Shown here: positions 1 through 64,000 of the stretch, piece after piece | Layout: each line of letters opens with the position of its first letter | How positions within the stretch are numbered: position 1 is the first letter of the stretch | Assembly (NCBI GenBank): GCA_002898015.1 | Contig: BDTM01000128.1 | Coordinates: forward strand, 2,781 to 66,780 | From: a bacterium BMS3Bbin03 | GTDB lineage: Bacteria > Zhuqueibacterota > JdFR-76 > BMS3Abin05 | Length of the DNA stretch: 64,000 nt | Direction of reading: 5' to 3' | Made by a program: the position numbers and the translations under genes | Notes under the pieces: generated by a model | What the model saw: only the letters and a program-made list of their open reading frames with translations | Databases searched by the model: none | Told to the model about the DNA's origin: nothing

Positions 1-425
1 ATGAGTTTCTTTCTTTCCGATGGCGAAGCCAGAATTTTGCCAAGCATTTCTCTGTAATTGTGCTCTTCATTGACTCCGAATTCAACCCCGCTTGGACCGA
101 CTTTTTTAATAGTTGGTACAATTTTTTCTAAAAAGGCCATTACTTTTTGTGAGGCTTGGATAAAATCTGTTTTTAAAACTTTGTTAACCACCCGCCGAAA
201 AAATTCATTCTCATTGTTTACCGATTCGGTAATTAAATAGAGAAATAGGTAATTTTTTTTGGGATGATCAAGCAGAAAATACATGAGGGATGTTTTGCCG
301 ACCCTCCTCGGCGCCGCAATCAGGATGTGGCTGCCGCTTTCAATTAAATCCCATGCTTTTTGAATGAGATTTTTTCTGTTAAAAAAATCACTTCCCCGTG
401 CAGGGTTTCCGGTCTGAATTTTCAT
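1..425 (-). CDS. P-loop ATPase (archaeal-ATPase/STAND-like AAA family), 3' end runs off the window
   Basis: Not in the ORF track. Manual translation from ATG at 425: MKIQTGNPARGSDFFNRKNLIQKAWDLIESGSHILIAAPRRVGKTSLMY..., open to base 1. Has FFNR and Walker A (APRRVGKTS) motifs and an SD AGGAGG upstream. Confidence 0.8.
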   Translation of the reverse strand, partial: MKIQTGNPARGSDFFNRKNLIQKAWDLIESGSHILIAAPRRVGKTSLMYFLLDHPKKNYLFLYLITESVNNENEFFRRVVNKVLKTDFIQASQKVMAFLEKIVPTIKKVGPSGVEFGVNEEHNYREMLGKILASPSERKKL

Positions 426-469
426 AATCCCTCCTATTTGACAATGAAATCATTGTTGTATGGTATAAC

Positions 470-498
470 AATATATTCATTGTCATGATAAATGTCAA
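470..498 (-). promoter_or_regulatory. sigma70 promoter of the ATPase gene (TTGACA-17-TATATT), overlapped by inverted repeats
   Basis: Reverse complement of 470-498 gives TTGACA, a 17-nt spacer and TATATT. TGACAATGAA (439-448) and TTCATTGTCA (476-485) form an inverted repeat. Confidence 0.6.
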
Positions 499-717
499 AT
501 ATTTTTTAATCAATGGAGTTTCAATCAGCCTCAAACCTTATTATTTTGAAGTGAATGCAGAGTGGAATCGGGAGAACTTATAGTTTGGAAATACTGCCGT
601 TTTAACTTTGAAGGTTATTAAAAATGTAATAAACTATAATTATATCCAATTTACTGATGAAATCATCAACGATAAGATTCCATTTGTCCCGCGGGAAAAA
701 GCGATCGTATTTCTATT

Positions 718-2577
718 TCAACCCTCATATTTAACGGCGCCACTCCACCAAAAAGGGATTAATAACAGGGCCATCGAGATCGGCACCACGACCCACCACA
801 TGGATTCATTGGGCATGCGTATCATTAATTTTCCGACGCCAAACAGCAATAAAAAGAGCGACGTTGCAGATAAAAAAGTGAGTTTTAAACCGCCTATTAA
901 CCTTTTTACCGGAAGATTGGGATTATCGCCGATAAGTACGGCTGTTTTTCTCCAGAATCCCAGGGGCTGAATGCGATTATAAAAGTCTTTTAGAACCGTA
1001 TGGCTTGTGGCGGGTGTGACAAACGTAATCGCGATGGCCGCAATGGTAGAAACCGAAGCCATGACACTCAACCGGATCCACTCCACATCTGTTGAGATCA
1101 ACAGGATCGGCGCTACAATCAAAGACACCACAATGGCAGCCAATTCTGAAAACAGGTTAATGCGCTCCCAGAGCCATCGCATCACCAGCACGGAGCCCAT
1201 TCCCGCGCCGAATAACAGGGAAATAAACCAGGCGGTTTGAATGGATGACAGGTGCGCCATAATGATTAAGGCAATCGTTAAGATTAGTAAATTTGAAAGA
1301 CGTGCGGCAAGCACCAATTCTCTGTTTTTGGGTTTTCGCTTTAACCATTCTTTACAAATCAGACGCTGGTAGATATCGTTGCTCCAGTAGCTGGCCCCCC
1401 AGTTTAAATGGGTATCGATTGTGGACGCCAGTGCGGCCAGCATGGCGGTCAGCATAATACCACGAACACCCGGCGGCAGCAGATCGTTGATTCCGGTTAC
1501 AAAAAGAATTTCACGGGACGCCGCAAAATTGCCGCTTGCGGCATCGGCAGGCAAAAAGGGATACGCCACCAACAGACTCACGCCGATCACCAACCAGATT
1601 AAACTTCTTAAAAAAATCTGCATCCACGAAAAAACCAGAGCGGCAATCCGCGCATCCTTGTCGGTGGCACAGCCCATGGATCGCTGGGCCAAATAGCCGG
1701 TGCCGTCACTGTTCATTTGAAAAAACCACTGCAGGCCGATAATGATTAAAAACGGCAGCAGCAGCTCCCCGCTTTTCGGGACGAATGACAGCATTTTATC
1801 GGCCAGATTGAAACCGTAAATTTGAATCACTTTATCGACCAGGCCGGTCAAGCCGCCAATGTGGGAAACGACGACGATGCCGTATATTAACGTACCCAGC
1901 ATGGCCAGAATAAATTGAACCACATCCGTCGCCACCACACTGCGGAGCCCTCCGGTCGTGGAATACAGGGTTGTAAAACTGATAATAAGCAAAATACTCA
2001 GCAGATTATTGGTCGTGGCAATGGCGGGGCTCAAACCCGAAACGCTGCCGCCCAATGTAAACCCCAGGAATTGGGTAATATTCAGGAAAAAATTATAGAT
2101 ACCCGCCGGAAGCCATTGATGCCAGGGCAAAAAAACTTCTGCGATTCGGATCGCGGCGACCAGCACCATTGCCATCACCACGCAATTGATCACCGTTCCG
2201 TAATAAATGGCTTTCAGCACCCGCAGCGGCAGGACGCCTTTGCCGCTGTATCGAACTTCCGTCAATTCCGCATCCGTTAATACCCCGGCACGGCGCCAGC
2301 TCACTGAAAAAATAAACCCCATCATCAGGAATGCCAGTCCGTAAATCCAGAGACGCCAGAGCAAAAATATGCCGGCTGTGGCAATCAGACCGGTCACCAG
2401 CAGGGGCGTATCGGCGGCAAATTGAGTCGCCGCCATACTAAAACCAGCCTTCCAGCCGGGGATGGTCCGTCCCGCTAAAAAATACTCCTGGAGATTTTGT
2501 GAAGCTTTTTTCTGAGCGAGGAAACCGGATGAGATAGAATAAGTAATGAATGCCAGAACAATCAGTAAGTCAAACAT
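718..2577 (-). CDS. Na+/solute symporter (SSS family)
   Basis: Many TM helices; SSS motifs EYFLAGR, ATQFAADTPL, TGGLRSVVATD, QRSMG, LAALASTIDTHLNWGASY. Confidence 0.9.
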   Translation of the reverse strand: MFDLLIVLAFITYSISSGFLAQKKASQNLQEYFLAGRTIPGWKAGFSMAATQFAADTPLLVTGLIATAGIFLLWRLWIYGLAFLMMGFIFSVSWRRAGVLTDAELTEVRYSGKGVLPLRVLKAIYYGTVINCVVMAMVLVAAIRIAEVFLPWHQWLPAGIYNFFLNITQFLGFTLGGSVSGLSPAIATTNNLLSILLIISFTTLYSTTGGLRSVVATDVVQFILAMLGTLIYGIVVVSHIGGLTGLVDKVIQIYGFNLADKMLSFVPKSGELLLPFLIIIGLQWFFQMNSDGTGYLAQRSMGCATDKDARIAALVFSWMQIFLRSLIWLVIGVSLLVAYPFLPADAASGNFAASREILFVTGINDLLPPGVRGIMLTAMLAALASTIDTHLNWGASYWSNDIYQRLICKEWLKRKPKNRELVLAARLSNLLILTIALIIMAHLSSIQTAWFISLLFGAGMGSVLVMRWLWERINLFSELAAIVVSLIVAPILLISTDVEWIRLSVMASVSTIAAIAITFVTPATSHTVLKDFYNRIQPLGFWRKTAVLIGDNPNLPVKRLIGGLKLTFLSATSLFLLLFGVGKLMIRMPNESMWWVVVPISMALLLIPFWWSGAVKYEG

Positions 2578-2740
2578 TAGCGGGCCTTATCTATAATAAT
2601 TTTAATTGAGTGATTTTCCTGTCATTCATGCGGGATGCGTTTCGTTTTGAGACCATCGATATGAAAAGATTTTTTTACAGAATGGTAAAACCTATTTGTG
2701 CACCGTTTTGAACCGGAAATCGCTCAATTCAGGAATAATA

Positions 2741-2789
2741 AAAATCGAGCCAGTCGGAATAAATTCAGAATAGGCTACCGACTGGCTCG
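2741..2789 (-). terminator. Intrinsic terminator-like hairpin between the second TonB receptor and the symporter
   Basis: CGAGCCAGTCGG ... CCGACTGGCTCG 12-bp stem followed by a T-run on the minus strand. Confidence 0.6.
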
Positions 2790-2859
2790 CTGGCTTTTGC
2801 AAATGCGCTTCGAATCAACAAGCGATTTGCGTCGTGACGTTTAGATGCGAGTTGGCAAT

Positions 2860-5547
2860 CTAAAAGCGATGTTTTACAGAAAACATAAAACGGCGCGGCA
2901 AAATGGGCCGTGCCAGAAACAGGTTACTGGTTCTTCCGCCAACCGTACGGAGCCGCGGGTTGCCTTCTTCAAACCCCGTACTTTGCAGAACGTTCAGCAA
3001 ATTCGCAGCAAAAATGAGTGACGGTTTTTTCAATTTGTAGGATAATCCCAGGTTGACATAATTGTAAGCGTTCAGTTTGTTTTCGTTGACAACCACCCAG
3101 CGTCTTCCGACATAGTGCCAATCCGCCATAAAAGTCAAACCGGAAACCGTGTACGTCCCGCTAAAGTTTAATATGATCGGAGGAATACCGGCCAGCCAGC
3201 TTCCGATGTCAGATCCGGAACCGTACTCGGCTTTTATAAACGTGCCGCTTCCGAGGAGGCTCAGTCCCGGAAATGGTCTGACAGAAGCTTCAAGTTCAGC
3301 GCCATAGCTTCTGGTTTCAGGCTGCTGGAGCAGAACCCATGTCAGGGCACCGGTCGCTGAATCCACTTCAGCGCCCTGTCCCTTGATATTCGTGATTCTG
3401 GCCCAGAAGACATCTGCAGACAGACCAAGCTTCGGTCCGGAGTACTTCACGCCGGTTTCTCCCATCATGGTATGCCTGGGTTCGAACAAACTCGCCTGTG
3501 CTTCAGCCGGAAACAGGAATTCATCCAATGCCGGCATTTTATAGGCCCGGCTGCCCTGTGCGTAGACGGCCAGTTGCTTGCTTAACGAATAATTCAATCC
3601 TGCGGAAGCCGCCCATTCACCGAAACTTTGATCAAAGTATCTGAACGTCTGATTTCCCCAGGATTCAACATCATATTTCGTTGCCGGATCACCGTCCAGG
3701 TCATACGTTGAGTTATTTCCTGAAACCTGCACGAAATTATCGTATTCATACCGGACACCCACATCGGCTCGAAAACGGTCGGTTAATTTAAATTCGTCTC
3801 CCACAACAGCCGAAAAAATGGTGGTATGACCGGAACCATTGGCATACATGGACAGAAAGTGACGAAATCCGTTCTTTGTGACATCAAGGGACGTGTCCTG
3901 TCCGGTGGCCGGGCTTTTATAGTTTATCACCATGTCCACAAATCGCGGTTGATCTCTTACATCTGTTAAGATATCCGTGAAAAACCAGCGATTGTTTTGG
4001 GTGTAGTATCCGAAATACAGCCCAAGTGAGAGATTGTGCTGATCCATCTTCTTTTTCAGTATCATTTGATTTTGGAAAGCGGTAATCGGTTTTTCAACGT
4101 GCCATTCTCCTCCCGGTGCGAGAAGTCCATTGGGGGTGTTAAAGGCAATCTTATTTCCCAAACCATCTCTGTGGTTGGTGTATAATAATTTGTAGGTGGC
4201 ACCGGCCGGAACGAACCCATCCTTTATGTAGCTATTCAGACTTTCAGAAGCCCAATCCTCGGCACGCATCACATCGAAGGGAAGGATGGCGTTCCATTCC
4301 TGTCGATCTTTCATAAACTGTGCCATATTCTGGAAACTCCAGCCGCCCGGCAATTCAAAACCCATGTCGCTGGTGATCCAATAGGCTTTTGTCCGAATAC
4401 CGTCATCTAACGGCAGTTCAAGCTCACCATTGTTCATCGGGAGGGGGATTTTGATATGGTTGCCTTCATTGGTACTCATCGCGCCGTAGTCGGAAAAGCC
4501 GGGTACGTATTTCGGGTTATCCGGATTCTCGAACGGCAGCGGAAGAATAAACTGATTTCGGTCATCGATGATTTTACCGGACAGCCGAATGTAGCCATTC
4601 TTAATGAACCGTGTAATGTTCGCTTTTAACTGACCGCCGCGGATGCCGGGAAAACCGGGATTCCGGATACCATGGTCATAACGATAGAATCCGCCCATGT
4701 TGAATCTCCAATTTTGACCCAGCGGACCATTAACGTTAAAATCATGTCTGGCAAAACCATACGTACCTACCGTAAACTTCAATTCTCCGCCCAGCACAGG
4801 GCCGCCTGTTTTATTGATGAAGTTGATGATTGCGCCGGGCGTATTGGAACCAAACAGCGCCGCATTTCCACCTCGCACGACCTCCATTTTCGCAATGTTC
4901 TCATCGGGCCGAATCAAATTGTCTGCATTCATGAAATAGGTATGCATCGTGGGGAAAACAGGCATCCCATCTTCCATAAACATCACATACTCAACACCAA
5001 ATATACCGCGAACACTAATATTTTCGTTAACTTCTCCTCCTGAACTTTCCACACGTGTGAATCCGGGGATGTAGCGAAGCATCTCTGTGGTGCTGCGGGG
5101 ATTTGCCATTGTGATTTCCCTCGGAGAGAGGGTGCTGATGGCTACAGTGGATTCAAGTTTCGCCCGGGGTGTTCGTGTACCCGTCACCACAACTTCTTCC
5201 ATCAACAGGGGATCTTCTTTAAGTGTGAAGCTTTTGGTGACGGTTTCTCCCTGACGCACTGCGACGGTGACCGTTTGGGGACGATACCCGATAAAACGAA
5301 CTCGCAACTTGTATGTTCCGGGCGGCACATTTTCAATCAAATACGCGCCGTTCTGGTCTGCCGCATCTCCCAGGGTGGTGCCAACGAGGGAAACATTTGC
5401 ACCCGCCAGCGGCTTGCCATTTTCATCGGTTAATATTCCCTTGATCGTTCCTGTTGACTGGGCCCATGTCGGAAAAGGCGCCAGCAACACACTCATCACC
5501 ACTAATAATGACGTGATAAATGCCACTAATTGAAAACGATGTTTCAT
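2860..5547 (-). CDS. TonB-dependent receptor (carboxypeptidase-regulatory-like N-domain, plug, barrel; no signalling extension)
   Basis: Signal peptide, GTIKG..GANV domain, TonB-box region EEVVVTGTR, plug motifs, C-terminal Phe. Confidence 0.92.
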   Translation of the reverse strand: MKHRFQLVAFITSLLVVMSVLLAPFPTWAQSTGTIKGILTDENGKPLAGANVSLVGTTLGDAADQNGAYLIENVPPGTYKLRVRFIGYRPQTVTVAVRQGETVTKSFTLKEDPLLMEEVVVTGTRTPRAKLESTVAISTLSPREITMANPRSTTEMLRYIPGFTRVESSGGEVNENISVRGIFGVEYVMFMEDGMPVFPTMHTYFMNADNLIRPDENIAKMEVVRGGNAALFGSNTPGAIINFINKTGGPVLGGELKFTVGTYGFARHDFNVNGPLGQNWRFNMGGFYRYDHGIRNPGFPGIRGGQLKANITRFIKNGYIRLSGKIIDDRNQFILPLPFENPDNPKYVPGFSDYGAMSTNEGNHIKIPLPMNNGELELPLDDGIRTKAYWITSDMGFELPGGWSFQNMAQFMKDRQEWNAILPFDVMRAEDWASESLNSYIKDGFVPAGATYKLLYTNHRDGLGNKIAFNTPNGLLAPGGEWHVEKPITAFQNQMILKKKMDQHNLSLGLYFGYYTQNNRWFFTDILTDVRDQPRFVDMVINYKSPATGQDTSLDVTKNGFRHFLSMYANGSGHTTIFSAVVGDEFKLTDRFRADVGVRYEYDNFVQVSGNNSTYDLDGDPATKYDVESWGNQTFRYFDQSFGEWAASAGLNYSLSKQLAVYAQGSRAYKMPALDEFLFPAEAQASLFEPRHTMMGETGVKYSGPKLGLSADVFWARITNIKGQGAEVDSATGALTWVLLQQPETRSYGAELEASVRPFPGLSLLGSGTFIKAEYGSGSDIGSWLAGIPPIILNFSGTYTVSGLTFMADWHYVGRRWVVVNENKLNAYNYVNLGLSYKLKKPSLIFAANLLNVLQSTGFEEGNPRLRTVGGRTSNLFLARPILPRRFMFSVKHRF

Positions 5548-5685
5548 AATTTCTTCCTCCCTTGGTTTGATTTTACTTTTTGGGTGCTTACAAAATTTTG
5601 AATTAGTCTCCCAATGTTTCGTTCATCATTTTGTAATGCCCAGCCTATTTATTTGTCGTAAACGGAAAGTAAAAAGACAGCCGAA

Positions 5686-6765
5686 TTAACCAAAGATGAT
5701 GTTTTTCCCCTCATAATGCACAGGTATTTGCAACGCCTTTGCTAATGCGGTGGTGATAATTTGTAAGCTTGAATTTTCAATAGAACCCGACAGTGAACGT
5801 TTGAGCAAAGTTTTATCGCTCACTTTAATGTGAACGCCATACGTCTCCTCTATCCGGCGCACGATATCTCGAAAAGGTGTATGGTCAAAAACAAACTCAT
5901 CGTCCCGCCACGAGGTATAAACCTTGACATTCACAGCCTGCGGACGCAGTGACTGATTTCCTCTGGAAAACTGCAGCAAATAACCCGGACGCAGGAACGC
6001 CGAAGCACTGAATGTGCGATTAGACCGGCCGGTATCCGACGCCGCCAGAACTTTAACGCAGCCTTTTTCCACGACGACCCGTGTGCCCCGGCCGCGTTCG
6101 TACACGGCAAATCGTGTCCCAATAACCTTGACTTCTCCGTCTACCGTTTTAACAATGAAATCGTGCTGCGGCCCTTTGGCCTGGGATGTGACTGTAAAAT
6201 AGGCTTCTCCGTGCAGGTCCAGTTTACGAGCCGTATTTTTTGTCCAATTCGAGGGATAGCGAAGGGTTGAATGCGCATTCAGCACAATCCGAGTGCCTTC
6301 CGGAAGTGTAATGCGGACGCGCTGCCCATATTCTGTGGAAATCGTCTGAAATGCCGGGTTCGATTGTTTTGCCCGGGGCAGATACTGCCACATAAGAAAT
6401 ACGATTAAAACAGCCGCGGCCGCCAGCGTGACATAGCGCTGCCAAGATTCCTGCATGCGGTACAAATTACGAGAGAAAACATCGTGAAAAGATAAATGAA
6501 GAATAGACGCGCGCTTTTTTTGACCGTGCGCTAAACGCTGCTGAAGCGTTGCCCATTCAAGCGCCACATTCGGCAGGGATTCCGGCCGGAACCGAGTCAA
6601 TTGCCGCAATTTTAAGGCGTCCTCGTAAATTTCCTTGTGCCGCGTGTCGGCAGATAACCAATCGGACCACTTTCTCTCTTCTTCTGCGGAGGCTTTTTTG
6701 GAAATCCAGCGCTGAAAAGATTCGTCGGCCAGTAAATCTTCAATCGTTGAGAATTGTTCTTTCAT
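5686..6765 (-). CDS. FecR-family anti-sigma factor
   Basis: N-terminal DESFQRW, one TM, ITLPEGTRIVLNAHSTL, GEAYF, VIGTRF, and a C-terminal DUF4974-like region. Confidence 0.92.
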   Translation of the reverse strand: MKEQFSTIEDLLADESFQRWISKKASAEEERKWSDWLSADTRHKEIYEDALKLRQLTRFRPESLPNVALEWATLQQRLAHGQKKRASILHLSFHDVFSRNLYRMQESWQRYVTLAAAAVLIVFLMWQYLPRAKQSNPAFQTISTEYGQRVRITLPEGTRIVLNAHSTLRYPSNWTKNTARKLDLHGEAYFTVTSQAKGPQHDFIVKTVDGEVKVIGTRFAVYERGRGTRVVVEKGCVKVLAASDTGRSNRTFSASAFLRPGYLLQFSRGNQSLRPQAVNVKVYTSWRDDEFVFDHTPFRDIVRRIEETYGVHIKVSDKTLLKRSLSGSIENSSLQIITTALAKALQIPVHYEGKNIIFG

Positions 6766-6922
6766 TCGTTCTTTCTGTACCCTTCCTGAAAATATGTCTC
6801 TAAAACTCTTCTATCTATTTTATTAAGAGAGAATAACAGGCAAAATGTAATGGTCGATTTCGATATTTTTTTAAAATATTTAAATATTTTTTGGATGAGG
6901 CAGCCGGTGAGCACAATAACCG

Positions 6923-7510
6923 CTAATAAATAAGACAGATCAATAGCGCCAGGATCCCTCTGAGTCGATGAAAGGCCTGGGACACATAATTGCGGGCGAC
7001 CTGTGAATCAATTTCCATAATCACGGCTATCTCTTTATAAGATAACTCGCTGTACATTTTTAAATAAAGGGCTTCGCGCATGCGGGAGGGAATTTTATGA
7101 AGGGCGGTCTGAAGTGTATTTTTTACGGCATCCTGTTCTTCATTCATAATCAACAGGTCCTCCGCGGAGAACATGGTTTCGAGATAGTCTTTGCCGTACT
7201 CCTGAGAAATACGATGCCTTTTGCGCTGTTGTTCGAGAGATTTCAGCAGCTGTCTCCGCAGGGCGGTTAGAAGATAGGCACCCACGGAACTGACATGGGA
7301 AACGGTATGTTTCTTTTCCCAGATATAGGCGAACACCTCCTGAATACAATCTTTGACCAATTCCGCCTGGTGGGAAAATTTCATTCCGTAATTATACAGA
7401 AGGGGATAATGACGTTTAAATAAAATGCCCAGCGCATGATCATTTCCCACCTTCATTTTTTCCCAAAGGAGCTGATCGTCTGAATGATTTACTTCTTCGG
7501 ATGTTTTCAC
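6923..7510 (-). CDS. ECF sigma-70 factor (FecI-like, Bacteroidetes type)
   Basis: Region 2 DCIQEVFAYIWE and region 4 LSYKEIAVIM; adjacent to FecR. Confidence 0.92.
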   Translation of the reverse strand: MKTSEEVNHSDDQLLWEKMKVGNDHALGILFKRHYPLLYNYGMKFSHQAELVKDCIQEVFAYIWEKKHTVSHVSSVGAYLLTALRRQLLKSLEQQRKRHRISQEYGKDYLETMFSAEDLLIMNEEQDAVKNTLQTALHKIPSRMREALYLKMYSELSYKEIAVIMEIDSQVARNYVSQAFHRLRGILALLICLIY

Positions 7511-7581
7511 CTTTCTCCTTAATTATCTCGAATGATTCGAATCGGCATCAATTGATTTCATGAATGTAAAATCATTTCAGG

Positions 7582-10518
7582 CTAAAACTCGTACGTCAGG
7601 GACGCTTTCAGACGCTTTGGAAGAATCGGGCGGGCCAGATAATAAGTGCCTTTGTTGGGCCCGGAGTTGTCCAGGCGCGGATTACCTTCCGTCAGGCCGT
7701 TCCCATCGAAGGCATTGAACAGATTCAAAGAAAAAACCAATCTTTGCGTTTTGTCCATTTTAATTGAATAAGAGGTGGAAAAATTAGTCACGTCAAAACA
7801 GGGTAATTCAATGGTATTGGCATTATTGGAATACCGTTTACCCACATGGTAATAGTCGGTGCGGAAGTCAAATCCTCCGGCGGAGTAAGAAGCCGTAATT
7901 TCATAAATGACCTTTGGAATGCGCTGAACCCAGTTGCCGCTGAAATCTTTTTCCCCCGAAATAAATTTTTTGTACATGTGGTTTTGAAGGGTGACAACTG
8001 AACGGATCGTTAAATTTTCCAACGGGACTGTGACCGACTCAACTTCAAGTCCGTAGGTTTGAGATTTGCCCACGTAATCTATGACCCATTCTGTTTGACC
8101 ATTCACAATCCGGGCATCCTGGCTCGGAAAATTTTCAAGCTGCATAAAATAGGTCGTGGCATTTATCCCAAATGCCGGCGCTCCCAGCTTCAGACCGCTT
8201 TCGGCCTGGATAAGTTCTTCCGGCTTCGGTTTAAATGAACTGTCCGCGCCACGAAACACATCCAGTGTCGGCATTTTGTATCCGCGGCTGCCCCGCACAT
8301 AGATCGAGAGATTATTATTGATCAAATAATTCAAACCCAGGGAAGACGCCCAATCATCATATTTTATATCCGCCCGTTTGAATGTGCCGTCCCCCCACAT
8401 CACAGAGTCGTCCGCGTCCGACGGTCCGCCTAAGTCATAGAGTTGGCTGTTTTCTGTTTTTTGATGGAGCCGCTTGCGTTCGATGCGTGCGCCCACATCG
8501 ACATGAAATTTATCCGTCACATCTATATTGTCGCCCAGGAAAAGAGAGGCGGTCGTCACAAAACCCCTTGCATTCATGTACATAGATCCGTATCTGCGAA
8601 ACCCATTTTCCGTCACGTTGCGAATGACTTTGCCTGTGGAATCTTTAATCTGGACATCCACAAAACGGGGTGCATTTCGAACATCTGTTAGAATATCCTG
8701 CCAATACCAATGATCAACAGCCGTATAGTATCCCTGATAGGTTCCGATTGTAAACCGGTGTTTCACCGAATTAAGCAGCATATTTTTTTTAACCATAAAC
8801 TGGTTGGAAATGTTGCTGAGAGGCTTGACCACCCGCCACAGACCGCCTTCACAAAGAAGACCGTTCGCCGTATTAAACACTGCCTTTCCCCCGCCGGCGT
8901 TGAAATGATTTGTAAACACAATATTATAACCGGCACCTCCCGGTGTACGGTTCACATAATTTTGTGCAAAATCTCCGGCATTAACCAAATTAAAGGGCAG
9001 CAGCGCGTTCCAGGCTTGGTTAATCGACATGTAGCGAATCGTATTTTGAAGATTCCAGCCGTCGGGAAATTCAAAGTTAAACTTTGCCATGAGGGAGCCC
9101 CCCACCTGTTTTTGACCATCCCCCAGTGGAATTGTGAAGCTGCCGGCGCCGGGCGTGGGCACTTGAACCCCATTCCCCTCGAAAGTGGTCAACGTTCCGT
9201 TATGAGGAAAACCGTCGACAAATTTTAACGCCCTGCCCGATTTAAACGGCAATTGGAGGTAAAATATATTGCTGTCGTTTAGATACTTCCCGTAAAATTT
9301 GACATAGCCTTTTTTAAAAAAACAGGTTAAATTGCCTTTTATCTGACCACCTTTTGAAGCCGGGAAACCGGGATTGCGAACACCATTGTCATAACGAAAA
9401 AAACCGCCGGCATTGAATCGCCAGAGGTTACCCAGCGGGCCGTTCAAATTGAAATCATAACGCGCCAGTCCCCCTGTTCCGACCGTTGTTTTGAGCGTGG
9501 CGGAAAGTTGATTCCCGCCGGATTTGTTGATAAAATTTATGACGCCGCCGGGCGCATTAATTCCAAACAAGGCCGAATTCCCGCCTCTTACAGCTTCCAT
9601 ACGCTCAATATTTTCATCGACCCGAACAAAAATATCCGCATTCACAAATGACAGTGCCGGGGCATCATAAACGGGCATGCCGTCTTCCATCAAGGCAACA
9701 TAATAGTACGAGCCGTCCGCCGGCAGACCCCTGACAAACAGATTTCCGCCCACCTCGCCGCCGGAACTCTCAACATAAAATCCCGGAATGACCCGCAGAA
9801 GATCTGCCGTACTTCGGGGTGAAATCGTATTAATCTGATCCAGGGTTTTGGTCGTTATGGCGATACTCGATTCTCTCCTGGTGGAAGGATTGAGCGTGGC
9901 GGTGACAACCACCTCATCCATCTGGATGACATCCGGCGCCAACGAAAAATCCTTATGAACGATTTTATTGGCGCGGACCTGAATTAAAGCCTTTTTCGGA
10001 TGGTATCCGATAACCTTTGTCCGCAGCGTATATGTTCCGGGCGGGAGGTTTACAATGCGATATTCGCCGCCAAGGTTTGCGGCGGCCCCAAAGGTGGTAC
10101 CCTCGATAATAACCTGAGCACCCGCAATGCCTTCTCCGTGTTCATTGGTTATTTTTCCTTTAATAACACCTTTTTTTGTCTGATGTCGAGGCATAATCAC
10201 AATCGTATTTTCACCCACGACCTCAAACGTCAATGAATATTTTCGCAAGATCCTCCACAAATCATCCGAGAGATTGTTTGAAACCTGCAGTTTAGATGGA
10301 AGAGTTTTTCCTTTTACAAGCGCTTCATCATAAACAATGTGAATATGATGCGCCTTCTGAAGGAGGGAGAAGGCTTTTCGCAGTGAAATAGTCTTCTGCA
10401 TATCTTGTTGTTTCAAATAGTTTGTTTTATTTCGGCAAGGTGCCGGTTCCTGTCCTTTAGTAGGAATCGCAAACATCCCTATAAATGCAAGCCATAATAT
10501 AAAAGCCATTGAACGCAT
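7582..10518 (-). CDS. TonB-dependent transducer with N-terminal STN-like signalling domain
   Basis: Extra N-terminal segment (SLRKAFSLLQKAHHIHIVYD...LTFEVVGENTIVI) typical of STN, then CarboxypepD-reg, plug and barrel, C-terminal Phe; paralogous to 2860-5547. Confidence 0.9.
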   Translation of the reverse strand: MRSMAFILWLAFIGMFAIPTKGQEPAPCRNKTNYLKQQDMQKTISLRKAFSLLQKAHHIHIVYDEALVKGKTLPSKLQVSNNLSDDLWRILRKYSLTFEVVGENTIVIMPRHQTKKGVIKGKITNEHGEGIAGAQVIIEGTTFGAAANLGGEYRIVNLPPGTYTLRTKVIGYHPKKALIQVRANKIVHKDFSLAPDVIQMDEVVVTATLNPSTRRESSIAITTKTLDQINTISPRSTADLLRVIPGFYVESSGGEVGGNLFVRGLPADGSYYYVALMEDGMPVYDAPALSFVNADIFVRVDENIERMEAVRGGNSALFGINAPGGVINFINKSGGNQLSATLKTTVGTGGLARYDFNLNGPLGNLWRFNAGGFFRYDNGVRNPGFPASKGGQIKGNLTCFFKKGYVKFYGKYLNDSNIFYLQLPFKSGRALKFVDGFPHNGTLTTFEGNGVQVPTPGAGSFTIPLGDGQKQVGGSLMAKFNFEFPDGWNLQNTIRYMSINQAWNALLPFNLVNAGDFAQNYVNRTPGGAGYNIVFTNHFNAGGGKAVFNTANGLLCEGGLWRVVKPLSNISNQFMVKKNMLLNSVKHRFTIGTYQGYYTAVDHWYWQDILTDVRNAPRFVDVQIKDSTGKVIRNVTENGFRRYGSMYMNARGFVTTASLFLGDNIDVTDKFHVDVGARIERKRLHQKTENSQLYDLGGPSDADDSVMWGDGTFKRADIKYDDWASSLGLNYLINNNLSIYVRGSRGYKMPTLDVFRGADSSFKPKPEELIQAESGLKLGAPAFGINATTYFMQLENFPSQDARIVNGQTEWVIDYVGKSQTYGLEVESVTVPLENLTIRSVVTLQNHMYKKFISGEKDFSGNWVQRIPKVIYEITASYSAGGFDFRTDYYHVGKRYSNNANTIELPCFDVTNFSTSYSIKMDKTQRLVFSLNLFNAFDGNGLTEGNPRLDNSGPNKGTYYLARPILPKRLKASLTYEF

Positions 10519-10646
10519 GGGACATTCCCTCTAATACAGGAATTTTCCCAATAGGCATCAATTTCAAGCAGGGAAAACGCTATCCATAAAAAATAAAGCT
10601 ACTGGGAATTCTTTTCATGTTTTGTCTTAAATCCTCATCTAACTTT

Positions 10647-10675
10647 ATTATAACAATTTTATTAAAAATAGTCAA
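10647..10675 (-). promoter_or_regulatory. Near-consensus sigma70 promoter for the transducer/sigma/anti-sigma unit
   Basis: TTGACT-17nt-TATAAT on the minus strand. Confidence 0.75.
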
Positions 10676-10718
10676 GGGTTTTTAAACTCGATACTGAACT
10701 GTAATTCCAAAAAAAGTC

Positions 10719-10747
10719 TTGACTTTCTGAAAAAAATTTTGTATACT
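10719..10747 (+). promoter_or_regulatory. sigma70 promoter of the trp leader/trpB2
   Basis: TTGACT(10719)-17nt-TATACT(10742). Confidence 0.75.
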
Positions 10748-10776
10748 AAAAGCGTTTAAAATAAAAGAGAAATTTT

Positions 10777-10875
10777 ATGAAAAGAGTCACCGGACATAAG
10801 CTTGCTTTTCGGAACACCAGTTGGTGGTGGGGTTGGTATATTTATCAAACGGGAGCGGGTTTATGTTCTGTCTGA
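10777..10875 (+). CDS. trpL: Tryptophan attenuator leader peptide, 32 aa: MKRVTGHKLAFRNTSWWWGWYIYQTGAGLCSV
   Basis: Four TGG codons clustered at 10822-10836, between the promoter and a terminator directly upstream of trpB2. Confidence 0.85.
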   Translation: MKRVTGHKLAFRNTSWWWGWYIYQTGAGLCSV

Positions 10876-10902
10876 AATAATTTAAAAAATCTCGTAAAAA
10901 CG

Positions 10903-10933
10903 AAAAGCCCGCTTAAAAAAGCGGGCTTTTTTT
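10903..10933 (+). terminator. Attenuator terminator of the trpB2 leader
   Basis: AAAAGCCCGC-ttaaaaaa-GCGGGCTTTTTTT. AGCGGGTTT (10854-10862) can pair alternatively with AAGCCCGCT (10905-10913) as an antiterminator. Confidence 0.85.
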
Positions 10934-10966
10934 GTTTTTGGGCACTAACACAAAAAGGAGGTTCTT

Positions 10967-12328
10967 ATGAACGACGCAAAAATTTACTTAAGTGAATCGG
11001 AAATGCCGCAGCAGTGGTACAATATCCAGGCAGATTTACCGGAGCTGCCGGCGCCGGCCCTGAATCCGGCCACCAACAAACCCGCCGGACCCGATGACCT
11101 GGCGGCCATTTTCCCAATGGAACTCATAAAACAGGAAGTTTCTACCGAACGTTACATTCCGATTCCCGATGACTTGCTGGAAATTTATAAGCTCTGGAGG
11201 CCGACCCCGTTGGTACGCGCCTACCGGCTGGAAGAATTTTTGGAGACGCCGGCAAGGATCTATTTCAAAAATGAAAGCGTCAGTCCTGCGGGCAGCCACA
11301 AACCCAACACGGCCGTTGCGCAGGCCTATTTCAACATGAAAGAAGGCAATCATCGTCTGGCGACCGAAACCGGCGCCGGTCAGTGGGGAAGCGCCCTTTC
11401 GTTTGCGACCCGTTTATTCGACATGGAATGCACGGTGTATATGGTGAAAGTCAGTTTCCGGCAAAAGCCCTTTCGGAAATCGTTGATTCACCTCTGGGGT
11501 GCGGAGATTTACGCCAGCCCTTCCGAAAATACGGCGTTCGGACGAAAAGTCCTGGCCAAAGACCCCAATTCTCTGGGAAGTCTCGGTATTGCCATAAGCG
11601 AAGCCATCGAGGACACCGTCACCCATCCGGGCACGAAATACTCGCTGGGAAGCGTGCTCAACCATGTGCTGCTGCATCAGACGATTATTGGGCAGGAAGT
11701 GAAAAAACAATTTGAGATTATTGGTGATTACCCGGACACCGTGATCGGCTGTGTGGGCGGCGGCAGCAATTTTAGCGGGCTGGCCTTCCCGTTTCTGCAG
11801 GATAAAATCAGCGGCAAGAAAAAGGATCTGCAGGTTCTGGCCATTGAACCGGCTTCCTCGCCAAGCATGACCAAAGGCTATTACCGCTACGACTACGGCG
11901 ATTCGGCCGGAATGACCCCCCTCATGAAAATGCACACACTCGGACACAATTTCATGCCGCCTGGTATTCATGCCGGTGGATTGCGGTACCACGGCATGGC
12001 CCCTCTGGTCAGCCTGGTCTATAAGTTAGGGTTGATTGAAGCGCGTTCCTATCATCAGTTGGATACGTTCAAAGCGGGCATCGATTTTGCCCGTATCCAG
12101 GGAATTGTGCCGGCGCCGGAGACCGACCATGCGATTCTGGCGGCGATCGACGAAGCGCTGAAATGCAAAAAAACGGGCGAGGAGAAAGCCATCCTGTTCA
12201 ATTTTAGCGGGCACGGCCACTTCGATATGACGGCCTACGACGATTATCTGGCCGGCAAATTGGAAAATTATGCCTATCCGAAAAAATTGATTGAAGAAGC
12301 CATGAAAGACGTGCCTCAAATCGATTAA
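10967..12328 (+). CDS. trpB2: Tryptophan synthase beta chain type 2 (TrpB2)
   Basis: [18 protein letters not shown] (PLP Lys), [32 protein letters not shown]. Confidence 0.95.
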
Positions 12329-12335
12329 GAAGTGA

Positions 12336-12364
12336 AAGGCCGGCATCTCTGCCGGCTTTTTTTT
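12336..12364 (+). terminator. Intrinsic terminator after trpB2
   Basis: AAGGCCGGCA-tctc-TGCCGGCTTTTTTTT. Confidence 0.8.
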
Positions 12365-12528
12365 ACCTTCATTCCGGTTTAGTCTAAACAAGTTATTTTA
12401 ACGGGTGATCCATATTTTCAGATTAAGAGAAGATTTTACTTGATATTTGCCGCAGAATTGGATACCTTATTTATAATGTAAAAAATTTAATAATTAAGGC
12501 AGATTAAAAAAATATTTTAACAAATAGG

Positions 12529-13512
12529 GTGGATATGCACAATCTCATTATTGGAATCGATGGCGGAGGCACAAAAACCCACGCCGTTTTTGTCTCTCTA
12601 AACGGAAATGTTTTGAAACAGGCAACCGTAGGTGCTTCCAATTTTCAGCAGGCCGGAAAAGAGGGCATCAAGCGTGTTTGCAGGCAAATTTTAAAGGAAG
12701 CGGGAATTTCCGGTGAATCGATTCAGCGCTGGGTTTTGGGCCTTGCCGGGGCGGGCAGACCTTCCGACCGGCTTGCCGTGAAGGCGGCTGTGGAAGAACT
12801 TGGCTTTAAAAACAAAGTGACCGTTGAAAGTGACGGCCGCATTGCATTGACAGGTGCCTTTGTGGGCGCGGCCGGGATTATTTTAATTTCCGGAACAGGT
12901 TCGATTTGTTACGGCTTAAACACGGCCGGCCAAATGGCGCGTTCCGGCGGGTGGGGATATCTGCTTGGGGACGAAGGAAGCGGTTATTTCATCGGAAATC
13001 AGGCATTAATAGCGGCTTTAAAAGACCTGGACGGGCGGGGTGAAAAAACAAAGCTTCGCCAAAAATTTGAATCCCGTTTCAATGTCACAACCATTAATTT
13101 GCTTGTGCCCAAAATCTACAACGGCGATCTTCAAAAAGAAGATATCGCCGCACTTGCGCCGGCGGTGTTCGAAACGGCCAAAACGCATGACAGCGTGGCC
13201 GCAGAAATCCTGGCTTTTGCAGGCCGCGAATTGGGAAAAATGGCGGCGGCGGTCGCCAGGCAATTGGGGCTTGCGGGAAAGACCATTCAAATTGCGCCGA
13301 TCGGTTCTGTTCTTGAAAATCAAAAAGATATCTTAAAACCGCATATTGAGAAAGAAGTCCGCACCATTTCGGATCAGGTTGTGTTTCGGGATCCGCAATA
13401 TCCTCCGGCAATTGGTGCGGCGATTTTTGGCCTTAAACAAGAAAATATAGCCTTGACATTGGACATTCTGGAAAACATTTCGACTTCGTATGAATCCCTG
13501 CAAACCGTTTAA
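12529..13512 (+). CDS. BadF/BadG/BcrA/BcrD-type GlcNAc/MurNAc kinase (MurK-like)
   Basis: IGIDGGGTKT, GLAGAG, ISGTGS, GGWGYLLGDEGSGY. Confidence 0.85.
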   Translation: MDMHNLIIGIDGGGTKTHAVFVSLNGNVLKQATVGASNFQQAGKEGIKRVCRQILKEAGISGESIQRWVLGLAGAGRPSDRLAVKAAVEELGFKNKVTVESDGRIALTGAFVGAAGIILISGTGSICYGLNTAGQMARSGGWGYLLGDEGSGYFIGNQALIAALKDLDGRGEKTKLRQKFESRFNVTTINLLVPKIYNGDLQKEDIAALAPAVFETAKTHDSVAAEILAFAGRELGKMAAAVARQLGLAGKTIQIAPIGSVLENQKDILKPHIEKEVRTISDQVVFRDPQYPPAIGAAIFGLKQENIALTLDILENISTSYESLQTV

Positions 13513-14674
13513 CAAAAATACCGGACAAATTATCGGTCTCATGTCCGGAACGTCATTGGATGGATTGGATATTGCCCTCGTTGAAATTTCCGGAAATGGG
13601 CTTCAAACCGCCTTTACACTCAAAGCGTTCCGCACCAGTCCCTATTCTTCTCAAATTCAGCGGTTCATTTTGGATTGTGCGGCTCCGGCACGGGGCAGCA
13701 CCGCCTGTGTGAGTCAGTTGAATTTTTTTCTGGCAAACGTCTGGTCGGAAGCCGTTCTGGAGTTTTTGGAAAACAATCACCTGAAACCGGGTGCCGTCGA
13801 TTTTATCGGATCCCACGGCCAGACCGTTTACCATCAACCCGCTCCCTCAGATTTTGCCGGCCGTCCAACCGCTTCGACCCTTCAGGTGGGTGATCCTGCG
13901 GTCCTTGCCAAAAAAACGGGCATTCCTGTGGTCGGAAATTTTAGAGACGGCGACATGGCGCTCGGCGGAGAGGGCGCGCCGCTGGTGCCGTACGTCGATT
14001 ACCTTCTGCTGCGCAGTGAAGAAAAAAACCGTGCGATACTCAACTTAGGCGGCATTGCCAATGTCACCGTGATTCCGCGAAAAGCCCGGAAGGAAGAGGT
14101 CTTTGCTTTTGACACCGGCCCGGGAAATATGGTGATGGATGCACTCGCCAGAGACCGTTTCCACCGCCGGTATGACGAAAACGGAGCGATTGCCGGAAAA
14201 GGACGCGTGCATGAAACGCTCTTACGCCGGCTTTTGGAGGAACCTTATTTCAGGCAGCTTCCGCCCAAATCCACGGGGCGAAAGCTTTTTGGAGAAACAT
14301 TTGTTCAGAGGCTGCTCCGTCAGCAGGAAAAATTGAAAGTGCCTGATGAAGATTTAATGGCGACTGCTGCGCAACTCACGGTTTTGTCGATCGTTAACGC
14401 GGCGAAAGAGTGGATTGAACCCAAAGTTTCCATCGATGAATGGATTGTCAGCGGCGGCGGTGCACACAACCCCGTTCTGCTTAAAGGATTAGCACAGCAT
14501 TTGGAGCCGGCGCGTGTGCTGCTTTCGGAGGAATACGGCCTGCCGGTGGACGCAAAAGAAGCGATTGCATTCGCCGTTTTGGCCAACGAAATGATGAACC
14601 ATAATCCGGCAAATCTGCCGTCGGTTACCGGGGCAGAAAGGGAAACAATACTCGGGACATTGAGTTTTCCGTGA
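13490..14674 (+). CDS. anmK: Anhydro-N-acetylmuramic acid kinase
   Basis: GLMSGTSLDGLD, GSHGQTVYH, GGEGAPL, NLGGIAN, DTGPGN, PKSTGR, KEAIAFA. Confidence 0.95.
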   Translation: MNPCKPFNKNTGQIIGLMSGTSLDGLDIALVEISGNGLQTAFTLKAFRTSPYSSQIQRFILDCAAPARGSTACVSQLNFFLANVWSEAVLEFLENNHLKPGAVDFIGSHGQTVYHQPAPSDFAGRPTASTLQVGDPAVLAKKTGIPVVGNFRDGDMALGGEGAPLVPYVDYLLLRSEEKNRAILNLGGIANVTVIPRKARKEEVFAFDTGPGNMVMDALARDRFHRRYDENGAIAGKGRVHETLLRRLLEEPYFRQLPPKSTGRKLFGETFVQRLLRQQEKLKVPDEDLMATAAQLTVLSIVNAAKEWIEPKVSIDEWIVSGGGAHNPVLLKGLAQHLEPARVLLSEEYGLPVDAKEAIAFAVLANEMMNHNPANLPSVTGAERETILGTLSFP

Positions 14675-14726
14675 GGAAATCGTAACGAGAGAAATCTGTA
14701 ATGTCCGGTAAAAAAGGAGGGCGTTT

Positions 14727-15968
14727 ATGAGAATGGTTATTTTTGAAGATGAGAAGGTTGTGAATTTTGCGCCGCTCACGCTTTTGCGGCCGGTTTACGA
14801 CCTGCGTTTTGGAATCCTGACCCTGAAAGAAAAGCTTTTGAACCTACTGCCGTCCGATACATCCGTTATTCTGCATACACGCGCGTATTTAACAGATCTG
14901 GTTCACGAACAAAATCCGACACAAGCCGTAAATGTTCTGCCCGAAGAGCCGTGCCTCTTTATCAATGGCCGGGCATTGGCCACACGTGCGTGGGTAAATG
15001 ATATTTTACACCGGGAGCCGGCACGTTACGTGTCGAACGGTGAGCTGGTGGCGGCGTACGTCCCTGCAGATAAAATGAAGGCGCTTCAGCCAAAAATGGG
15101 CCGTCTTTTAACGGCAGGCGACTTTCCCGATTTGCCCGAAAAGACCGTTGATGCCGCCCTTTTCGCGTACAACTGGGAGCTTGTTTTACAGAACGGTGAT
15201 GAGATTACCCGTGAATTTCAGCTTTTCGGAAAAGGGGGGCGGATTCTGGGCAAGGTGTACGACGGGGTCACCATTCTTAACAAAGAGAATGTGTTTATCG
15301 ATGAAGGCGCTTTTGTGAAACCGGGCACCGTTCTGGACGGAGAAGAAGGGCCCATTTACATCGGAAAAGGCGCGAAAATATTGTCGAACGTCACGATTGA
15401 CGGCCCCACCTTTGTGGGCGATAAAAGCCTTGTTAAAACGGGCGCCTATGTGTACGATGGGGTTTCCATCGGTGAGGTCAGTAAGATCGGCGGTGAAGTG
15501 GAGGCATCGATTATCCACTCCTTTTCCAACAAGCAGCACGACGGCTTTTTGGGCCACGCCTACCTGGGACAATGGGTGAACCTGGGTTCGGACACCAACA
15601 ACAGCGATCTCAAAAACAATTACAGCAATGTCAAAGTCTGGGTGAATGGCAAATTTGTCGATTCCGGTTCTCTGTTTGTCGGATTGATGATGGGCGATCA
15701 CTCGAAAGCCGGGATTGACACCATGTTCAATACCGGAACAGTTGTGGGTGTGCTGACAAATGTGTTCGGCGCCGGATTTCCGCCCAAATTCATCCCGTCG
15801 TTTTCCTGGGGCGGTGCGGACGGATTGGTGGGGCATCAATTAGAAAAAGCGCTTGAAACAGCCAATAAAGTTATGAATCGCCGTCAGCAGCGCGTCACCC
15901 CGGCTCTGGAAAAGGCGGTTCGGGAGGTTTATCGATTAACCGAACCGGAAAGAACTGTCTTAAAATAA
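14727..15968 (+). CDS. GlmU-related putative sugar nucleotidyltransferase/acetyltransferase (NTP_transf_4 + hexapeptide repeats)
   Basis: PLTLLRPVYDLRFGILTL N-terminus; left-handed beta-helix; SNKQHDGFLGHAYLGQWVNLG, NNSDLKNNY. Confidence 0.8.
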   Translation: MRMVIFEDEKVVNFAPLTLLRPVYDLRFGILTLKEKLLNLLPSDTSVILHTRAYLTDLVHEQNPTQAVNVLPEEPCLFINGRALATRAWVNDILHREPARYVSNGELVAAYVPADKMKALQPKMGRLLTAGDFPDLPEKTVDAALFAYNWELVLQNGDEITREFQLFGKGGRILGKVYDGVTILNKENVFIDEGAFVKPGTVLDGEEGPIYIGKGAKILSNVTIDGPTFVGDKSLVKTGAYVYDGVSIGEVSKIGGEVEASIIHSFSNKQHDGFLGHAYLGQWVNLGSDTNNSDLKNNYSNVKVWVNGKFVDSGSLFVGLMMGDHSKAGIDTMFNTGTVVGVLTNVFGAGFPPKFIPSFSWGGADGLVGHQLEKALETANKVMNRRQQRVTPALEKAVREVYRLTEPERTVLK

Positions 15969-15999
15969 CTAAAACACCAAACCAAAGGAGAATGTCAAC

Positions 16000-16746
16000 A
16001 TGCTGGTCATTAAGAAAGAAACGTACGACGAAATGAGTGTGGAGGGCGCCAAAATTGTGGCCGCCCTGATTCGAAAAAAACCGAATGCCGTCATCGGTTT
16101 TGCAACCGGCAGTACACCCCTCGGATTGTACAAAGAACTCATTCGACTGCACAAAGAAGAAGGTCTTGATTTTTCAAAAATCACAACTTTTAATTTAGAT
16201 GAATATGTCGGGCTTCGCCCGGAACATCCGGAAAGTTACCATTATTTTATGTGGAATAATCTGTTCAAACACGTGAATGCCGATCCGAGACATATCCACA
16301 TTCCGATGGGAATGGCGGATGACATCGACCGGTTCTGTGAGTGGTACGAAGAACAAATCGAAGAGTACGGCGGGATCGATCTGCAGATTTTGGGAATCGG
16401 CGCAAACGGACACATCGCGTTTAATGAGCCCGGGTCATCGCTCGGGTCCCGAACCCGAATTAAAACATTGACGGAGGAAACACGAAAAGACAATGCCCGT
16501 TTCTTCAATAACAATATGGATGAAGTGCCCAAATACGCCATCACGATGGGCATCGGCACGATCATGGACGCCTGGGAGCTGTTGCTGCTGGCGAGCGGCT
16601 CCGGAAAAGCGGATGCCATTAAAATGACCGTAGAAGGCCCGATCACGGCCATGGTGCCGGCCACAATCGTTCAGATGCACCAGATAGCCACCATCATTGT
16701 GGACCGGGAAGCCGGTGCGAAATTAACAGGCATTTACACCGGTTAG
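16000..16746 (+). CDS. nagB: Glucosamine-6-phosphate deaminase
   Basis: ATGSTP, TFNLDEYVGL, LGIGANGHIAFNEPG, ITMGIGTI. Confidence 0.96.
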   Translation: MLVIKKETYDEMSVEGAKIVAALIRKKPNAVIGFATGSTPLGLYKELIRLHKEEGLDFSKITTFNLDEYVGLRPEHPESYHYFMWNNLFKHVNADPRHIHIPMGMADDIDRFCEWYEEQIEEYGGIDLQILGIGANGHIAFNEPGSSLGSRTRIKTLTEETRKDNARFFNNNMDEVPKYAITMGIGTIMDAWELLLLASGSGKADAIKMTVEGPITAMVPATIVQMHQIATIIVDREAGAKLTGIYTG

Positions 16747-16763
16747 TTTTTTATCGAGAGAAT

Positions 16764-16799
16764 AAAAAAAGCGAAGCGGGCAGCCTCTTCGCTTTTTTT
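16764..16799. terminator. Bidirectional terminator between convergent nagB and the DUF5658-like gene
   Basis: A7-GCGAAG ... CTTCGC-T7. Confidence 0.75.
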
Positions 16800-17277
16800 A
16801 AATAAGGCATGTCTGCCAAAAGAGCAATATTTCGTAAATCACCAGAATTGTGTATGCCCCGGCCATTCCGATAATCACATTTTTCAGGCTTATTTTGCCG
16901 TTGAGAAAATAAAAATTCTTGTGAATCAGCAAAAGGATGACGCTAAAAATCGTCAAAAAATATTTGATGAAAAAAAAGGGGTACGTCCCAAATTTGAGCG
17001 TGAGCCGCATGATCGGGTTTATTTCCACGGCGCCGTGCTGCAGAAGAACCAGCGTGAAGAACGAATCTGCCACACTTAACAGGACGATCCAGATGACGAT
17101 CAAAGAAGAACGCAGACTGTACCGGTCTACGTAGTAATTGGTTTGTCCATCCGATTGGCGCCGATTGACAACCCGCCTGCCGCACCAGAATCGAAGGTGA
17201 AATGGGTTCGTAGCTTTTTTCCGACGATCGGGAAGGATTCTTTTGGGCTGAGTATACTTACTACTCGATTCCGCCAT
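16798..17277 (-). CDS. DUF5658-like membrane protein
   Basis: Arg-rich N-terminus, YYVDRY, DSFFTLVLL, GAVEINPIM, FFFIKY. Confidence 0.7.
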   Translation of the reverse strand: MAESSSKYTQPKRILPDRRKKATNPFHLRFWCGRRVVNRRQSDGQTNYYVDRYSLRSSLIVIWIVLLSVADSFFTLVLLQHGAVEINPIMRLTLKFGTYPFFFIKYFLTIFSVILLLIHKNFYFLNGKISLKNVIIGMAGAYTILVIYEILLFWQTCLI

Positions 17278-17397
17278 TACTTTCCTTTTTTGAAATTTAA
17301 GATCAACAACCCGAATCCCGGGGGCAATCAGTCATCTGGGTACATAAAAAATTATCGGCAGAGACGGCATATTTATTAGGCCGGATTCTTTAAATTT

Positions 17398-18495
17398 TCA
17401 GCCCAGAATCCGGTAATTTTTAAATCCGAAAATGATCTCTTTAACAATGACGATTAATATGCTGGCTGCGGGCACGGCAATCAGCATTCCGAGAATGCCC
17501 ATGAGCTGCCCCCCGATCAAAATGACAACCACCACCAGGAGCGGATGGATTTCAACACTCCTGGCGACCACAATGGGAGAAATGAGTACGTTGTCGATTA
17601 ATTGAATAATCGTAAAAGCGACCGCAATCCAGATGACCGGCGTTAAAGAAGAATTCTGCGTTAGCGAGACGACAATTGCCGGAACAGCGCCCACAATCGG
17701 GCCAAAGTAAGGGATCATGTTCGCAAGTCCTGCAATGCTCCCGATGAAAAAGTAATAATTGATGTCGAGAATATACAGAGCGATAATGGACAACACCCCC
17801 ACCAGAAAGGCATCAATCATTTGGCCGCGAATATAATGTCCCAACTGGCGGTCGGTTTTGTGGATCAGGTTTAGGGACATCTCAAAATACCGGTTGGGTA
17901 CGGCTTTGATAAGCGCCTTTTTCATGGCCGGGCCGTCTTTTATCAAGAAAAACGTGATAAAGGGAATAATGGCCAGATCCGAAAGCGCCGAAAAAAGGGA
18001 GAGCGCCAGTTTAAAAAGGCCTTCCTGAAACTGCACAAGCGCCGTGCGTATTTTGTCTATAATGTTTTGCACCGTCTCCGGGCTGCCTAAAAAAGCAAGC
18101 TTTTCCCGGAGAAATGTGTCCCAGTTTGAGAAAACGCCTTTCATGCTTCCGTTTTGCAGATTTTTGCCGATGGCGTTCACCTGACCTGTCAGTTTGGGCA
18201 GCAGAATATAAACTCCCCATGCCACAAAAATGCCGAGGATCAAAAAAATCAATAATGTGGCAAGCGTCCGGCCCAAACCCTTCGTCTCTAAAAAGGTCAC
18301 CACCGGATCCAGCAAATAGGTCAGCAAAGCGGACAAAACAAACAAGATCATTAGTTCTCGAAAATGAACCACCATTTCAATAAGAGCCCAGATAACCGCA
18401 ACGGATAAAAGGGCCAGCAGCGCCACATGAGAAAATTTTTTAAGGTCTGTTTTTTCGATCCGGACGGAAAAGACCGGATTGCTGTCCAAAGCCAT
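17398..18495 (-). CDS. AI-2E family transporter (PerM-like)
   Basis: LTYLLDPVV, YIRGQ, IPYFGP, IHPL, GILGMLIAVP. Confidence 0.9.
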   Translation of the reverse strand: MALDSNPVFSVRIEKTDLKKFSHVALLALLSVAVIWALIEMVVHFRELMILFVLSALLTYLLDPVVTFLETKGLGRTLATLLIFLILGIFVAWGVYILLPKLTGQVNAIGKNLQNGSMKGVFSNWDTFLREKLAFLGSPETVQNIIDKIRTALVQFQEGLFKLALSLFSALSDLAIIPFITFFLIKDGPAMKKALIKAVPNRYFEMSLNLIHKTDRQLGHYIRGQMIDAFLVGVLSIIALYILDINYYFFIGSIAGLANMIPYFGPIVGAVPAIVVSLTQNSSLTPVIWIAVAFTIIQLIDNVLISPIVVARSVEIHPLLVVVVILIGGQLMGILGMLIAVPAASILIVIVKEIIFGFKNYRILG

Positions 18496-18498
18496 AAA

Positions 18499-19011
18499 TT
18501 AAGTATTCCCTTTTTGTCTGCATTCTTCCAGGGCATCATTTGTGAATTTCAGCCGTTCCCCAACCAATTGCGCCAATTTTGACAACATTTTTACGCCGAG
18601 TCCCGGCTTTCGTTCAAACAGCGAAAATAGATCGGGGCGAAAAATGCCGATCAGTTTGCTCGGCTCGAGCGCCACCACCGATGCCGAACGCGGTGTATCA
18701 TCCAATAGCGCGAGCTCGCCCAAAAAATCCCCTTCCGAAAGGGTGGCGAACACAATTTCAGGATTTTGAGGATCTTCACCGGCAAACACGGCGACTTTCC
18801 CTTTCTGAACGATGTACATCCCGACGCCGGGTTCACCCTTCCAGAACACAACTTCTCCCTGTTGATACGTGCGTTTGTGACAAATCCGGATGAACTCTTT
18901 TAGCTCGCGCCTTGAAAGACCCGTAAAGATCGGCACATTTGAAAGAATTTGATACAGATCTTCCGATTGATTTTTAGCCTCTTTAAAAATGTTACTCCAG
19001 ATCGGATGCAT
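18499..19011 (-). CDS. Stand-alone cyclic nucleotide-binding domain protein
   Basis: GEPGVGMYIVQKGKV, GDFLGELALL, PRSASVVA. Confidence 0.88.
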   Translation of the reverse strand: MHPIWSNIFKEAKNQSEDLYQILSNVPIFTGLSRRELKEFIRICHKRTYQQGEVVFWKGEPGVGMYIVQKGKVAVFAGEDPQNPEIVFATLSEGDFLGELALLDDTPRSASVVALEPSKLIGIFRPDLFSLFERKPGLGVKMLSKLAQLVGERLKFTNDALEECRQKGNT

Positions 19012-19189
19012 GGATTATTCCTGGGTTTTATTTAACGGTATTCAAATAATATCGCAAACTTCGTTCCACAAATATTCAGCCTTTTACGCGGGTGCGTGCT
19101 GTCAATCGATCAATCCCCTATTTCGATTTTTATCGGCAAAGGCGGAATAAATATAAAATTTTTTGCTCTTTAATTCAATAAAAAAATAC

Positions 19190-19236
19190 TTGATTTGTGA
19201 CCTGAACATTTGTATACTATAAGGGAACATACATTC
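19190..19236 (+). promoter_or_regulatory. sigma70 promoter of dinB-dnaE2 with two imperfect GAAC-N4-GTTC (SOS box-like) sites
   Basis: TTGATT(19190)-17-TATACT(19213); GAACatttGTAT at 19204-19215 and GAACatacATTC at 19225-19236. Confidence 0.55.
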
Positions 19237-19316
19237 ACTATTGCACAGGTCAGACAGCAAATGGCCGGTTGAGCAAATTACGCATAAAAAGGAACGTTTT
19301 TATCGAATCGCAGAAA

Positions 19317-20531
19317 ATGACCCCCATCATCCTACACATCGATGTCGATGCTTTTTTCGCTTCCGCGGAACAGAGCTTCAATCCGCTGCTGCGGGGAAAG
19401 CCCGTGATCGTGGGCGGATTCCCCGATCAAAGAGGCGTGGTCCACTCCGCCAGTTACGAGGCGCGGGAAAAGGGTGTCCGCACCGGAATGCCGCTCTCGG
19501 CAGCACAAAGGCTCTGTCCTGAAGCCGTCTTTTTGAAGGGTGAATTTCACCATTACAAATATATTGCGGAGCAGTTGTTTAAAATCTACACAACATTCAC
19601 GCCGCAGGTGGAATTTACATCGCTCGACGATGCCTATTTAAACGCAACCGGAACCCTGCGGCTCTGGGGAACCCCGGTCGATCTGGCCCGGGAAATTCAG
19701 GAAACCGTCCGGCAGAAGCTGCACATCCCGGTTTCCATCGGAATCGGCCGTAACAAGCTCATCAGCCGAATGGCGTCTGCGCAGCACAAACCGCGCGGAA
19801 TCACCTGCGTCCCGTCCGGACACGAGCCGGAATTTCTGCATCCTTTACCGGTTTCACAATTGCCGGGCGTGGGACGCGTCACGCAGCGCCTGTTTTACGA
19901 TCTCGGCATTACGACGATCGGTGAGCTGGCCCGGTTTCCGGGGGATTTGCTGTACCCGCTTCTCGGAAAGAACGGACAAAAAATCCGGGATTACGCAAAC
20001 GGATTGGACGGCCGGCCTGTCCGGCCGGTTCGTATTCCAAAACAACTCAGCCGGGAAACGAGTTTTGAAGAAGATGTGAGTGATCCTTCGGTGGTGTTGG
20101 CAGCCCTTCATTATTTAATTGAACGGCTGGCGAAGAAATTACGCGAAGATCATCTGGTGTGCCGAAAAATGGGGTTGAAGATTCGCAGCTCCGATTTTCA
20201 ATCGATGTACAAAACGGGAACGCTTCCCGAAGCGGTACAGGACGCGTTCCGGTTGGGGGTATTTGCGGAACAGATTTTCAATAGTCTAAAATTACGCCGC
20301 ACACGCACGCGGTTCGTGCAGGTGCAGGTATCGGCGCTGGAACCGGAAGCCTGGCAGCAGCAGCTTTTCCAGTGGAATCAGAAACGGCAGACATTGAACC
20401 AAAGCATTGACCGCATTCGCCGGCGCTTCGGTTTTATGGCCATTCTCCCCGCCAACACTCTTTTATTACAATCAAATTACAGGATGGATAGTCATGGGTA
20501 CATCCTTCATACACCTTCATTGTCACAGTAA
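19317..20531 (+). CDS. dinB: Y-family DNA polymerase (DinB/Pol IV-like)
   Basis: HIDVDAFFAS, ASYEAR, SLDDAY, KPRG, LPGVG; probable ATG at 19317. Confidence 0.9.
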   Translation: MTPIILHIDVDAFFASAEQSFNPLLRGKPVIVGGFPDQRGVVHSASYEAREKGVRTGMPLSAAQRLCPEAVFLKGEFHHYKYIAEQLFKIYTTFTPQVEFTSLDDAYLNATGTLRLWGTPVDLAREIQETVRQKLHIPVSIGIGRNKLISRMASAQHKPRGITCVPSGHEPEFLHPLPVSQLPGVGRVTQRLFYDLGITTIGELARFPGDLLYPLLGKNGQKIRDYANGLDGRPVRPVRIPKQLSRETSFEEDVSDPSVVLAALHYLIERLAKKLREDHLVCRKMGLKIRSSDFQSMYKTGTLPEAVQDAFRLGVFAEQIFNSLKLRRTRTRFVQVQVSALEPEAWQQQLFQWNQKRQTLNQSIDRIRRRFGFMAILPANTLLLQSNYRMDSHGYILHTPSLSQ

Positions 20532-23500
20532 TTACAGTTTCCTGGACAGCACGCTTCGTGTGGACGATATTGTGGGGTGGGCGGTGCAAAACCGAATGCC
20601 GGCCATTGCGCTCACGGACACCAACCGGCTCACCGGCGCGATTGAATTTTACCGGAAGGCAAAGTCAGCCGGAATCCATCCGATTATCGGGGCCGAAATC
20701 ACCTTGAACGATGGTACTGCACCGGTACTTTTGGTACAAAATGAGACAGGTTACCGTAATCTTTCGGAACTTATTACAAAAGGAAACCTGGCGGGCGGTC
20801 ACAATCAATTCAAGTTAACGGTGGAAGATCTGGCGCCGCATTCAAAAGGACTCCTGGCGCTTTCCGGCGGGAGACACAGCCGGGTAGTAAAACTCCTGAG
20901 GCAGCGAAAGACGGAGGAAGCGGCGGCCTGCTTTCTGCAGTTGCAGCACATTTTTGAAGGGCGGTTTTACATCGAGCTGCAGAGCCTCGTGCCGGAGGAT
21001 GATTTACTCAACACACATCTCACCGTTCTGGCGCGGCGGCTGAAAATTCCGGTGGCTGCCACCAATAATGTCCATCTTTTAAAACCAACCGATTGGGAAA
21101 TCCGGCGCACGCTGCAGGCCATCGGCCAGAACACCACACTTGAAAGGGTTGTCGGCACAGGACACCCGGATCAGTTTTTGAAATCATCCGGGCAAATGGC
21201 GCTCCGGTTCCGAAAACATCCCGCCGCCCTGTTGAACACACGCCTGATTGCTCAGAGCTGCCGGTTTGATTTTTCCCTTGGGAAACCCATTTTCCCGAAA
21301 ATCGATCTACCGCCGAACGAAACGCCCTTTGCACGCCTGCAAAAACTGTGTCGCACGGGACTTCGCGCCCGGTACACGAAAATGACACCGGAGATTCAGG
21401 ACCGGCTAAACCGGGAATTGATCACCGTTCGAAAACTGGGGTTTGTGGAATATTTTCTGATCGTCAAAACGATTGTGGATTTTTGCAGAAGAGAGGCCAT
21501 TCCCTGCACCGGCAGGGGGTCCGCAGCAGACAGCCTGATTGCCTACACACTGGGAATCACACACGCGGATCCGATCCGATTTAAGCTGTATTTCGAGCGG
21601 TTTCTCAACGCCGAACGCGCGGATCCCCCGGATATTGATCTGGATATCTGCTGGAAAAACCGGGAGCGCGTGCTCCGTTACGTTTATAACAAATTCGGGC
21701 ACGATAAAACCGCCATGATTGCCGCGGTGGTCACATTTCAGATGCGGTCGTCCATCCGGGAAATTGCCAAAACAATGGGGCTTCCTGAAGATGAAATCAG
21801 CCGTCTCACCAAACGTCTGCCCCGCCGGCCGGTTGAGGATTTTGAGGCGGTTTTTAAAACAGATCCGGAAATGAGCGGCATTTCGTCCGACCCGTCGACG
21901 CTGAAAAAAATCCTGAAGATCGCCCGGCGTATTGCCGGTTTTCCGCACCATCTCTCGGTGCACCCCGGGGGAACGATCATCGCCCCGGACCGAATCACCC
22001 GTTTCACGCCGCTTGAAATGGCCGCCGGGGGGCTGGTGATTTCCCAGTACGACATGTACAGTGTTGAAAAGCTGGGGCTGGTGAAAATGGATCTGCTGGG
22101 TGTGCGGTCTTTGACGATTATTTCCGAAACCGCAAAAGCCATTCAGCGGAACTGTAACCGAACATTCAATGTAAATAGGATTCCCGAAGATGATCCCGGC
22201 ACACTGAAAATGCTGCGTGAAGGGAGAGGATTGGGCTGCTTTCAATTGGAGAGCCCCGCCATGCGCGGTTTGCTGCGAAAAATGCAGATCGAAACGCTTG
22301 AAGATATCATCGCCGCCATTTCACTCATTCGGCCCGGACCGGCCGAAGGCGGGATGAAGGATCTGTACATCAGGCGGCGTGCCGGGCTGGAGCCCATCCG
22401 GTATCCGCATCCGGCATTAGAACCCATTTTAAAGGAGACCTGCGGGATTATTTTATACCAGGAACAGGTACTGCTGGTGGCGCAGGCGATCGGGGGACTT
22501 TCGCTGGGAGAGGCGGATGTGCTTCGGAAACTCATGACAAAGTCCCGGACATTGAAAATTGCAGCTCGACTGAGGGATAAATTTCTGGCGGGTGCGCGCC
22601 GGAAGGGTGTGGACGCCGTGACCGCGCAAACGATATTTGAATGGCTTACCCATTTCGCCTCGTACGGGTTCAACAAGGCGCACAGCGCCACGTACGGCAT
22701 TTTGGCTTATCAGACCGCCTTTTTAAAACGTCACTTTCCGAAAGAGTACATGACGGCACTGCTGAACAATCCCGGCGGCTATTATCCCCAATTTGCTCTT
22801 GTAGAAGAAGCCCGGCGGCTGGGAATTCAAATTCTGCATCCGAATGTGACCCGCCCGGCACGGGATTTCAGGATCGAGGAAAAGGGCATTCGTGTGGGAT
22901 TGGGAAGTGTCTTAAACCTCAGCCGAAAGACCATCGAGCGGATTTTGCAGGAACGGGCGCAAAAGCCCTTTCAAAATGTGTACGATTTCCTGATTCGGAG
23001 CCGGGCCAATCAGGCGGAAGCGGAGAGTCTCATTCAATGCGGTGCGCTTTCGGATTTCAATTCGAGCGAACCGGAACTTTTATTAATCGCAAAACTCTTT
23101 TTCAAAAACAATCGAAATGCGGCCGTCACAAGAGGCATGAACGCCGCGACCCGGCTGCCGCCCTATTCGGCCTTGCAGAAAGTGGTGAATGAACTGCGTT
23201 TCCTGCGTTTTTCCGTGACCGAACATCCTTTAAGACTTTTGTTGAAGAATCAGGGCATACCGGATTATGTGTCCTCCCGGGAGCTGGAAAAATTTAAAAA
23301 TCAGCGGGTGACTATCCTGGGGTGGGGCATCATTAGCCGCAGGGTTGTGACCTCCCAACAGGAATCGATGAAATTCCTCACTTTGGAAGATCCGGACGGC
23401 ATCATCGAGGTGGTTCTTTTTCCGGAGATTTACAGGCGCTGCGGGCGGCTTCTGCAAACCCGGGGACCTTTTCAAATTACCGGAGTGGTTCAATCCCGGG

Positions 23501-23631
23501 TGAAAGGCGAGGCGAATGTGATTGCAGAAAAAATCCGTGTGTTGGAATGGACGCAGGAGACAAACCGACTGCGAAGCGGGCAAACCCGGTCTTTCGGCTC
23601 ACAGGTGAAGGAGGCGGCCGGCATGTTTTAA
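20494..23631 (+). CDS. dnaE2: Error-prone DNA polymerase III alpha (DnaE2-type)
   Basis: PHP domain HLHCHSNYS, GRGSAA, FERFLN, PDIDLD, KMDLLG, YGFNKAHS, OB fold; overlaps the dinB 3' end; probable ATG at 20494. Confidence 0.88.
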   Translation: MGTSFIHLHCHSNYSFLDSTLRVDDIVGWAVQNRMPAIALTDTNRLTGAIEFYRKAKSAGIHPIIGAEITLNDGTAPVLLVQNETGYRNLSELITKGNLAGGHNQFKLTVEDLAPHSKGLLALSGGRHSRVVKLLRQRKTEEAAACFLQLQHIFEGRFYIELQSLVPEDDLLNTHLTVLARRLKIPVAATNNVHLLKPTDWEIRRTLQAIGQNTTLERVVGTGHPDQFLKSSGQMALRFRKHPAALLNTRLIAQSCRFDFSLGKPIFPKIDLPPNETPFARLQKLCRTGLRARYTKMTPEIQDRLNRELITVRKLGFVEYFLIVKTIVDFCRREAIPCTGRGSAADSLIAYTLGITHADPIRFKLYFERFLNAERADPPDIDLDICWKNRERVLRYVYNKFGHDKTAMIAAVVTFQMRSSIREIAKTMGLPEDEISRLTKRLPRRPVEDFEAVFKTDPEMSGISSDPSTLKKILKIARRIAGFPHHLSVHPGGTIIAPDRITRFTPLEMAAGGLVISQYDMYSVEKLGLVKMDLLGVRSLTIISETAKAIQRNCNRTFNVNRIPEDDPGTLKMLREGRGLGCFQLESPAMRGLLRKMQIETLEDIIAAISLIRPGPAEGGMKDLYIRRRAGLEPIRYPHPALEPILKETCGIILYQEQVLLVAQAIGGLSLGEADVLRKLMTKSRTLKIAARLRDKFLAGARRKGVDAVTAQTIFEWLTHFASYGFNKAHSATYGILAYQTAFLKRHFPKEYMTALLNNPGGYYPQFALVEEARRLGIQILHPNVTRPARDFRIEEKGIRVGLGSVLNLSRKTIERILQERAQKPFQNVYDFLIRSRANQAEAESLIQCGALSDFNSSEPELLLIAKLFFKNNRNAAVTRGMNAATRLPPYSALQKVVNELRFLRFSVTEHPLRLLLKNQGIPDYVSSRELEKFKNQRVTILGWGIISRRVVTSQQESMKFLTLEDPDGIIEVVLFPEIYRRCGRLLQTRGPFQITGVVQSRVKGEANVIAEKIRVLEWTQETNRLRSGQTRSFGSQVKEAAGMF

Positions 23632-23658
23632 TCGTGTCGTTCAGGTTAACTCTCCCAT

Positions 23659-23693
23659 AAAAAAAGCGGAATCATTCCAACCTATGATTCCGC
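23659..23693. terminator. Terminator between convergent dnaE2 and the small Cys-rich gene
   Basis: A7-GCGGAATCAT ... ATGATTCCGC. Confidence 0.7.
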
Positions 23694-23718
23694 CATGTGA
23701 TCATGAGATTTTAAAAAA

Positions 23719-23877
23719 TTAGTCTTTCTTCTTGGATGGAAGAATTTTATACATGCCTGTGCCACAGACAGAGCACTTACCTTTCATCGCAGGGCGTCCA
23801 TTTTTCATGGTCACTTGTTCTGCATCAACCATTTCTCGTTTCGCTTTACACTTTACACAATACGCAGTTTCTGCCAA
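23719..23877 (-). CDS. Small basic zinc-ribbon protein, DUF5679-like, 52 aa (missing from the ORF track)
   Basis: TTG start after SD GGAGGTG; MAETAYCVKCKAKREMVDAEQVTMKNGRPAMKGKCSVCGTGMYKILPSKKKD; two CxxC motifs. Confidence 0.85.
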   Translation of the reverse strand: MAETAYCVKCKAKREMVDAEQVTMKNGRPAMKGKCSVCGTGMYKILPSKKKD

Positions 23878-24000
23878 GAGGATCACCTCCTTTCCAAAAA
23901 GACTTCACTTAATCCGGGTTATTCTGAAAAAAATGTAAATTTATGCCATACAAATATGATATTTTTTAAATAGAAAATCAACAACTTTTTTCATTTTTTA

Positions 24001-24627
24001 TTAAAATATGAAAATTTTTACTCCCGTTCCGATAAAAAGCCCGCCTACACTCTGGGTTTGAAGCGCCGTATTGCCGTAAAGTCCCGCAGAATTTAAGTCC
24101 ATTTCAAATGAAAGCGAGACGGAATTTGTCCAGAAATGTTCAAATCCAATCTCGATGTAAAATCCTCTGGGATTGACTTTCCCGGAATGCCCGCCAATTT
24201 CACGCAGAAAAGTGCCGTTTTTTTCTTCAATCCGGAAAAGAGCCAGACCAAATCCCATAAAGGTGCGGGATTTTCCCGAGAAGCCCCGGGAATATCGGCG
24301 GAAACCGAATTCCAGCCATTGCTGGCGCCACGATTTTGCAGGCGTCTGCTGAGCCGTGCGCTTTCTGGTAAATTGACTCCCTTTAATAATCAGATACGCA
24401 GACGGTGAAAGCCCGAAGCCAAGCTGCGGCTGGGGGAGAAAAATCCAAGCCGAACCGTAGTAACGGCTAAAATGACGGGCCGAAATTCGAAAAAATCCGG
24501 ACGACCCGCCAATAAAAAACCGATGCGGCGGCGGAACCTTTGCAAAAGCAGCGTCTGCAGAAAAGAAAGTGAAAAATAAAATCAGTGTTAAAAGAGAGAC
24601 GGTGAAAAAATGAGTTTGCCGCTTCAC
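24001..24627 (-). CDS. Exported protein, probable small outer-membrane beta-barrel
   Basis: Signal peptide, alternating aromatic/Gly strands, C-terminal Phe. Confidence 0.6.
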   Translation of the reverse strand: MKRQTHFFTVSLLTLILFFTFFSADAAFAKVPPPHRFFIGGSSGFFRISARHFSRYYGSAWIFLPQPQLGFGLSPSAYLIIKGSQFTRKRTAQQTPAKSWRQQWLEFGFRRYSRGFSGKSRTFMGFGLALFRIEEKNGTFLREIGGHSGKVNPRGFYIEIGFEHFWTNSVSLSFEMDLNSAGLYGNTALQTQSVGGLFIGTGVKIFIF

Positions 24628-24678
24628 CTTTGAGTGCTCCGTATTTGAGACCGGTTTTGAAGTTTTTAAAGAAGATCC

Positions 24679-24703
24679 ACCTGATGGTGAACCATCAGGC
24701 TAA
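24679..24703. repeat. 25-bp palindromic repeat, copy 1 (ACCTGATGGTGAACCATCAGGCTAA)
   Basis: Identical to 35496-35520; 9-bp perfect stem; overlaps the stop codon of the VanZ-family gene. Confidence 0.8.
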
Positions 24704-25090
24704 AAAATGGCGGAAACGATCTTCGATTTTCTTCCAGTAAAAAAACAGAAAATATCCCAGTGTGATCCCCACGGAATCGGCCATCCAGTCCGACACGCTG
24801 GCGGTTCTCCCCGGCACATAAATTTGGTGAAATTCATCGGACGCGGCATAGAGCAGACTCAGCAAGATGGCAATCCATAAATTTCTTTTTCGATTTTCGG
24901 GTGAGCTCCCGTAATAAAAGGCGCGGACCATGAAAAAACTGAAAATGGAGTATTCCATAAAATGTGCGATCTTATCCGACCACGAGATCCCGATGTCCGG
25001 GATATGAAGGTTTTTCATCGATGATAATGCAAAAATCACCCCTGCATATAAAATGGCGGGCAAGTAATAAAGAAAAAATCGTTTCTTCAT
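24695..25090 (-). CDS. VanZ family membrane protein
   Basis: DKIAHFMEY, YAASDEFHQIYVPGRTASVSDWMAD. Confidence 0.88.
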   Translation of the reverse strand: MKKRFFLYYLPAILYAGVIFALSSMKNLHIPDIGISWSDKIAHFMEYSIFSFFMVRAFYYGSSPENRKRNLWIAILLSLLYAASDEFHQIYVPGRTASVSDWMADSVGITLGYFLFFYWKKIEDRFRHFLA

Positions 25091-25244
25091 CGTTTAGGCG
25101 GTTCCGTTTTGTTAAAACATCTTTTCTTGAAACACAAATCAGGCGTGAAAGTTCCCTGATGCGGCGTGTCAAAACAACATCTGCCGGGCAAAGCGGAAAT
25201 GCATTCCTAAATTTTTATTTTCTCAGGGGAATGGGGGAACCTGT

Positions 25245-26240
25245 TCACAAATTTTCTTCGAAATAGCGCATGCCGGTCTTCTTAAATTCTCTTCCGCTTT
25301 TTAAAACGATAAATTCTGAAATTCCGGTGGCGGAAGAGACTTCATCAATTAGGTGCTGCAAAACACCGGGGTTGGGTGCGTGAATCATGGTGTAATGGCT
25401 GTACGGCCAATTGGGGGCTGTCGCCCGCCGGTAGCAGTGACTGATTTGCGGGAATTCAGCCATGCGCCTGCCGGCCGCCGCGGATTTCTCCTCCGGTACC
25501 CGCCACACAACCATGGCATTCGATCTTGCCCCCATTTTTCGATGATTCAAAATGGCTCCGAATTTACGGATGACACCCGACTGTTTCCAGAATTTGATTT
25601 TCGTCAGAACTTCAGCCTCCGTGAGACCAATGCGTGTGCCGATCGTTTCAAACGGATTGGATTCCAAGGGAATCTCTTTCTGGATCAGGCGCACGAGCGC
25701 TTTATCGGTTTCAGAAAAAGAAGTTAGGTTCCCCTCCTTAAAAACAAAATTCTGTGAAGAAGATTTTGCATTGTTTTGGCCTGTTTCCGGATCCAGCAGC
25801 ACGTTGAGCTTGTAGTATTCCACAACGGGTAATTTTAATGTCGATTTCACGCCCGATCGATTTTTTACCTTCTCCAGAAATTCATCAATTTTTTTCTCCG
25901 AAGAGACCGCAATCGTAAACCATAAATTAAAGGTATGAAAACGCTCGTAGTTGTGGGTCACTCCGGGATGCCGGCTCACGTAATCCGCAACGGCCTCCAG
26001 ATGCGCCGGTGCCACTTCGGCGCCCACAAGTGCGCTGACATATCCGAGCGCTTTTGAATCGAAATTGGCACTGATCCGCCGGATCTTTCCCCTCGCCAGC
26101 AGATCCGAAATCGTTTCAATGACTTCCTGCTCCCCGCTTCCGCATGTTTTTGCCAACTGCAAATAGGGACGGGCCGCCAGCGGAAAATCAGTCTGTAAAT
26201 CACCAAGCAGTTTTTTCTCTAATTTAGAATCTGTTGTCAT
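25245..26240 (-). CDS. ahbAB: Siroheme decarboxylase, fused AhbA/AhbB (NirDL/NirGH-like)
   Basis: Two tandem Lrp/AsnC-like units: GVTHNYER..FNLWFT and ISHCYRR..WPYSHYTMIH..EFKKTGMRY. Confidence 0.88.
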   Translation of the reverse strand: MTTDSKLEKKLLGDLQTDFPLAARPYLQLAKTCGSGEQEVIETISDLLARGKIRRISANFDSKALGYVSALVGAEVAPAHLEAVADYVSRHPGVTHNYERFHTFNLWFTIAVSSEKKIDEFLEKVKNRSGVKSTLKLPVVEYYKLNVLLDPETGQNNAKSSSQNFVFKEGNLTSFSETDKALVRLIQKEIPLESNPFETIGTRIGLTEAEVLTKIKFWKQSGVIRKFGAILNHRKMGARSNAMVVWRVPEEKSAAAGRRMAEFPQISHCYRRATAPNWPYSHYTMIHAPNPGVLQHLIDEVSSATGISEFIVLKSGREFKKTGMRYFEENL

Positions 26241-27352
26241 GAAAGGGTCTCCGTTTCCGGTTCATATGCACAATACGGATCTTCATTTAAAAAATCACCT
26301 GTCACCGCAAAGGCACGGGAACGCGACCCGCCGCAAATGGAGCGAAAGGCACACCGTCCGCATTTGCCTTTTAACAAATCCGGATTGCGCAGCGCCTGAA
26401 AAATGGGAGAATTGCGATACACATCCACAAGAGAATTTTCTCGAACATTCCCCCCGCTTGCCGGCAAAAATCCGGACGGAAAAATACTTCCCGTGTGTGA
26501 AACGAACACAAACCCTTTTCCATCGTTGATGCCGGGCAAAAACCGGCCTTTCCCCGAATTTGTTTCCTGAATCAATTGGCTCACAGAAATATCCATTTCC
26601 TGCGCCATCTGTTGAATCACCACGCGCCGGTAATGCGGCGCCTCCGTGGTTTTAATTCGAAAGGAGTATTGTTTGGAAAAATCGTATAATTTATTCAGAA
26701 CAAGCTCATATTCATTTGCCGTAATCTCGTCTTCCGGTTTTCCCCTGCCAGTCGGAACCAGAAAAAACAGACTCCAGCGGGACACGTTCAGACCGGCCAC
26801 CATTTCCGCCATTTCATCCATCTTCTGCCAATTGAACCGGGTCACCGTGGTGTTGACCTGCAAATCCATTCCCAATTCTTTCACCCACCCGGCACCGTTC
26901 ATGCACCACCGGAAAGAGCCTTCGACATTTCGCAGCGCATCATGGGTCTCCTTATCCGGCCCGTCGATGCTAATCGAAACACTTCGCAGCCCGGCATTCT
27001 TTGCGCGGTCTAAGTTTTCATACGACAAAAGAGGGGTCCCGCTGGGACTCAGCCCCACGCGAAGCCCAATTTCACTGGCGTAAGCAATGAGTTCAAACAG
27101 ATCCTCCCGTTTCATCGGATCACCACCCGTAAACACAAACAGAGGGCGGCCAAAACGCCGAATTTCATCCAGAAGGCCGAACCCTTCCCCGGTGGTCAGC
27201 TCCAACGGATGATGCAGGGGCTGAGCCGACGCCCGGCAGTGCCGGCACGCCAAATCACACGCCTGAGTCACTTCCCAGATCACCAAAAACGGGGATTTTT
27301 CAAAATTGACACCCCGCAGCAAATCGCTCTTTTTCGGCATTGTTTCAATCAT
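26237..27352 (-). CDS. Radical SAM/SPASM protein (TIGR04053-like), probable AhbD-type heme b synthase
   Basis: [16 protein letters not shown] (CxxxCxxC), [30 protein letters not shown]; located in the Ahb operon. Confidence 0.75.
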
Positions 27353-28323
27353 TTTTGCAGCTCCTCTGCCGCCTGATGAGCAAAATAAGTCAGGATTAAA
27401 TCGGCGCCTGCCCGCTTAATGCCGGTCAGGATTTCCCACATGACCGTATTCTCATCGATCCATCCCATTTTGCCGGCGGCTTTGACCATGGCATATTCAC
27501 CGCTGACATTGTAGGCGGCCACCGGCCGGCCGGTCAGATTTCGCACCTCCCGAATCACATCCAGGTAGGCGAGTGCCGGTTTGACCATCACAATATCCGC
27601 TCCTTCTGCCAGATCGAGCGCCACCTCTGCCAGTGCTTCCCGCCGATTGGCCGGATCCATCTGGTAGGTTTTCCGGTTGCCAAACCCGGGCGCCGAGCCG
27701 GCAGCATCCCGAAAGGGGCCGTAAAAGCCGGATGAATATTTTGCGGAATACGCCATAATGGGAATCCCGTATGCACCGGTTGCGTCAAGCGCTTCCCGAA
27801 TGGCCTTCACGGCGCCGTCCATCATTCCGGAAGGCGCCAGCATGTCAGCGCCTGAATTGACCTGAGAGACCGCCGTCTTTCGAATCAAATCGAGTGTGGC
27901 ATCATTGTCCACATCGCTGTTTCGGACCACGCCGCAGTGCCCGTGATCGGTATATTCACAGAAACACAAATCATTAATCAGCACCAAATCCGGAACAGCC
28001 TCCTTAATGGCCTGATTTGCGGTTTGAATAATTCCGGAATCATCGTAAGCGCCGGTCCCGAGCGCATCTTTCGACTCCGGGATCCCAAACAGAATGACGG
28101 CCGGAACGCCCAAACGGTCGAGTACCCGGCATTCTTTTACCGCTTCATCAACGGACATCTGAAAAACGCCCGGCATAGAAGGGACTTCTTTTCGAATGCC
28201 TTCTCCGGGACACACAAACAACGGCGCGATAAAATCTTCCGCGGATACCTGTGTTTCCCGCATCATGCGCCGCAGATTTTCTGTCTTTCGCAGCCGTCTC
28301 GATCGATTTATTGGAAAAGCCAT
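27349..28323 (-). CDS. hemB: Porphobilinogen synthase
   Basis: [45 protein letters not shown]. Confidence 0.97.
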
Positions 28324-28357
28324 TTTACATTCCTTTTTGCTGTTTCTATTTCGGCCA

Positions 28358-29572
28358 TCATCCCGCAGACAATTTTTGCAGGGGTTCGACTTTCAGGCCG
28401 ATTTCTTCGTCACTTAAATAACAGGCCGGGTCCGGCGCCCACATGTCACCGGTAATGGCTTCGGCACGCACGCGCAGATTTCCGCCGCAGATATCCAGCC
28501 ATTTGCATTTCGCGCAGCGGCCTTTTACATGCTGTTTTTTGGTTTTCAGTTTCATCAGAAATTCATTGGAGGTATCCGTCCAGATCCGGCTAAAGGGCTG
28601 CTCCAGCACATTGCCCAGAACTTTATCCCGCCAGAACTGATCCGGATAGACGCTCCCGTCCCAGCTAACACTGGCGACGCCCACGCCGGAACTGTTCCCG
28701 CTGTTCATTTTCAGCAATTCGAGTGCATTTTGGGCCCGTGCCGGATCCTCCTTCTGTAACCGCAGATACAAATAAGGCCCGTCCGTATGGTTGTCGACGG
28801 TGAGAATTTCCGCCGGTAACGCGTTGTCGTGCATCTTCTTCGTGCGGTCCATAATATAGTCCACCGCTTTTCGCGTTTCGTCGTGTGTTAAGTCGTCCTT
28901 CACTAATTTTGTGCCGCGTCCGGTATAAACCAGGTGATAAAAACAGGCCCGTGTGATACGGCGTTCTTCAATCAAATCAAAAATCTGGGGCAGGTCCTGC
29001 ACATTAATCCCATTCATTGTGAACCGCAAGCCCACCTTTACACCCACTTCCTGACAATTTCGGATGCCTCTCATGGCCAGATCAAAAGCGCCTTTCATGC
29101 CGCGGAACCGGTCGTTCGTTTCACGCATGCCGTCCAAACTGATTCCCACGTAAGACACACCCATTTCTTTCAGGCGATGCGCCACTGTTTTCGTAATTAA
29201 TGTGCCGTTTGTTGAAAAGACCGTGCGAATTCCTTTGCGGATTGAATACTCCGTCAGTTCAAAGATGTCTTCCCGGCGGAACGGCTCCCCGCCTGAAAAA
29301 AGAAGTACGGGTACCCTAAATTCCGCCAGATCATCTATAAATGATTTTCCCTGCTCGGTTGTCATTTCCCCCCGGTAGTCGACATCCTGAGATTTTGAGT
29401 AGCAGTGAATACAGTGGAGATTACAGCGCCGGGTGACGTTCCAGACGACAATCGGTTTTTTATCCAGCGAGAACTGCAATAAATTCGCCGGCATCTTACC
29501 TGATTTCCGTCCGTAACGAAGCGGATCGGACGGCTCCACCGTCCCGCAGTATAATTTTGAAATACCTATCAT
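28358..29572 (-). CDS. ahbC: 12,18-didecarboxysiroheme deacetylase / Fe-coproporphyrin synthase (radical SAM)
   Basis: [55 protein letters not shown]. Confidence 0.93.
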
Positions 29573-31149
29573 GTGATTTTCCCTTTCTGAAATTTGCGCG
29601 TTTTTGCCCCCATCTCATAAGAAACAAGTGCCTTGACCAAGTCCGGAATTAGAAACTGTTTCGGCATGACGGTGGTGTGAAACCCAAAGCGCTCGGCTGT
29701 TTTTTGCGTAATGGGCCCGATGCAGGCCGTTTTGACGGCAGAAGCCACCTGAGGAATCTTTTCTGCACCGATTAATTGGACAAACTTTTCCACCGTTGAA
29801 GAACTTGTAAAGGTGATCCAATCGGGGAAAGCGGCCGGCTTTTCGAACAAATGAGCGGCCATTTCTCTTGAACGGCTGTTTAAAATGGTCCGGTAAACCG
29901 GCGCAACGGTGACAATTGCGCCCATTTGTTTCAACGTCTCCGGCAGCACGTCCCGCGCCGCTTCCGCACGCGCCAGAACCACCGTTTTGTTTTTGAGTGA
30001 AACCGTTTGAAAGGCTTCGATCAGCCCTTCCGCAATAAAAGACGCCGGCTGTAAATCGGGGATTAATCCGTAGTTTTTCAGAGCTTCCGAGGTGGCGGCG
30101 CCAATGCTGGCAATTTGGATTTTACCGAGCGCCCGAACATCTACTCCCGAATCGAACAAACGCTGCATCCATCTTTTGACGCCGTTGGCGCTGGTAAAAA
30201 CCAGCCAATCGATCCTTTCCGGATGGGCTAAAACTTCATCCGCAGATTTCCAGGATTCCGGGTCGACAATTTCGATGGCAGGCAGAACAATTGCCGCCGC
30301 ACCCTGCTCTCTCAGCAAATCTGCCAGAGAGCCGGCCTGCCCCTGAGCCCGTGTGACAAGAATTCGTTTTCCAAAAAGCGGCTTTTTTTCAAACCAGGAA
30401 AGCTTCTCACGCAAATTGACCACTTCTCCCACGACAATCAGTGCGGGCGGTGCCAGCCGGACGGCTTTTGCCCGGTCTGAAATGGTTTCCAGTGTCCCCA
30501 CGAGTACGTTTTGGTCCGGCAATGTACCGTTCCGAATGACAGCCGCCGGTGTCTGCGGAGATTTCCCGTGGGTTATCAATTGTGCCGTAATTTTAGGCAA
30601 TTGTCCCACGCCCATGTAAAAAACAAGCGTGCTTTTTTCCGCAGCCAGTGCCTTCCAATTAATATCTGAATTTTCCTTGGCAGGATCTTCATGCCCTGTG
30701 ACAAACGTAAGCGATGCGTCCATGCCGCGCAGTGTCGCCGGAATACCGGCATAATTTAAAGCGGCTGCCCCTGCCGTAATGCCGGGCACGACTTCAAACG
30801 GAATGCCGGCCTCCCACAGAGCAAGCGCTTCTTCGCCGCCGCGTCCGAAAATGTACGGATCTCCCCCTTTCAGCCGCACCACAACCGCACGGGTTTGAGC
30901 TTTTTCGATGAGGAGCTGATTAATCTTTTCCTGCCGAAGTGTGTGCTGCCCGGCTTTTTTTCCCACGTAAATTCTTTCCGTATGTTCGGGAACCCAATTC
31001 AGCAGTTCGGAATTGACCAGATTGTCGTAAATAACCACATCCGCTTTTTTTAAGAGAGCCTGCCCTTTTAAGGTGAGAAGACCCGGATCGCCGGGGCCGC
31101 TGCCGATCAGGTAAACCGTGCCCGTTTCTGATTTTCCAGGAGATTTCAT
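29569..31149 (-). CDS. cobA-hemD: Fused uroporphyrinogen-III C-methyltransferase / uroporphyrinogen-III synthase
   Basis: GSGPGDPGLLT, RLKGGDPYIFGRGGEE, then ILVTRA, FTSANGV, FTSSSTV, CIGPIT. Confidence 0.93.
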   Translation of the reverse strand: MKSPGKSETGTVYLIGSGPGDPGLLTLKGQALLKKADVVIYDNLVNSELLNWVPEHTERIYVGKKAGQHTLRQEKINQLLIEKAQTRAVVVRLKGGDPYIFGRGGEEALALWEAGIPFEVVPGITAGAAALNYAGIPATLRGMDASLTFVTGHEDPAKENSDINWKALAAEKSTLVFYMGVGQLPKITAQLITHGKSPQTPAAVIRNGTLPDQNVLVGTLETISDRAKAVRLAPPALIVVGEVVNLREKLSWFEKKPLFGKRILVTRAQGQAGSLADLLREQGAAAIVLPAIEIVDPESWKSADEVLAHPERIDWLVFTSANGVKRWMQRLFDSGVDVRALGKIQIASIGAATSEALKNYGLIPDLQPASFIAEGLIEAFQTVSLKNKTVVLARAEAARDVLPETLKQMGAIVTVAPVYRTILNSRSREMAAHLFEKPAAFPDWITFTSSSTVEKFVQLIGAEKIPQVASAVKTACIGPITQKTAERFGFHTTVMPKQFLIPDLVKALVSYEMGAKTRKFQKGKIT

Positions 31150-32450
31150 TCTGCCCTCAGCGCCTCCAGCAAACTCACCGTAATTTTATCGAAGGCCATA
31201 TCGAGATCTTCCGGCTGCATGGCATGCGATAAAAACACCGTCTCAAAAGGCGACGGCGGAAAATAGATTCCTTTTTCCAACAACGAGTGGAAGAATTTTG
31301 CGTACAACCCGGCATCTGCCCCGGATGCCTGCTTGAAATTTTCAACCGCGGTGTTTGTAAAAAATAGCGTCACCATGGAGCCCACCTGGTTAATGGTCAC
31401 CGGAAGCGACTTTTGGTGTATCCATTTTTTCAATCGGGCGACAAAGATAGTCGACGTTTCATTTAATTTTAAAGGAATCCGGTATTTTTGCAGATAGTCA
31501 AGTGTTGCAAGCCCGGCAGACATGGCCAACGGATTTCCCGACAGGGTGCCGGCCTGATAAATCGTTCCGGCAGGCGCCAGCGCATCCATCACATCACATC
31601 TCCCACCCACGGCGCCCACCGGCAGACCGCCTCCAATGATCTTTCCCAAACAGGTCAGATCGGGTTGGACGCCAAACAATTCCTGGGCGCCGCCATTTGA
31701 AAGACGGAATCCTGTAATGACTTCATCAAAAATAAGAAAAATGCCGGCCTGCCGCGTCAATTCCCGGAGCCCTTTTAGAAACCCTTCTTTGGGGGGGACC
31801 GTGCCCATGTTTCCGGCAACCGGCTCCACAATCACGGCTGCAATCTGGCCTTTAAAAGCCTCCACGAGCGATTCAACGGCAGTCAGATCGTTGTAAGGCG
31901 CCAGCAGCGTGTCCGAAACCAGGCTTTTGGGTACGCCCGGGGAACCCGGAATTCCCAGAGTGGCTGTGCCCGAACCCGCTTTCATAAGAAACGAATCTGA
32001 ATGCCCGTGATAACAGCCTTCAAACTTAATAATTTTGTCTTTATTGGAAATCCCGCGTGCCAGCCGGACGGCCGTCATCGCGGCTTCGGTCCCCGAATTC
32101 ACCATTCGTACTTTTTCAATGGAAGGCACCAGTTCGACCACTTTGGCGGCGAGCGCCACTTCCGCCTCTGTCGGTGCACCAAAACTCGTCCCCCTCTCCA
32201 GCGCTTTTTGAATGGCTTTTACGACCACCGGATGTCTGTGCCCCAGAATCAAAGGCCCCCAGGAACTCACGAAATCCAGGTAGCGATTTCCATCGGCATC
32301 GATGATAAACGGGCCGTCCCCTTTTTGAATAAACACGGGCGTGCCGCCCACAGAACCGAATGCCCGAACCGGACTGTTCACGCCGCCGGGGATAAATTTC
32401 TGCGCTTTTTCAAACCAGGCTTTGGAACGGTCGTTTTGCATCACCTTCAA
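31146..32450 (-). CDS. hemL: Glutamate-1-semialdehyde 2,1-aminomutase
   Basis: PGGVNSPVRAF, SWGPLILGH, FEGCYHGH, GKIIGGGLPVGA, QAGTLSGNP. Confidence 0.97.
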   Translation of the reverse strand: MKVMQNDRSKAWFEKAQKFIPGGVNSPVRAFGSVGGTPVFIQKGDGPFIIDADGNRYLDFVSSWGPLILGHRHPVVVKAIQKALERGTSFGAPTEAEVALAAKVVELVPSIEKVRMVNSGTEAAMTAVRLARGISNKDKIIKFEGCYHGHSDSFLMKAGSGTATLGIPGSPGVPKSLVSDTLLAPYNDLTAVESLVEAFKGQIAAVIVEPVAGNMGTVPPKEGFLKGLRELTRQAGIFLIFDEVITGFRLSNGGAQELFGVQPDLTCLGKIIGGGLPVGAVGGRCDVMDALAPAGTIYQAGTLSGNPLAMSAGLATLDYLQKYRIPLKLNETSTIFVARLKKWIHQKSLPVTINQVGSMVTLFFTNTAVENFKQASGADAGLYAKFFHSLLEKGIYFPPSPFETVFLSHAMQPEDLDMAFDKITVSLLEALRAE

Positions 32451-33376
32451 TTCCTTTTGTATCCTTTTAAAATTTCTCTTGCACTCTGTTGAAGCATTTT
32501 TTGAGCCAGAATTTCACCGGCTTTTTCCGGCTCTTCGACGTGTGCCACAACTTTTTCGCGGAGAATTTTCCTGCCGTCAAGGGAAGCCACCATCCCCGTC
32601 AGAATAATTTGATTGCCGACCACCTGCCCCAGAGCCCCGACCGGCACATGACACCCGCCTTCAATTTGACGCAAAAATTCCCGTTCGGCTCGAAGTGCAC
32701 CTTCCGTTTCCGGGTGAGCAATCGAACGGACCAACTGCCGCACTTCCCGGTCATGGCGGCGCCCTTCTATGGCGATGGCGCCCTGCCCGACTGCGGGCAG
32801 ACAAATCTCCGGCGGCAGAAATTCCGTCACATAGGACCGATATCCCATTCGTTTGATGCCCGCCCAGGCGACGACAATTCCATCCCAATCGGATTCCTGA
32901 TATTTTCGCAGCCGTGTGTCAATGTTCCCGCGCAGATTTTTAAATTGAAACTCCGGGCCGTATGCCAGAAGCTGTGCCTTCCGGCGGAGACTCCCTGTGG
33001 CAAGGCACGCTTTAGGCGGCAATTCTTTTAAGGTCCATCCATTTTGGGCCAGCAGCACATCACGCGGATCTTCCCTTTCGGTAAATGCCATTAAATCAAA
33101 ATCTTCATGAATTTCAGAGGGTAAATCTTTGGCACTGTGTACGGCAAAATCAATCTCCCCTTTCCGCAGAGAACGTTCAATTTCTTTGATAAAAACGCCC
33201 GTATCCCCCAATTGGTCTAACGGGCGAGTCTGCTCCCGATCTCCGGTGGTCGTGATTTTGACAAGTTCAATCGAGAGCCCCGGATTTCGATTAACCAGAC
33301 GTTCTTTCACCCAATAGGCCTGCCAGAGTGCCAATTTACTGCCGCGTGTTCCGAGTTTGTATGTGCGTTTTAACAT
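32447..33376 (-). CDS. hemC: Hydroxymethylbilane synthase
   Basis: GTRGSKLALWQ, VHSAKDLP, SLRRKAQ, RGNIDTRL, EGGCHVP. Confidence 0.97.
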   Translation of the reverse strand: MLKRTYKLGTRGSKLALWQAYWVKERLVNRNPGLSIELVKITTTGDREQTRPLDQLGDTGVFIKEIERSLRKGEIDFAVHSAKDLPSEIHEDFDLMAFTEREDPRDVLLAQNGWTLKELPPKACLATGSLRRKAQLLAYGPEFQFKNLRGNIDTRLRKYQESDWDGIVVAWAGIKRMGYRSYVTEFLPPEICLPAVGQGAIAIEGRRHDREVRQLVRSIAHPETEGALRAEREFLRQIEGGCHVPVGALGQVVGNQIILTGMVASLDGRKILREKVVAHVEEPEKAGEILAQKMLQQSAREILKGYKRN

Positions 33377-33400
33377 TAATTGTCCGATACCGTTATATTT

Positions 33401-34654
33401 TTATTCCAGATCAAAAAACTGTTTGATGACACTGATTTTATGAATGCCGTCGGGATTGTTGTAAAGTTCTTTCAATTTTACAGTCGGCAGATGGAGGATT
33501 TTATTAACGATTCGGCGCGTCATTTCTTCCGCAACAGGCCACTGTTCTTCTGGGAATTTATGTTCGTACTGTTTAAACTCTTTTTCCAGAATTTCCTCAA
33601 ACCGTCTGCGCAGCTTTTGAATCGTTGGATTGATCTGCAAATTTTTGATCCAATTCAGAAAATCAACCGTTTCAATTTTAATGATCTCGACGGCCTTTTC
33701 CGCTTCTCTTTCCCGCGAGGCCCGGTTTTGGGCAACAATTTGTTTTAGATCATCGATGTCGTACAGATAAATGCCGTCGAATTCACGAATCTCCGGATCC
33801 AAATCATAGGGAACGGCAATATCTATCAAAAACAAATTTCGCTTTTGGCGGATTTTAAGAATTTTTTGAATATCCTCTTTTACGAATAAGGGCTCCGGAG
33901 AACTTGTGGCCGTGATCACAATATCCGCCTGTATTAAATGCTCCATCACCTGCTCAAAGGGAACGGCTTTTCCTTCAACCCTTTCGGCAAGGTCCTGTGC
34001 TTTTTGCAAGGTCCGGTTGGCGACGATTATATTTTTCACGCCGGCTTGCTGCAGATGCCGGGCGGTTAACGCCGCCGTTTCACCGGCTCCGATGACGAGC
34101 GCACGACAATTTTGAATCGGATAAAAAATCTTTTCCGCCAATTGAACGGCCGCATGCCCCACAGAAACAACCCCGGATCCGACTTCTGTTTCCACGCGGA
34201 CCTTTTTATTCACCTCAAAGGCTTTGTGAAAAAGTCGATTTAAAATGGTTTTTGTTCCGCCAAACTGTGCGGCCAATCGATACGCTTCCCGCACCTGACC
34301 GGAGATTTGTGTTTCGCCGATAACCAGTGAATTTAGTCCGCCGATGACAGAAAACAAATGACGCACCATTTTATCGTTGGCGTGATGGTAAAAGTAGGCA
34401 GAGGCCTCTTGGCCGGGTAAATCAAAATAATCCAGATAAAATGTCTTTAAGGTCCGGATTCCTTCCTGCTCATCCAACACCACGGCGTAAATCTCACTCC
34501 GGTTACACGTGGAAAGGATCGTCACTTCCTGAATGCCGGGTAGAGAGAGTAATTCAGCGTAGATTCGGGGGTAATCTTCCCGGAGAAAGGTCACTTTATT
34601 TAAAAATTTTATGGATGCAGTTTGATGGCTAATCCCGTAGACAATTAAATCCAT
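33401..34654 (-). CDS. hemA: Glutamyl-tRNA reductase
   Basis: Catalytic STCNRSE, GETQISGQV, NADPH-binding IGAGE, IDIAVP, dimerisation KILHLP. Confidence 0.96.
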   Translation of the reverse strand: MDLIVYGISHQTASIKFLNKVTFLREDYPRIYAELLSLPGIQEVTILSTCNRSEIYAVVLDEQEGIRTLKTFYLDYFDLPGQEASAYFYHHANDKMVRHLFSVIGGLNSLVIGETQISGQVREAYRLAAQFGGTKTILNRLFHKAFEVNKKVRVETEVGSGVVSVGHAAVQLAEKIFYPIQNCRALVIGAGETAALTARHLQQAGVKNIIVANRTLQKAQDLAERVEGKAVPFEQVMEHLIQADIVITATSSPEPLFVKEDIQKILKIRQKRNLFLIDIAVPYDLDPEIREFDGIYLYDIDDLKQIVAQNRASREREAEKAVEIIKIETVDFLNWIKNLQINPTIQKLRRRFEEILEKEFKQYEHKFPEEQWPVAEEMTRRIVNKILHLPTVKLKELYNNPDGIHKISVIKQFFDLE

Positions 34655-35262
34655 TCGCGCAATTTATCCTTCACCTGCTTAATCGTTCCGTTTTGCAGGC
34701 TTGCCATCACCTGCGGCATAACAATCGTATCCATTATCCGCCGCCTTTCGACGGGATTGTCAACTTCTTCTTTCAGATGGCTTCGAATATTCCCGACAAT
34801 TTTAAGCGCTTCTTCATAAGATTCATCAAAAAGAGATTCCATAATTTTGCGAATTTCCCGCGCCATTGCGGGTGACTGACCGCTGGTGGAAATGGCAATT
34901 TGTAAATCCCCTCTGCGCACAATTGCCGGTACGTAAAAATCACAATTTTCCGGCTCGTCCACAACATTGATGAGCGTCTTTTCTCTTTTCGCCTCTTCAT
35001 AAATTTCCCGATTAACCTGCGGGTCATTTGTGGCGCTGATCGCCAGAAAATAGCCCCTTAAATCGCCCGAATGGTATTTTCGGTAATGGCAGATAATTTC
35101 GGCATTGATCCACATCCGGAAAAGTTCCGGTGTCAGGTCGGGACTAATCACCGTCACCGAAGCGCCGTACCGGTGCAGCGTTTTCACCTTTCGCTCTGCC
35201 ACTCTGCCGCCGCCGAACACCACACATTTTCGGTTCTTCAATTGTAAATAAATGGGATACAT
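34645..35262 (-). CDS. Precorrin-2 dehydrogenase / sirohydrochlorin ferrochelatase (SirC/Met8p/CysG-N)
   Basis: MYPIYL, GGGRVAERK, NVVDEP..CDFYVPA, ISTSGQSPAMA. Confidence 0.92.
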   Translation of the reverse strand: MYPIYLQLKNRKCVVFGGGRVAERKVKTLHRYGASVTVISPDLTPELFRMWINAEIICHYRKYHSGDLRGYFLAISATNDPQVNREIYEEAKREKTLINVVDEPENCDFYVPAIVRRGDLQIAISTSGQSPAMAREIRKIMESLFDESYEEALKIVGNIRSHLKEEVDNPVERRRIMDTIVMPQVMASLQNGTIKQVKDKLREWI

Positions 35263-35300
35263 TTTTAATGCTTGTCCTTTTGTTTAGCTCCTGAGATATG

Positions 35301-35317
35301 TTCAATTTTTATGCCAA
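35301..35317 (-). promoter_or_regulatory. sigma54 (-24/-12) promoter of the heme operon
   Basis: Minus strand reads TTGGCAT-AAAAA-TTGAA, about 40 nt upstream of the first ATG; exact -24/-12 spacing, with GA instead of GC at -12. Confidence 0.75.
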
Positions 35318-35444
35318 ACCTTCAAAATATGAGTCCGTTTTTTAATCATTATTCCATCGTAACTTGTTAATTATCAAGTAAACTAAAAAACGCCTGCTTT
35401 GCGGCGTTTTCTTTTTTACGGCCCGCGATGATTTTTGGGCCATT

Positions 35445-35483
35445 GGCTTTTCATTTTGAAAAACGGCTTTTCATTATGAAAAA
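35445..35483. promoter_or_regulatory. Tandem palindromic enhancer (UAS) sites, TTTTCA-N3-TGAAAA x2
   Basis: GGCTTTTCATTTTGAAAAA (35445-35463) and GGCTTTTCATTATGAAAAA (35465-35483), 20-bp period, about 130-165 bp upstream of the -24 element. Confidence 0.7.
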
Positions 35484-35495
35484 TTTTTATGACCG

Positions 35496-35520
35496 ACCTG
35501 ATGGTGAACCATCAGGCTAA
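35496..35520. repeat. 25-bp palindromic repeat, copy 2
   Basis: Identical to 24679-24703, same orientation. Confidence 0.8.
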
Positions 35521-35684
35521 GAATGGAAAGCGCCATAAATGGCGCTCACACAGCAGGACGCTTCAGCGTTCTTTTTTCTACTAAAAAGGTGCCGCCATTT
35601 GTTAAATCCAACCCCTCTGGCTGGTCGTAAAACCAAGATTGAAAAGAATACAATAATCGTAAGAGTACATCTTTGTGAAGAACC

Positions 35685-37619
35685 TCATTTGTTCTCTTTC
35701 CCCTGGATTCCGTATTCTTTTAATTTCCGCCAGAGTGTGGCCCGGCTAATCCCCAGCACTTCGGTGACTTTCCCCAGATTCCAGTCATAATATTCCAGTG
35801 TTTTTAAAATATGCTGCTTTTCCACTTCATAAAGTGTCGCCCATTCGGACGTATTTTGCGCCGACGGTTCTTCGTAAAATTGAATTTCCCGGGGCAGATC
35901 TGTGGGTGTAATGTGCTGCCCGATTGTCATGATAACCGCGCGTTCAATCGCATTTTCCAGCTCACGCACATTCCCCGGCCAGGGATAATTTTGCAGCAGC
36001 GCCATCGCTTCCTGGGTGATTCCCACAATGCGTTTTCCCGCCCCCTGACTCAGCTTCTCCAGGAAATAATCGGCCAATTCCGGGACATCTCCCTTCCGGA
36101 GACGAAGCGGCGGCACGACGATGTGGAACACTTTCAACCGGTAATACAAATCTTCCCGAAATTTGTGCTGTTCAACCAATTCTTTTAAATTTTTATTCGT
36201 GGCGGCAATGACCCGAACATCGACCTGGATGGTTTGTGTGCTTCCCACCCGGCGCACTTCACCCTCCTGAATGACACGCAAAATTTTGGCCTGCGTTGCG
36301 GGCGACATCTCTCCGATTTCATCCAGAAAAACAGTGCCCTGGTCGGCTTCTTCAAACAACCCTTTTTTCTGGGAAACAGCCCCGGTGAAGGCACCTTTCA
36401 AATAGCCGAACAACTCACTCTCCAGCAGCGTCTCCGATATCGCCGCACAATTGACCACAATGAAAGATTTCTCTGCGCGGGGACTATTTTTATGAATGGC
36501 TTTTGCCACCAATTCTTTTCCTGTCCCGCTCTCCCCTTCAATCAGAACCGTCGTGTTGGCAGTCGAAACCCGGGCGATCATTTCCAGCACCTGCTGTAAT
36601 TTCCGGCTCTTTCCAATGATTCCCGAAAACTCAAATCGCTCCCGCGAATACTGCCATGAAATAAATTCCTCCACCTCTTTCTCGAGCCGTTTCAGTAAAC
36701 CCGGCACTTCTTTTTGGCGGTCGTTGAAATTTTTCTGAATAATGGCTTGCAAGTCATCCCGATTATAGCAAAAAAGCAGCTCATCCACAATCTTTTCCGG
36801 GGCCTGATCCGTCAAATCAATGATTAACAGGGGCGTTCCTCTGCGGGGTTTCAACTGTTCGGAAACATGCGCTTTCCAGGCCGCTGCCGGCGGTTTTTGT
36901 TCCAGCCGGACAAGGATGTCAAACGTCTCGTTCGGCAGATTCCGGTTGGTTTCGGGAATCAAGGCATCCGGCTTTAACATCCTCTTCTGAATTGTCTTGA
37001 ATTTCAATTGTCGAAAATACCGGTACAGAAGCGGCCCCTCCGCGGAATCTCCGACAAGAGCCAAACGAATGTGCCGGATATTTCCGAAAATATGCCTTCC
37101 CAATTCGACAATGGCACTCTCAATCGTCACCGCTTCCGTAAAAAGGGAGGAATCGTCTACAATGCTTTTATAAAATTTTACACCGCTTTGAAACAGGCGA
37201 TTTAAAACCGGGCCTGTCAGTTCACTTTCCAGGCTTTGGGTGTATCCTTCCTTAACATTTTCCAGAAACTTGACATCTCCGATGATCGGCGTGCCGATTC
37301 CAAGCAGAACTTCAAAGAAATGGCGGATGCTTTCGCCCCGCTCCCATTCAAAAAAAACGCCTTTCGGCAATTCGGAAAGTACCGGAAATACAGACAGATA
37401 CACATCCTTTACCGAGCGAATCGTCTGATCGATGTCATCCGACACAAATACGCCTTCAAAATGATAGGGCGTATGAAAGGCCATTGCTTCTTCAAAATAA
37501 GTTTTCCGTTTAATTGCCGATAAAAATTCTCTGAAATTCCCGGAGACCAATTCTTTAAGAATGATTCTATTTTCTATCCAGGGAAGTTTTAGTCCAATTG
37601 AAATGATTTCGGAAGCCAT
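35685..37619 (-). CDS. sigma54-dependent activator (AAA+ / Fis-HTH) with an N-terminal degenerate glutamyl-tRNA reductase-like domain
   Basis: C-terminal half has GESGTGKE, GAFTGA, FLDEIGE, FREDLYYRL, WPGNVREL and HTH LGISRATLWRKL. The first ~325 aa align by eye with the neighbouring HemA. Confidence 0.9.
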   Translation of the reverse strand: MASEIISIGLKLPWIENRIILKELVSGNFREFLSAIKRKTYFEEAMAFHTPYHFEGVFVSDDIDQTIRSVKDVYLSVFPVLSELPKGVFFEWERGESIRHFFEVLLGIGTPIIGDVKFLENVKEGYTQSLESELTGPVLNRLFQSGVKFYKSIVDDSSLFTEAVTIESAIVELGRHIFGNIRHIRLALVGDSAEGPLLYRYFRQLKFKTIQKRMLKPDALIPETNRNLPNETFDILVRLEQKPPAAAWKAHVSEQLKPRRGTPLLIIDLTDQAPEKIVDELLFCYNRDDLQAIIQKNFNDRQKEVPGLLKRLEKEVEEFISWQYSRERFEFSGIIGKSRKLQQVLEMIARVSTANTTVLIEGESGTGKELVAKAIHKNSPRAEKSFIVVNCAAISETLLESELFGYLKGAFTGAVSQKKGLFEEADQGTVFLDEIGEMSPATQAKILRVIQEGEVRRVGSTQTIQVDVRVIAATNKNLKELVEQHKFREDLYYRLKVFHIVVPPLRLRKGDVPELADYFLEKLSQGAGKRIVGITQEAMALLQNYPWPGNVRELENAIERAVIMTIGQHITPTDLPREIQFYEEPSAQNTSEWATLYEVEKQHILKTLEYYDWNLGKVTEVLGISRATLWRKLKEYGIQGKENK

Positions 37620-37636
37620 TAAAACTCACCACCCAT

Positions 37637-38458
37637 TTAATACGCGTGCACACTTGAGATAAATGTGCTGAAAATCATAAAAGAAATAACGATCCATCCA
37701 AAGCCGACAATAGAAATGTAGGCACTTTTCCGGGGATGCCAATTCAAAAACCACCGAACGCTGAGGTACATGGCATAAATCAGCCAGGTGACAAACACAC
37801 TTAAAATTTTAGAGTCCAGATACCAGACATGGGTCAAATATTTTGAAGCCAGTGAAAGTGCAATGAAAATGCCCACTGTGAGAAAGATAAACCCAATGTA
37901 AATCGACTCCAGGCTCAGGCGGTCCAGAAGTTCAAGCGCGGGCAATCTCGAGTAAAAATATTTTAAATTTTTCTCCCGCAATTCTTTTAACAATGATAAA
38001 TACATAAAACTTGCGATAAACCCAATCGTCAATCCCGAATAGGAAAAGAGCATGATCAGCACATGCACCTGAACCCAGTCGTCCTGAAAATACGGCGGCA
38101 TGGGGCCGTGATGCAGGGGAAACACATTCGCGATCAATACAAATGTCGTCATGAGGCCCACAATAAAAATACCGAACGCCTGTTCCCGCAGGCGGATTTC
38201 AAGCACAAAATAGAGAACTCCAAAGAGCCACATCCATGTGAATGAAGCTTCACCCACACTTAGCACGGGAAAATGACCTTCCAGCCGCCATTGGAATACA
38301 ATTACAAGCGTCTGCAGAAGGATGCCGGCAAGCAGAAGAAAAGATGCCGGTCTGGCGAGACTTTTAGTCTGTTTCTGAAAATAGCGAATGTAAAACAAAA
38401 AACTCAGAAAATACAGCAAAAATACCGTCCATCGAAGAATCAGAATCAAGGTTTCCAT
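37637..38458 (-). CDS. HemX/CcsA-like membrane protein (cytochrome c assembly family)
   Basis: About 8 TM helices, HFP, VHV (His), RLPALELLD, WYLDSK, C-terminal His; no ResB/CcsB partner nearby. Confidence 0.85.
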   Translation of the reverse strand: METLILILRWTVFLLYFLSFLFYIRYFQKQTKSLARPASFLLLAGILLQTLVIVFQWRLEGHFPVLSVGEASFTWMWLFGVLYFVLEIRLREQAFGIFIVGLMTTFVLIANVFPLHHGPMPPYFQDDWVQVHVLIMLFSYSGLTIGFIASFMYLSLLKELREKNLKYFYSRLPALELLDRLSLESIYIGFIFLTVGIFIALSLASKYLTHVWYLDSKILSVFVTWLIYAMYLSVRWFLNWHPRKSAYISIVGFGWIVISFMIFSTFISSVHAY

Positions 38459-38602
38459 GGCTCCTCGCCGTTTAATTAAATTAAAGCTCCCGAAAGTCCG
38501 GACAGGCGTTCGGGGAGATTTTCTTCATCGAGCGTCCCCATTTAAAATACGAAGTCCCGGTTGAGCAAATTAAGCGCACAATCATCTGTGGTAATCTATT
38601 TT

Positions 38603-38631
38603 AAAATAATGAATTATCTTTCCCCATGCAA
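38603..38631 (-). promoter_or_regulatory. sigma70 promoter for the hemX-like/activator pair
   Basis: TTGCAT-17nt-TATTTT on the minus strand. Confidence 0.5.
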
Positions 38632-38714
38632 TAAAAAAGGTGAAGATTAAAGAATCTTCACCTTTTCCGGCACCGTTCGCCCGTCATCGGAAGCGATTTA
38701 AAGCGGGTGCCGGT

Positions 38715-40304
38715 CTAAAAAAGCCTCTCAAAGAAATTCCAGTGCCGCAGCGTCTCGGTTTTATTCTGTTCAAAAAGAGACAGCGCTTCCGGAACGTGAT
38801 TCAAAATATCGCCTGCAATCATGCCTCTTTGTCCCAATTTTTGAGCCGCCAGATCGCCTGCCATTCCGTGCGCAAAGGCACCGGAAACGGCGGCCTGCAT
38901 TCCCGTCATGCCCTGTGCCAGAAATCCCGCAATCAGACCCGTCAGGACATCGCCGGAGCCGGCTGTGGCCATGCCGGCGTTTCCGCTGGGATTAAAATAG
39001 GCGTTCCCATCCGGATCGGCCACAACGGTCGGAGCGCCCTTTAACAGAATCACACAATGGAGCTTTTGCGCCCACTTCCGGACGATTTCCACACGATTGG
39101 CCAGAATGTCTTTTTGTGAAACACCGGTCAGGCGTGAAAGTTCTCCGACGTGAGGCGTGAAAACAAGATCGGCAGGGTAATTTTTGATTAAATCAAATTG
39201 ACCGGCGAGATTGTTGATTCCATCCGCATCGATGACGATGGGTTTGTCCACCTTTTGTAAAAAAGCCCGTACAAATGCCTGGGTTTCCGGATGTGTGGAC
39301 AATCCCGGGCCCAGAGCCAGCACATGGCTCCACTTCAGCCAGCGGTCGATTTCATGGATCGCCCGGGAATGAATGCTGCCGGATTCCGTCTCCGGCAGGG
39401 GCGCCGTCATGACTTCGGTGATCTTCTCTTCAAAAACGGGATTAAACCGTTCGGGAATGCCCAGAACCACCATGCCTGCACCGCTCCGGAGAGCACTCAA
39501 AGAAGCCATTGCGGCCGCTCCGGTTAAACCGGTGGAACCGGCGATAATCAGCACTTTTCCGAAGGTGTTTTTGTAAGCATCCGCCGGACGGTGCGGGAGA
39601 AAAGCCGCAAGGTCTTCCGGCTGTACAAGATATTTACGGGGATTCACCTTTTCAAGAATGAACGAAGGCGTATTCAGATCGGCCACAAAAAGTGCGCCCT
39701 GGCGGCTGCGCGCCGGGTAAAAAAGCTGTCCCGTTTTAATGTTTCCCATTGTAACGGTAAAGTCCGCCTGCACGGCAGCGCCGGCCGTTTCTCCCGTGTC
39801 GCAGTTCACGCCGGACGGCGTATCCACTGCCGCAACGGGGACCTCCTGTGCATTGATCCACTCGATAATTTCCCGGTAAAGTCCACTGACCTCCCCGCGA
39901 ATGCCCGTGCCTAAAAGCGCATCCACGATCAATGCCGGCGTGTGGGAAGGCCGAAGTTCATCGGCGGATCGAATGTCGCGAATGGGAAGCCGCAGCTTCT
40001 CGGCGATCAGGCGGTTGGCGGCCGCTTCTCCCTTTAAATCTTCCCGGGCGGCAGTGGAAAAAAATTCAACACGGGCGCCCATCCGGCTTAAGTGACGGCC
40101 AACCACGAAACCGTCGCCGCCGTTGTTTCCTTTGCCGCAAATAATGCAGATGAGCTTTCCGGAAACCGTATTCAATTTTTGACGGATGGTTTGAGCCATT
40201 TTCAGGCCGGCATTTTCCATCAACAAAATGGCCGGTATTTCTAACGCCGTCACGGACAATTTGTCCACGGCGCGCATTTCCTGAACACTTACCAGAGGTT
40301 CCAC
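38715..40304 (-). CDS. nnr: Bifunctional NAD(P)HX epimerase/dehydratase
   Basis: LMENAG, GKGNNGGDG, DALLGTG, GPGL, DADG, TPHVGE, LKGA, ATAGSGDVL. Confidence 0.95.
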   Translation of the reverse strand: MEPLVSVQEMRAVDKLSVTALEIPAILLMENAGLKMAQTIRQKLNTVSGKLICIICGKGNNGGDGFVVGRHLSRMGARVEFFSTAAREDLKGEAAANRLIAEKLRLPIRDIRSADELRPSHTPALIVDALLGTGIRGEVSGLYREIIEWINAQEVPVAAVDTPSGVNCDTGETAGAAVQADFTVTMGNIKTGQLFYPARSRQGALFVADLNTPSFILEKVNPRKYLVQPEDLAAFLPHRPADAYKNTFGKVLIIAGSTGLTGAAAMASLSALRSGAGMVVLGIPERFNPVFEEKITEVMTAPLPETESGSIHSRAIHEIDRWLKWSHVLALGPGLSTHPETQAFVRAFLQKVDKPIVIDADGINNLAGQFDLIKNYPADLVFTPHVGELSRLTGVSQKDILANRVEIVRKWAQKLHCVILLKGAPTVVADPDGNAYFNPSGNAGMATAGSGDVLTGLIAGFLAQGMTGMQAAVSGAFAHGMAGDLAAQKLGQRGMIAGDILNHVPEALSLFEQNKTETLRHWNFFERLF

Positions 40305-40320
40305 GGTGATCCTCTCAAGT

Positions 40321-40737
40321 TTAGTCTTTCGTTTCGATCAAAACAACCGCCACGGCAACTGTGCTTTCATGCGACAAACTGACATGAAAACGCCAATGGG
40401 CTGTTTCATTTTTGAGACGGTTCGAAAACTGCAAAACGGGAACGTCATCCTTTGAATGCGCCACCCAGACGTCTTTCCAGTTTAAAAATAAATTTTTACC
40501 GGCCGCCGTGAGCGCTTTTTTAAAAGCCTCTTTTGCCGCAAACCGGACGGCAAAGGATTGAAAAACAGCCGATCCTGTTTTGGATGTGCAGTACTCAATT
40601 TCAGCATCCGTAAAAATTTTATTCCCGAAATGAAGCGGCCACTTCTCCGAAAGCTTCCGAATGCGCTGCACCGAAACAATGTCAACGCCAATGCCTGCAA
40701 CCATAATTCCCGGCTTTTTGATTTTGTGGGTACTCAT
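40321..40737 (-). CDS. acpS: Holo-ACP synthase
   Basis: GIGVDIV, RFAAKEAFKKA, VSLSHE. Confidence 0.93.
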   Translation of the reverse strand: MSTHKIKKPGIMVAGIGVDIVSVQRIRKLSEKWPLHFGNKIFTDAEIEYCTSKTGSAVFQSFAVRFAAKEAFKKALTAAGKNLFLNWKDVWVAHSKDDVPVLQFSNRLKNETAHWRFHVSLSHESTVAVAVVLIETKD

Positions 40738-40837
40738 AATTTAGCCAAATAATTGTACTTAATTATACACAAAAATAGGAAAGTTTTCAATAAATTTTAT
40801 CTTGACTCTTTTAAGAATTTGGATTAATTTGATAGAT

Positions 40838-41407
40838 ATGAATGCATCGGATAAACAATTGATTCAATTGGCAATCGAAGGCAATCAGAAAGCTTACGAA
40901 GAACTTCTCCGGAAATATCACGGCGTGATTTATCACTTGATTTATAAAATGGTGGGGAATAAGGAGGAAACGGAGGATCTGGTTCAGGAAACATTTGTGA
41001 AAGCCTTTCATTCCCTGAAGTCCTTTAAAGAAGAATTTGCCTTTTCAACCTGGCTGTACAAAATTGCCACCAATCATACCATCGATCTTCTCCGAAAGAA
41101 AAAGTTGCAGACCTACTCGCTGGATGAGCCCGTGAAAATAAAAGAAGGCGAAGTGAACCGGGAATATCCGGATGAGAATTACAGTCCCGAAAAAGTCCTG
41201 TTAAGCGGTGAAACAACCGAAATTATTTTAAGATCGATCGAGGCGCTGCCCGAAAAGTACCGCAGGGTCATCAATCTCCGGCACAAAGAGGACAAATCCT
41301 ACGAAGACATCAGTGCGTTCCTGCAGGTACCCGTCGGCACTGTAAAAGCCCGGCTTTTCCGGGCAAGGGAACTTCTGAAAAAGGAACTGAAGAAATCCGG
41401 ATTGTAA
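40838..41407 (+). CDS. Orphan ECF sigma factor (SigW/RpoE-like)
   Basis: EDLVQETFVKAF, FSTWLYKIA, SYEDIS..PVGTVKARLFRAR; probable ATG at 40838. Confidence 0.9.
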   Translation: MNASDKQLIQLAIEGNQKAYEELLRKYHGVIYHLIYKMVGNKEETEDLVQETFVKAFHSLKSFKEEFAFSTWLYKIATNHTIDLLRKKKLQTYSLDEPVKIKEGEVNREYPDENYSPEKVLLSGETTEIILRSIEALPEKYRRVINLRHKEDKSYEDISAFLQVPVGTVKARLFRARELLKKELKKSGL

Positions 41408-41421
41408 GCCGGTCCCGCCGT

Positions 41422-44031
41422 TTATCTTTGCCATCTCATAAACGAACCCAAATAGCCCGCCCGGCCGGTTCGCTTTTCCAATTTTAATTCCCGCAGCAAT
41501 GACGACTTAATGTTAATCCTTAAATAAAAGTGCCTGTAAGGGCCGGTGGGGTACCACACAATGCGGGCTTCCCAACAGTGCAGGTCTCTGTAAATCACAA
41601 TATTTTGAGAGACGATTTTTCGCGATTTCATATCGAACCGGGCCGTATAATTGATTTTCCAGTTTTTGGTGAGCTGAAACGATGAATTCATGTTCAGCCA
41701 GAAGGTCTTTTGCGGCATCAGCGGATTGTATCTGCTGATATTGTACGTCAAAGAAAAGTTGGCGGACCAGGGCAGGTTTGGCCCGCTAAAACCTTCATTC
41801 CCGTTAAAACGATTCAGCGGCGAAAGGGGCGTCACCAGGCCGACATCTTGGGATTGGGCCGTATCGGCTTTGGCGGCGGCTTTTTTTCGTGATTGAAACA
41901 TGCGGCTGTTCAACCGGAAAGATACGCTGCTGTTTAAATTGGTCAATCGCAGAGGAGACCGGAAGTTCGCCGAAGCCAGCCACTTGTTCACAATTCTTCC
42001 GGTCGCCGGGTTTGTCCGGTAAGGGCTGAATCCGGCACTCACAAGTATATTCACGTTGCGGCTGGGCTGCGATCGAAACGAAGACACGACGGGGGAAAGC
42101 CGAAGAGAATCTGCCTTAAAATTGTACCCGCTGGAAAAATTCAGCGTAAACAAATTTACTTTTTTGACTTTTTCATCTTTACCGGTTTTCATCTGAAAAA
42201 TATTGTAAACCGAAAAGCTTGCCGATTCGCTGCCGCCCCTGCCGGTGCCGCCAAACAGGGTATTTCCAAACCGGTCAAAATGATAAATGCGCCCGGCGGT
42301 GTCGACGACTGTTTCATAATAGCCGTACCTGGGATCGGAAAAATCCGGGCGATATTGAAAAGAGAGAGAGGGGGTCATCACATGACGCAGGGCTTTGATC
42401 CCGAATTTGTTTGGAAAAAACATCCCGTAAAGTTTGGTGTTGGCAGAAAAACTGGTGGAATAGGTGCGCCGGGCGGCAAATTTCTTAATCTCCCGGCTCT
42501 CGATTTGATTGGTTTCCGGATTCAAAAAATGTTCCTGCACTTGGTCCGTCCAGACTTCCTGATACGAGAGATTCTGACTGGTGGAAATCCAGCGAAACAC
42601 CTTTTGTGTGCTGTTCGCACTAATCCGGTGCTGAATGCCGATCTGCTGATTTACCTTTTGCGCGGTTTCATTGGGTTTGCTCACATATCTCCGGTTTAAA
42701 AATTGGGAATCGTACGAGAAATAAATGGAATCGTACCAGTGGCGCACTGCGGGTGTGGATTTTTTCCGTCCGGTCCGGGTCTCCGCCGGCGTCCTGCGAA
42801 AGTACTCTGCGATTGGTTTCCTGCCCAGTCGGAAAAACACCTGCGGCAGGACATCCGTTGTCGTCCCTGTGTCAAGATTTTGTGTGCGCGACGCATTCAC
42901 GCTGATACTGCTTCCGGAACGCCGCCAATATTTAGAAAATGTGGCATTTGAGCGGATTTCGCGATTCAGCCGCTGGTTGAGATTGGCGCTAAAATCCCGG
43001 AAGTAGCTTTTGTCGCTTAAAAAAAGGCCGGAGGCATTCAAACTCATGGTGGGGTCAAATGTCTGGTGATGCGAGAATGAAATATCCCACCGGCGCTGTC
43101 TGCCCAGATACGTGGATTTCCGGATAAGGGAGGCCGAAACATGACCGTTCAGGAAGTAGCGCAGCGCGTAATTCATATTGCCGTGGAATAAAAAACCGGC
43201 CTTCTCAAAATAATCCATCGAAAGCATGCCGTCCCAGTACTGGCTCGGTGCCCAGTAGTAACCGATGTCCCGCAAGTAGCGGCCCTCGACGGCACTTTCA
43301 CCGTAGCGGGGCATTAAAAAACCGGAATGACGCCCGCGTTTGTTCGGAAAAATCCCAAACGGCAGGGCTGCAAGCGGAATATGACGAATGTAAAAAATGA
43401 TCGGTTTGGCGATGACCTTGTCGTTAAAGATGAGTTTCATCTTTGCGCTGTAGAAATGATAGTGCGGATTTTTCATCAGATCACAGGTTGTAAATGTGCC
43501 GTCCTTCACAAAATACACGTCGGGGGAGACGCGTTTGATGACGGCACCGGTATAAAAGCCGTCTTCAAAACCCGTCCGCCCGCGAATGATACGCCCCTTT
43601 TGCGTATCAAAATTGTAGGTCATTTCGAAACCGCTCATCTTTTGCGAGCCGTCTGTAAACACAGGAAGTTCTTTAAATCCGGGCACCAAAACCGTATCGG
43701 CCGGATTTTTGGCCGAGACAACTTTTTGCGTGTCGGGAATCCCAGTGGCTTTAAGGGTGCTTTTATTCCAATCGATGGTAATCCGCCCTGCCGTGAGTAC
43801 CATTTTTTGGTACTTTACCCGGGCATTGCCAATGAGGTGGGTTATCTTTTTTTGAGCATTACTGAAAATTTCCTGCGCCTCATATTCGACGGTCGTGTCC
43901 AATTCCGTGGATTTGGAGCGATTTTGCAAAGTGTCTGCGGGGGGCCGTGTTACCTGTGACCGAAGCGGACTGTTAAACACAAACAGCAAAAAAATAATTT
44001 TAGCAAAAAAACGAACTTTTGACTCGGGCAC
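41422..44031 (-). CDS. lptD: LPS-assembly protein LptD (Bacteroidota/FCB type)
   Basis: OstA-like N-domain, FTTCD..PHY, SGFLMPRYGE, GYYWAPS, RDLHCWE. Confidence 0.88.
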   Translation of the reverse strand: MPESKVRFFAKIIFLLFVFNSPLRSQVTRPPADTLQNRSKSTELDTTVEYEAQEIFSNAQKKITHLIGNARVKYQKMVLTAGRITIDWNKSTLKATGIPDTQKVVSAKNPADTVLVPGFKELPVFTDGSQKMSGFEMTYNFDTQKGRIIRGRTGFEDGFYTGAVIKRVSPDVYFVKDGTFTTCDLMKNPHYHFYSAKMKLIFNDKVIAKPIIFYIRHIPLAALPFGIFPNKRGRHSGFLMPRYGESAVEGRYLRDIGYYWAPSQYWDGMLSMDYFEKAGFLFHGNMNYALRYFLNGHVSASLIRKSTYLGRQRRWDISFSHHQTFDPTMSLNASGLFLSDKSYFRDFSANLNQRLNREIRSNATFSKYWRRSGSSISVNASRTQNLDTGTTTDVLPQVFFRLGRKPIAEYFRRTPAETRTGRKKSTPAVRHWYDSIYFSYDSQFLNRRYVSKPNETAQKVNQQIGIQHRISANSTQKVFRWISTSQNLSYQEVWTDQVQEHFLNPETNQIESREIKKFAARRTYSTSFSANTKLYGMFFPNKFGIKALRHVMTPSLSFQYRPDFSDPRYGYYETVVDTAGRIYHFDRFGNTLFGGTGRGGSESASFSVYNIFQMKTGKDEKVKKVNLFTLNFSSGYNFKADSLRLSPVVSSFRSQPSRNVNILVSAGFSPYRTNPATGRIVNKWLASANFRSPLRLTNLNSSVSFRLNSRMFQSRKKAAAKADTAQSQDVGLVTPLSPLNRFNGNEGFSGPNLPWSANFSLTYNISRYNPLMPQKTFWLNMNSSFQLTKNWKINYTARFDMKSRKIVSQNIVIYRDLHCWEARIVWYPTGPYRHFYLRINIKSSLLRELKLEKRTGRAGYLGSFMRWQR

Positions 44032-44046
44032 AATTTTGAGACCTGA

Positions 44047-45030
44047 TCAATTATTTTCAAATACTAAGTGCGCGGCGCCAATCACGCCTGAACGATCACC
44101 CATTTGAGCCTTCACAACTTTCACAAGCTGTCCCGGCAGCGGAAGAGCAAGCCGGCTGATTTTTTGACGAATGGGCTCAAATAAAATTTCACCGGCATTT
44201 GCGATACCGCCGGCAATTACAATTAATTCCAGATTTAGCAGATTCACCACCGAAACAAGCGCGATTCCCAACAATTCTCCCGTTTCACGCAGGGTTTCTT
44301 CCGATAGACGGTCTCCGGCTGCGGCAAGCTGGTTAATTAATTTCGGCGTTATTTCTTCCGCCCGGTCGGTGTACGCTTTGAGAGTGGAATCCGGGTATTT
44401 ATTGAATTTGTTCAGCGCACGCTCAACAATGGACTGCGCTCCCACATACCGTTCGATACAGCCGTAATTTCCGCAGTTGCAGCGGGGTCCCTCGTAATTA
44501 ATCGTTGTGTGGCCGAATTCACCGGCCGCACCCACCGCGCCGTGGTAGAGTTTGCCATTGAGAATGAGACCGCTGCCCACCCCGGTGCCCAGTGTGATGC
44601 AAATGAGATGGTTGGCACCTTTTCCGGCACCGTGCGCTTTTTCGGCGAGAGCCGCCACATTGGCATCATTTTCAACAAAAACCGGCACATTAAATTTACT
44701 CCGGAAACGATCACGAACGGGTTCTTCCTTCCAGCCGGGCAAATTAGGGGGATAAGAGACAATGCCCTTTTCGGTGTAAACCGTCCCCGGGACGCCCACA
44801 CCAATGCCGTTTACGGCATCTTCGCCGACTTTTTCCAAAAGATCGGCAATGCCTTTTTCAATTTGGGAAAAGATAAACTCGGGTCCTGCCTGAGCGTTTG
44901 TGCCTTTATTGAGTTCGAATAAAATATCGCCATTTTCTGAGACCAATCCCATCTTTAGATTTGTGCCACCCAAATCCACGCCGATGGCTATTCCGCTTTT
45001 CATACAGTCAGGAACCTCCTTTTCCGTCAA
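44047..45030 (-). CDS. ROK family sugar kinase (glucokinase)
   Basis: GVDLGGTN, ENDAN, TLGTGVG, GEFGH..CNCGNYGCIE. Confidence 0.9.
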   Translation of the reverse strand: MTEKEVPDCMKSGIAIGVDLGGTNLKMGLVSENGDILFELNKGTNAQAGPEFIFSQIEKGIADLLEKVGEDAVNGIGVGVPGTVYTEKGIVSYPPNLPGWKEEPVRDRFRSKFNVPVFVENDANVAALAEKAHGAGKGANHLICITLGTGVGSGLILNGKLYHGAVGAAGEFGHTTINYEGPRCNCGNYGCIERYVGAQSIVERALNKFNKYPDSTLKAYTDRAEEITPKLINQLAAAGDRLSEETLRETGELLGIALVSVVNLLNLELIVIAGGIANAGEILFEPIRQKISRLALPLPGQLVKVVKAQMGDRSGVIGAAHLVFENN

Positions 45031-46376
45031 GACCCTTTTTCTTTCTGCGATCGCTTCTTCCAGAAATGAAGAAGTCGTTCTTTAATCGTTTTTTCGAATC
45101 CGATTTCAGTCGGGTTGTAGTAAATTGTATCTTTTTTATTTTCAGGAAGATAATTTTGTTCCACAAAATGTTCCGGAAAATCGTGCGGATATTTGTACCC
45201 CTTTGCGTATCCCAATTTTTCCATTAATCCCGTGGGGGCATTGCGAATGTGAAGCGGTACCGGCTCGATCGGCGATTGTTTCACATCGGCCAGAGCCTTT
45301 TCGATGGCTTGATAAGCGGCATTGCTTTTGGGAGCCGATGCCAGATAGGTGGCCATCTGGGATAAAATAATGCGTCCTTCCGGCATGCCGATGACGTTAA
45401 TCGCCTGGAACCCTGCGGTTGCCAGAATGAGCGCCTGCGGGTCGGCATTGCCCACATCTTCGGAGGCCAGAATGACCATGCGCCGGGCAATAAATTTAGG
45501 ATCTTCACCGGCATCGATCATGCGGGCCATCCAGTAAAGAGCGGCATCCGGATCGGAGCCGCGCAGACTTTTTATAAAGGCCGAAATGATGTCATAATGG
45601 TAATCGGCTTTTTTATCATAAAAAAGCGCCCGGCTCTGAAAGGCCTGCTCAATTTGTTCCCGGGAGATCAGAATCTCGTTTGTTTTTGCGGATTGCTGCG
45701 CCATTTTAAAGGCGATTTCAAGCGCGCTCAGGGCGATGCGGGCATCTCCCGAAGAAAAGTGCGTGAGGAACGATTGGGTCTCTTCACTGAGTCGAATTTT
45801 AAACTGGCTTAAAATAACATCTTTTTTAAGCGCCCGATTCACAATCAGTCCAATATATTCCGGCGAGAGAGACTCCAATTTAAAAATACGGCACCGGGAA
45901 AGAAGCGGCGAAATAATTTCAAATGAAGGATTTTCGGTGGTGGCGCCAATCAAATAAATGGTGCCGTCCTCCACGTGGTGCAAAAGGGCGTCCTGCTGGG
46001 CTTTGTTAAAACGATGAATTTCATCGATAAACAGAATGGTTCGCCGGCCATTCAAACGGAGATTCTTTTGCGCCCGTTCAATGGCCTTGCGCACGTCACC
46101 CACCCCGGAAGTGACCGCACTCAGGGCAATAAAATCCGATTTTGTTTTTCCGGCGATAAGCCGCGCCAGGGTTGTTTTTCCCACACCGGGCGGCCCCCAA
46201 AAAATCATGGATAAGAGATCGTCCCGTTCGATGGCCTCCCGCAGTAATTTACCCGGGCCCAGGATGTGTGTCTGGCCGATAAATTCCTCAAGCGTCTTCG
46301 GCCGCACACGGTCCGGCAGCGGGCGAAACGGTTCGGTTTTCTTTTGAAGAGATTTTTCTTCTGAAAATAGATCCAT
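45027..46376 (-). CDS. rarA: Replication-associated recombination protein A
   Basis: GPPGVGKTT, DEIHRFNKAQQD, ATTENPSF, KSLRGSDPDA. Confidence 0.95.
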   Translation of the reverse strand: MDLFSEEKSLQKKTEPFRPLPDRVRPKTLEEFIGQTHILGPGKLLREAIERDDLLSMIFWGPPGVGKTTLARLIAGKTKSDFIALSAVTSGVGDVRKAIERAQKNLRLNGRRTILFIDEIHRFNKAQQDALLHHVEDGTIYLIGATTENPSFEIISPLLSRCRIFKLESLSPEYIGLIVNRALKKDVILSQFKIRLSEETQSFLTHFSSGDARIALSALEIAFKMAQQSAKTNEILISREQIEQAFQSRALFYDKKADYHYDIISAFIKSLRGSDPDAALYWMARMIDAGEDPKFIARRMVILASEDVGNADPQALILATAGFQAINVIGMPEGRIILSQMATYLASAPKSNAAYQAIEKALADVKQSPIEPVPLHIRNAPTGLMEKLGYAKGYKYPHDFPEHFVEQNYLPENKKDTIYYNPTEIGFEKTIKERLLHFWKKRSQKEKGS

Positions 46377-46415
46377 GAAATTTAACGTTTTTTGTGTAAG
46401 AGTTTAAAACTATAT

Positions 46416-46444
46416 AATTTAAGTTAATTTCCCGTGAAAGTCAA
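46416..46444 (-). promoter_or_regulatory. sigma70 promoter of rarA-ROK kinase-lptD
   Basis: TTGACT-17-TAAATT. Confidence 0.5.
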
Positions 46445-46471
46445 GGCATAAAAAGCAAGAATAATGGAAAA

Positions 46472-47290
46472 TTAGATTCTGTTCCCGCCGGCTTGCACAA
46501 TAAAAGACCGGATTAAATTTTCCGAGGAGTAATCGCCAAAGGAGATGCGCATTAGAAATGGTATTTTGGGGAAAAGCATCTTTCGGATCGCATGAATTGT
46601 TTTGCCGTTTTTGTGAAGTTCCAGAATTTGCCGCTTTAAACTTTCAAGATTGTGTATTTTTTTGTCCAGTTCTTCCACCGGGTTTAAAATCGGATTCCCG
46701 CTGCCCGGAAAAATGAGTCTCGGCTTTAATGCTCTCAGTTTTTTAAGAGACTGCATCATAAGGCCGATATCACTCTCTTTGTGAAGGACCACATCTTTGC
46801 CGCGGATAAACAAATCACCGGTGAACGCCCAGCCTTTGTCCGGCTCAAAAAGCGTAATATCCGCCGGCGAGTGCCCGGGCAGGTAAACCACTCTGAAGCG
46901 AAATCTCCGGGTTTGAACAAATCTCCCGATCGGCTCGGCGTGACTGGGTCTCGGAACACCCCAGGTCTGACGGCGATAAAACTGTTCATGCAGCCATTTC
47001 GGGTTTTCGATAAGCGGAACGGCCAATGAGAACGCCTGGATCGGAAGCCCGTATTTTTCCTGAAGAACGGCATCGTTTCCAATATGATCTTCATGGGCGT
47101 GTGTATTGACAATCAGGCGGACGCAGTCGAACGGAAGGGCTCTCAAATACGCCTTTTCCAGAACGGCCGGCCCGGTGTCAATAAGCAAGTCATCCACCAG
47201 AAAGCCGGCGGTAAAGTAAATCGGCTTGCCTAAAATAGTGCGCGCCATTCGGACAATCGTGACATCTTCAAGTTGTTTAATCGTGATCAT
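46472..47290 (-). CDS. Metallo-beta-lactamase fold hydrolase
   Basis: THAHEDHIG, PGHS, TGD. Confidence 0.88.
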   Translation of the reverse strand: MITIKQLEDVTIVRMARTILGKPIYFTAGFLVDDLLIDTGPAVLEKAYLRALPFDCVRLIVNTHAHEDHIGNDAVLQEKYGLPIQAFSLAVPLIENPKWLHEQFYRRQTWGVPRPSHAEPIGRFVQTRRFRFRVVYLPGHSPADITLFEPDKGWAFTGDLFIRGKDVVLHKESDIGLMMQSLKKLRALKPRLIFPGSGNPILNPVEELDKKIHNLESLKRQILELHKNGKTIHAIRKMLFPKIPFLMRISFGDYSSENLIRSFIVQAGGNRI

Positions 47291-47329
47291 TTTTATTCGA
47301 ATTAAACTGTCAAAAATTAAAATGACAGA

Positions 47330-48013
47330 TCAATTGGGTTCCGGGACCGGTACCGCACCCTCCTTTTCAAATTTTTTCAGAATCCGCAACACATCCGCAA
47401 AATTCTTGTACACAATGTAATCATACCCATTTTGCCGGCAGTAATCGATTAATTCATCCTTGGCAAAAATGATGTCGGCTTCTTTTACACCGCAGCGGTC
47501 CGAGAGGCCGTCTCCGACGTAAACGAGAACACTCTCACCGTCACGGGCTTTTCGCAAATGGTAGCCCTTGCAATTGGCACAAAAACCGCATGTATGTTCC
47601 CAATACGGAAATTCCGGCCGGATGTGGACGGAATTCACAAAAACCATTTTATTTGAATAGACCGGCAGCCACTGCAAATGTTCCCGTTTCAGGATTTCCG
47701 TGATGTACAGATCCAACCCATCGCTGAGAATTTGAACGGGGTAACCTCTGCGGCGGCAGTAATTTGCAAATTCAGTAAAGGCGGCATCGATCGGATTGCG
47801 GTCGCAAAAGCGCTTAAGGTCTTTTCCGGAAATTGTGGTGGCGGCACATTCCCGCTCCAGGCACTCCCGGGAAGAAATTTTCCCCTCTTTCCACTCCTGA
47901 ACAGCCGCGATCCACTCCTCCGTGGCGAAAGCGCGAAAAAGTTCATTGCCCACATCATTCACGGCGACCGTGCCGTCAAAATCGCAAAAAATATTGAGTT
48001 TCGGTTGATTCAT
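47330..48013 (-). CDS. HAD-IB phosphatase, MtnX-like
   Basis: CDFDGT, SDG, CK, GDGLSD; true start probably ATG 48013. Confidence 0.85.
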   Translation of the reverse strand: MNQPKLNIFCDFDGTVAVNDVGNELFRAFATEEWIAAVQEWKEGKISSRECLERECAATTISGKDLKRFCDRNPIDAAFTEFANYCRRRGYPVQILSDGLDLYITEILKREHLQWLPVYSNKMVFVNSVHIRPEFPYWEHTCGFCANCKGYHLRKARDGESVLVYVGDGLSDRCGVKEADIIFAKDELIDYCRQNGYDYIVYKNFADVLRILKKFEKEGAVPVPEPN

Positions 48014-48084
48014 GTTTCGACGCCTGTACAAAAATGCCCGGCTTTTGGAAAAACAAACCGGGCAAATATCCCTTAGGTCTCCAT

Positions 48085-50787
48085 TTATTTTTGATGCTTT
48101 AGTTTTGCCTGTGCCGCTGCCAAACGGGCAATGGGCACCCGGTACGGCGAGCAACTGACGTAGTTCAGATTCAACTCGTCACAAAGCTCTATGGACTGCG
48201 GGTTGCCGCCGTGTTCACCGCAGATCCCGATCTTCAAATTGGGGCGGGTCTTTCGGCCTTTTTCCACACCGATGCCCATTAATTGTCCGACACCGTCTCT
48301 GTCGATGCTCTGGAACGGGTCCACCCTGTAAAAACCCCGTTCCACGTAAAGCGGCAGGAACTTGCCGGCGTCGTCACGGCTCATGCCGAGTGTCATCTGG
48401 GTCAGGTCGTTTGTTCCGAATGAGAAGAATTCCGCCTTTTCCGCAATTTCATCCGCCGTCAAAGCCGCGCGCGGGACTTCGATCATCGTGCCGACTTTGT
48501 ATTCGAACGTTATATGGGTTTCCTTTTGAACCTCTTCGGCCACGCGGCGAATAATTTGTTCCTGATCGTCCAATTCCGCCTTGAGGCCGACCAGCGGCAC
48601 CATGACTTCAGGGATAACCTTGACACCCTGCTTGATAAGATTCGCAGCCGCGGTAAAAATAGCCCGGGACTGCATTTCGGTAATTTCAGGATGAACCACT
48701 CCCAGCCGGCAGCCCCGATGCCCCAGCATTGGATTGACTTCCTTCAATTGCCGTCCTTTCAGCTTTAATTCTTCCACAGGAATACCAATGCGCCCGGACA
48801 ACTCTTTATATTCTTCGTCCGTATGCGGTAAAAATTCATGCAGCGGCGGGTCGAGCAGACGTATGGTGACCGGCAGGCCTTCCATTTCTTTGAAAATGCC
48901 TTCGAAGTCCTCCTGCTGCATGGGACGAATTTTGTCCAGCGCCTTTTTGCGGCCTTCCGAATCGGAGGCAAAAATCATTTCCCGAACGGCCAGAATTCGA
49001 TCGCCCACGAAGAACATGTGTTCGGTACGGCACAGTCCGATGCCTTCCGCACCGAATTTACGCGCCGTCCACGAATCGTGGGGCGTGTCGGAATTGGTGC
49101 GGATTCCGAGCCGGCGAATCTCATCCGCCCAGGTCATGAGTTTATCGTAATACGGGTACAGGGACGCCTCTTCCGGTTTCATCTGGCCTAAAACAACCGC
49201 CGTAATTTCGGAGGGGCTGGTGGACACGGAACCCACATAAATTTCGCCGACGCTCCCGTCGATGGAAATTTCATCCCCCTCTTTCAATGTAATCCCGTTG
49301 GACACCACCTGATGGTTGTGATAATCGATTTCAATCTTTTCGGCACCGGCAATACAGGGCTTGCCGATCCCGCGCGCCACCACCGCCGCATGAGAAGTCG
49401 AGCCGCCCCGGGAGGTCAAAATGCCCTTTGCCGCCACCATTCCGTGAAAATCGTCCGGGGAGGTTTCTGTCCGCACCAGGATGACGGATTTTCCCTCTTT
49501 AGACCATGCCACCGCTTTATCCGGGTCGAAGGCAATCACACCGCTGGCCGCACCCGGAGACGCATTGATACCCACTCCGAACAGTCTCTTTTTTGCCTTT
49601 GGATCAAAACGTTCATGAAGCAATTGATCCAATTGATCCGGATCGACCCGCATGATGGCTTCTTCCCGGGTGATCAGACCTTCTTCCACCATGTCCACGG
49701 CAATGCGGATGGCGGCCATGGCCGTGCGTTTTCCGTTGCGCGTTTGCAGCATCCAGAGTTTGCCTTTTTGAATCGTAAATTCCATGTCCTGCATATCGCG
49801 GTAATGCTTTTCCAATTTCTTATAAATGGCTTCCAGCTCCTTGTAAGCTTCCGGCAGTTCTTCTTCAAGTGTGATTTGGCCTTCGCTGGTACGGCCGGCT
49901 TTGTTAATGGGCTGAGGCGTCCGGATGCCGGCAACCACATCCTCACCCTGTGCATTCTTTAAAAATTCACCAAAAAATCGTTTTTCACCGGTGCCGGGAT
50001 CACGCGTAAAAGCCACACCTGTGGCCGAATCGTCCCCCATATTTCCAAAAACCATGGTCACAATATTGACAGCCGTTCCCCAATCGTCCGGGATTTTGTT
50101 GACGCGGCGGTAGTCCGCGGCGCGTTTCGTGTTCCAGGAACGAAAAACAGCCATGACGGCATCGGTTAATTGTTCCCAGGGATCCTGCGGAAATGCCTTG
50201 CCGGTTTGTTTTTCAAAAATTTGCTTAAATTTTTCAACCAGATCCTTTAAATCTTCAGCCGTCAGATCGGTATCGTAGGCGGCACCTGCTTCTTCTTTCT
50301 TTTTCTCCAATGCCTTTTCAAAATGTACCCCGTCGATTCCAAAAACGACGTTTCCAAACATTTGAATAAAACGGCGGTAGGAATCGTAGGCAAATCTCGG
50401 ATTGCCGGTTTCTTCCGCCAATCCGACAACCGATTTATCATTTAACCCGAGGTTTAAAACCGTATCCATCATCCCCGGCATGGAAACGCGGGCGCCCGAA
50501 CGCACGGAAACAAGCAATGGGTTTTTGGAATCCCCCAATTTGCGGCCCATATCCTTTTCGATGCGCAGGATGCCTTCCCGAACCTGATCTAGTAAACCAT
50601 CGGGCAATTTGTTATTTAATTTGAAATATTCAACACACGCCTCCGTAGAAATGGTAAATCCCGGAGGAACCGGAATCCCGATACGGTTCATCTCCGCCAG
50701 ATTGGCTCCCTTGCCGCCCAGAAGGTTTCGCATTTCGGCGCCCCCTTCCGTTCCCTGCGGGCCAAAATAATAGACATATTTTTTCAT
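48085..50787 (-). CDS. ppdK: Pyruvate, phosphate dikinase
   Basis: GGKGANLAEM, SMPGMMDT, TSHAAVVAR (phospho-His), GLCRTEHMF, GICGEHGG. Confidence 0.97.
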   Translation of the reverse strand: MKKYVYYFGPQGTEGGAEMRNLLGGKGANLAEMNRIGIPVPPGFTISTEACVEYFKLNNKLPDGLLDQVREGILRIEKDMGRKLGDSKNPLLVSVRSGARVSMPGMMDTVLNLGLNDKSVVGLAEETGNPRFAYDSYRRFIQMFGNVVFGIDGVHFEKALEKKKEEAGAAYDTDLTAEDLKDLVEKFKQIFEKQTGKAFPQDPWEQLTDAVMAVFRSWNTKRAADYRRVNKIPDDWGTAVNIVTMVFGNMGDDSATGVAFTRDPGTGEKRFFGEFLKNAQGEDVVAGIRTPQPINKAGRTSEGQITLEEELPEAYKELEAIYKKLEKHYRDMQDMEFTIQKGKLWMLQTRNGKRTAMAAIRIAVDMVEEGLITREEAIMRVDPDQLDQLLHERFDPKAKKRLFGVGINASPGAASGVIAFDPDKAVAWSKEGKSVILVRTETSPDDFHGMVAAKGILTSRGGSTSHAAVVARGIGKPCIAGAEKIEIDYHNHQVVSNGITLKEGDEISIDGSVGEIYVGSVSTSPSEITAVVLGQMKPEEASLYPYYDKLMTWADEIRRLGIRTNSDTPHDSWTARKFGAEGIGLCRTEHMFFVGDRILAVREMIFASDSEGRKKALDKIRPMQQEDFEGIFKEMEGLPVTIRLLDPPLHEFLPHTDEEYKELSGRIGIPVEELKLKGRQLKEVNPMLGHRGCRLGVVHPEITEMQSRAIFTAAANLIKQGVKVIPEVMVPLVGLKAELDDQEQIIRRVAEEVQKETHITFEYKVGTMIEVPRAALTADEIAEKAEFFSFGTNDLTQMTLGMSRDDAGKFLPLYVERGFYRVDPFQSIDRDGVGQLMGIGVEKGRKTRPNLKIGICGEHGGNPQSIELCDELNLNYVSCSPYRVPIARLAAAQAKLKHQK

Positions 50788-50854
50788 TTTACAACCTCCT
50801 GACAAAAATTTTAGTACACAGCTTCTTTCTCAATTTCTTATCCGATTTTGTTTC

Positions 50855-51658
50855 TTAAAATAGAACCAATTTAATGAAAATCGCCAGCAAAAACAGACTA
50901 AAAAAAGCGCGAAGGTATTTGAGCGGCAGGATGGAGTTCAAATAAGCCCCGAACTGTGAAAAAACCAAGGATCCGGCCAATATGGGAATTGCGGCCAGTA
51001 CATACACGTATCCCAAGGAACCGTGCGGCAAATTCTCCGCAGGCAGCCCATGGAGGATGTACCCTGAAACGCCCGCCAGTGCGGTGAAAATAATAATGGC
51101 ACTGGATGTACCGGCTGTTTTTTTAACCGGCACATTCAGGAAAAGGATAATGACGGGTACGAAAAATACACCGCCCCCGATGCCTGCCATGGCTGCAAAA
51201 AATCCCGAAACAAAGCCAATGGGTAAGGTGATTTTCAAAGACATCTTCAGAGATTGGCTCTTCGAACCGCCTCCAACTCCGGCAAAAACCTGAAATGCCA
51301 GCAATAAAAGCACTCCGGCCAGAATATATTTTAGAACAATTCCGGGCAGGTAGGCCGCCAATGACGACCCTGCGAACGCGCCGAAGATACTCCCGCCCGC
51401 AATGTAAGGCACCACTTTCCAGACCACATTTCCCTGCCTGCCGTGACGATACACACTGAAAATGGAATTGAAGACGGCACAAAACAGGCTTGTTCCGAAA
51501 GCGACACGCACCGCAATGTCGACGTTCATTCCGTGTGATTGAAAAAAAAACAATAAAAACGGGCCCAGGATAATACCGCCGCCAACCCCGAAAAATCCTG
51601 CCAGAAGACCGGTCAGACTGCCAACGAGCAGTAAGGGCAGGATATTTTCAAAAATCAC
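50855..51658 (-). CDS. TauE/SafE (TSUP) family permease
   Basis: GFFGVGGG, GIGGG repeats, GTS motifs, multiple TM helices. Confidence 0.88.
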   Translation of the reverse strand: MIFENILPLLLVGSLTGLLAGFFGVGGGIILGPFLLFFFQSHGMNVDIAVRVAFGTSLFCAVFNSIFSVYRHGRQGNVVWKVVPYIAGGSIFGAFAGSSLAAYLPGIVLKYILAGVLLLLAFQVFAGVGGGSKSQSLKMSLKITLPIGFVSGFFAAMAGIGGGVFFVPVIILFLNVPVKKTAGTSSAIIIFTALAGVSGYILHGLPAENLPHGSLGYVYVLAAIPILAGSLVFSQFGAYLNSILPLKYLRAFFSLFLLAIFIKLVLF

Positions 51659-53343
51659 TTCGACAATCCCAATTTCATTCTGTATTTTTGAGGATTAGTC
51701 AGGATTGAAATGGCGGCTCCCACAGTTTTATCGCCCTCCAGAGAAGCGCGAATTTCCGCCCTGCTCCCTTTCAATTTTGCAATCGTCTCTAACCTTAACA
51801 TCCGCTTCATAAAATCTTCGCTTTTATTAAATTCGGAGTACTTCTGCCGGCCTAACAGCGTTTTCAAAGCTTTTAAGTTTTCCTCAAAAGGCTGACCGTA
51901 TTTTCGATCTTTTGCCGTTTTTTCGAGGGAATCCAGCGCTTTTATGCCTTCAATGTTAAACGTGAATTTCTTCCCTTTCAAGTATTCCCTGAAATCTTTC
52001 AGCACATTATTTTGAATAATAATCGGCTTCAATGTGTCCCGTATCGTGGAGGCGTAACGAACCGCAAAATTGAAGAACATCGATTTACGAATGAGTTCCC
52101 ATTCAAAATTGGAAAGTTTCGGATTTTTGACGACAATATCCGGTTCAATGCCTCCGCCTCCGTAGACGACCCGCCCGTCTTTTGTGTGGTAAGCTTTCTT
52201 CCCGGTTGAATCCGACTTAAACGAATCGGGATGAACAAAAACATCGACCGAGTTCCGGAACGTGTGTTTATCATTGTTGATGCAGCGTCCGCTTGGAATG
52301 TAATATTTGGCTGTGGTGATTTTAACAGACTGTGTTTTGCTGAGCGGCACGATGGTTTGTACAAGCCCCTTGCCGAAAGTCCGGGTGCCGACCACAACAC
52401 CTCGATCCATGTCCTGAATGGCGCCGGTGACGATTTCGGACGCGGATGCGGAATTGCCGTCGACCAGAATGGCCAGCGGCAGATCGGGCGCAACGGGCTC
52501 TTTTTCGGCACGAAACTTCTGGTTAGAATTGGGTGTCCGCCCTCTTGTTGAGACAATCAAGGTTCCTTTTGGAAGAAACACATTGGCCACATTCACGGCC
52601 GCCGGTAAAAGTCCGCCCGGATTTGAGCGCAAATCCAGAATGACCGTCGTCATGCCCTTCGATTTCAAGTTTTTAATCGCATCGGATATTTCTTTTCCAA
52701 CATTTTTGGAAAAACGGCGGAGCTTAATGTAGCCGACACCGTCCCGAATAATGCCGGTGTAACTCACATCATGAACACTGATGACGGCTCTTATGAGATG
52801 AAATTCCAGGGGTTCCTGAACGCCGGCCCGCCGCACTTTTATGATGACACTGGTGCCGGGGCGTCCCCGCAGCCGGATAGCGGTTTTTGAAATCTTTTCG
52901 CCTTTTGTGGATTTTCCATCCACTTCGATAATTTGATCCCCTTCCCGGATGCCGGCTTTGAGCGCAGGCGTCCCGCTGAATGGGGGCTCTACAACTGTGG
53001 GCCACTCATCGCGAATGCTGATGGTCATTCCCACGCCGCCGTATTTGCCCCTGGTCATGATGCTCATTTCTTCATTTTGGTCACGCTCCAAAAGCATGGT
53101 GTAAGGATCCAGTGCATCCAACAGGCGATTCACACCCACGCGCATAAATTTGTTGGGATCGATCTCTTCCACATATTTTAATGTCACTTCTTTGTAAACC
53201 TGGACAAACAGCGTAAGATTCTTCTGTACCTCCAGGTAATAATCCGGGCTGGCAGGGGAGCCCATATTGGCCATCCAGCCACCCAGAGAAATGGTCAGAA
53301 TGGTCAGAACAACAATCCAAATGCCTTGTTTTTTCCACTTCAT
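51655..53343 (-). CDS. ctpA: S41 carboxy-terminal processing protease
   Basis: LDPYT, PDZ domain, DLRSNPGG, SASASEI, TFGKGLVQ. Confidence 0.9.
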   Translation of the reverse strand: MKWKKQGIWIVVLTILTISLGGWMANMGSPASPDYYLEVQKNLTLFVQVYKEVTLKYVEEIDPNKFMRVGVNRLLDALDPYTMLLERDQNEEMSIMTRGKYGGVGMTISIRDEWPTVVEPPFSGTPALKAGIREGDQIIEVDGKSTKGEKISKTAIRLRGRPGTSVIIKVRRAGVQEPLEFHLIRAVISVHDVSYTGIIRDGVGYIKLRRFSKNVGKEISDAIKNLKSKGMTTVILDLRSNPGGLLPAAVNVANVFLPKGTLIVSTRGRTPNSNQKFRAEKEPVAPDLPLAILVDGNSASASEIVTGAIQDMDRGVVVGTRTFGKGLVQTIVPLSKTQSVKITTAKYYIPSGRCINNDKHTFRNSVDVFVHPDSFKSDSTGKKAYHTKDGRVVYGGGGIEPDIVVKNPKLSNFEWELIRKSMFFNFAVRYASTIRDTLKPIIIQNNVLKDFREYLKGKKFTFNIEGIKALDSLEKTAKDRKYGQPFEENLKALKTLLGRQKYSEFNKSEDFMKRMLRLETIAKLKGSRAEIRASLEGDKTVGAAISILTNPQKYRMKLGLSK

Positions 53344-53385
53344 TATTAAACCTCCAGAAATTATATTAAAAAGAGACAAAATTCC

Positions 53386-54021
53386 TTAAATATCAAGTTT
53401 TTTCTTGATTTCAGACCATATATTTTGATGAATTTCATCCGGCGCACGCATGGCGTCGATCACAACCACACGGTCTTGTTCCTGAGCCGCAATTTTTAAA
53501 TACCCCTCACGCACACGCCTGTAAAATTCTAATTTTTCGGATTCAAGGCGATCCAATCGACGGCCCTTCGCTTTTCGTTTAAATGCCTCAGCCGGGTCAA
53601 TATCTAACAAAAACGTCAGAGCCGGTTTTAAGTTCCCAACGGCTATCGCGTGTGCCTTGAAAACCAAATCCAATGGAATATTTCTCCCATAGCCCTGATA
53701 GGCGGTGGAAGAATCTGCAAATCGATCACAAATGACAATGTTGCCTTCCCGTAACAGGGGCAGAATTTTCTCATGCACCAACTGGGCCCGGGCGGCAGAA
53801 TAGAGCAACAGTTCCGTTACGGATTGCATTTCCCCGTAAGAATGATCCAGTAATATCTCCCGTATTTTTTCGGAAAGAGGCGTTCCCCCCGGTTCCCGAA
53901 ACCACTGTACCGAAAAATCGAGCCGTTCCAATTGATCTATTAGCTTTTGCACTTGAAGAGATTTGCCTGAAAAGTCGATCCCTTCAATCGTGATAAAAAA
54001 TCCTTTTTGCAGTCGATGCAT
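53386..54021 (-). CDS. tmk: Thymidylate kinase
   Basis: EGIDFSGKS, REPGGT, DRFADSSTAYQGYGR. Confidence 0.95.
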   Translation of the reverse strand: MHRLQKGFFITIEGIDFSGKSLQVQKLIDQLERLDFSVQWFREPGGTPLSEKIREILLDHSYGEMQSVTELLLYSAARAQLVHEKILPLLREGNIVICDRFADSSTAYQGYGRNIPLDLVFKAHAIAVGNLKPALTFLLDIDPAEAFKRKAKGRRLDRLESEKLEFYRRVREGYLKIAAQEQDRVVVIDAMRAPDEIHQNIWSEIKKKLDI

Positions 54022-54051
54022 GACGATCGATACACCCGCTTTTGGCGATCG

Positions 54052-55431
54052 TTAAATTTTAATAAATTTCCAGCGCCCTTTTTTGAATCTGAAATAATTC
54101 AGTGTCAGCCGGGAAGTCTCATCAATCCCCTGCACCAGCCACAACCCCAGCAGCGACAGACCCAGAGGAAAAGCAAAGAAATAAGTGGCACCCGTTTCCA
54201 TCACAATGGAGCTTCCGACGGCCCAGTACATGAGCCATTTTAAATCACCGGCGCCCCTGAGGTTCCCGCTAATCACATTATTAAGGGCCTTGGGGATTTG
54301 TACGAGTGCAAAGATAATTATGACATGTTTTCCGATTTGAAAAACTCTGACCTCACCCGTAAAAATTGAAATCAACGGTTTATCAAAAATCAATAACGAA
54401 GCCACGATTAAAACCACAAAACCGCCCATGACATAACTGGCCATGTGTCCGGTTTCTTCGGCTCGCTTATGCTCCTCGGCGCCGATGTTTTGACCCACAA
54501 GCGTCATGGCCCCAAGACTGAATCCCATGTAAACCATGGACAGGATGGCCTGAATGCGCATGAAAACCTGATGGGCGGCAAGGTAGTAAATTCCCAACAA
54601 CGCGGCATAACTGGTGATGACCATTTGACCGTAAGCCCAGAACAATTGTTCAATAGTGGTCGGCATACCGGTTGAATACAACCGTTTAAAGCTCTTGAAA
54701 TTGGGTGTTGTAATTTCCCGGAAAGACAGGAAGAGCACGGAACGGCGCGTTCTCAACACAAATAGAGTAAAAAAGAACCCAACCGTGTGCGCCATTCCGG
54801 CGGCCAGAGCCGCTCCTTTCACTTCCAGACGGGGAAACCCGAACAATCCAAAAATAAGCAGCGGCGCGAGGATCAGATTCAGAAAGTTTATGGTTAGATT
54901 AATGATCATTGTAATACGCGTGTCACCCGCGCCGCGCATAATTCCCATTGCCACGAAATTTGTCAAGATCAACGGCGAAAACAGGGCAATAATCCGCAGA
55001 TACCGGATACCCGATTGTTTGGCGATCGGCTGCTTTTCCCGGATAATGGCAAAAAGCAGCGTCGCTCCGAAATACCAGATAACGGCCACCAGAAATGCCA
55101 TGATGATCCCGATCATGAGCGCCTGGCCAAAGATATGATTGGCCTGCCAGTTTTCCCCGGCCCCAAGATGACGATTGATGATAATCGAACTTCCGACGAT
55201 GAACGTCAGGAATATTGTAAAAAACAAAATAATGACCTGAATGGCCATTCCGACTCCCGCAAAATAGGCTGCAGAAAGGTGACCAATCAGGATGGCTTCA
55301 ACCGTCCACATAATGGTCTGCGATGACAGGTCGATCACCGCAGGCAGGGACGTTTTTAAAATATCAACTAATGGAGATGTCTTTTTCTGCAATACGAATT
55401 CCGTTTTTTCCTGATTAAACCAATCCCCCAA
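54052..55431 (-). CDS. MATE family efflux transporter/flippase
   Basis: About 12 TM helices, RGAGDT, GAALA, VGQNIGA. Confidence 0.9.
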   Translation of the reverse strand: MGDWFNQEKTEFVLQKKTSPLVDILKTSLPAVIDLSSQTIMWTVEAILIGHLSAAYFAGVGMAIQVIILFFTIFLTFIVGSSIIINRHLGAGENWQANHIFGQALMIGIIMAFLVAVIWYFGATLLFAIIREKQPIAKQSGIRYLRIIALFSPLILTNFVAMGIMRGAGDTRITMIINLTINFLNLILAPLLIFGLFGFPRLEVKGAALAAGMAHTVGFFFTLFVLRTRRSVLFLSFREITTPNFKSFKRLYSTGMPTTIEQLFWAYGQMVITSYAALLGIYYLAAHQVFMRIQAILSMVYMGFSLGAMTLVGQNIGAEEHKRAEETGHMASYVMGGFVVLIVASLLIFDKPLISIFTGEVRVFQIGKHVIIIFALVQIPKALNNVISGNLRGAGDLKWLMYWAVGSSIVMETGATYFFAFPLGLSLLGLWLVQGIDETSRLTLNYFRFKKGRWKFIKI

Positions 55432-55467
55432 ATCATAGGGGGATTTATTTTAAACGACCTTTTGGAA

Positions 55468-56778
55468 CTAATCTTCGTAATAATCGATACCCAAATGGGT
55501 GATCTGTTCTTCTCCCATCATATAGCGAAGGGTGTTTTTAAGCTTCATGTGCTGAATGAACAAATCGTGTTCGGGGTATAATTCCGGTTTGGTCATCGGA
55601 CTCTTAAAGTAGAAAGACAGCCATTCCTGAATACCTTTCATTCCGTTGCGTTTGGCCAGGTCCATAAAAAGTACCAAATCCAGAACAATGGGTGCGGCAA
55701 GGATGCTGTCTCTGCACAAGAAATCGATTTTAATCTGCATAGGATATCCAAGCCATCCGAAAATGTCGATATTGTCCCAGCCTTCTTTGTTGTCGCCTCT
55801 GGGCGGGTAATAGTTAATTCTGACCTTGTGGTAATAATTCTTGTACAATTCCGGGTAAACATCCGGCTGCAAAATGTAATCTAAAACCGAAAGCTTACTC
55901 TCTTCTTTTGTTTTAAATGAACCCGGATCGTCCAGAACCTCACCGTCCCGGTTTCCGAGAATATTGGTGGAAAACCAGCCGGATAATCCCAGCAGCCGGG
56001 CTTTCAGCCCCGGAGCGAGGATCGTTTTCATCAGTGTCTGACCGGTTTTGTAATCTTTCCCGGAAACCGGCACACCGTTCCGGTCCGCCAACTCCAGAAG
56101 CGCCGGAATATCCGTCGTCAAATTGGGAGCGCCGTTAATGAAGGGCACACCCATCTTCAGGGCGGCGTAGGCGTAAATCATGCTGGGGGCAATGTCCGGG
56201 TGATTTTCTTTGAGGCCCTTTTCAAAATTTTCTAAATCTTCATGTATGGCGTGCGGTTTAATAAAAACTTCAGTGCTGCCGCACCAATCCATAACAATGC
56301 GATCAAGATGATTTTTCTCCTTAAAATTGGCGATGTCTTCCATCAACATCTGAGCGTAATCCCATTTTGTCTCGGCTTTTTTCACGTAAGTGCCGTGTAG
56401 TTTTTTGACATAATTCTGGTCGAAAACGGCTTTCATGGGTTGAATGACTTCTAACTCAGGTTTTAGCTGATCCAGCAGAGTTTTGTCCAGCACGCCGGCT
56501 TTCAAGGCTGCCCGATACGCATTATCTTCAAAGATGTCCCAGCCGCCAAAAACCAGATCTTCCAGATTGGCCAACGGGACAAAATCTTTAATTTTAGGCA
56601 CGCGTTTTTCCGTGCGTTTTCCCAGACGAATAGTACCCATCTGGGTTAAGGAACCGATGGGCTTACCCAATCCTTTTTTGATCGCTTCCACACCGGCAAT
56701 AAAAGTGGTGCCAACCGCTCCCATTCCGGGGAGTAAAACACCCAGTTTCCCCCGTGTCTCAATAATTGGTTTTTTCAA
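55468..56778 (-). CDS. ino1: myo-Inositol-3-phosphate synthase
   Basis: GSLTQMGTIRLG, DYKTGQT, STNILGNRDG, DNKEGWD, RDSILAAP; TTG start after AGGAG. Confidence 0.93.
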   Translation of the reverse strand: MKKPIIETRGKLGVLLPGMGAVGTTFIAGVEAIKKGLGKPIGSLTQMGTIRLGKRTEKRVPKIKDFVPLANLEDLVFGGWDIFEDNAYRAALKAGVLDKTLLDQLKPELEVIQPMKAVFDQNYVKKLHGTYVKKAETKWDYAQMLMEDIANFKEKNHLDRIVMDWCGSTEVFIKPHAIHEDLENFEKGLKENHPDIAPSMIYAYAALKMGVPFINGAPNLTTDIPALLELADRNGVPVSGKDYKTGQTLMKTILAPGLKARLLGLSGWFSTNILGNRDGEVLDDPGSFKTKEESKLSVLDYILQPDVYPELYKNYYHKVRINYYPPRGDNKEGWDNIDIFGWLGYPMQIKIDFLCRDSILAAPIVLDLVLFMDLAKRNGMKGIQEWLSFYFKSPMTKPELYPEHDLFIQHMKLKNTLRYMMGEEQITHLGIDYYED

Positions 56779-56803
56779 TGTCCATCTCCTTTCGTTCATC
56801 AAA

Positions 56804-57166
56804 TTAGTCGAACACAATATGATTGGTCTCATCAACGACTACAACAGTCGGTTTGAAATTTTTTGCTTCATCTTCCGTCATTATGGCATAAGAAATGATG
56901 ATTAAATAATCGCCCATTTGTGCCATACGTGCAATTGCCCCGTTTAACCCAATTTTACCCGACCCTCTCTCGCCTTCGATCACGTATGTTTCTGCGCGCT
57001 GTCCGTTGTTGATGTTCAGGACCTGAACCTTCTCATTCGGCAGCAAATGGGCCGCATCCATGAGGTCGCGATCAATGGTGATGCTGCCCTCATAATTAAG
57101 ATCCACTTCGTTCACCACAGCCCGGTGGATTTTTGATTTATGGATATGGTACCACATTTTAATCAC
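56804..57166 (-). CDS. panD: Aspartate 1-decarboxylase
   Basis: [15 protein letters not shown] cleavage site, TYVI, LNGA. Confidence 0.95.
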
Positions 57167-57178
57167 TTTCTCTGTTAA

Positions 57179-57838
57179 TTAATCTAATTGGTTCAGGCCG
57201 TTTATTTTTTCATCTTTTTTGCCGTTTTCCTGCGCCCAGATGTAATAAATCCTCTGGATGGCGGTCACATTTGCAAAGAGTGCAATGAACACAACCCCGG
57301 CAATCAAAACATATTTATAAATTATGGCCGTGATGCCGAGCATCACAACTCTTTCCGTACGCTGCATGATGCCCACCCTGCATGAAAATCCCAATCCTTC
57401 CGCCCTTGCACGAACGTAACTCACCATAATCGAACCGCCCAGGGCAATGGATGCGGCCACCGAAGCCAATATGTGATTGGCCATGATAAAATAATAAATG
57501 ACCCCAAAAAACACAATCACTTCGGAATAGCGGTCGAGCGTAGAATCGTACAAAGCGCCAAACTTTGTCACCCGGCCTGTGGCGCGTGCCACGCGTCCGT
57601 CAAAAATATCAAAAACACCGGCTAAAAGAATTAGCACACCGCCTATTCGAATGTAACCCGCCGCAAAAAAATAAGCGGAAAACAGGCTCACAATAAAACC
57701 GATCGTTGTAAACACATTTGGATTTACCTGAGCCTTAATGAAAATATCAATGATGGGCTGCAGGAGTTTTATAAACCCATTTTTAATCCAATCAGGCAAA
57801 ATAATAATTTTTATCTTTTTCCAGGCCGCTTGTTCCAA
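57179..57838 (-). CDS. CDP-alcohol phosphatidyltransferase (probable phosphatidylinositol-phosphate synthase)
   Basis: DIFDGRVAR..FGALYDSTLDR motif, SYVRARAEG, RTER; near ino1. Confidence 0.85.
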   Translation of the reverse strand: MEQAAWKKIKIIILPDWIKNGFIKLLQPIIDIFIKAQVNPNVFTTIGFIVSLFSAYFFAAGYIRIGGVLILLAGVFDIFDGRVARATGRVTKFGALYDSTLDRYSEVIVFFGVIYYFIMANHILASVAASIALGGSIMVSYVRARAEGLGFSCRVGIMQRTERVVMLGITAIIYKYVLIAGVVFIALFANVTAIQRIYYIWAQENGKKDEKINGLNQLD

Positions 57839-57849
57839 AACAATTTTCC

Positions 57850-58533
57850 TTATTTAGTTTTCGGATTGCCTTCAATTAACAGAACGATCTCGCCTTTTAC
57901 GACTTTTTGTGAAATGCGTTCCAATATTTCGGAAACACGCCCCCGTAACAATTCTTCAAACTTTTTTGTCAATTCCCGTGCGATCACAATTTGACGATCC
58001 CCGAAATAATTTAACACATCGTCAAGCGTTCGCCGGATGCGGTGCGGTGATTCATAAAGAATAATGGTGCGCTCCTCGCGGGCCAATTGTTCCAAACGGG
58101 TCTTTCGCCCCTTTTTCACCGGCAAAAACCCCTCAAAAACGAAGCGGCGTGTTTGCAATCCGGACGCCACTAAACCGGCCACAAAAGCCACAGGCCCCGG
58201 GATGGGAATAACTCGAAGTCCTGCCTGAATCACACGGGTCACCAGGTAATATGCCGGGTCCGAAATTCCGGGGGTGCCGGCATCCGTGACCAGTGCAATC
58301 GATTTCCCCTGGTTTAAAAAATCAAGCAGTACCGGCGTTTTTTTGACTTGATTGTACGAGTAAAAGCTCGTGACCGCTGTTGAAACAGCATAATGATTTA
58401 ACAATATTTTGGTTTTGCGGGTGTCTTCCGCCGCAATCAAATCGACATCTTTTAAAACCTCAACCGCTCTGAATGTGATGTCACCTAAATTCCCGATAGG
58501 CGTACTGACCAGATAAAGGACACCCGCTTCCAT
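57850..58533 (-). CDS. rsmI: 16S rRNA (cytidine1402-2'-O)-methyltransferase
   Basis: STPIGNLGDIT, AEDTR, DAGTPGISDP, YESPHR, RELTK. Confidence 0.95.
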   Translation of the reverse strand: MEAGVLYLVSTPIGNLGDITFRAVEVLKDVDLIAAEDTRKTKILLNHYAVSTAVTSFYSYNQVKKTPVLLDFLNQGKSIALVTDAGTPGISDPAYYLVTRVIQAGLRVIPIPGPVAFVAGLVASGLQTRRFVFEGFLPVKKGRKTRLEQLAREERTIILYESPHRIRRTLDDVLNYFGDRQIVIARELTKKFEELLRGRVSEILERISQKVVKGEIVLLIEGNPKTK

Positions 58534-58537
58534 TTGG

Positions 58538-59860
58538 TCACAATGACTTAAAAATAGATCGGAGCACCGCAAAGCCCCGGTCGATTTCTTCCGGTTGAAT
58601 ATTTAACGGCGGCCGGAATCGAATAGACTTGCGGCCGCACTTCAGAATAATCAGCTTATTCTCAAAAGCCTTTTGAAAAATCTTATCCCGCATTTCGCTA
58701 TTGAGGACCGTAAATGCCGCAAAAAGTCCCTTTGCACGAATGTTGCCAATGAGTTCGGGAAATTCCTCTTCCAGATTGCGCATCTGCTCCAGAAAATAGT
58801 TTCCCGTGACGGCCGCATGTTCAACCAGATTCTCTTCCGCAATGATTTCAAAGTAACGCTGTGAACGCACCATATCCGTTAAATTTCCGCCCCATGTGGA
58901 ATTGATTCGGCTGGATTCTTTGAAGACATTATGTTCCACTTCATCGATTCGATGGGTCGCCAGCAGACCGCAGACCTGGGTCTTCTTTCCGAACGCCATA
59001 AGGTCCGGATGAACGCCGAAGTGCTCGTGAGCCCACATTTTCCCGGTAAGCCCAATGCCTGTTTGAACTTCGTCAAAAATTAACAGGATTTCATTCTCAT
59101 CAGCCAGGGTCCGCAATTCCTTAAAAAATTCCGCACGGAAATGATTATCGCCGCCCTCTCCCTGAATCGGCTCGATAATGATTGCCGCAATGTCGTCCGG
59201 GTTGTGCCGAATAGCCTCTTTAATCTGACGAACACTTTCATCCTCGGCCGCTTTGACTTCTTCCAGGCGTTCAAGCGTTAATGGAAATGTGAGTTTGGGG
59301 TTCAAAACCCGCGGCCAGTTAAACTTTGTGAAATACTGTGTCTTTCTCGGATCGGCAGTATTTGTCAAAGAAAGCGTGTACCCGGTTCGCCCGTGAAACG
59401 CCTCCTTAAAATGAATAATCTGGTGGCCTTTTTCCTCTTTGATTCCTTTTTCAAAGTTTTTCTGTACCTTCCAGTCAAAGGCGGTTTTCAGAGCATTTTC
59501 AACGGCCAGAGCGCCGCCTTCAATAAAGAATACGTATTTGAAATAATCCGGAACGGCGATTTCAAAAAAGGTTTCCACAAATTCCGCCATTTCGGTGGTG
59601 TAAAAATCCGAATTTGACGGTTTCTGAATCGACGCGCGCAAAAGCTTCTTTTTAAAATCCTCATCCATCATTTTCGGATGATTAAATCCGAGGGGATTTG
59701 TGGCAAAAAAACTAAAAAAATCCAGATATTCGGACCCGTCCCGGGCATCCTTTATATAGCGGCCATGACTTTTTTCCAGATCGATGACGATGTCGAATCC
59801 ATCGACCAACATGTGTTTGCGAAGTACGTCAAGTGCCTCACTGGGTTTGAGCTGTATCAT
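58538..59860 (-). CDS. lat: L-lysine 6-transaminase (class III aminotransferase)
   Basis: KPSNSD, GGALAVENALK, FHGRTGYTLSLT, EPIQGEGGD, FGKK, SRINSTWGG. Confidence 0.92.
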   Translation of the reverse strand: MIQLKPSEALDVLRKHMLVDGFDIVIDLEKSHGRYIKDARDGSEYLDFFSFFATNPLGFNHPKMMDEDFKKKLLRASIQKPSNSDFYTTEMAEFVETFFEIAVPDYFKYVFFIEGGALAVENALKTAFDWKVQKNFEKGIKEEKGHQIIHFKEAFHGRTGYTLSLTNTADPRKTQYFTKFNWPRVLNPKLTFPLTLERLEEVKAAEDESVRQIKEAIRHNPDDIAAIIIEPIQGEGGDNHFRAEFFKELRTLADENEILLIFDEVQTGIGLTGKMWAHEHFGVHPDLMAFGKKTQVCGLLATHRIDEVEHNVFKESSRINSTWGGNLTDMVRSQRYFEIIAEENLVEHAAVTGNYFLEQMRNLEEEFPELIGNIRAKGLFAAFTVLNSEMRDKIFQKAFENKLIILKCGRKSIRFRPPLNIQPEEIDRGFAVLRSIFKSL

Positions 59861-59901
59861 ATCCGCTCCTCTCTCTCCGTCTCTTTTGGTTACTCCTGAA
59901 T

Positions 59902-61389
59902 CTAACGGTTGTCAATTTGGGCCCGCTGTAATTTTCCGCTAAAATCGACGTACACCGTTTTGATCTCAGAGAAAAATTCAAACACCGTCCAACCGCCCTC
60001 CCGATGTCCGTTTCCTGTTTCTTTTACCCCGCCGAACGGCATGTGGCACTCGGCGCCAATGGTCGGGCCGTTGATGTACGTAATGCCGGCCTGAATGTCG
60101 CGAATCGCCCGGTAAGCGCGGTTCACATCCTGTGTGTAAATCGAAGACGACAGGCCGTAAATGACCCCATTGATGACCTGAACGGCTTCATCAAAATCTT
60201 TCACTTTGATGACGGAAAGCACGGGGCCGAAAATTTCCTCCCGGGCGATGCGCATATTGGGCGTTACACCGGAAAAAATAGTAGGCTTGTAGAAGAACCC
60301 CTTCTTCAAATCGCCCTCTTCTGCATATTCCCCGCCAACCAGAAGTGCGGCCCCCTCTTTTCTGCCAATCTCGACGTACCCATGGATTTTTTCCCGTGCG
60401 GGTGCGTTAATGACCGGCCCGACATCGACCGATTCATCCAATCCATTTCCCAGTTTTAGCCTGGAGACGCGTTCCGCAAGCATATCGAGAAATTTATCGT
60501 GAATTTTTTCGTGTAAAATTAAACGGCTGGTCGCCGTACAGCGTTGTCCGGTCGTTCCAAAGGCGCCCCACAAAACACCCTCCAATGCCAGGTGCAGGTT
60601 CGCATCATCCATCACGATTTGTGCATTCTTGCCGCCAAGTTCCAGAGAGATGCGTTTTAAATCCTTCCCCGCTTTTTGTGAAATGATTTTCCCCACCGCC
60701 GAGGAACCTGTAAAGGAAATAAGGTCGATGTCCGGATGTTCAACAATGGGAATGCCGACACTGTTTCCGGTTCCGTGGACAAGATTAATGGCCTGCGGCG
60801 GCACACCCGCTTCCAGGAAAATCTCAACCAATTTTGTGGCTGTTGCGGGTGTGTCACTGGCCGGTTTAAACACAACCGTATTTCCGGTTAACAGTGCGGG
60901 AAAAATCTTCCACGTCGGAATTGCCATCGGGAAATTCCAGGGTGAGATAACGCCGGCCACGCCGATAGGCATACGCATGGTCATGTTAAATTTGTTCATT
61001 AATTCTGAGGGCACCGTATGTCCGAAAAGACGCCGTCCCTCTCCGAAAGCGTAGTAAGCCGTGTCAATCCCTTCCTGCATATCGCCGCGGGTCTCTGCGA
61101 TTACTTTTCCCATTTCACGTGTCATTAACCGGGCGATCTCTTCCTTTCGCTCAACCATGATGTCGCCCGCTTTTTTCATGATTTCCCCCCGCTGCGGAGC
61201 AGGCACGAGCCGCCATTCGTTAAATGCTTTCCCGGCAGACTGTACGGCAAGATTAACATCTTCCGCCGCCGATCTGGGAAAAATGCCCACAATTTCATTC
61301 CAATTTGCGGGATTCCTGTTTTCGAAGGTTTCACCGGATTTGGAATTTACCCACTCTCCGTTAATAAAATTCTTATAAATTTCAGCCAT
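59902..61389 (-). CDS. Aldehyde dehydrogenase (probable aminoadipate-semialdehyde/P6C dehydrogenase by context)
   Basis: PWNFP, FTGS, ELGGKN, GQRCT, EEIFGP. Confidence 0.88.
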   Translation of the reverse strand: MAEIYKNFINGEWVNSKSGETFENRNPANWNEIVGIFPRSAAEDVNLAVQSAGKAFNEWRLVPAPQRGEIMKKAGDIMVERKEEIARLMTREMGKVIAETRGDMQEGIDTAYYAFGEGRRLFGHTVPSELMNKFNMTMRMPIGVAGVISPWNFPMAIPTWKIFPALLTGNTVVFKPASDTPATATKLVEIFLEAGVPPQAINLVHGTGNSVGIPIVEHPDIDLISFTGSSAVGKIISQKAGKDLKRISLELGGKNAQIVMDDANLHLALEGVLWGAFGTTGQRCTATSRLILHEKIHDKFLDMLAERVSRLKLGNGLDESVDVGPVINAPAREKIHGYVEIGRKEGAALLVGGEYAEEGDLKKGFFYKPTIFSGVTPNMRIAREEIFGPVLSVIKVKDFDEAVQVINGVIYGLSSSIYTQDVNRAYRAIRDIQAGITYINGPTIGAECHMPFGGVKETGNGHREGGWTVFEFFSEIKTVYVDFSGKLQRAQIDNR

Positions 61390-61460
61390 TCGCGCCTCCC
61401 TGACGATTATAATTATTTATAAAAGAAATTGCTTGCAATATCCTAATTTTAAACCTATTA

Positions 61461-61489
61461 ATGATAACAAAAAATCTGCAAAATGTCAA
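61461..61489 (-). promoter_or_regulatory. sigma70 promoter of the ALDH-lat-rsmI gene run
   Basis: TTGACA-17-TATCAT. Confidence 0.65.
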
Positions 61490-61518
61490 GTCAATTAAAT
61501 GCAGGTATTGGGTAAAAT

Positions 61519-61549
61519 AAAAAAGCCAACGAGGGACTCGTTGGCTTTT
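61519..61549. terminator. Intrinsic terminator
   Basis: AAAAAAGCCAACGAG-gga-CTCGTTGGCTTTT. Confidence 0.8.
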
Positions 61550-61592
61550 CGTGGTGGGTGGGAAATGATGTAATGATTCAAATCCCCTTGAT

Positions 61593-61955
61593 CTAATCCC
61601 CTAAAAAATGGTTCACAATTTGTCTTAAGGCGATTATTCCTTTTAAATAAGTTGTGCGGTTCATATTTTTGCTGCCATACTGCTCAAAAAAACTTTTCAG
61701 ATAGATTAAGTTTCCCTGAGTATTTTTCCGAAATAGCTTTTGCGTAATTTGAAGGGCTGTCTTCTGCATCTCTAATTCGGCAAACAAAGGAATTTCCGGT
61801 TGTTCCAAATTTTTCAGCGCACTAAATTTCAAATACGCCAACACAATTTTGTACACTGTGTCAACCCAGACAAGATTGTCCGGTACCTGAAAAGGGTAAT
61901 CTGCCAAACGACCGGTAACTCCCCGCTTTTCGAATGAACGCTCTGTTTCTTCCAT
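61593..61955 (-). CDS. Hypothetical helical protein, 120 aa
   Basis: ORF with SD (AGGA), a downstream terminator and an upstream sigma54-like promoter; no recognisable motif. Confidence 0.65.
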   Translation of the reverse strand: MEETERSFEKRGVTGRLADYPFQVPDNLVWVDTVYKIVLAYLKFSALKNLEQPEIPLFAELEMQKTALQITQKLFRKNTQGNLIYLKSFFEQYGSKNMNRTTYLKGIIALRQIVNHFLGD

Positions 61956-61998
61956 GATGGTATTCCTATATTAGTTGATATAGATTGCTAATTATATT

Positions 61999-62014
61999 TA
62001 CAAAATTTGTGCCA
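61999..62014 (-). promoter_or_regulatory. Candidate sigma54 promoter of the 120-aa gene
   Basis: TGGCAC-AAATT-TTGTA on the minus strand, about 45 nt upstream of the ATG. Confidence 0.55.
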
Positions 62015-62211
62015 TGGGGATAATGCCTTTATAAATCGACCTGTAACAACTTAAATAACAATTGGTAAGAGAAATTGTCGGAAGAAGAGGGAAAAGAGCA
62101 TTATAGAAAAAGTGCACTATATTTGCAACAGTACGCGCAAAATTGTCATAAAAAAGAGACACTTAAAAAGGAGGGTCTATCTGTGGTTTTCCGGTGAATC
62201 AAGGTGTTGTG

Positions 62212-63588
62212 CTAAATTTTGGCCAAATTGTAAATCTGAATTTTTTTGTAAAGATAGGTGCGGGCAATTTTCAAATCTTTTGCAGATTTTGCCACATTCC
62301 AATCATTTTTTTCCAAAATTTTTTGAATTAAATCTCTTTCGAATTCCTCTTTGGCTTCCTTTAATCCTCTGTTCAATTCCTGGCTTATTTGCACTTTTTC
62401 GCTCATTTTCGGCATTTTTGTCTTGCGTTCCCAAATCGACATAAGTTTGTCTTTGGAAATTTTCTGAGAGGAAGTCATGATGATCAGTTTTTCAATTAAA
62501 TTTTTCAATTCACGAACGTTTCCCGGCCACGAATACCGCATCAGCGAATGAATCGCTTCCGTTTCAAGGCTTTTCAAGGGAAGGGAATATTTACGGCAGA
62601 AATATCGGAAGAAATGGTTTACCAATATGGGGACATCGCTGATGCGTGCGCGCAGCGGGGGTACATGAATGGTGACAACGTTTAGCCTGTAATATAAATC
62701 CTCCCGAAATCTTCCCGCCCTCATTTCTTCAATTAGATTTTTATTTGTGGCCGTTATTATGCGGGTGTCCACATGGATCGCGTTTGTGCTGCCCACTTTC
62801 TGGAAAGTTCCGTCTTCAATTGCGTGGAGTACCTTTGCCTGTGTTTCGAGCGTCATATCGCCAATCTCATCCAAAAAAAGTGTCCCCCCATTAGCCCTCA
62901 TAAATTTTCCTTTTTGCTCATTTACCGCACCGGTGAAGGCCCCTTTTGTATGGCCGAACAATTCATTCTCGATGAGATTAGGCGGAATTGCGGCGCAATT
63001 GACTTCAATAAACGGGCCGCCCGCCCGCTCGCTTTTACGATGAATCGCACGGGCGATTAGTTCTTTCCCCGTTCCGTTTTCCCCGAGCACCAATATCCGG
63101 CTGTTGGTTTTTGCCACTAATTCAATGCTTTCCTTCAGGGTTTTTATTTCCTGACTCTCGCCGACAATTGTCTCCTGAATGTCTGCCCGCTTGCGAAGTT
63201 CGATGTTTTCGATAATTAATCGCTTTCGCTCGATGCAGTTTTTAACAGCGAGCGACAGCCTCGCGTTCGGAAACGGGTGAATTAAATAATCAAACGCACC
63301 CAGTTTCATAGCCGATATAATTTCTTCCGCGTTCTCATGGTCGGATATCATGATGACATCGACTGCAATCCCATTGTTTCGAATGCTTTTAAGAACGATT
63401 GTGCCATTCCCATTACTGACGTTAGTCGAAAGCAGAAGTATATCAACCTCTTTTTCGTGAAGAAAATCAATAATATCGTGCAGATCCGAATACGCATAAA
63501 CAACATAACCACGCTCTTCAAGATACCGCCTTAACTGTTTTTGAACCTTTTTGTCCGATTCGCCGATTAAGACTTTTTCCCCGGCCAT
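62212..63588 (-). CDS. NtrX/NtrC-like sigma54 activator with an atypical receiver domain
   Basis: GENGTGKE, GAFTGA, FLDEIGD, WPGNVREL, HTH; the receiver has Ser at the phospho-Asp position. Confidence 0.88.
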   Translation of the reverse strand: MAGEKVLIGESDKKVQKQLRRYLEERGYVVYAYSDLHDIIDFLHEKEVDILLLSTNVSNGNGTIVLKSIRNNGIAVDVIMISDHENAEEIISAMKLGAFDYLIHPFPNARLSLAVKNCIERKRLIIENIELRKRADIQETIVGESQEIKTLKESIELVAKTNSRILVLGENGTGKELIARAIHRKSERAGGPFIEVNCAAIPPNLIENELFGHTKGAFTGAVNEQKGKFMRANGGTLFLDEIGDMTLETQAKVLHAIEDGTFQKVGSTNAIHVDTRIITATNKNLIEEMRAGRFREDLYYRLNVVTIHVPPLRARISDVPILVNHFFRYFCRKYSLPLKSLETEAIHSLMRYSWPGNVRELKNLIEKLIIMTSSQKISKDKLMSIWERKTKMPKMSEKVQISQELNRGLKEAKEEFERDLIQKILEKNDWNVAKSAKDLKIARTYLYKKIQIYNLAKI

Positions 63589-63706
63589 TTTGATTTCCTT
63601 ATTTTACCATGTGCCGCGTTTTTGGCATTATCCGGCGTGCCAAAACCGCAAATGATGAACACAAATTCAGCCTGTACCAGTATCGTTAAATTGCAGCTTT
63701 GCTGCG

Positions 63707-64000
63707 CTATTTTATGCGTACAAATTCAATTCTTCTGTTTTCTGATCTTCCTCTTGCGGTGCGATTGCTTGCGATCGGATAGTCCTCCCCAAAGCCAATC
63801 GCGCGGATACGTTTCGCATCGATGCCCCGGTTGATTAAATATTGGCGGACGGCATCCGCTCTTTTCTGTGATAAGCGCAGATTAAACGCTCTCGAGCCAA
63901 TGCTGTCCGTGTAACCGCGAATCTCAACTTCTACTTCAGGATTTTGGGCTAACGATTCATAAACCGTATCCAAAACGGCGTAGGAATCGCTAAGCAAAGA
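63707..64000 (-). CDS. OmpA-family peptidoglycan-binding C-terminal domain protein (5' part outside the window)
   Basis: GYTDSIG..NLRLSQKRADAV, GFGEDYPIASN, NRRIEF. Confidence 0.9.
   Translation of the reverse strand, partial: SLLSDSYAVLDTVYESLAQNPEVEVEIRGYTDSIGSRAFNLRLSQKRADAVRQYLINRGIDAKRIRAIGFGEDYPIASNRTARGRSENRRIEFVRIK

Follow-up and report, generated by a model that had tools for sequence, protein, structure and literature searches.

A putative sigma-54 activator with a dead glutamyl-tRNA reductase domain, paired with a HemX-like protein, as a candidate regulator of heme synthesis

The 644-aa protein encoded on the minus strand at positions 35685..37619 of the window (the whole 64,000-nucleotide stretch of BMS3Bbin03 DNA analyzed here, for which the initial annotation had given this gene correct coordinates) is predicted to be a sigma-54 activator (bEBP) carrying a catalytically dead glutamyl-tRNA reductase (GluTR, HemA) as its N-terminal domain. 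We consider it probable that this activator serves as a heme-demand regulator paired with a HemX-like protein, the relationship between HemX and GluTR having been re-used for the control of transcription.

The pseudo-GluTR sensor comprises aa 1-330 (36630..37619, minus strand), within which Pfam detected a GlutR_N domain (aa 29-153; E 3.5e-10, 40.3 bits against a cut-off of 27). BLASTP against the neighboring true HemA (33401..34654, minus strand) aligned sensor aa 62-330 with HemA aa 61-353, with 25% identity over 293 columns (E 1e-23), and all the motif pairs previously matched to HemA by eye fall inside this alignment. A profile derived from 11 N-terminal domains retrieved ordinary GluTRs of ~420 aa at E values of about 1e-50 from 1.84 billion proteins, and GluTR structures 1gpj (E 2e-30) and 4n7r (E 3.5e-20) from the PDB. 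Moreover, when the AlphaFold2 model of aa 1-335 (pLDDT 84.8, pTM 0.74) was submitted to Foldseek, the top seven PDB matches were all GluTR chains, with 1gpj in first place (E 5.2e-15, TM 0.70). The sensor is subdivided into a catalytic-domain-like part (~aa 1-156), a degenerate NADPH-domain-like part (~166-286), whose fold is retained but shortened and shows low pLDDT at 218-229, and a 'spinal' helix (287-323) that enters the AAA+ domain. Pfam gave no match to Shikimate_DH (PF01488, E up to 1) or GlutR_dimer (PF00745) in the activator protein, and PF01488 was still scored at ~33 bits by two of eight distant members of the fusion family. Thus, of the domains that the initial annotation proposed to look for in aa 1-325, GlutR_N was recovered together with the GluTR fold, and Shikimate_DH was not. 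The Pfam, BLASTP, profile and fold matches together place the resemblance between the sensor and GluTR far beyond chance.

An alignment of nine fusion proteins and eight GluTRs revealed the sequence [HR]TP[YF]H in all nine fusions where the eight GluTRs carry (S)TCNR, the Cys of which we take to be the nucleophile of the enzyme, and G[DEN]S in all nine fusions at the GAG position of GluTRs. In the protein of the window, these correspond to HTPYH (aa 49-53; 37461..37475, minus strand), which replaces STCNR with loss of the Cys, and GDSAE (aa 190-194; 37038..37052, minus strand), which replaces the NADPH-binding GAGE, as had been read from the sequence before. The TCNR-type Cys motif is missing from the nine close and from all 11 diverse fusion domains, the GxGxxG/A motif is kept in none of 11 domains aligned by eye, and no His or Cys is invariant in the sensor across 11 diverse members. 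The LNRLF, KIFG and Y..DDL motifs of GluTR are retained, and the glutamate-pocket residues are conserved only within the window's own family. Sequence and model comparisons therefore confirm that the first ~330 aa are a true GluTR homologue, sharing the GlutR_N fold, the two-domain arrangement and the spinal helix of the enzyme (HemA/GtrR; GlutR_N, Shikimate_DH and GlutR_dimer), and differing from it in the loss of the catalytic Cys, the NADPH glycine motif and the dimerization domain, in the fusion to AAA+ and HTH domains and in forming a clade apart from 30 enzymes. The dead GluTR first noticed at this N-terminus is hence supported by Pfam, BLASTP, motif alignment and Foldseek alike.

Where the dimerization domain of HemA would be expected, an intact AAA+ domain begins at aa 334, after the spinal helix, and is followed by a Fis-type HTH, as the initial annotation stated. 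Pfam delimited a Sigma54_activat core (aa 334-500; 36120..36620, minus strand; PF00158, E 6.4e-75, 250.9 bits), AAA_lid_14 (506-589) and HTH_8 (596-636; 35712..35834, minus strand; E 1.2e-12). Walker A (GESGTGKE), the Walker B DE, GAFTGA (aa 409-414; 36378-36395, minus strand) and the HTH are all intact, and in a set of 22 fusion proteins G409 and A414 do not vary, conservation of A410-G413 being at least 90%. In the full-length AlphaFold2 model (pLDDT 84.0), a helix joins the sensor to the AAA+ domain. The best NCBIfam matches of the activator were generic and all below their cut-offs, and rpoN is encoded in the same genome (Sigma54_DBD, 209.7 bits). As judged from sequence, the PF00158 domain with its Walker motifs and GAFTGA loop, the C-terminal HTH and a predicted cognate UAS (see below) identify the protein as a bEBP.

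Of 41 relatives, 17 have a fusion-length ORF. Across the phylum, at least 55 of the 145 genomes surveyed encode the fusion, a hand count from a table in which an ORF had to be 530 aa or longer and extend to profile position 339-340; on inspection, the fusion also occurs in G074, G087 and, cut, in G071. All eight distant ORFs scanned combine GlutR_N (19-34 bits) with Sigma54_activat, AAA_lid_14 and HTH_8, and at least 18 fusions are among the best 150 profile matches in a library clustered at 50% identity. Furthermore, contigs from three studies (X1 and X5 from P1, X4 from P2, X8 from P3) span the domain junction, X8 bearing a variant of the ORF with 111 differences and no indel within it. An assembly artefact, the caveat attached to the initial annotation, is ruled out by this recurrence and by the junction-bridging contigs, and the architecture for which it had suggested a search proves recurrent across the phylum. 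In a tree from a quick search (LG+G4) with long branches and with GluTRs sampled from the best profile hits only, one branch (SH-aLRT 99) separated all 26 fusion domains from 30 GluTRs. A recent duplication of the neighboring hemA is ruled out by this separate clade: the earlier idea of a duplicated hemA holds in that the sensor is a GluTR paralogue, but the duplication is old. As for co-occurrence with the enzyme, a first sample contained 13 genomes in which HemA was clear, and all 13 had the fusion; a further genome, G040, had no fusion and matched GluTR weakly, over a 439-aa ORF. Phylum-wide, nine genomes were matched at HemA length only (G069, G071, G074, G076, G077, G084, G085, G087 and G129). 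Of these, G074 does have the regulator, in divergent form, and so do G087 and G071, where a contig end truncates it; the rule that HemA is always accompanied by the fusion, true of the first sample, does not hold phylum-wide, as no fusion was found beside the hemX-hemA pairs of G076, G084 and G085.

The gene located 17 nt upstream of the activator gene (37637..38458, minus strand) encodes a 273-aa HemX/CcsA-like integral membrane protein, the proposed heme-sensing partner, with a Pfam Cytochrom_C_asm domain (PF01578; 100 bits against a cut-off of 29.9). Its best NCBIfam model was CcsB (TIGR03144), at 114.7 bits against a cut-off of 187.6, and it is therefore not a bona fide CcsA/CcsB. The genome holds four PF01578 genes including this one, with CcmC, CcmF and a CcsA encoded elsewhere; compared with WGNFWSWDPKE in that other CcsA, the HemX-like protein keeps only a W..D.K remnant, which is flanked by the invariant residues H132 and H271. 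Its relatives in the PDB were CcsBA chains only. In 18 of 18 readable genomes (the window's own, 15 others, G074 and G087), the fusion gene is immediately preceded by the HemX-like gene in the same orientation, and in many loci the two genes are translationally coupled or overlap. The invariant neighbor of the fusion is thus the HemX-like gene and not the hem operon: of the co-localization with hem/ahb genes suggested initially, it stands that a complete operon adjoins the regulator here, and six hemA loci carrying the regulatory site described below are unlinked to it. The two invariant histidines and the family membership suggest a heme-sensing role for the HemX-like protein, and these histidines, the pairing and the complex model presented next point indirectly to a protein that may bind heme and control a GluTR(-like) partner.

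Binding of the HemX-like protein to the dead-GluTR domain is supported by a predicted complex, which scored 0.63 where the best of three controls scored 0.00. Of 80 solved complexes, 58 attain the mark for this score, as do 2 of 110 mismatched pairs, a guide that is only rough because the alignments were our own. Separate runs share at least 84% of their contacts, and the partner's pLDDT is no lower than 75. The modeled interface joins residues 156-177 (E159, F168, R171, L172, P173, L175) and 239-243 of the HemX-like protein to residues 175-179 (I177, F178, G179), 260-263 and 280-300 (Y285, D289, L290) of the sensor, and includes residues that are invariant in the respective families. The LPxLExLD loop of this interface also occurs in the ordinary CcsA of the genome and is therefore not specific to the pair. 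No PDB entry holding both families was found. Heme binding to GluTR, or its inhibition by heme, occurs in several organisms, so that the dead-GluTR domain itself might bind heme or a tetrapyrrole allosterically, leaving the HemX-like protein as an accessory (e.g., for heme delivery) or with no part in signaling. The heme feedback of some GluTRs, the well-preserved fold and a regulon logic that suits any heme sensor speak for such direct binding, which we nevertheless judge unlikely, as the sensor has no invariant His or Cys, the pockets that once formed the active site and bound NADPH have degenerated and vary among members, and its best-conserved patches face the HemX-like loops in the model of a pair that is never separated in the 18 genomes. 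We favor instead, for the pair, a two-protein heme sensor; the fuller version of this reading, in which the contact is ancestral, HemX docks on the hinge between NADPH domain and spinal helix of GluTR, and the regulator arose from a hemX-linked hemA copy that exchanged its dimerization domain for AAA+ and HTH domains, is put forward tentatively, as a possibility to which we give somewhat less than even weight.

The proposed target operon (25245..35262, minus strand), as assigned with Pfam and NCBIfam, would convert Glu-tRNA into heme b along the siroheme route. It consists of sirC (34645-35262), hemA (33401-34654), hemC (32447-33376), hemL (31146-32450), cobA-hemD (29569-31149), ahbC (28358-29572), hemB (27349-28323), an ahbD-like gene (26237-27352) and an ahbA-ahbB fusion (25245-26240), all on the minus strand. 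NCBIfam scores exceeded their cut-offs for AhbC (682.9 against 650), TIGR04053 (475 against 395) and cysG_Nterm (168 against 62), as well as for AhbA (244.5 against 140) and AhbB (242 against 125) in the ahbA-ahbB fusion. A sigma-54-type -24/-12 element, TGGCAT-N5-TTGAA (35301..35316, minus strand), precedes the sirC ATG by about 40 nt. The same element is found at the same place in four of four same-family relatives, and TGG[CAT]A[CT]-N5-TTG[ACTG] precedes the hemA operons of nine more genomes. The proposed UAS (35449..35481, no strand assigned), conserved upstream of sirC/hemA in relatives, consists of two TTTCA-N3-TGAAA palindromes (35449-35461 and 35469-35481), 20 bp apart here and 20-21 bp, or two helical turns, apart among genomes, and is located ~150 bp upstream of the -24 element here and 100-165 bp upstream across genomes. 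Between the UAS and the promoter, a terminator-like hairpin with a 10-pair stem and a T run (35385..35412, minus strand) would insulate the hem operon from regulator read-through.

Tandem palindrome and -24/-12 element both precede the sirC-hemA operon in 14 of the 15 fusion-bearing genomes examined (G000-G004, G005, G008, G011, G019, G025, G027, G029, G071 and G074); the remaining one, G007, has the UAS and a deviant -12. Six of these hemA loci are unlinked to the regulator gene, and in G002 a 1.6-kb insert stands between the regulator gene and the site, the latter remaining with sirC. A natural negative control is provided by G084, G085 (98 and 100% complete, assembled in 3 contigs and 1 contig, respectively) and G076, where the fusion was not found and the hemX-hemA pairs are not preceded by a tandem site. 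G077 carries the site upstream of sirC-hemA, and the fusion was not found there. By this co-occurrence across genomes, the tandem palindrome is proposed as the binding site of the fusion's Fis-type HTH family, and we infer from these sequence features that the regulator may affect transcription of the hem operon. A sigma-70-like promoter is also present upstream of sirC (35348-35377, 10 of 12 matches), and this promoter and the non-canonical -12 (GA rather than the usual GC) would suit a -24/-12-like element that does not work, the operon being transcribed from the sigma-70-like promoter, or an N-terminal domain that is a relic in an activator constitutively active or otherwise controlled. Such an explanation seems to us very improbable, given that the GG-N10-TTG spacing is exact in 14 genomes amid intergenic DNA that is not conserved, that the fold and several motifs of the sensor persist over a deep family at 17-21% identity, and that the HemX-like gene is so often coupled to the fusion gene.

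The nature of the signal can be approached through relatives in which no pathway genes of this kind were detected. HemA and HemB were not found in G009, G021, G031 and G039 (97-100% complete), all of which retain the HemX-like/activator pair. In five genomes without a hemA match (G009, G031, G021, G136 and G146), the site is located upstream of an orthologous operon encoding a lipoprotein and a TonB-dependent receptor; hemB was sought in three of these and not found. G009 and G031 each contain exactly one tandem site, and a reversed control pattern gave none. With the patterns tried, no tandem site was found in G039, G138 and G134, and in the window's genome no site was found near weak homologues of the UAS-linked lipoprotein (C65, C103). 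That the pair is retained where hemA and hemB were not found, with the site before the TonB operon, speaks against a signal in the form of Glu-tRNA or HemL. Accordingly, of the candidates named in the initial annotation (heme, Glu-tRNA, HemX, HemL), Glu-tRNA and HemL lose ground, and HemX gains from the constant HemX-like neighbor. GluTR binds tRNA-Glu and GSAM, and the descent of the sensor from such an enzyme, together with the adjacency of hemA and hemL in the window, would agree with a sensor that reads the entry of the pathway (charged tRNA-Glu, HemL or true GluTR) and tunes hem transcription to substrate or enzyme level. This is very improbable in our view, because the pair persists where HemA and HemB were not found, the dimerization domain needed for GluTR-GluTR pairing is gone, and outside the window's own family the residues of the glutamate pocket show no conservation.

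Heme or a tetrapyrrole is a candidate substrate of the TonB-dependent receptors, and B12 or iron chelates are possible; their best NCBIfam models were TonB-hemin in G009 (178.6 bits) and TonB-B12 in G021 (206.3 bits), and these, like all other receptor matches, were below cut-off. The latter match and the presence of cobA in the operon could indicate that the system answers to iron or cobalamin, with import of B12 or an iron chelate and co-regulation of the hem operon for iron need or for the uroporphyrinogen branch. We hold this to be quite improbable, since both protein parts come from heme machinery (GluTR and the heme-handling CcsA/HemX family), the operon ends in AhbC, AhbD and AhbAB, which lead to heme b, and the G009 receptor matched TonB-hemin best.

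In the heme-demand mechanism that we propose, the input domain is an ancient, catalytically dead GluTR paralogue that has lost its dimerization domain, and the activator would work together with the membrane protein whose gene immediately precedes its own. The HemX-like protein would report membrane heme status via its two invariant histidines and dock by two cytoplasmic loops on the hinge of the dead GluTR (KIFG and the point where the spinal helix begins). Under heme sufficiency, the HemX-like protein would keep the activator inactive, either by sequestration or by a HemX-dependent turnover like that of Firmicutes GluTR; when heme is short, the AAA+ ring would assemble and open the -24/-12 promoter that drives sirC-hemA-hemC-hemL-cobA/hemD-ahbC-hemB-ahbD-ahbAB or, in genomes in which hemA and hemB were not found, the lipoprotein and TonB-dependent receptor operon. 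Heme as the ligand and activation under heme shortage as the sign of the response are what we infer.

A close parallel is the HemX-GtrR control of Bacillus subtilis and Staphylococcus aureus, in which HemX (PF01578) is reported to hold GluTR abundance low in heme-replete cells, an effect known since 1994 whose mechanism and partners were undefined as of 2018 (PMC5801465). There too, a PF01578 protein is genetically paired with a GluTR and heme sufficiency lowers the input, but the target is enzyme abundance; here, the GluTR-like partner is a transcription factor, the contact is only predicted, and the output would therefore be promoter opening. Pairs of hemX and hemA also occur in G076, G084 and G085 of the phylum and in an Armatimonadaceae MAG. 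Known bEBPs, which receive their input through REC (NtrC, NtrC1, DctD), GAF (NifA, NorR) or V4R (XylR, DmpR) domains or through trans-acting partners (PspF-PspA-PspBC, DhaR-DhaK/L), share with the activator the GAFTGA-bearing AAA+ domain, the Fis-type HTH, a helix between sensor and AAA+ domain (seen here in the model) and the layout of distant UAS and -24/-12 promoter, predicted here from sequence; the activator differs in that its input is a pseudoenzyme of the pathway that it would regulate. The Psp system, controlled through a membrane-linked partner, resembles the proposed pair. In Irr, HssRS/HrtR and HbrL, as in our proposal, heme status sets the expression of synthesis or transport genes, and Irr senses heme at ferrochelatase, sensing being tied to a pathway protein; these regulators belong to unrelated protein families and act at sigma-70 promoters, and to our knowledge none of them uses a GluTR-derived domain or sigma-54. 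No description of a GluTR-like bEBP was found in the openly searchable literature, a term search within PMC12316311 gave no match, and GluTR-derived input is absent from the bEBP domains listed in searchable papers, in line with the earlier remark that no such regulator was known.

The means by which bacteria gauge their heme and adjust GluTR flux are understood only in part, and the fusion family offers a new handle on this question as a natural genetic experiment, in which a non-enzymatic GluTR look-alike is kept strictly beside a HemX-like gene. Three elements lend themselves to direct tests: the DNA site, the promoter and the interface, in which loops 156-177 and 239-243 would meet the KIFG/Y..DL hinge. 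The family would add a pathway pseudoenzyme to the inputs of bEBPs, link sigma-54 to tetrapyrrole homeostasis, and draw attention to an operon of uncultured marine bacteria that may serve in the uptake of heme or a tetrapyrrole. If the ancestral contact is real, a post-translational feedback device would have been turned transcriptional, and the family would both establish a novel type of input for bEBPs, in which mimicry of a pathway enzyme is combined with a co-sensor in the membrane, and offer a pointer to the long-sought mechanism of HemX.

Two further observations concern the DNA elements. The -12 of almost all hem promoters is GA, GT or GG rather than GC; genome-wide, TTGC occurs 15 times at the correct N5 spacing against 4-7 times at other spacings, and TTGA[AT] 14 times against 6-11, so that a preference of the host sigma-54 for TTGA was rejected, TTGC being the enriched form. 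The 3.63-Mb genome of the window contains 26 single sites and only two tandem sites, the second of which (C39) adjoins a different NtrC-type activator; the palindrome might therefore serve more than one bEBP.

The 644-aa activator (minus strand, 35685..37619) had been proposed to carry a GluTR-like N-terminus, a claim borne out by four lines of analysis. A Pfam scan assigned GlutR_N to aa residues 29–153 (40.3 bits; cut-off 27), and Shikimate_DH and GlutR_dimer were both not found. BLASTP aligned aa 62–330 with residues 61–353 of the neighbouring HemA (33401..34654) at 25% identity (E = 1e-23), and all the motif pairs put forward for these two proteins lie within that alignment. A profile built from 11 sensor domains reached ordinary GluTRs at about 1e-50 among 1.84 billion proteins searched, and GluTRs of the PDB at 2e-30 and 3.5e-20. 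Finally, the seven best PDB matches of an AF2 model of aa 1–335 (pLDDT 84.8) were all GluTR chains, headed by 1gpj (E = 5.2e-15, TM 0.70). The AAA+ and Fis-type HTH regions expected behind this part were likewise recovered, as Sigma54_activat (aa 334–500), AAA_lid_14 (aa 506–589) and HTH_8 (aa 596–636); in the full-length AF2 model (pLDDT 84.0) the spinal helix, 37 residues long (287–323), runs into the AAA+ domain. The reported loss of the STCNR cysteine and of the GAGE motif proved general: in an alignment of nine fusions with eight GluTRs, every fusion reads [HR]TP[YF]H at the position of the invariant TCNR, and in each of them GAG, common to all the GluTRs, is replaced by G[DEN]S. Since three of the four defining GluTR features fail, the fusion protein is not a GluTR.

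A word-indexed search yielded 21 matches, among them 12 true GluTRs and eight further fusion clusters of 643–652 aa, 49–55% identical in their N-terminal part and all of the same Pfam architecture. Of 41 related genomes searched in six frames, 17 contained an ORF of fusion length. All eight distant ORFs scanned retained GlutR_N (sensor 17–21% identical; four above the Pfam cut-off and four at 19–23 bits) and the three bEBP domains, and Shikimate_DH still scored in two. A survey of 145 genomes of the phylum, each at least 80% complete, was counted by hand, a fusion being an ORF with a length of 530 aa or more and a sensor-profile match that runs to the profile's end; 55 genomes (two flagged as unpublished) carried the fusion, nine gave a HemA-length match only and 81 gave no match. 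In three of these nine the regulator is present after all, divergent in G074 and cut by contig ends in G087 and G071. The domain junction is bridged by contigs of three studies, one from a diverged strain with 111 substitutions and zero indels across the ORF; the runs containing the locus are marine and hydrothermal-vent metagenomes. This recurrence and the junction-bridging contigs rule out an assembly artefact absent from relatives, which the initial annotation had raised. In a quick maximum-likelihood tree, a single branch (SH-aLRT 99) separates 26 sensor domains from 30 GluTRs, and the HemA of the window groups with the latter, which argues for a single old origin of the sensor and against a recent local duplication of hemA. 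Descent from GluTR, as the duplicated-hemA proposal held, stands; a recent or local copy as the source does not.

On the minus strand, the gene of a HemX/CcsA-like membrane protein (37637–38458; the HemX-like gene) and the activator gene are followed by a 422-bp spacer and then by sirC, hemA, hemC, hemL, cobA-hemD, ahbC, hemB, an ahbD-like radical SAM gene and an ahbA-ahbB fusion, which together encode the complete siroheme-dependent route that leads from Glu-tRNA to heme b. AhbA and AhbB form one fused protein of 331 aa (25245–26240), and CobA, the uroporphyrinogen methyltransferase, is fused to HemD (29569–31149). The spacer contains two palindromes TTTCA-N3-TGAAA (35449–35461 and 35469–35481), a terminator-like hairpin (35385–35412) and, about 40 nt ahead of the sirC ATG, a -24/-12 element TGGCAT-N5-TTGAA (35301–35316), with a sigma-70-like site between the terminator and the -24 element; the genome encodes rpoN. 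Just past the activator stop, the spacer also holds a short repeated element (35497–35611), over which the summed contig depth in metagenome run X1 rises from about 27 to 134–237 and at which the assemblies of X1, X4 and X5 break. Its part 35566–35611 is common to many unrelated contigs, and in a vent strain (X8) 53 different letters replace 35490–35684; the element looks like a small dispersed repeat or a MITE-like hairpin element.

To compare loci, the neighbouring ORFs of relatives were aligned by BLAST with the proteins of the window. At all 18 readable loci (the window's own genome, 15 others, G074 and G087; G071, whose contig begins within the regulator, lies outside this count), the gene immediately ahead of the fusion is HemX-like, runs in the same direction and often overlaps it. 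Co-localisation with hem genes, which was to be checked, held in part: hem genes adjoin the regulator only in the five genomes of the window's own family and in G008, G025, G071 and G074, and none was found in G005, G007, G009, G011, G019, G021, G027, G029 and G031 within about 8–10 kb per side, contig permitting (two contigs were short). Judged from gene order, the invariant partner of the fusion is the HemX-like gene. Its product belongs to PF01578 and scores 114.7 against the CcsB equivalog, below the cut-off of 187.6; CcmC, CcmF and a better CcsA are encoded elsewhere in the same genome. Two histidines, H132 and H271, are invariant in fifteen orthologues, on either side of a W..D.K remnant of the WWD motif. 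Within the CcsA family, this neighbour of the activator counts as HemX-like and not as a cytochrome c synthase. True hemA can be paired with a HemX-like gene in the same way as the dead copy: in G076 (L058), G084 (L060) and G085 (L061), where no fusion was found, that gene sits immediately ahead of hemA and overlaps it, and in an Armatimonadaceae MAG (L024) it follows hemA directly.

The tandem palindrome, proposed as an enhancer (UAS), and a GG-N10-TTG element occur directly upstream of sirC or hemA in 14 of the 15 examined fusion-bearing genomes with hemA (G000–G004, G005, G008, G011, G019, G025, G027, G029, G071 and G074); in the fifteenth, G007, the palindromes are present and the -12 is deviant. 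Only one palindrome is perfect in G019, G011 and G025. Six of the hemA loci with the site are unlinked to the regulator gene, and in G002 a 1.6-kb insert parts the regulator from the site, the UAS and promoter remaining beside sirC. This insert, in the activator–UAS interval (L037:11654–13495), carries one additional ORF, some 1.2 kb long, whose start resembles a signal peptide. Such sites are rare: the window's genome of 3.63 Mb has 26 single and two tandem sites, and G009 and G031 have exactly one tandem site each and none of the reversed control pattern. The hemX-hemA pairs of G084 (3 contigs), G085 (1 contig) and G076, where no fusion was found, lack a tandem site upstream, and these genomes are a natural control for the site. 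The only other tandem site of the window's genome lies on contig C39 (L052:6425–6570; spacing 23) and has a TGGTAT-N5-TTGAC of its own downstream. It is flanked by the gene of an NtrC-type response regulator and by a REC-only gene, behind which comes a gene resembling lytic transglycosylases; the site could be a further target or serve a different activator. In four distant genomes (L025, L029, L030 and L031), the 100 bp ahead of the HemX-like/activator pair contain a single TTCA-N3-TGAA palindrome, a hint at possible autoregulation; no site of this type was found at 38459–38714 of the window.

In G009, G021, G031 and G039 (97–100% complete), a true-HemA query matched the fusion gene only, and HemB was sought and not found, the control genome G029 having HemB. 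The single tandem site of G009 and that of G031 are each followed by a -24/-12 element, canonical in G009 (TGGCAT-N5-TTGCT), and by an operon in which an orthologous lipoprotein (41% identity, E = 3e-46) is encoded together with a TonB-dependent receptor. The site of G021 likewise lies upstream of a TonB receptor, and in G136 and G146 the only near-match per genome sits upstream of the same lipoprotein–receptor pair; the patterns tried gave no tandem site in G039, G138 or G134. The best NCBIfam models of the receptors, TonB-hemin (178.6 bits) and TonB-B12 (206.3 bits), both score below cut-off, which makes hemin and B12 no more than candidate substrates. Because the regulator seems to drive heme synthesis in some genomes and a TonB-receptor operon where hemA and hemB were not found, it would most simply be a sensor of heme or tetrapyrrole demand. 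Heme, Glu-tRNA, HemX or HemL had been suggested as input; in the genomes without a found HemA or HemB, gene content indicates that the regulator cannot sense Glu-tRNA, HemL or true GluTR, so that the Glu-tRNA and HemL options fall away there.

Nearly all hem promoters read GA, GT or GG at -12. Genome-wide, the canonical TTGC is enriched at the correct spacing (15 versus 4–7 at other spacings), and TTGA[AT] shows little enrichment (14 versus 6–11). Against a near-universal C, the hem and receptor promoters have A, T or G at -12 almost throughout (TTGAA, TTGAT, TTGAC, TTGTA, TTGGC), the sole C being that of the G009 receptor promoter. This conserved deviation could bear on promoter tightness.

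Regarding possible signal entry, 11 diverse sensor domains have no invariant His or Cys; the positions that are invariant or nearly so among them include G136, L142, I177, F178, G179, D289, L290, F319 and W322. The HemX-like protein and the sensor domain, both supplied as alignments, were modelled as a complex in a single job. The pair scored 0.63 (runs 0.61–0.64; best of three controls 0.00). Among solved complexes 58 of 80 attain this mark, among mismatched pairs 2 of 110, counts that apply only approximately here, our own alignments having been the input; contact agreement between runs was at least 84% and partner pLDDT at least 75. The model supports a predicted binding of the HemX-like protein to the sensor domain, through an interface of HemX-like residues 156–177 and 239–243 with sensor residues 175–179, 260–263 and 280–300, the most conserved of both families. 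By the positive-inside rule, applied by eye, these HemX-like segments would be cytoplasmic loops and the invariant histidines would face outward. The PDB holds no entry with both families, and recall of a solved complex is therefore unlikely; an LPxLExLD loop also present in the genome's ordinary CcsA calls for caution with the model. The KIFG and Y..DDL motifs are common to the sensor and true GluTRs, and the contact, if real, may be ancestral to HemX–GluTR pairs. The regulator would be off under heme sufficiency, a sign of control deduced solely from the activating role of bEBPs and the logic of the pathway.

A study in S. aureus, which for B. subtilis cites Schroder et al. 1994, reports that HemX holds GluTR low in heme-replete cells, and gives the mechanism of HemX, direct contact and heme binding all as unknown (PMC5801465). 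As a machine, the activator is a standard bEBP, and its best NCBIfam matches are generic activators, all below cut-offs. Searches of the accessible literature found no description of a GluTR-like bEBP input domain, in agreement with the initial annotation, which knew of no regulator of this architecture. What appears to be new is a bEBP with a pseudoenzyme of the regulated pathway as sensor and a putative membrane co-sensor. The sensor-profile search also returned P0166 (837 aa), a true GluTR with STCNR intact that continues at its C-terminus into a long fused region. By eye this region looks like siroheme decarboxylase repeats of the AhbA/AhbB type, and the protein is a further case of hemA joined to a module of the heme pathway. 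G008 carries two full-length HemA genes (contigs C25 and C58), 36% and 32% identical to the HemA of the window.

Follow-up and report, generated by a model that had tools for sequence, protein, structure and literature searches.

A HemX-like membrane protein paired with a pseudo-glutamyl-tRNA reductase/sigma-54 activator: a candidate module for heme homeostasis

The locus examined here raises the question of why a membrane protein of the CcsA/HemX type should be encoded next to a sigma-54 activator that carries a pseudo-glutamyl-tRNA reductase (pseudo-GluTR) domain. The locus lies in a 64,000-nucleotide stretch of contig BDTM01000128.1 (the window) from the bacterium BMS3Bbin03, a member of the Zhuqueibacterota. 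An initial annotation had read the pair as a heme-sensing circuit in which a HemX-GluTR recognition interface was co-opted for transcriptional control. HemX itself lowers GluTR abundance after transcription, and two reports, of 2018 and 2024, leave the mechanism undefined and name no partner (PMC5801465, PMC10991733). The study by Choby et al. (PMC5801465) also records that hemX was never found without gtrR in 978 genomes, reports four conserved transmembrane residues in HemX homologues, and describes heme binding as not demonstrated for any HemX.

Anatomy of the locus

Both genes lie on the minus strand of the window. The open reading frame list places the HemX-like gene (Pfam accession PF01578, 273 amino acids) at positions 38,458 to 37,637 and the sigma-54 activator gene (644 amino acids) at positions 37,619 to 35,685. 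The HemX-like stop codon ends at 37,637 and the activator ATG is at 37,619, leaving a 17-nt spacer (37,620 to 37,636, minus strand) that reads as a purine-rich ribosome-binding stretch. The coordinates, gene order and gap given in the initial annotation were all correct on re-reading.

A stem-loop with a T-run (about 38,632 to 38,664, minus strand), read from the sequence 3′ of the nnr (YjeF) gene, forms the upstream boundary of the hemX-like transcription unit. A GC-rich hairpin and T-run stand at the equivalent place in four of four same-family loci; the terminator scan did not list the stem-loop in the window. Right after it comes a promoter-like motif (TTG...N...TAttTT, imperfect in the window; 38,600 to 38,634, minus strand), recognised by aligning five upstream regions by eye. 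The core elements of this motif, ATT(T)GCA...AAATT...TA.TTT, recur after the stem-loop in four same-family genomes where the upstream gene is a different one, and most substitutions fall in the window itself and in genome G004. Because the stem-loop is followed by a motif that recurs despite differing upstream genes, the pair starts its own transcription unit, as had been proposed. The accompanying claim of a sigma-70-like promoter did not hold for the E. coli type, since a scan of the minus strand from 38,459 to 38,714 gave no such site. The motif may resemble the Bacteroidota-type TTTG/TAnnTTTG promoter; we infer the promoter type. At the other end of the unit, a terminator-like hairpin found by the terminator scan (35,385 to 35,412, minus strand) probably ends the hemX-activator transcript. 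An Rfam search over 34,900 to 39,000 gave nothing credible (one match, E 0.77).

The HemX-like gene (37,637 to 38,458, minus strand) encodes a WWD-family membrane protein with eight helices, characterised by Pfam, NCBIfam, alignment, tree and structure model. PF01578 (Cytochrom_C_asm, E 1.9e-28) is its single Pfam family. On TIGR03144 the protein scores 114.7 bits, under the equivalog cut-off of 187.6, and three paired-type relatives reach 89.1-137.5 bits, whereas the ResB-adjacent CcsA paralogue of the same genome passes with 243.5 bits. The WWD segment reads LTHVWYLDSKI, compared with WGNFWSWDPKE in the genome's CcsA; this degenerate form of the CcsA motif WGxxWxWDPKE keeps one Trp, the Asp and the Lys, with Trp 1, Trp 3 and the Glu replaced. 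In the alignment, His132 and His271 occupy the columns of His761 and His897 in CcsBA (7s9y_A), presumably the periplasmic P-His1 and P-His2. Both are invariant, together with Asp215 and Lys217, in 16 of 16 HemX-like proteins. The transmembrane His of CcsBA ligates inner-leaflet heme (PMC10663686) and corresponds to His858 of 7s9y_A and to the His within YLHARY of the genome's CcsA. At this column the HemX-like protein carries Ser, and the position is not conserved among 16 paired proteins.

The structure model has eight long helices and matches CcsBA (7s9y) with a TMq of 0.70, and Lys and Arg occur only in alternate loops. In a tree of 31 rows, a CcsA-type clade of 10 rows (support 100/100) contains none of the 17 paired proteins. 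We found no ResB near the pair in the window; the sole ResB match in the genome is on contig C15, where it adjoins another PF01578 gene. The protein thus shares with CcsA/CcsBA the fold, two periplasmic His and two WWD-segment residues (Asp and Lys), and differs in its separate clade, its replaced Trp 1, Trp 3, Glu and transmembrane His, and its want of a ResB partner. By these sequence features it is HemX-like rather than a system II CcsA, and both the HemX-like assignment and the absence of an adjacent ResB/CcsB gene in the initial annotation stand. The nearest clusters in a protein language-model comparison are PF01578-only proteins of 273-297 amino acids, commonest in Bacillota, which we treat as a lead only.

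The activator combines a pseudo-GluTR sensor domain (residues 1-329; 36,633 to 37,619, minus strand; catalytic-domain and NADPH-domain folds by Pfam, alignment and model) with a sigma-54 interaction AAA+ domain bearing a GAFTGA loop (residues 334-500; 36,120 to 36,620, minus strand) and a Fis-type HTH_8 DNA-binding domain (residues 596-636; 35,712 to 35,834, minus strand), the last two assigned by Pfam and alignment. Its Pfam matches are GlutR_N (40.3 bits, cut-off 27), Sigma54_activat (PF00158, 250.9 bits), AAA_lid_14 and HTH_8 (47.8 bits), and the HTH_8 recognition helix is almost invariant in 16 of 16 relatives. The sensor domain was modelled with a pLDDT of 86.7; its best PDB match is GluTR (1gpj, E 7.9e-16, TMq 0.71), and it shares 25% identity over 293 residues with the genome's own HemA.

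The catalytic Cys of the TCNR motif is present in 14 of 14 true HemA proteins and in 0 of 16 fusion domains, and the second Gly of GxGxxG shows the same distribution (14/14 and 0/16). Pfam did not detect PF00745 or PF01488 in the fusion. While the sensor shares the catalytic-domain and NADPH-domain fold of glutamyl-tRNA reductase (HemA/GtrR; 1gpj, 4n7r), the fusion lacks the catalytic Cys, GxGxxG and dimerisation domain and carries AAA+ and HTH domains instead. As judged from these residues, the N-terminal domain is a pseudoenzyme, a GluTR fold without catalytic features. The fusion also has the attributes of a sigma-54 enhancer-binding protein: a GAFTGA AAA+ domain, an HTH, rpoN in the genome (contig C28) and, on motif evidence, a -24/-12 element with upstream sites.

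Conservation of the pair and its predicted targets

We searched 167 genomes of the phylum with a profile and found a fusion-length open reading frame in 64. The HemX-like gene stands directly upstream of the fusion on the same strand in 60 of these 64 genomes, with gaps of 5-537 nt. In two of the four exceptions the partner is on another contig (G158, G162) and in one the fusion lies at a contig start (G070); the fourth is G077. Among the 41 nearest relatives, 17 have the pair. The adjacency is far beyond chance. The synteny proposed as a check is thus kept across many families, including five genomes without GluTR. A single-sequence sensor search at E<=1e-20 matched 6 of 41 genomes and suggested a fusion restricted to a single family, a reading refuted by weaker matches and the profile search. 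A single-protein scan with the activator gave a single true relative, besides 44 unrelated sigma-54 activators that match the AAA+ part only, and a search of 50% representatives gave about 14 fusion-length clusters among the best 150 matches, without gene context. We found no published description of a HemX-like/pseudo-GluTR activator module in the literature.

The pairing was originally described as one with the pseudo-HemA instead of hemA. This is inaccurate for the window, where the true hemA is about 3 kb downstream of the HemX-like gene, within the proposed target operon, so that the HemX-like gene here is near both GluTR copies. It is accurate for other families, and many pair-bearing relatives have the true hemA on other contigs. 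A PF01578 gene directly upstream of a true hemA of 424-432 amino acids occurs in three genomes of the phylum (G082, G090 and G091).

A pattern scan and comparison with relatives identified two palindromes, TTTTCAtaaTGAAAA and TTTTCAaaaTGAAAA, 20 nt apart at 35,448 to 35,482, which we propose as upstream activator sites. They stand 146 nt upstream of a sigma-54-type -24/-12 element, TGGCAT-N5-TTGAA (35,301 to 35,316, minus strand; motif scan and relatives), which lies 54 nt before the cysG_N start and has TTGA rather than the textbook TTGC at -12; the terminator-like hairpin described above falls between palindromes and promoter. The proposed patterns are a tandem TTTTCA-N3-TGAAAA for the activator sites and TGGCAY-N5-TTGA for the target promoter. 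Nowhere else in the 3.63-Mb genome does the tandem arrangement occur. Three other full palindromes were rejected as targets because they are single and lie in or beside unrelated genes.

The promoter precedes an operon (25,245 to 35,262, minus strand; open reading frames and Pfam/NCBIfam) that runs from cysG_N to a siroheme decarboxylase. Its first part comprises cysG_N (precorrin-2 dehydrogenase/ferrochelatase), hemA, hemC, hemL and a cobA-hemD fusion, and the rest a radical SAM+SPASM gene, hemB, a radical SAM gene and a NirDL/AhbAB-like siroheme decarboxylase. By gene content, the operon encodes a complete siroheme-route heme pathway. Of 15 hemA-type operons examined, 14 are preceded by the palindrome (at most one mismatch) and 13 by a sigma-54-like element, even where hemA is on another contig. 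No sigma-54-like promoter was found for G007, and a search of five family f12 genomes for the palindrome-plus-promoter pattern gave one match, inside a coding region, and no f12 target.

Five genomes (98-100% complete) keep the pair without a GluTR above cut-off and without ALAD; the activator is the only GluTR-fold protein left in them. In four of these five, the same palindromes and promoter precede an operon for a lipoprotein and a TonB receptor. In NCBIfam the TonB receptor matches the heme/hemoglobin receptor family best, but its 175-180 bits do not reach the cut-off of 316.85 and the B12 receptor family scores almost as well. On this evidence the operon of these tetrapyrrole auxotrophs is a probable heme uptake operon. 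The activator targets, as predicted from these motifs, are likely heme synthesis or probable heme uptake operons. HemX has been characterised as occurring only with gtrR and de novo heme synthesis; the window genome conforms to this rule, whereas the five relatives break it.

Predicted complex and proposed mechanism

Complex prediction for the HemX-like protein with the activator gave ipSAE values of 0.63, 0.69 and 0.68, against 0.00 for the best of three controls. These figures express the model's confidence and derive from 16-row alignments. At least 87% of the contacts are shared between runs, and the pLDDT of the partner is 76. Of 157 solved complexes, 116 reached the ipSAE mark, as did 2 of 215 mismatched pairs; this calibration is only rough because our own alignments were used.

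On the HemX-like side, the contact residues (156-179 and 240-243) lie in two cytoplasmic loops with six and two Lys/Arg; the presumed periplasmic loops have none. On the activator side, the contacts (175-179, 260-263 and 280-300) lie on the NADPH-domain face and include or adjoin 6 of 13 invariant or almost invariant positions (I177, G179, L264, L265, D289 and L290). Part of the HemX-like contact surface is family-wide, as the loop motif LP(S/A)LE(L/F)(L/F)D also occurs in the genome's true CcsA; only an FYSR insertion before this motif is peculiar to the paired proteins. True HemA proteins from these genomes often carry the contact residues K-I-F, Y285 and D289 (Asp/Tyr) too, so that the HemX-like protein could bind true GluTR in addition to the activator or in its place.

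Since the model passes its controls and places the contacts on conserved, topologically cytoplasmic residues, it points to a physical contact between the HemX-like protein and the pseudo-GluTR. Clustering with CcsA, a failure to interact and loss of the adjacency had been named at the outset as findings that would speak against the co-option idea; none of these materialised, the interaction being judged by prediction.

We propose, with a probability of roughly 0.62, that the HemX-like protein and the activator constitute a membrane sensor/transcription activator module for heme homeostasis, with the HemX-like protein as anti-activator. The proposal builds on the gene anatomy, the pseudoenzyme status of the sensor and the conserved pairing and DNA motifs, all of which can be read directly in the genomes. 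The activator, with its dead-GluTR regulatory domain, would bind the tandem TTTTCA-N3-TGAAAA sites and drive a sigma-54 promoter, which would serve the siroheme-route heme operon here and the lipoprotein/TonB-receptor operon in tetrapyrrole-auxotrophic relatives. The HemX-like protein is related to CcsA and retains the two periplasmic heme-ligand His, but not the features of a cytochrome c synthase. Its two positively charged cytoplasmic loops would contact the NADPH-domain face of the pseudo-GluTR, and through this contact it would set the amount of free, active activator. Under plentiful heme the activator would be held or destabilised by the HemX-like protein, and under heme scarcity it would be released.

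The co-option of a HemX-GluTR interface suggested in the initial annotation gains from the HemX-like identity, the conserved adjacency, the predicted contact and the heme-related predicted targets. Within that reading, we infer heme as the signal and heme binding by the HemX-like protein. For the negative sign of control we draw on HemX of Bacillus and Staphylococcus, a protein that lowers the abundance of GluTR, and it is on this analogy that the HemX-like protein is taken as an anti-activator.

Other explanations of the adjacency deserve weighing. The pair could be a relic of a hemA duplication beside an ancestral hemX-hemA; the sensor would then act alone, its pseudo-GluTR sensing heme, glutamyl-tRNA, NADPH or the HemL partner, and the HemX-like protein would act on true GluTR, as HemX does in Bacillus. 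A PF01578 gene-true hemA arrangement does exist in G082, G090 and G091, the contact residues K-I-F, Y285 and D289 are frequent in true HemA, and a distance of only 3 kb separates the pair from the true hemA in the window. We nonetheless consider a relic unlikely: 60 of 64 genomes retain the pair, although hemA lies on other contigs in many of them, five near-complete genomes that have neither GluTR nor ALAD retain it as well, and the complex prediction passes its controls.

It is distinctly unlikely that the HemX-like protein is a co-expressed heme transporter or membrane heme chaperone that acts indirectly, through a heme pool sensed by the pseudo-GluTR. The CcsBA heme-channel fold (TMq 0.70 to 7s9y) and the two invariant periplasmic heme-ligand His agree with such a role, as does heme binding by the GluTRs of several bacteria, reported in PMC10991733. 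However, the known heme export path is incomplete in this protein, given the loss of the CcsA transmembrane His and the lack of a ResB partner, and the predicted interface uses conserved residues on both proteins. That an ordinary system II CcsA stands beside a regulator by chance is hardly credible. The PF01578 match and the genome's use of system II would fit, but the protein falls below the equivalog cut-off that the ResB-adjacent paralogue passes, has a degenerate WWD and no transmembrane His, lies outside the CcsA clade at 100/100, and has the activator, not ResB, as its conserved neighbour.

Relation to known regulatory systems

Known sigma-54 activators under partner-protein control include PspF with PspA, NifA with NifL and DhaR with DhaK/DhaL, and Mlc-PtsG exemplifies membrane sequestration of a regulator. 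The proposed sensor/activator module resembles the PspF-PspA, NifA-NifL and DhaR types in that an AAA+ activator is set by a second protein, here proposed to be membrane-bound. It differs from the PspF, NifA, DhaR and Mlc systems in its partner, a WWD-family heme-handling membrane protein, and in its docking domain, a pseudoenzyme from the first enzyme of the regulated pathway. None of these examples has this composition. The module would represent a previously unreported control of heme homeostasis, namely sigma-54 regulation via a pseudoenzyme sensor, with a regulon that switches between synthesis and probable uptake according to the organism's capacity for tetrapyrroles.

Compared by features rather than by direct sequence comparison, the HemX-like protein resembles HemX of Bacillus subtilis and Staphylococcus aureus in being a PF01578-only protein of about 270 amino acids with eight helices and both termini outside, and, less clearly, in its hem gene neighbourhood, where the adjoining GluTR-fold protein is no enzyme. 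In contrast to HemX of these genera, it is conserved beside a transcription activator to which a dead GluTR is fused, so that the output here would be transcription rather than enzyme abundance, and the pair also occurs in genomes without gtrR. The mode of GluTR control by HemX has been a standing question since 1994. Because a HemX-type protein is tied to the GluTR fold in 60 of 64 genomes, including genomes without a GluTR enzyme, direct recognition of that fold is argued for, and our prediction supplies a specific interface for it. More tentatively, the contact between loop 5 and the NADPH-domain face may be the ancestral, general mode of HemX action; in one lineage the GluTR "handle" would have been copied onto a sigma-54 activator, which made a transcriptional heme switch out of post-translational feedback, and the switch would later have been rewired from synthesis to uptake upon loss of the pathway. 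In that event the module would name the long-missing direct partner, and the interface, of Bacillus and Staphylococcus HemX, and would offer a natural case in which a pseudoenzyme domain acts as the docking tag of a membrane heme sensor.

The best fold matches of the sensor domain include Arabidopsis GluTR complexes (5che, 4n7r). The plant proteins FLU and GBP found in such complexes offer a further likeness, as they regulate tetrapyrrole flux by binding the GluTR fold, FLU with an anchor in the membrane. They are unrelated to the HemX-like partner, however, and here contact is predicted on the NADPH-domain face, whereas FLU binds the GluTR dimerisation domain, a domain absent from the fusion.

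The paired genes and their products

Two adjacent reverse-strand genes encode a 273-amino acid protein (Pfam accession PF01578; 38458-37637) and a 644-amino acid sigma-54 activator (37619-35685). Gene calls and sequence confirm these coordinates and the 17-nt spacer, both reported in the initial annotation. On the same strand, nnr/yjeF (40304-38715) and a stem-loop with a T-run precede the pair, and a 422-nt intergenic region separates it from cysG_N, hemA, hemC and hemL. The pair had also been credited with its own sigma70-like promoter. A sigma-70 consensus scan upstream of the HemX-like gene gave no match on the right strand, and what stands of that claim is a promoter-like motif 3' of the terminator, partly conserved in all five genomes of the window's family; the gene upstream differs in the other four. 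A leader of ~140 nt with a small hairpin (38459-38600, reverse strand) separates this motif from the HemX-like start codon. Leaders in relatives are similar in length and different in sequence.

The PF01578 protein belongs to the WWD family and is HemX-like rather than a cytochrome c synthase subunit, on the basis of scores, motif, histidines, tree, structural model and topology. The genome encodes four PF01578 proteins and a single ResB, on contig C15, so the pair was correctly described as having no adjacent ResB gene. The ResB gene adjoins a 272-amino acid PF01578 gene, whose product exceeds the cut-off of the CcsA equivalog model (243.5 bits against 187.6). With this model the score of the window protein is 114.7 bits, and three relatives of the paired type reach 89–137. 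Its WWD segment reads LTHVWYLDSKI, as against WGxxWxWDPKE in CcsA proteins. It retains the histidines aligned with His761 and His897 of CcsBA (chain 7s9y_A), which we take to be periplasmic, and has a serine in the column of His858, presumably a transmembrane residue. Across 16 paired-type proteins, His132, His271, Asp215 and Lys217 are invariant. A published account gives a four-helix core, the WWD segment and a pair of periplasmic histidines as the defining features of the WWD family, and describes transmembrane histidines that bind a second heme and are absent from CcmC (PMC10663686).

In a maximum-likelihood tree of 31 proteins, the CcsA-type clade (support 100/100) contains none of the 17 paired proteins, among which the backbone is unresolved; clustering with true CcsA, named in the initial annotation as evidence against its reading, was thus not found. 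We rejected an ordinary CcsA identity because of the sub-cut-off score, the changed WWD segment and the position outside this clade. CcsBA is the best match of the AlphaFold model (pLDDT 88.3), with a TMq of 0.70. Lysines and arginines number 2, 2, 6 and 2 in loops 29-33, 90-96, 151-180 and 237-243 and are absent from the other loops, which implies that both termini lie outside (N-out, C-out), as do the histidines and what is left of the WWD segment. Two further PF01578 genes of this genome, on contig C77, have open frames of 670 and 237 amino acids and are possibly CcmF/NrfE-like and CcmC-like.

The activator matches GlutR_N (40.3 bits, with the cut-off at 27) and the sigma-54 interaction domain (250.9 bits), and it also has an AAA lid and HTH_8. 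BLASTP aligns it with the genome's own HemA at 25% identity over 293 residues (E 1e-23), covering the catalytic and NADPH-binding domains as far as the start of the dimerisation helix. We compared 16 fusion domains, by alignment, with 14 true HemA sequences encoded in the same genomes. The catalytic cysteine and the second glycine of the NADPH motif are each present in 14/14 enzymes and 0/16 fusions. The sensor-domain model (pLDDT 86.7) best matches Methanopyrus glutamyl-tRNA reductase (GluTR; 1gpj, E 7.9e-16, TMq 0.71), followed by Arabidopsis GluTR complexes. The sensor domain is therefore a pseudoenzyme with a GluTR fold.

Conservation of the pairing

A single-sequence search (E<=1e-20) detected the fusion only in the window's family, but this restriction was rejected as a sensitivity limit of that search. 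When the membrane protein and HemA were used as queries and the loci inspected, both genes were found side by side in 17 of the 41 nearest relatives, spanning six families. We then searched every one of the phylum's 167 species genomes with profiles of both proteins and identified a fusion-length open reading frame (500 amino acids or more) in 64. The adjacency noted at the outset is kept in 60 of these, with the HemX-like gene directly upstream on the same strand and 5–537 nt between profile envelopes. In two of the four exceptions, the unpublished genomes G158 and G162, the partner is on a different contig; the fusion of G070 stands at a contig start, and G077 is the fourth. Leaving out G158 and G162 gives 60/62. 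The 64 genomes are a lower bound, since G080 shares the layout while the N-terminal domain of its activator has diverged beyond the reach of the profile.

Three genomes of another family (G082, contig C96; G090, contig C3; and G091, contig C1) have the classical layout, in which a PF01578 gene immediately precedes a true hemA encoding 424–432 amino acids. Its presence in the phylum fits an origin of the fusion by hemA duplication beside hemX. The PF01578 proteins of these loci are very divergent (tree branch 2.68). The fusion family is small, as only ~14 of the best 150 profile matches among 1.84 billion 50%-identity representatives have fusion length. In G093 (contig C209, 6463-7473), a 421-amino acid open frame scoring 235.8 bits with the sensor-domain profile directly follows the HemX-like gene; same-genus G092 has a 653-amino acid fusion in its place, and the shorter frame may be a truncated or split activator.

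Predicted contact between the two proteins

The interaction proposed in the initial annotation is supported by a complex prediction of the HemX-like protein with activator residues 1–332, using a 16-row alignment for each. The ipSAE values were 0.63, 0.69 and 0.68 (best of three controls, 0.00), with at least 87% of contacts common to the runs and a partner pLDDT of 76. Of 157 solved complexes, 116 attain the mark applied, as do 2 of 215 mismatched pairs; these counts are only approximate here, since we supplied the alignments ourselves. To our knowledge there is no solved structure of a HemX-GluTR complex for the model to have memorised, and the membrane protein as query against PDB sequences retrieved just two, both CcsA/CcsBA.

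The predicted contacts are independently plausible because they involve cytoplasmic loops and conserved residues on both sides. Those of the membrane protein lie in loop 151-180 and at 240-243, in loops that are both cytoplasmic by charge count; they include the invariant L156, L172, P173 and L175 and adjoin the invariant E159, F168 and R171. Those of the activator (175-179, 260-263 and 280-300) include I177, G179 and D289, and have L264, L265 and L290 as immediate neighbours; together these are six of the 13 positions that are invariant or nearly so in the entire domain. The loop part LP(S/A)LE(L/F)(L/F)D also occurs in true CcsA, and the contact residues K-I-F, Tyr and Asp are also common in true HemA, so the membrane protein may bind true GluTR as well, as the co-option idea predicts. 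The model offers a concrete, testable interface for the HemX mechanism, a question open for three decades.

Target operons and control of heme supply

The 422-nt region before cysG_N contains palindromes TTTTCAtaaTGAAAA and TTTTCAaaaTGAAAA, 20 nt apart (35448-35482), a terminator-like hairpin (35412-35385) and a sigma-54-like element, TGGCAT-N5-TTGAA (35316-35301), 54 nt upstream of the start codon. Just five copies of the full palindrome exist in the 3.63-Mb genome, which encodes rpoN; the tandem form occurs only here, and the three other sites are within or beside unrelated genes. Palindromes and sigma-54-like element recur in the four other family genomes and in G080. In genomes of other families, the true hemA-hemC operon is 5–8 kb distant or on a different contig and still carries the elements. 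Among 15 hemA-type upstream regions examined, the palindrome (at most one mismatch) is found in 14 and the sigma-54-like element in 13; the second hemA paralogue of G008 has neither, and no promoter was found in G007. The recognition helix of the HTH is nearly invariant in 16 aligned activators, as expected if they share one DNA site.

The downstream operon (25245-35262, reverse strand, ~10 kb) encodes cysG_N, hemA, hemC, hemL, a cobA-hemD fusion, a radical SAM+SPASM protein, hemB, a second radical SAM protein and a fused NirDL/AhbAB-like siroheme decarboxylase. From its gene content it appears to be a complete siroheme-dependent (alternative) heme route, in which the two radical SAM proteins are probably AhbC and AhbD. 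Three extra short inverted repeats occupy the first 180 nt after the activator stop codon (35500-35684, reverse strand), making this intergenic region 170–210 nt longer than in three of four relatives; they have no Rfam match and are not conserved in the relatives. In same-genus G002, an insertion of 1.85 kb (locus L014, 8657-10510), which contains one or more open reading frames, separates the activator gene from the palindromes and hem operon, and the palindromes and promoter are intact past it.

We also identified the pair in five genomes that are 98–100% complete (G021, G031, G039, G152 and G166) in which no GluTR exceeds the curated cut-off and no ALAD was found; the top GluTR matches are the fusion domains, at 71–87 bits. 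These bacteria are apparently unable to make tetrapyrroles, judging from gene content. The palindrome is enriched in them (13, 4, 4, 3 and 5 sites, against 1, 0, 1, 0 and 0 for a reversed-pattern control). No target operon was identified in G021 and its family. In the other four, one or two palindromes are followed 147–166 nt later by TGGYAT-N5-TTTG and then by genes for a small lipoprotein and a TonB-dependent receptor. Two of the receptors best match the NCBIfam heme/hemoglobin receptor family, at 175 and 180 bits, below its cut-off of 316.85 and with B12 receptor scores not far behind. In these four genomes, the lipoprotein and receptor genes are followed by one for a seven-helix membrane protein without an assigned family.

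These observations favor, with a probability of roughly 0.6, a membrane-tethered partner switch in which the HemX-like protein would bind the pseudo-GluTR domain of the sigma-54 activator and so limit activation of the heme synthesis or uptake operon. By analogy with HemX of Bacillus and Staphylococcus, and from the logic of the regulon, control would be negative with heme as the signal. That the regulon covers heme synthesis in prototrophs and, in auxotrophs, a probable heme receptor likewise suggests heme or tetrapyrrole sufficiency as the signal. Purely historical adjacency of two functionally independent genes is unlikely and is weakened most by the auxotrophs, where, with no GluTR above the cut-off, the activator is the only GluTR-fold protein open to action by the HemX-like protein. 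An indirect effect through heme transport seems a little less probable again. That the membrane protein is an ordinary CcsA is scarcely credible, as every test of membership weighs against it.

HemX of Bacillus and Staphylococcus lowers GluTR abundance after transcription, according to two reports (PMC5801465; PMC10991733). In the first, Choby et al. describe hemX as never occurring without gtrR in 978 genomes and gtrR as adjoining 106 of 113 hemX genes; the present lineage departs from both patterns as given there. Within the literature covered, we found no published description of a sigma-54 activator with a GluTR domain paired with a HemX-like protein. The module joins elements of known kinds: HemX, partner-controlled sigma-54 activators and pseudoenzyme sensors.
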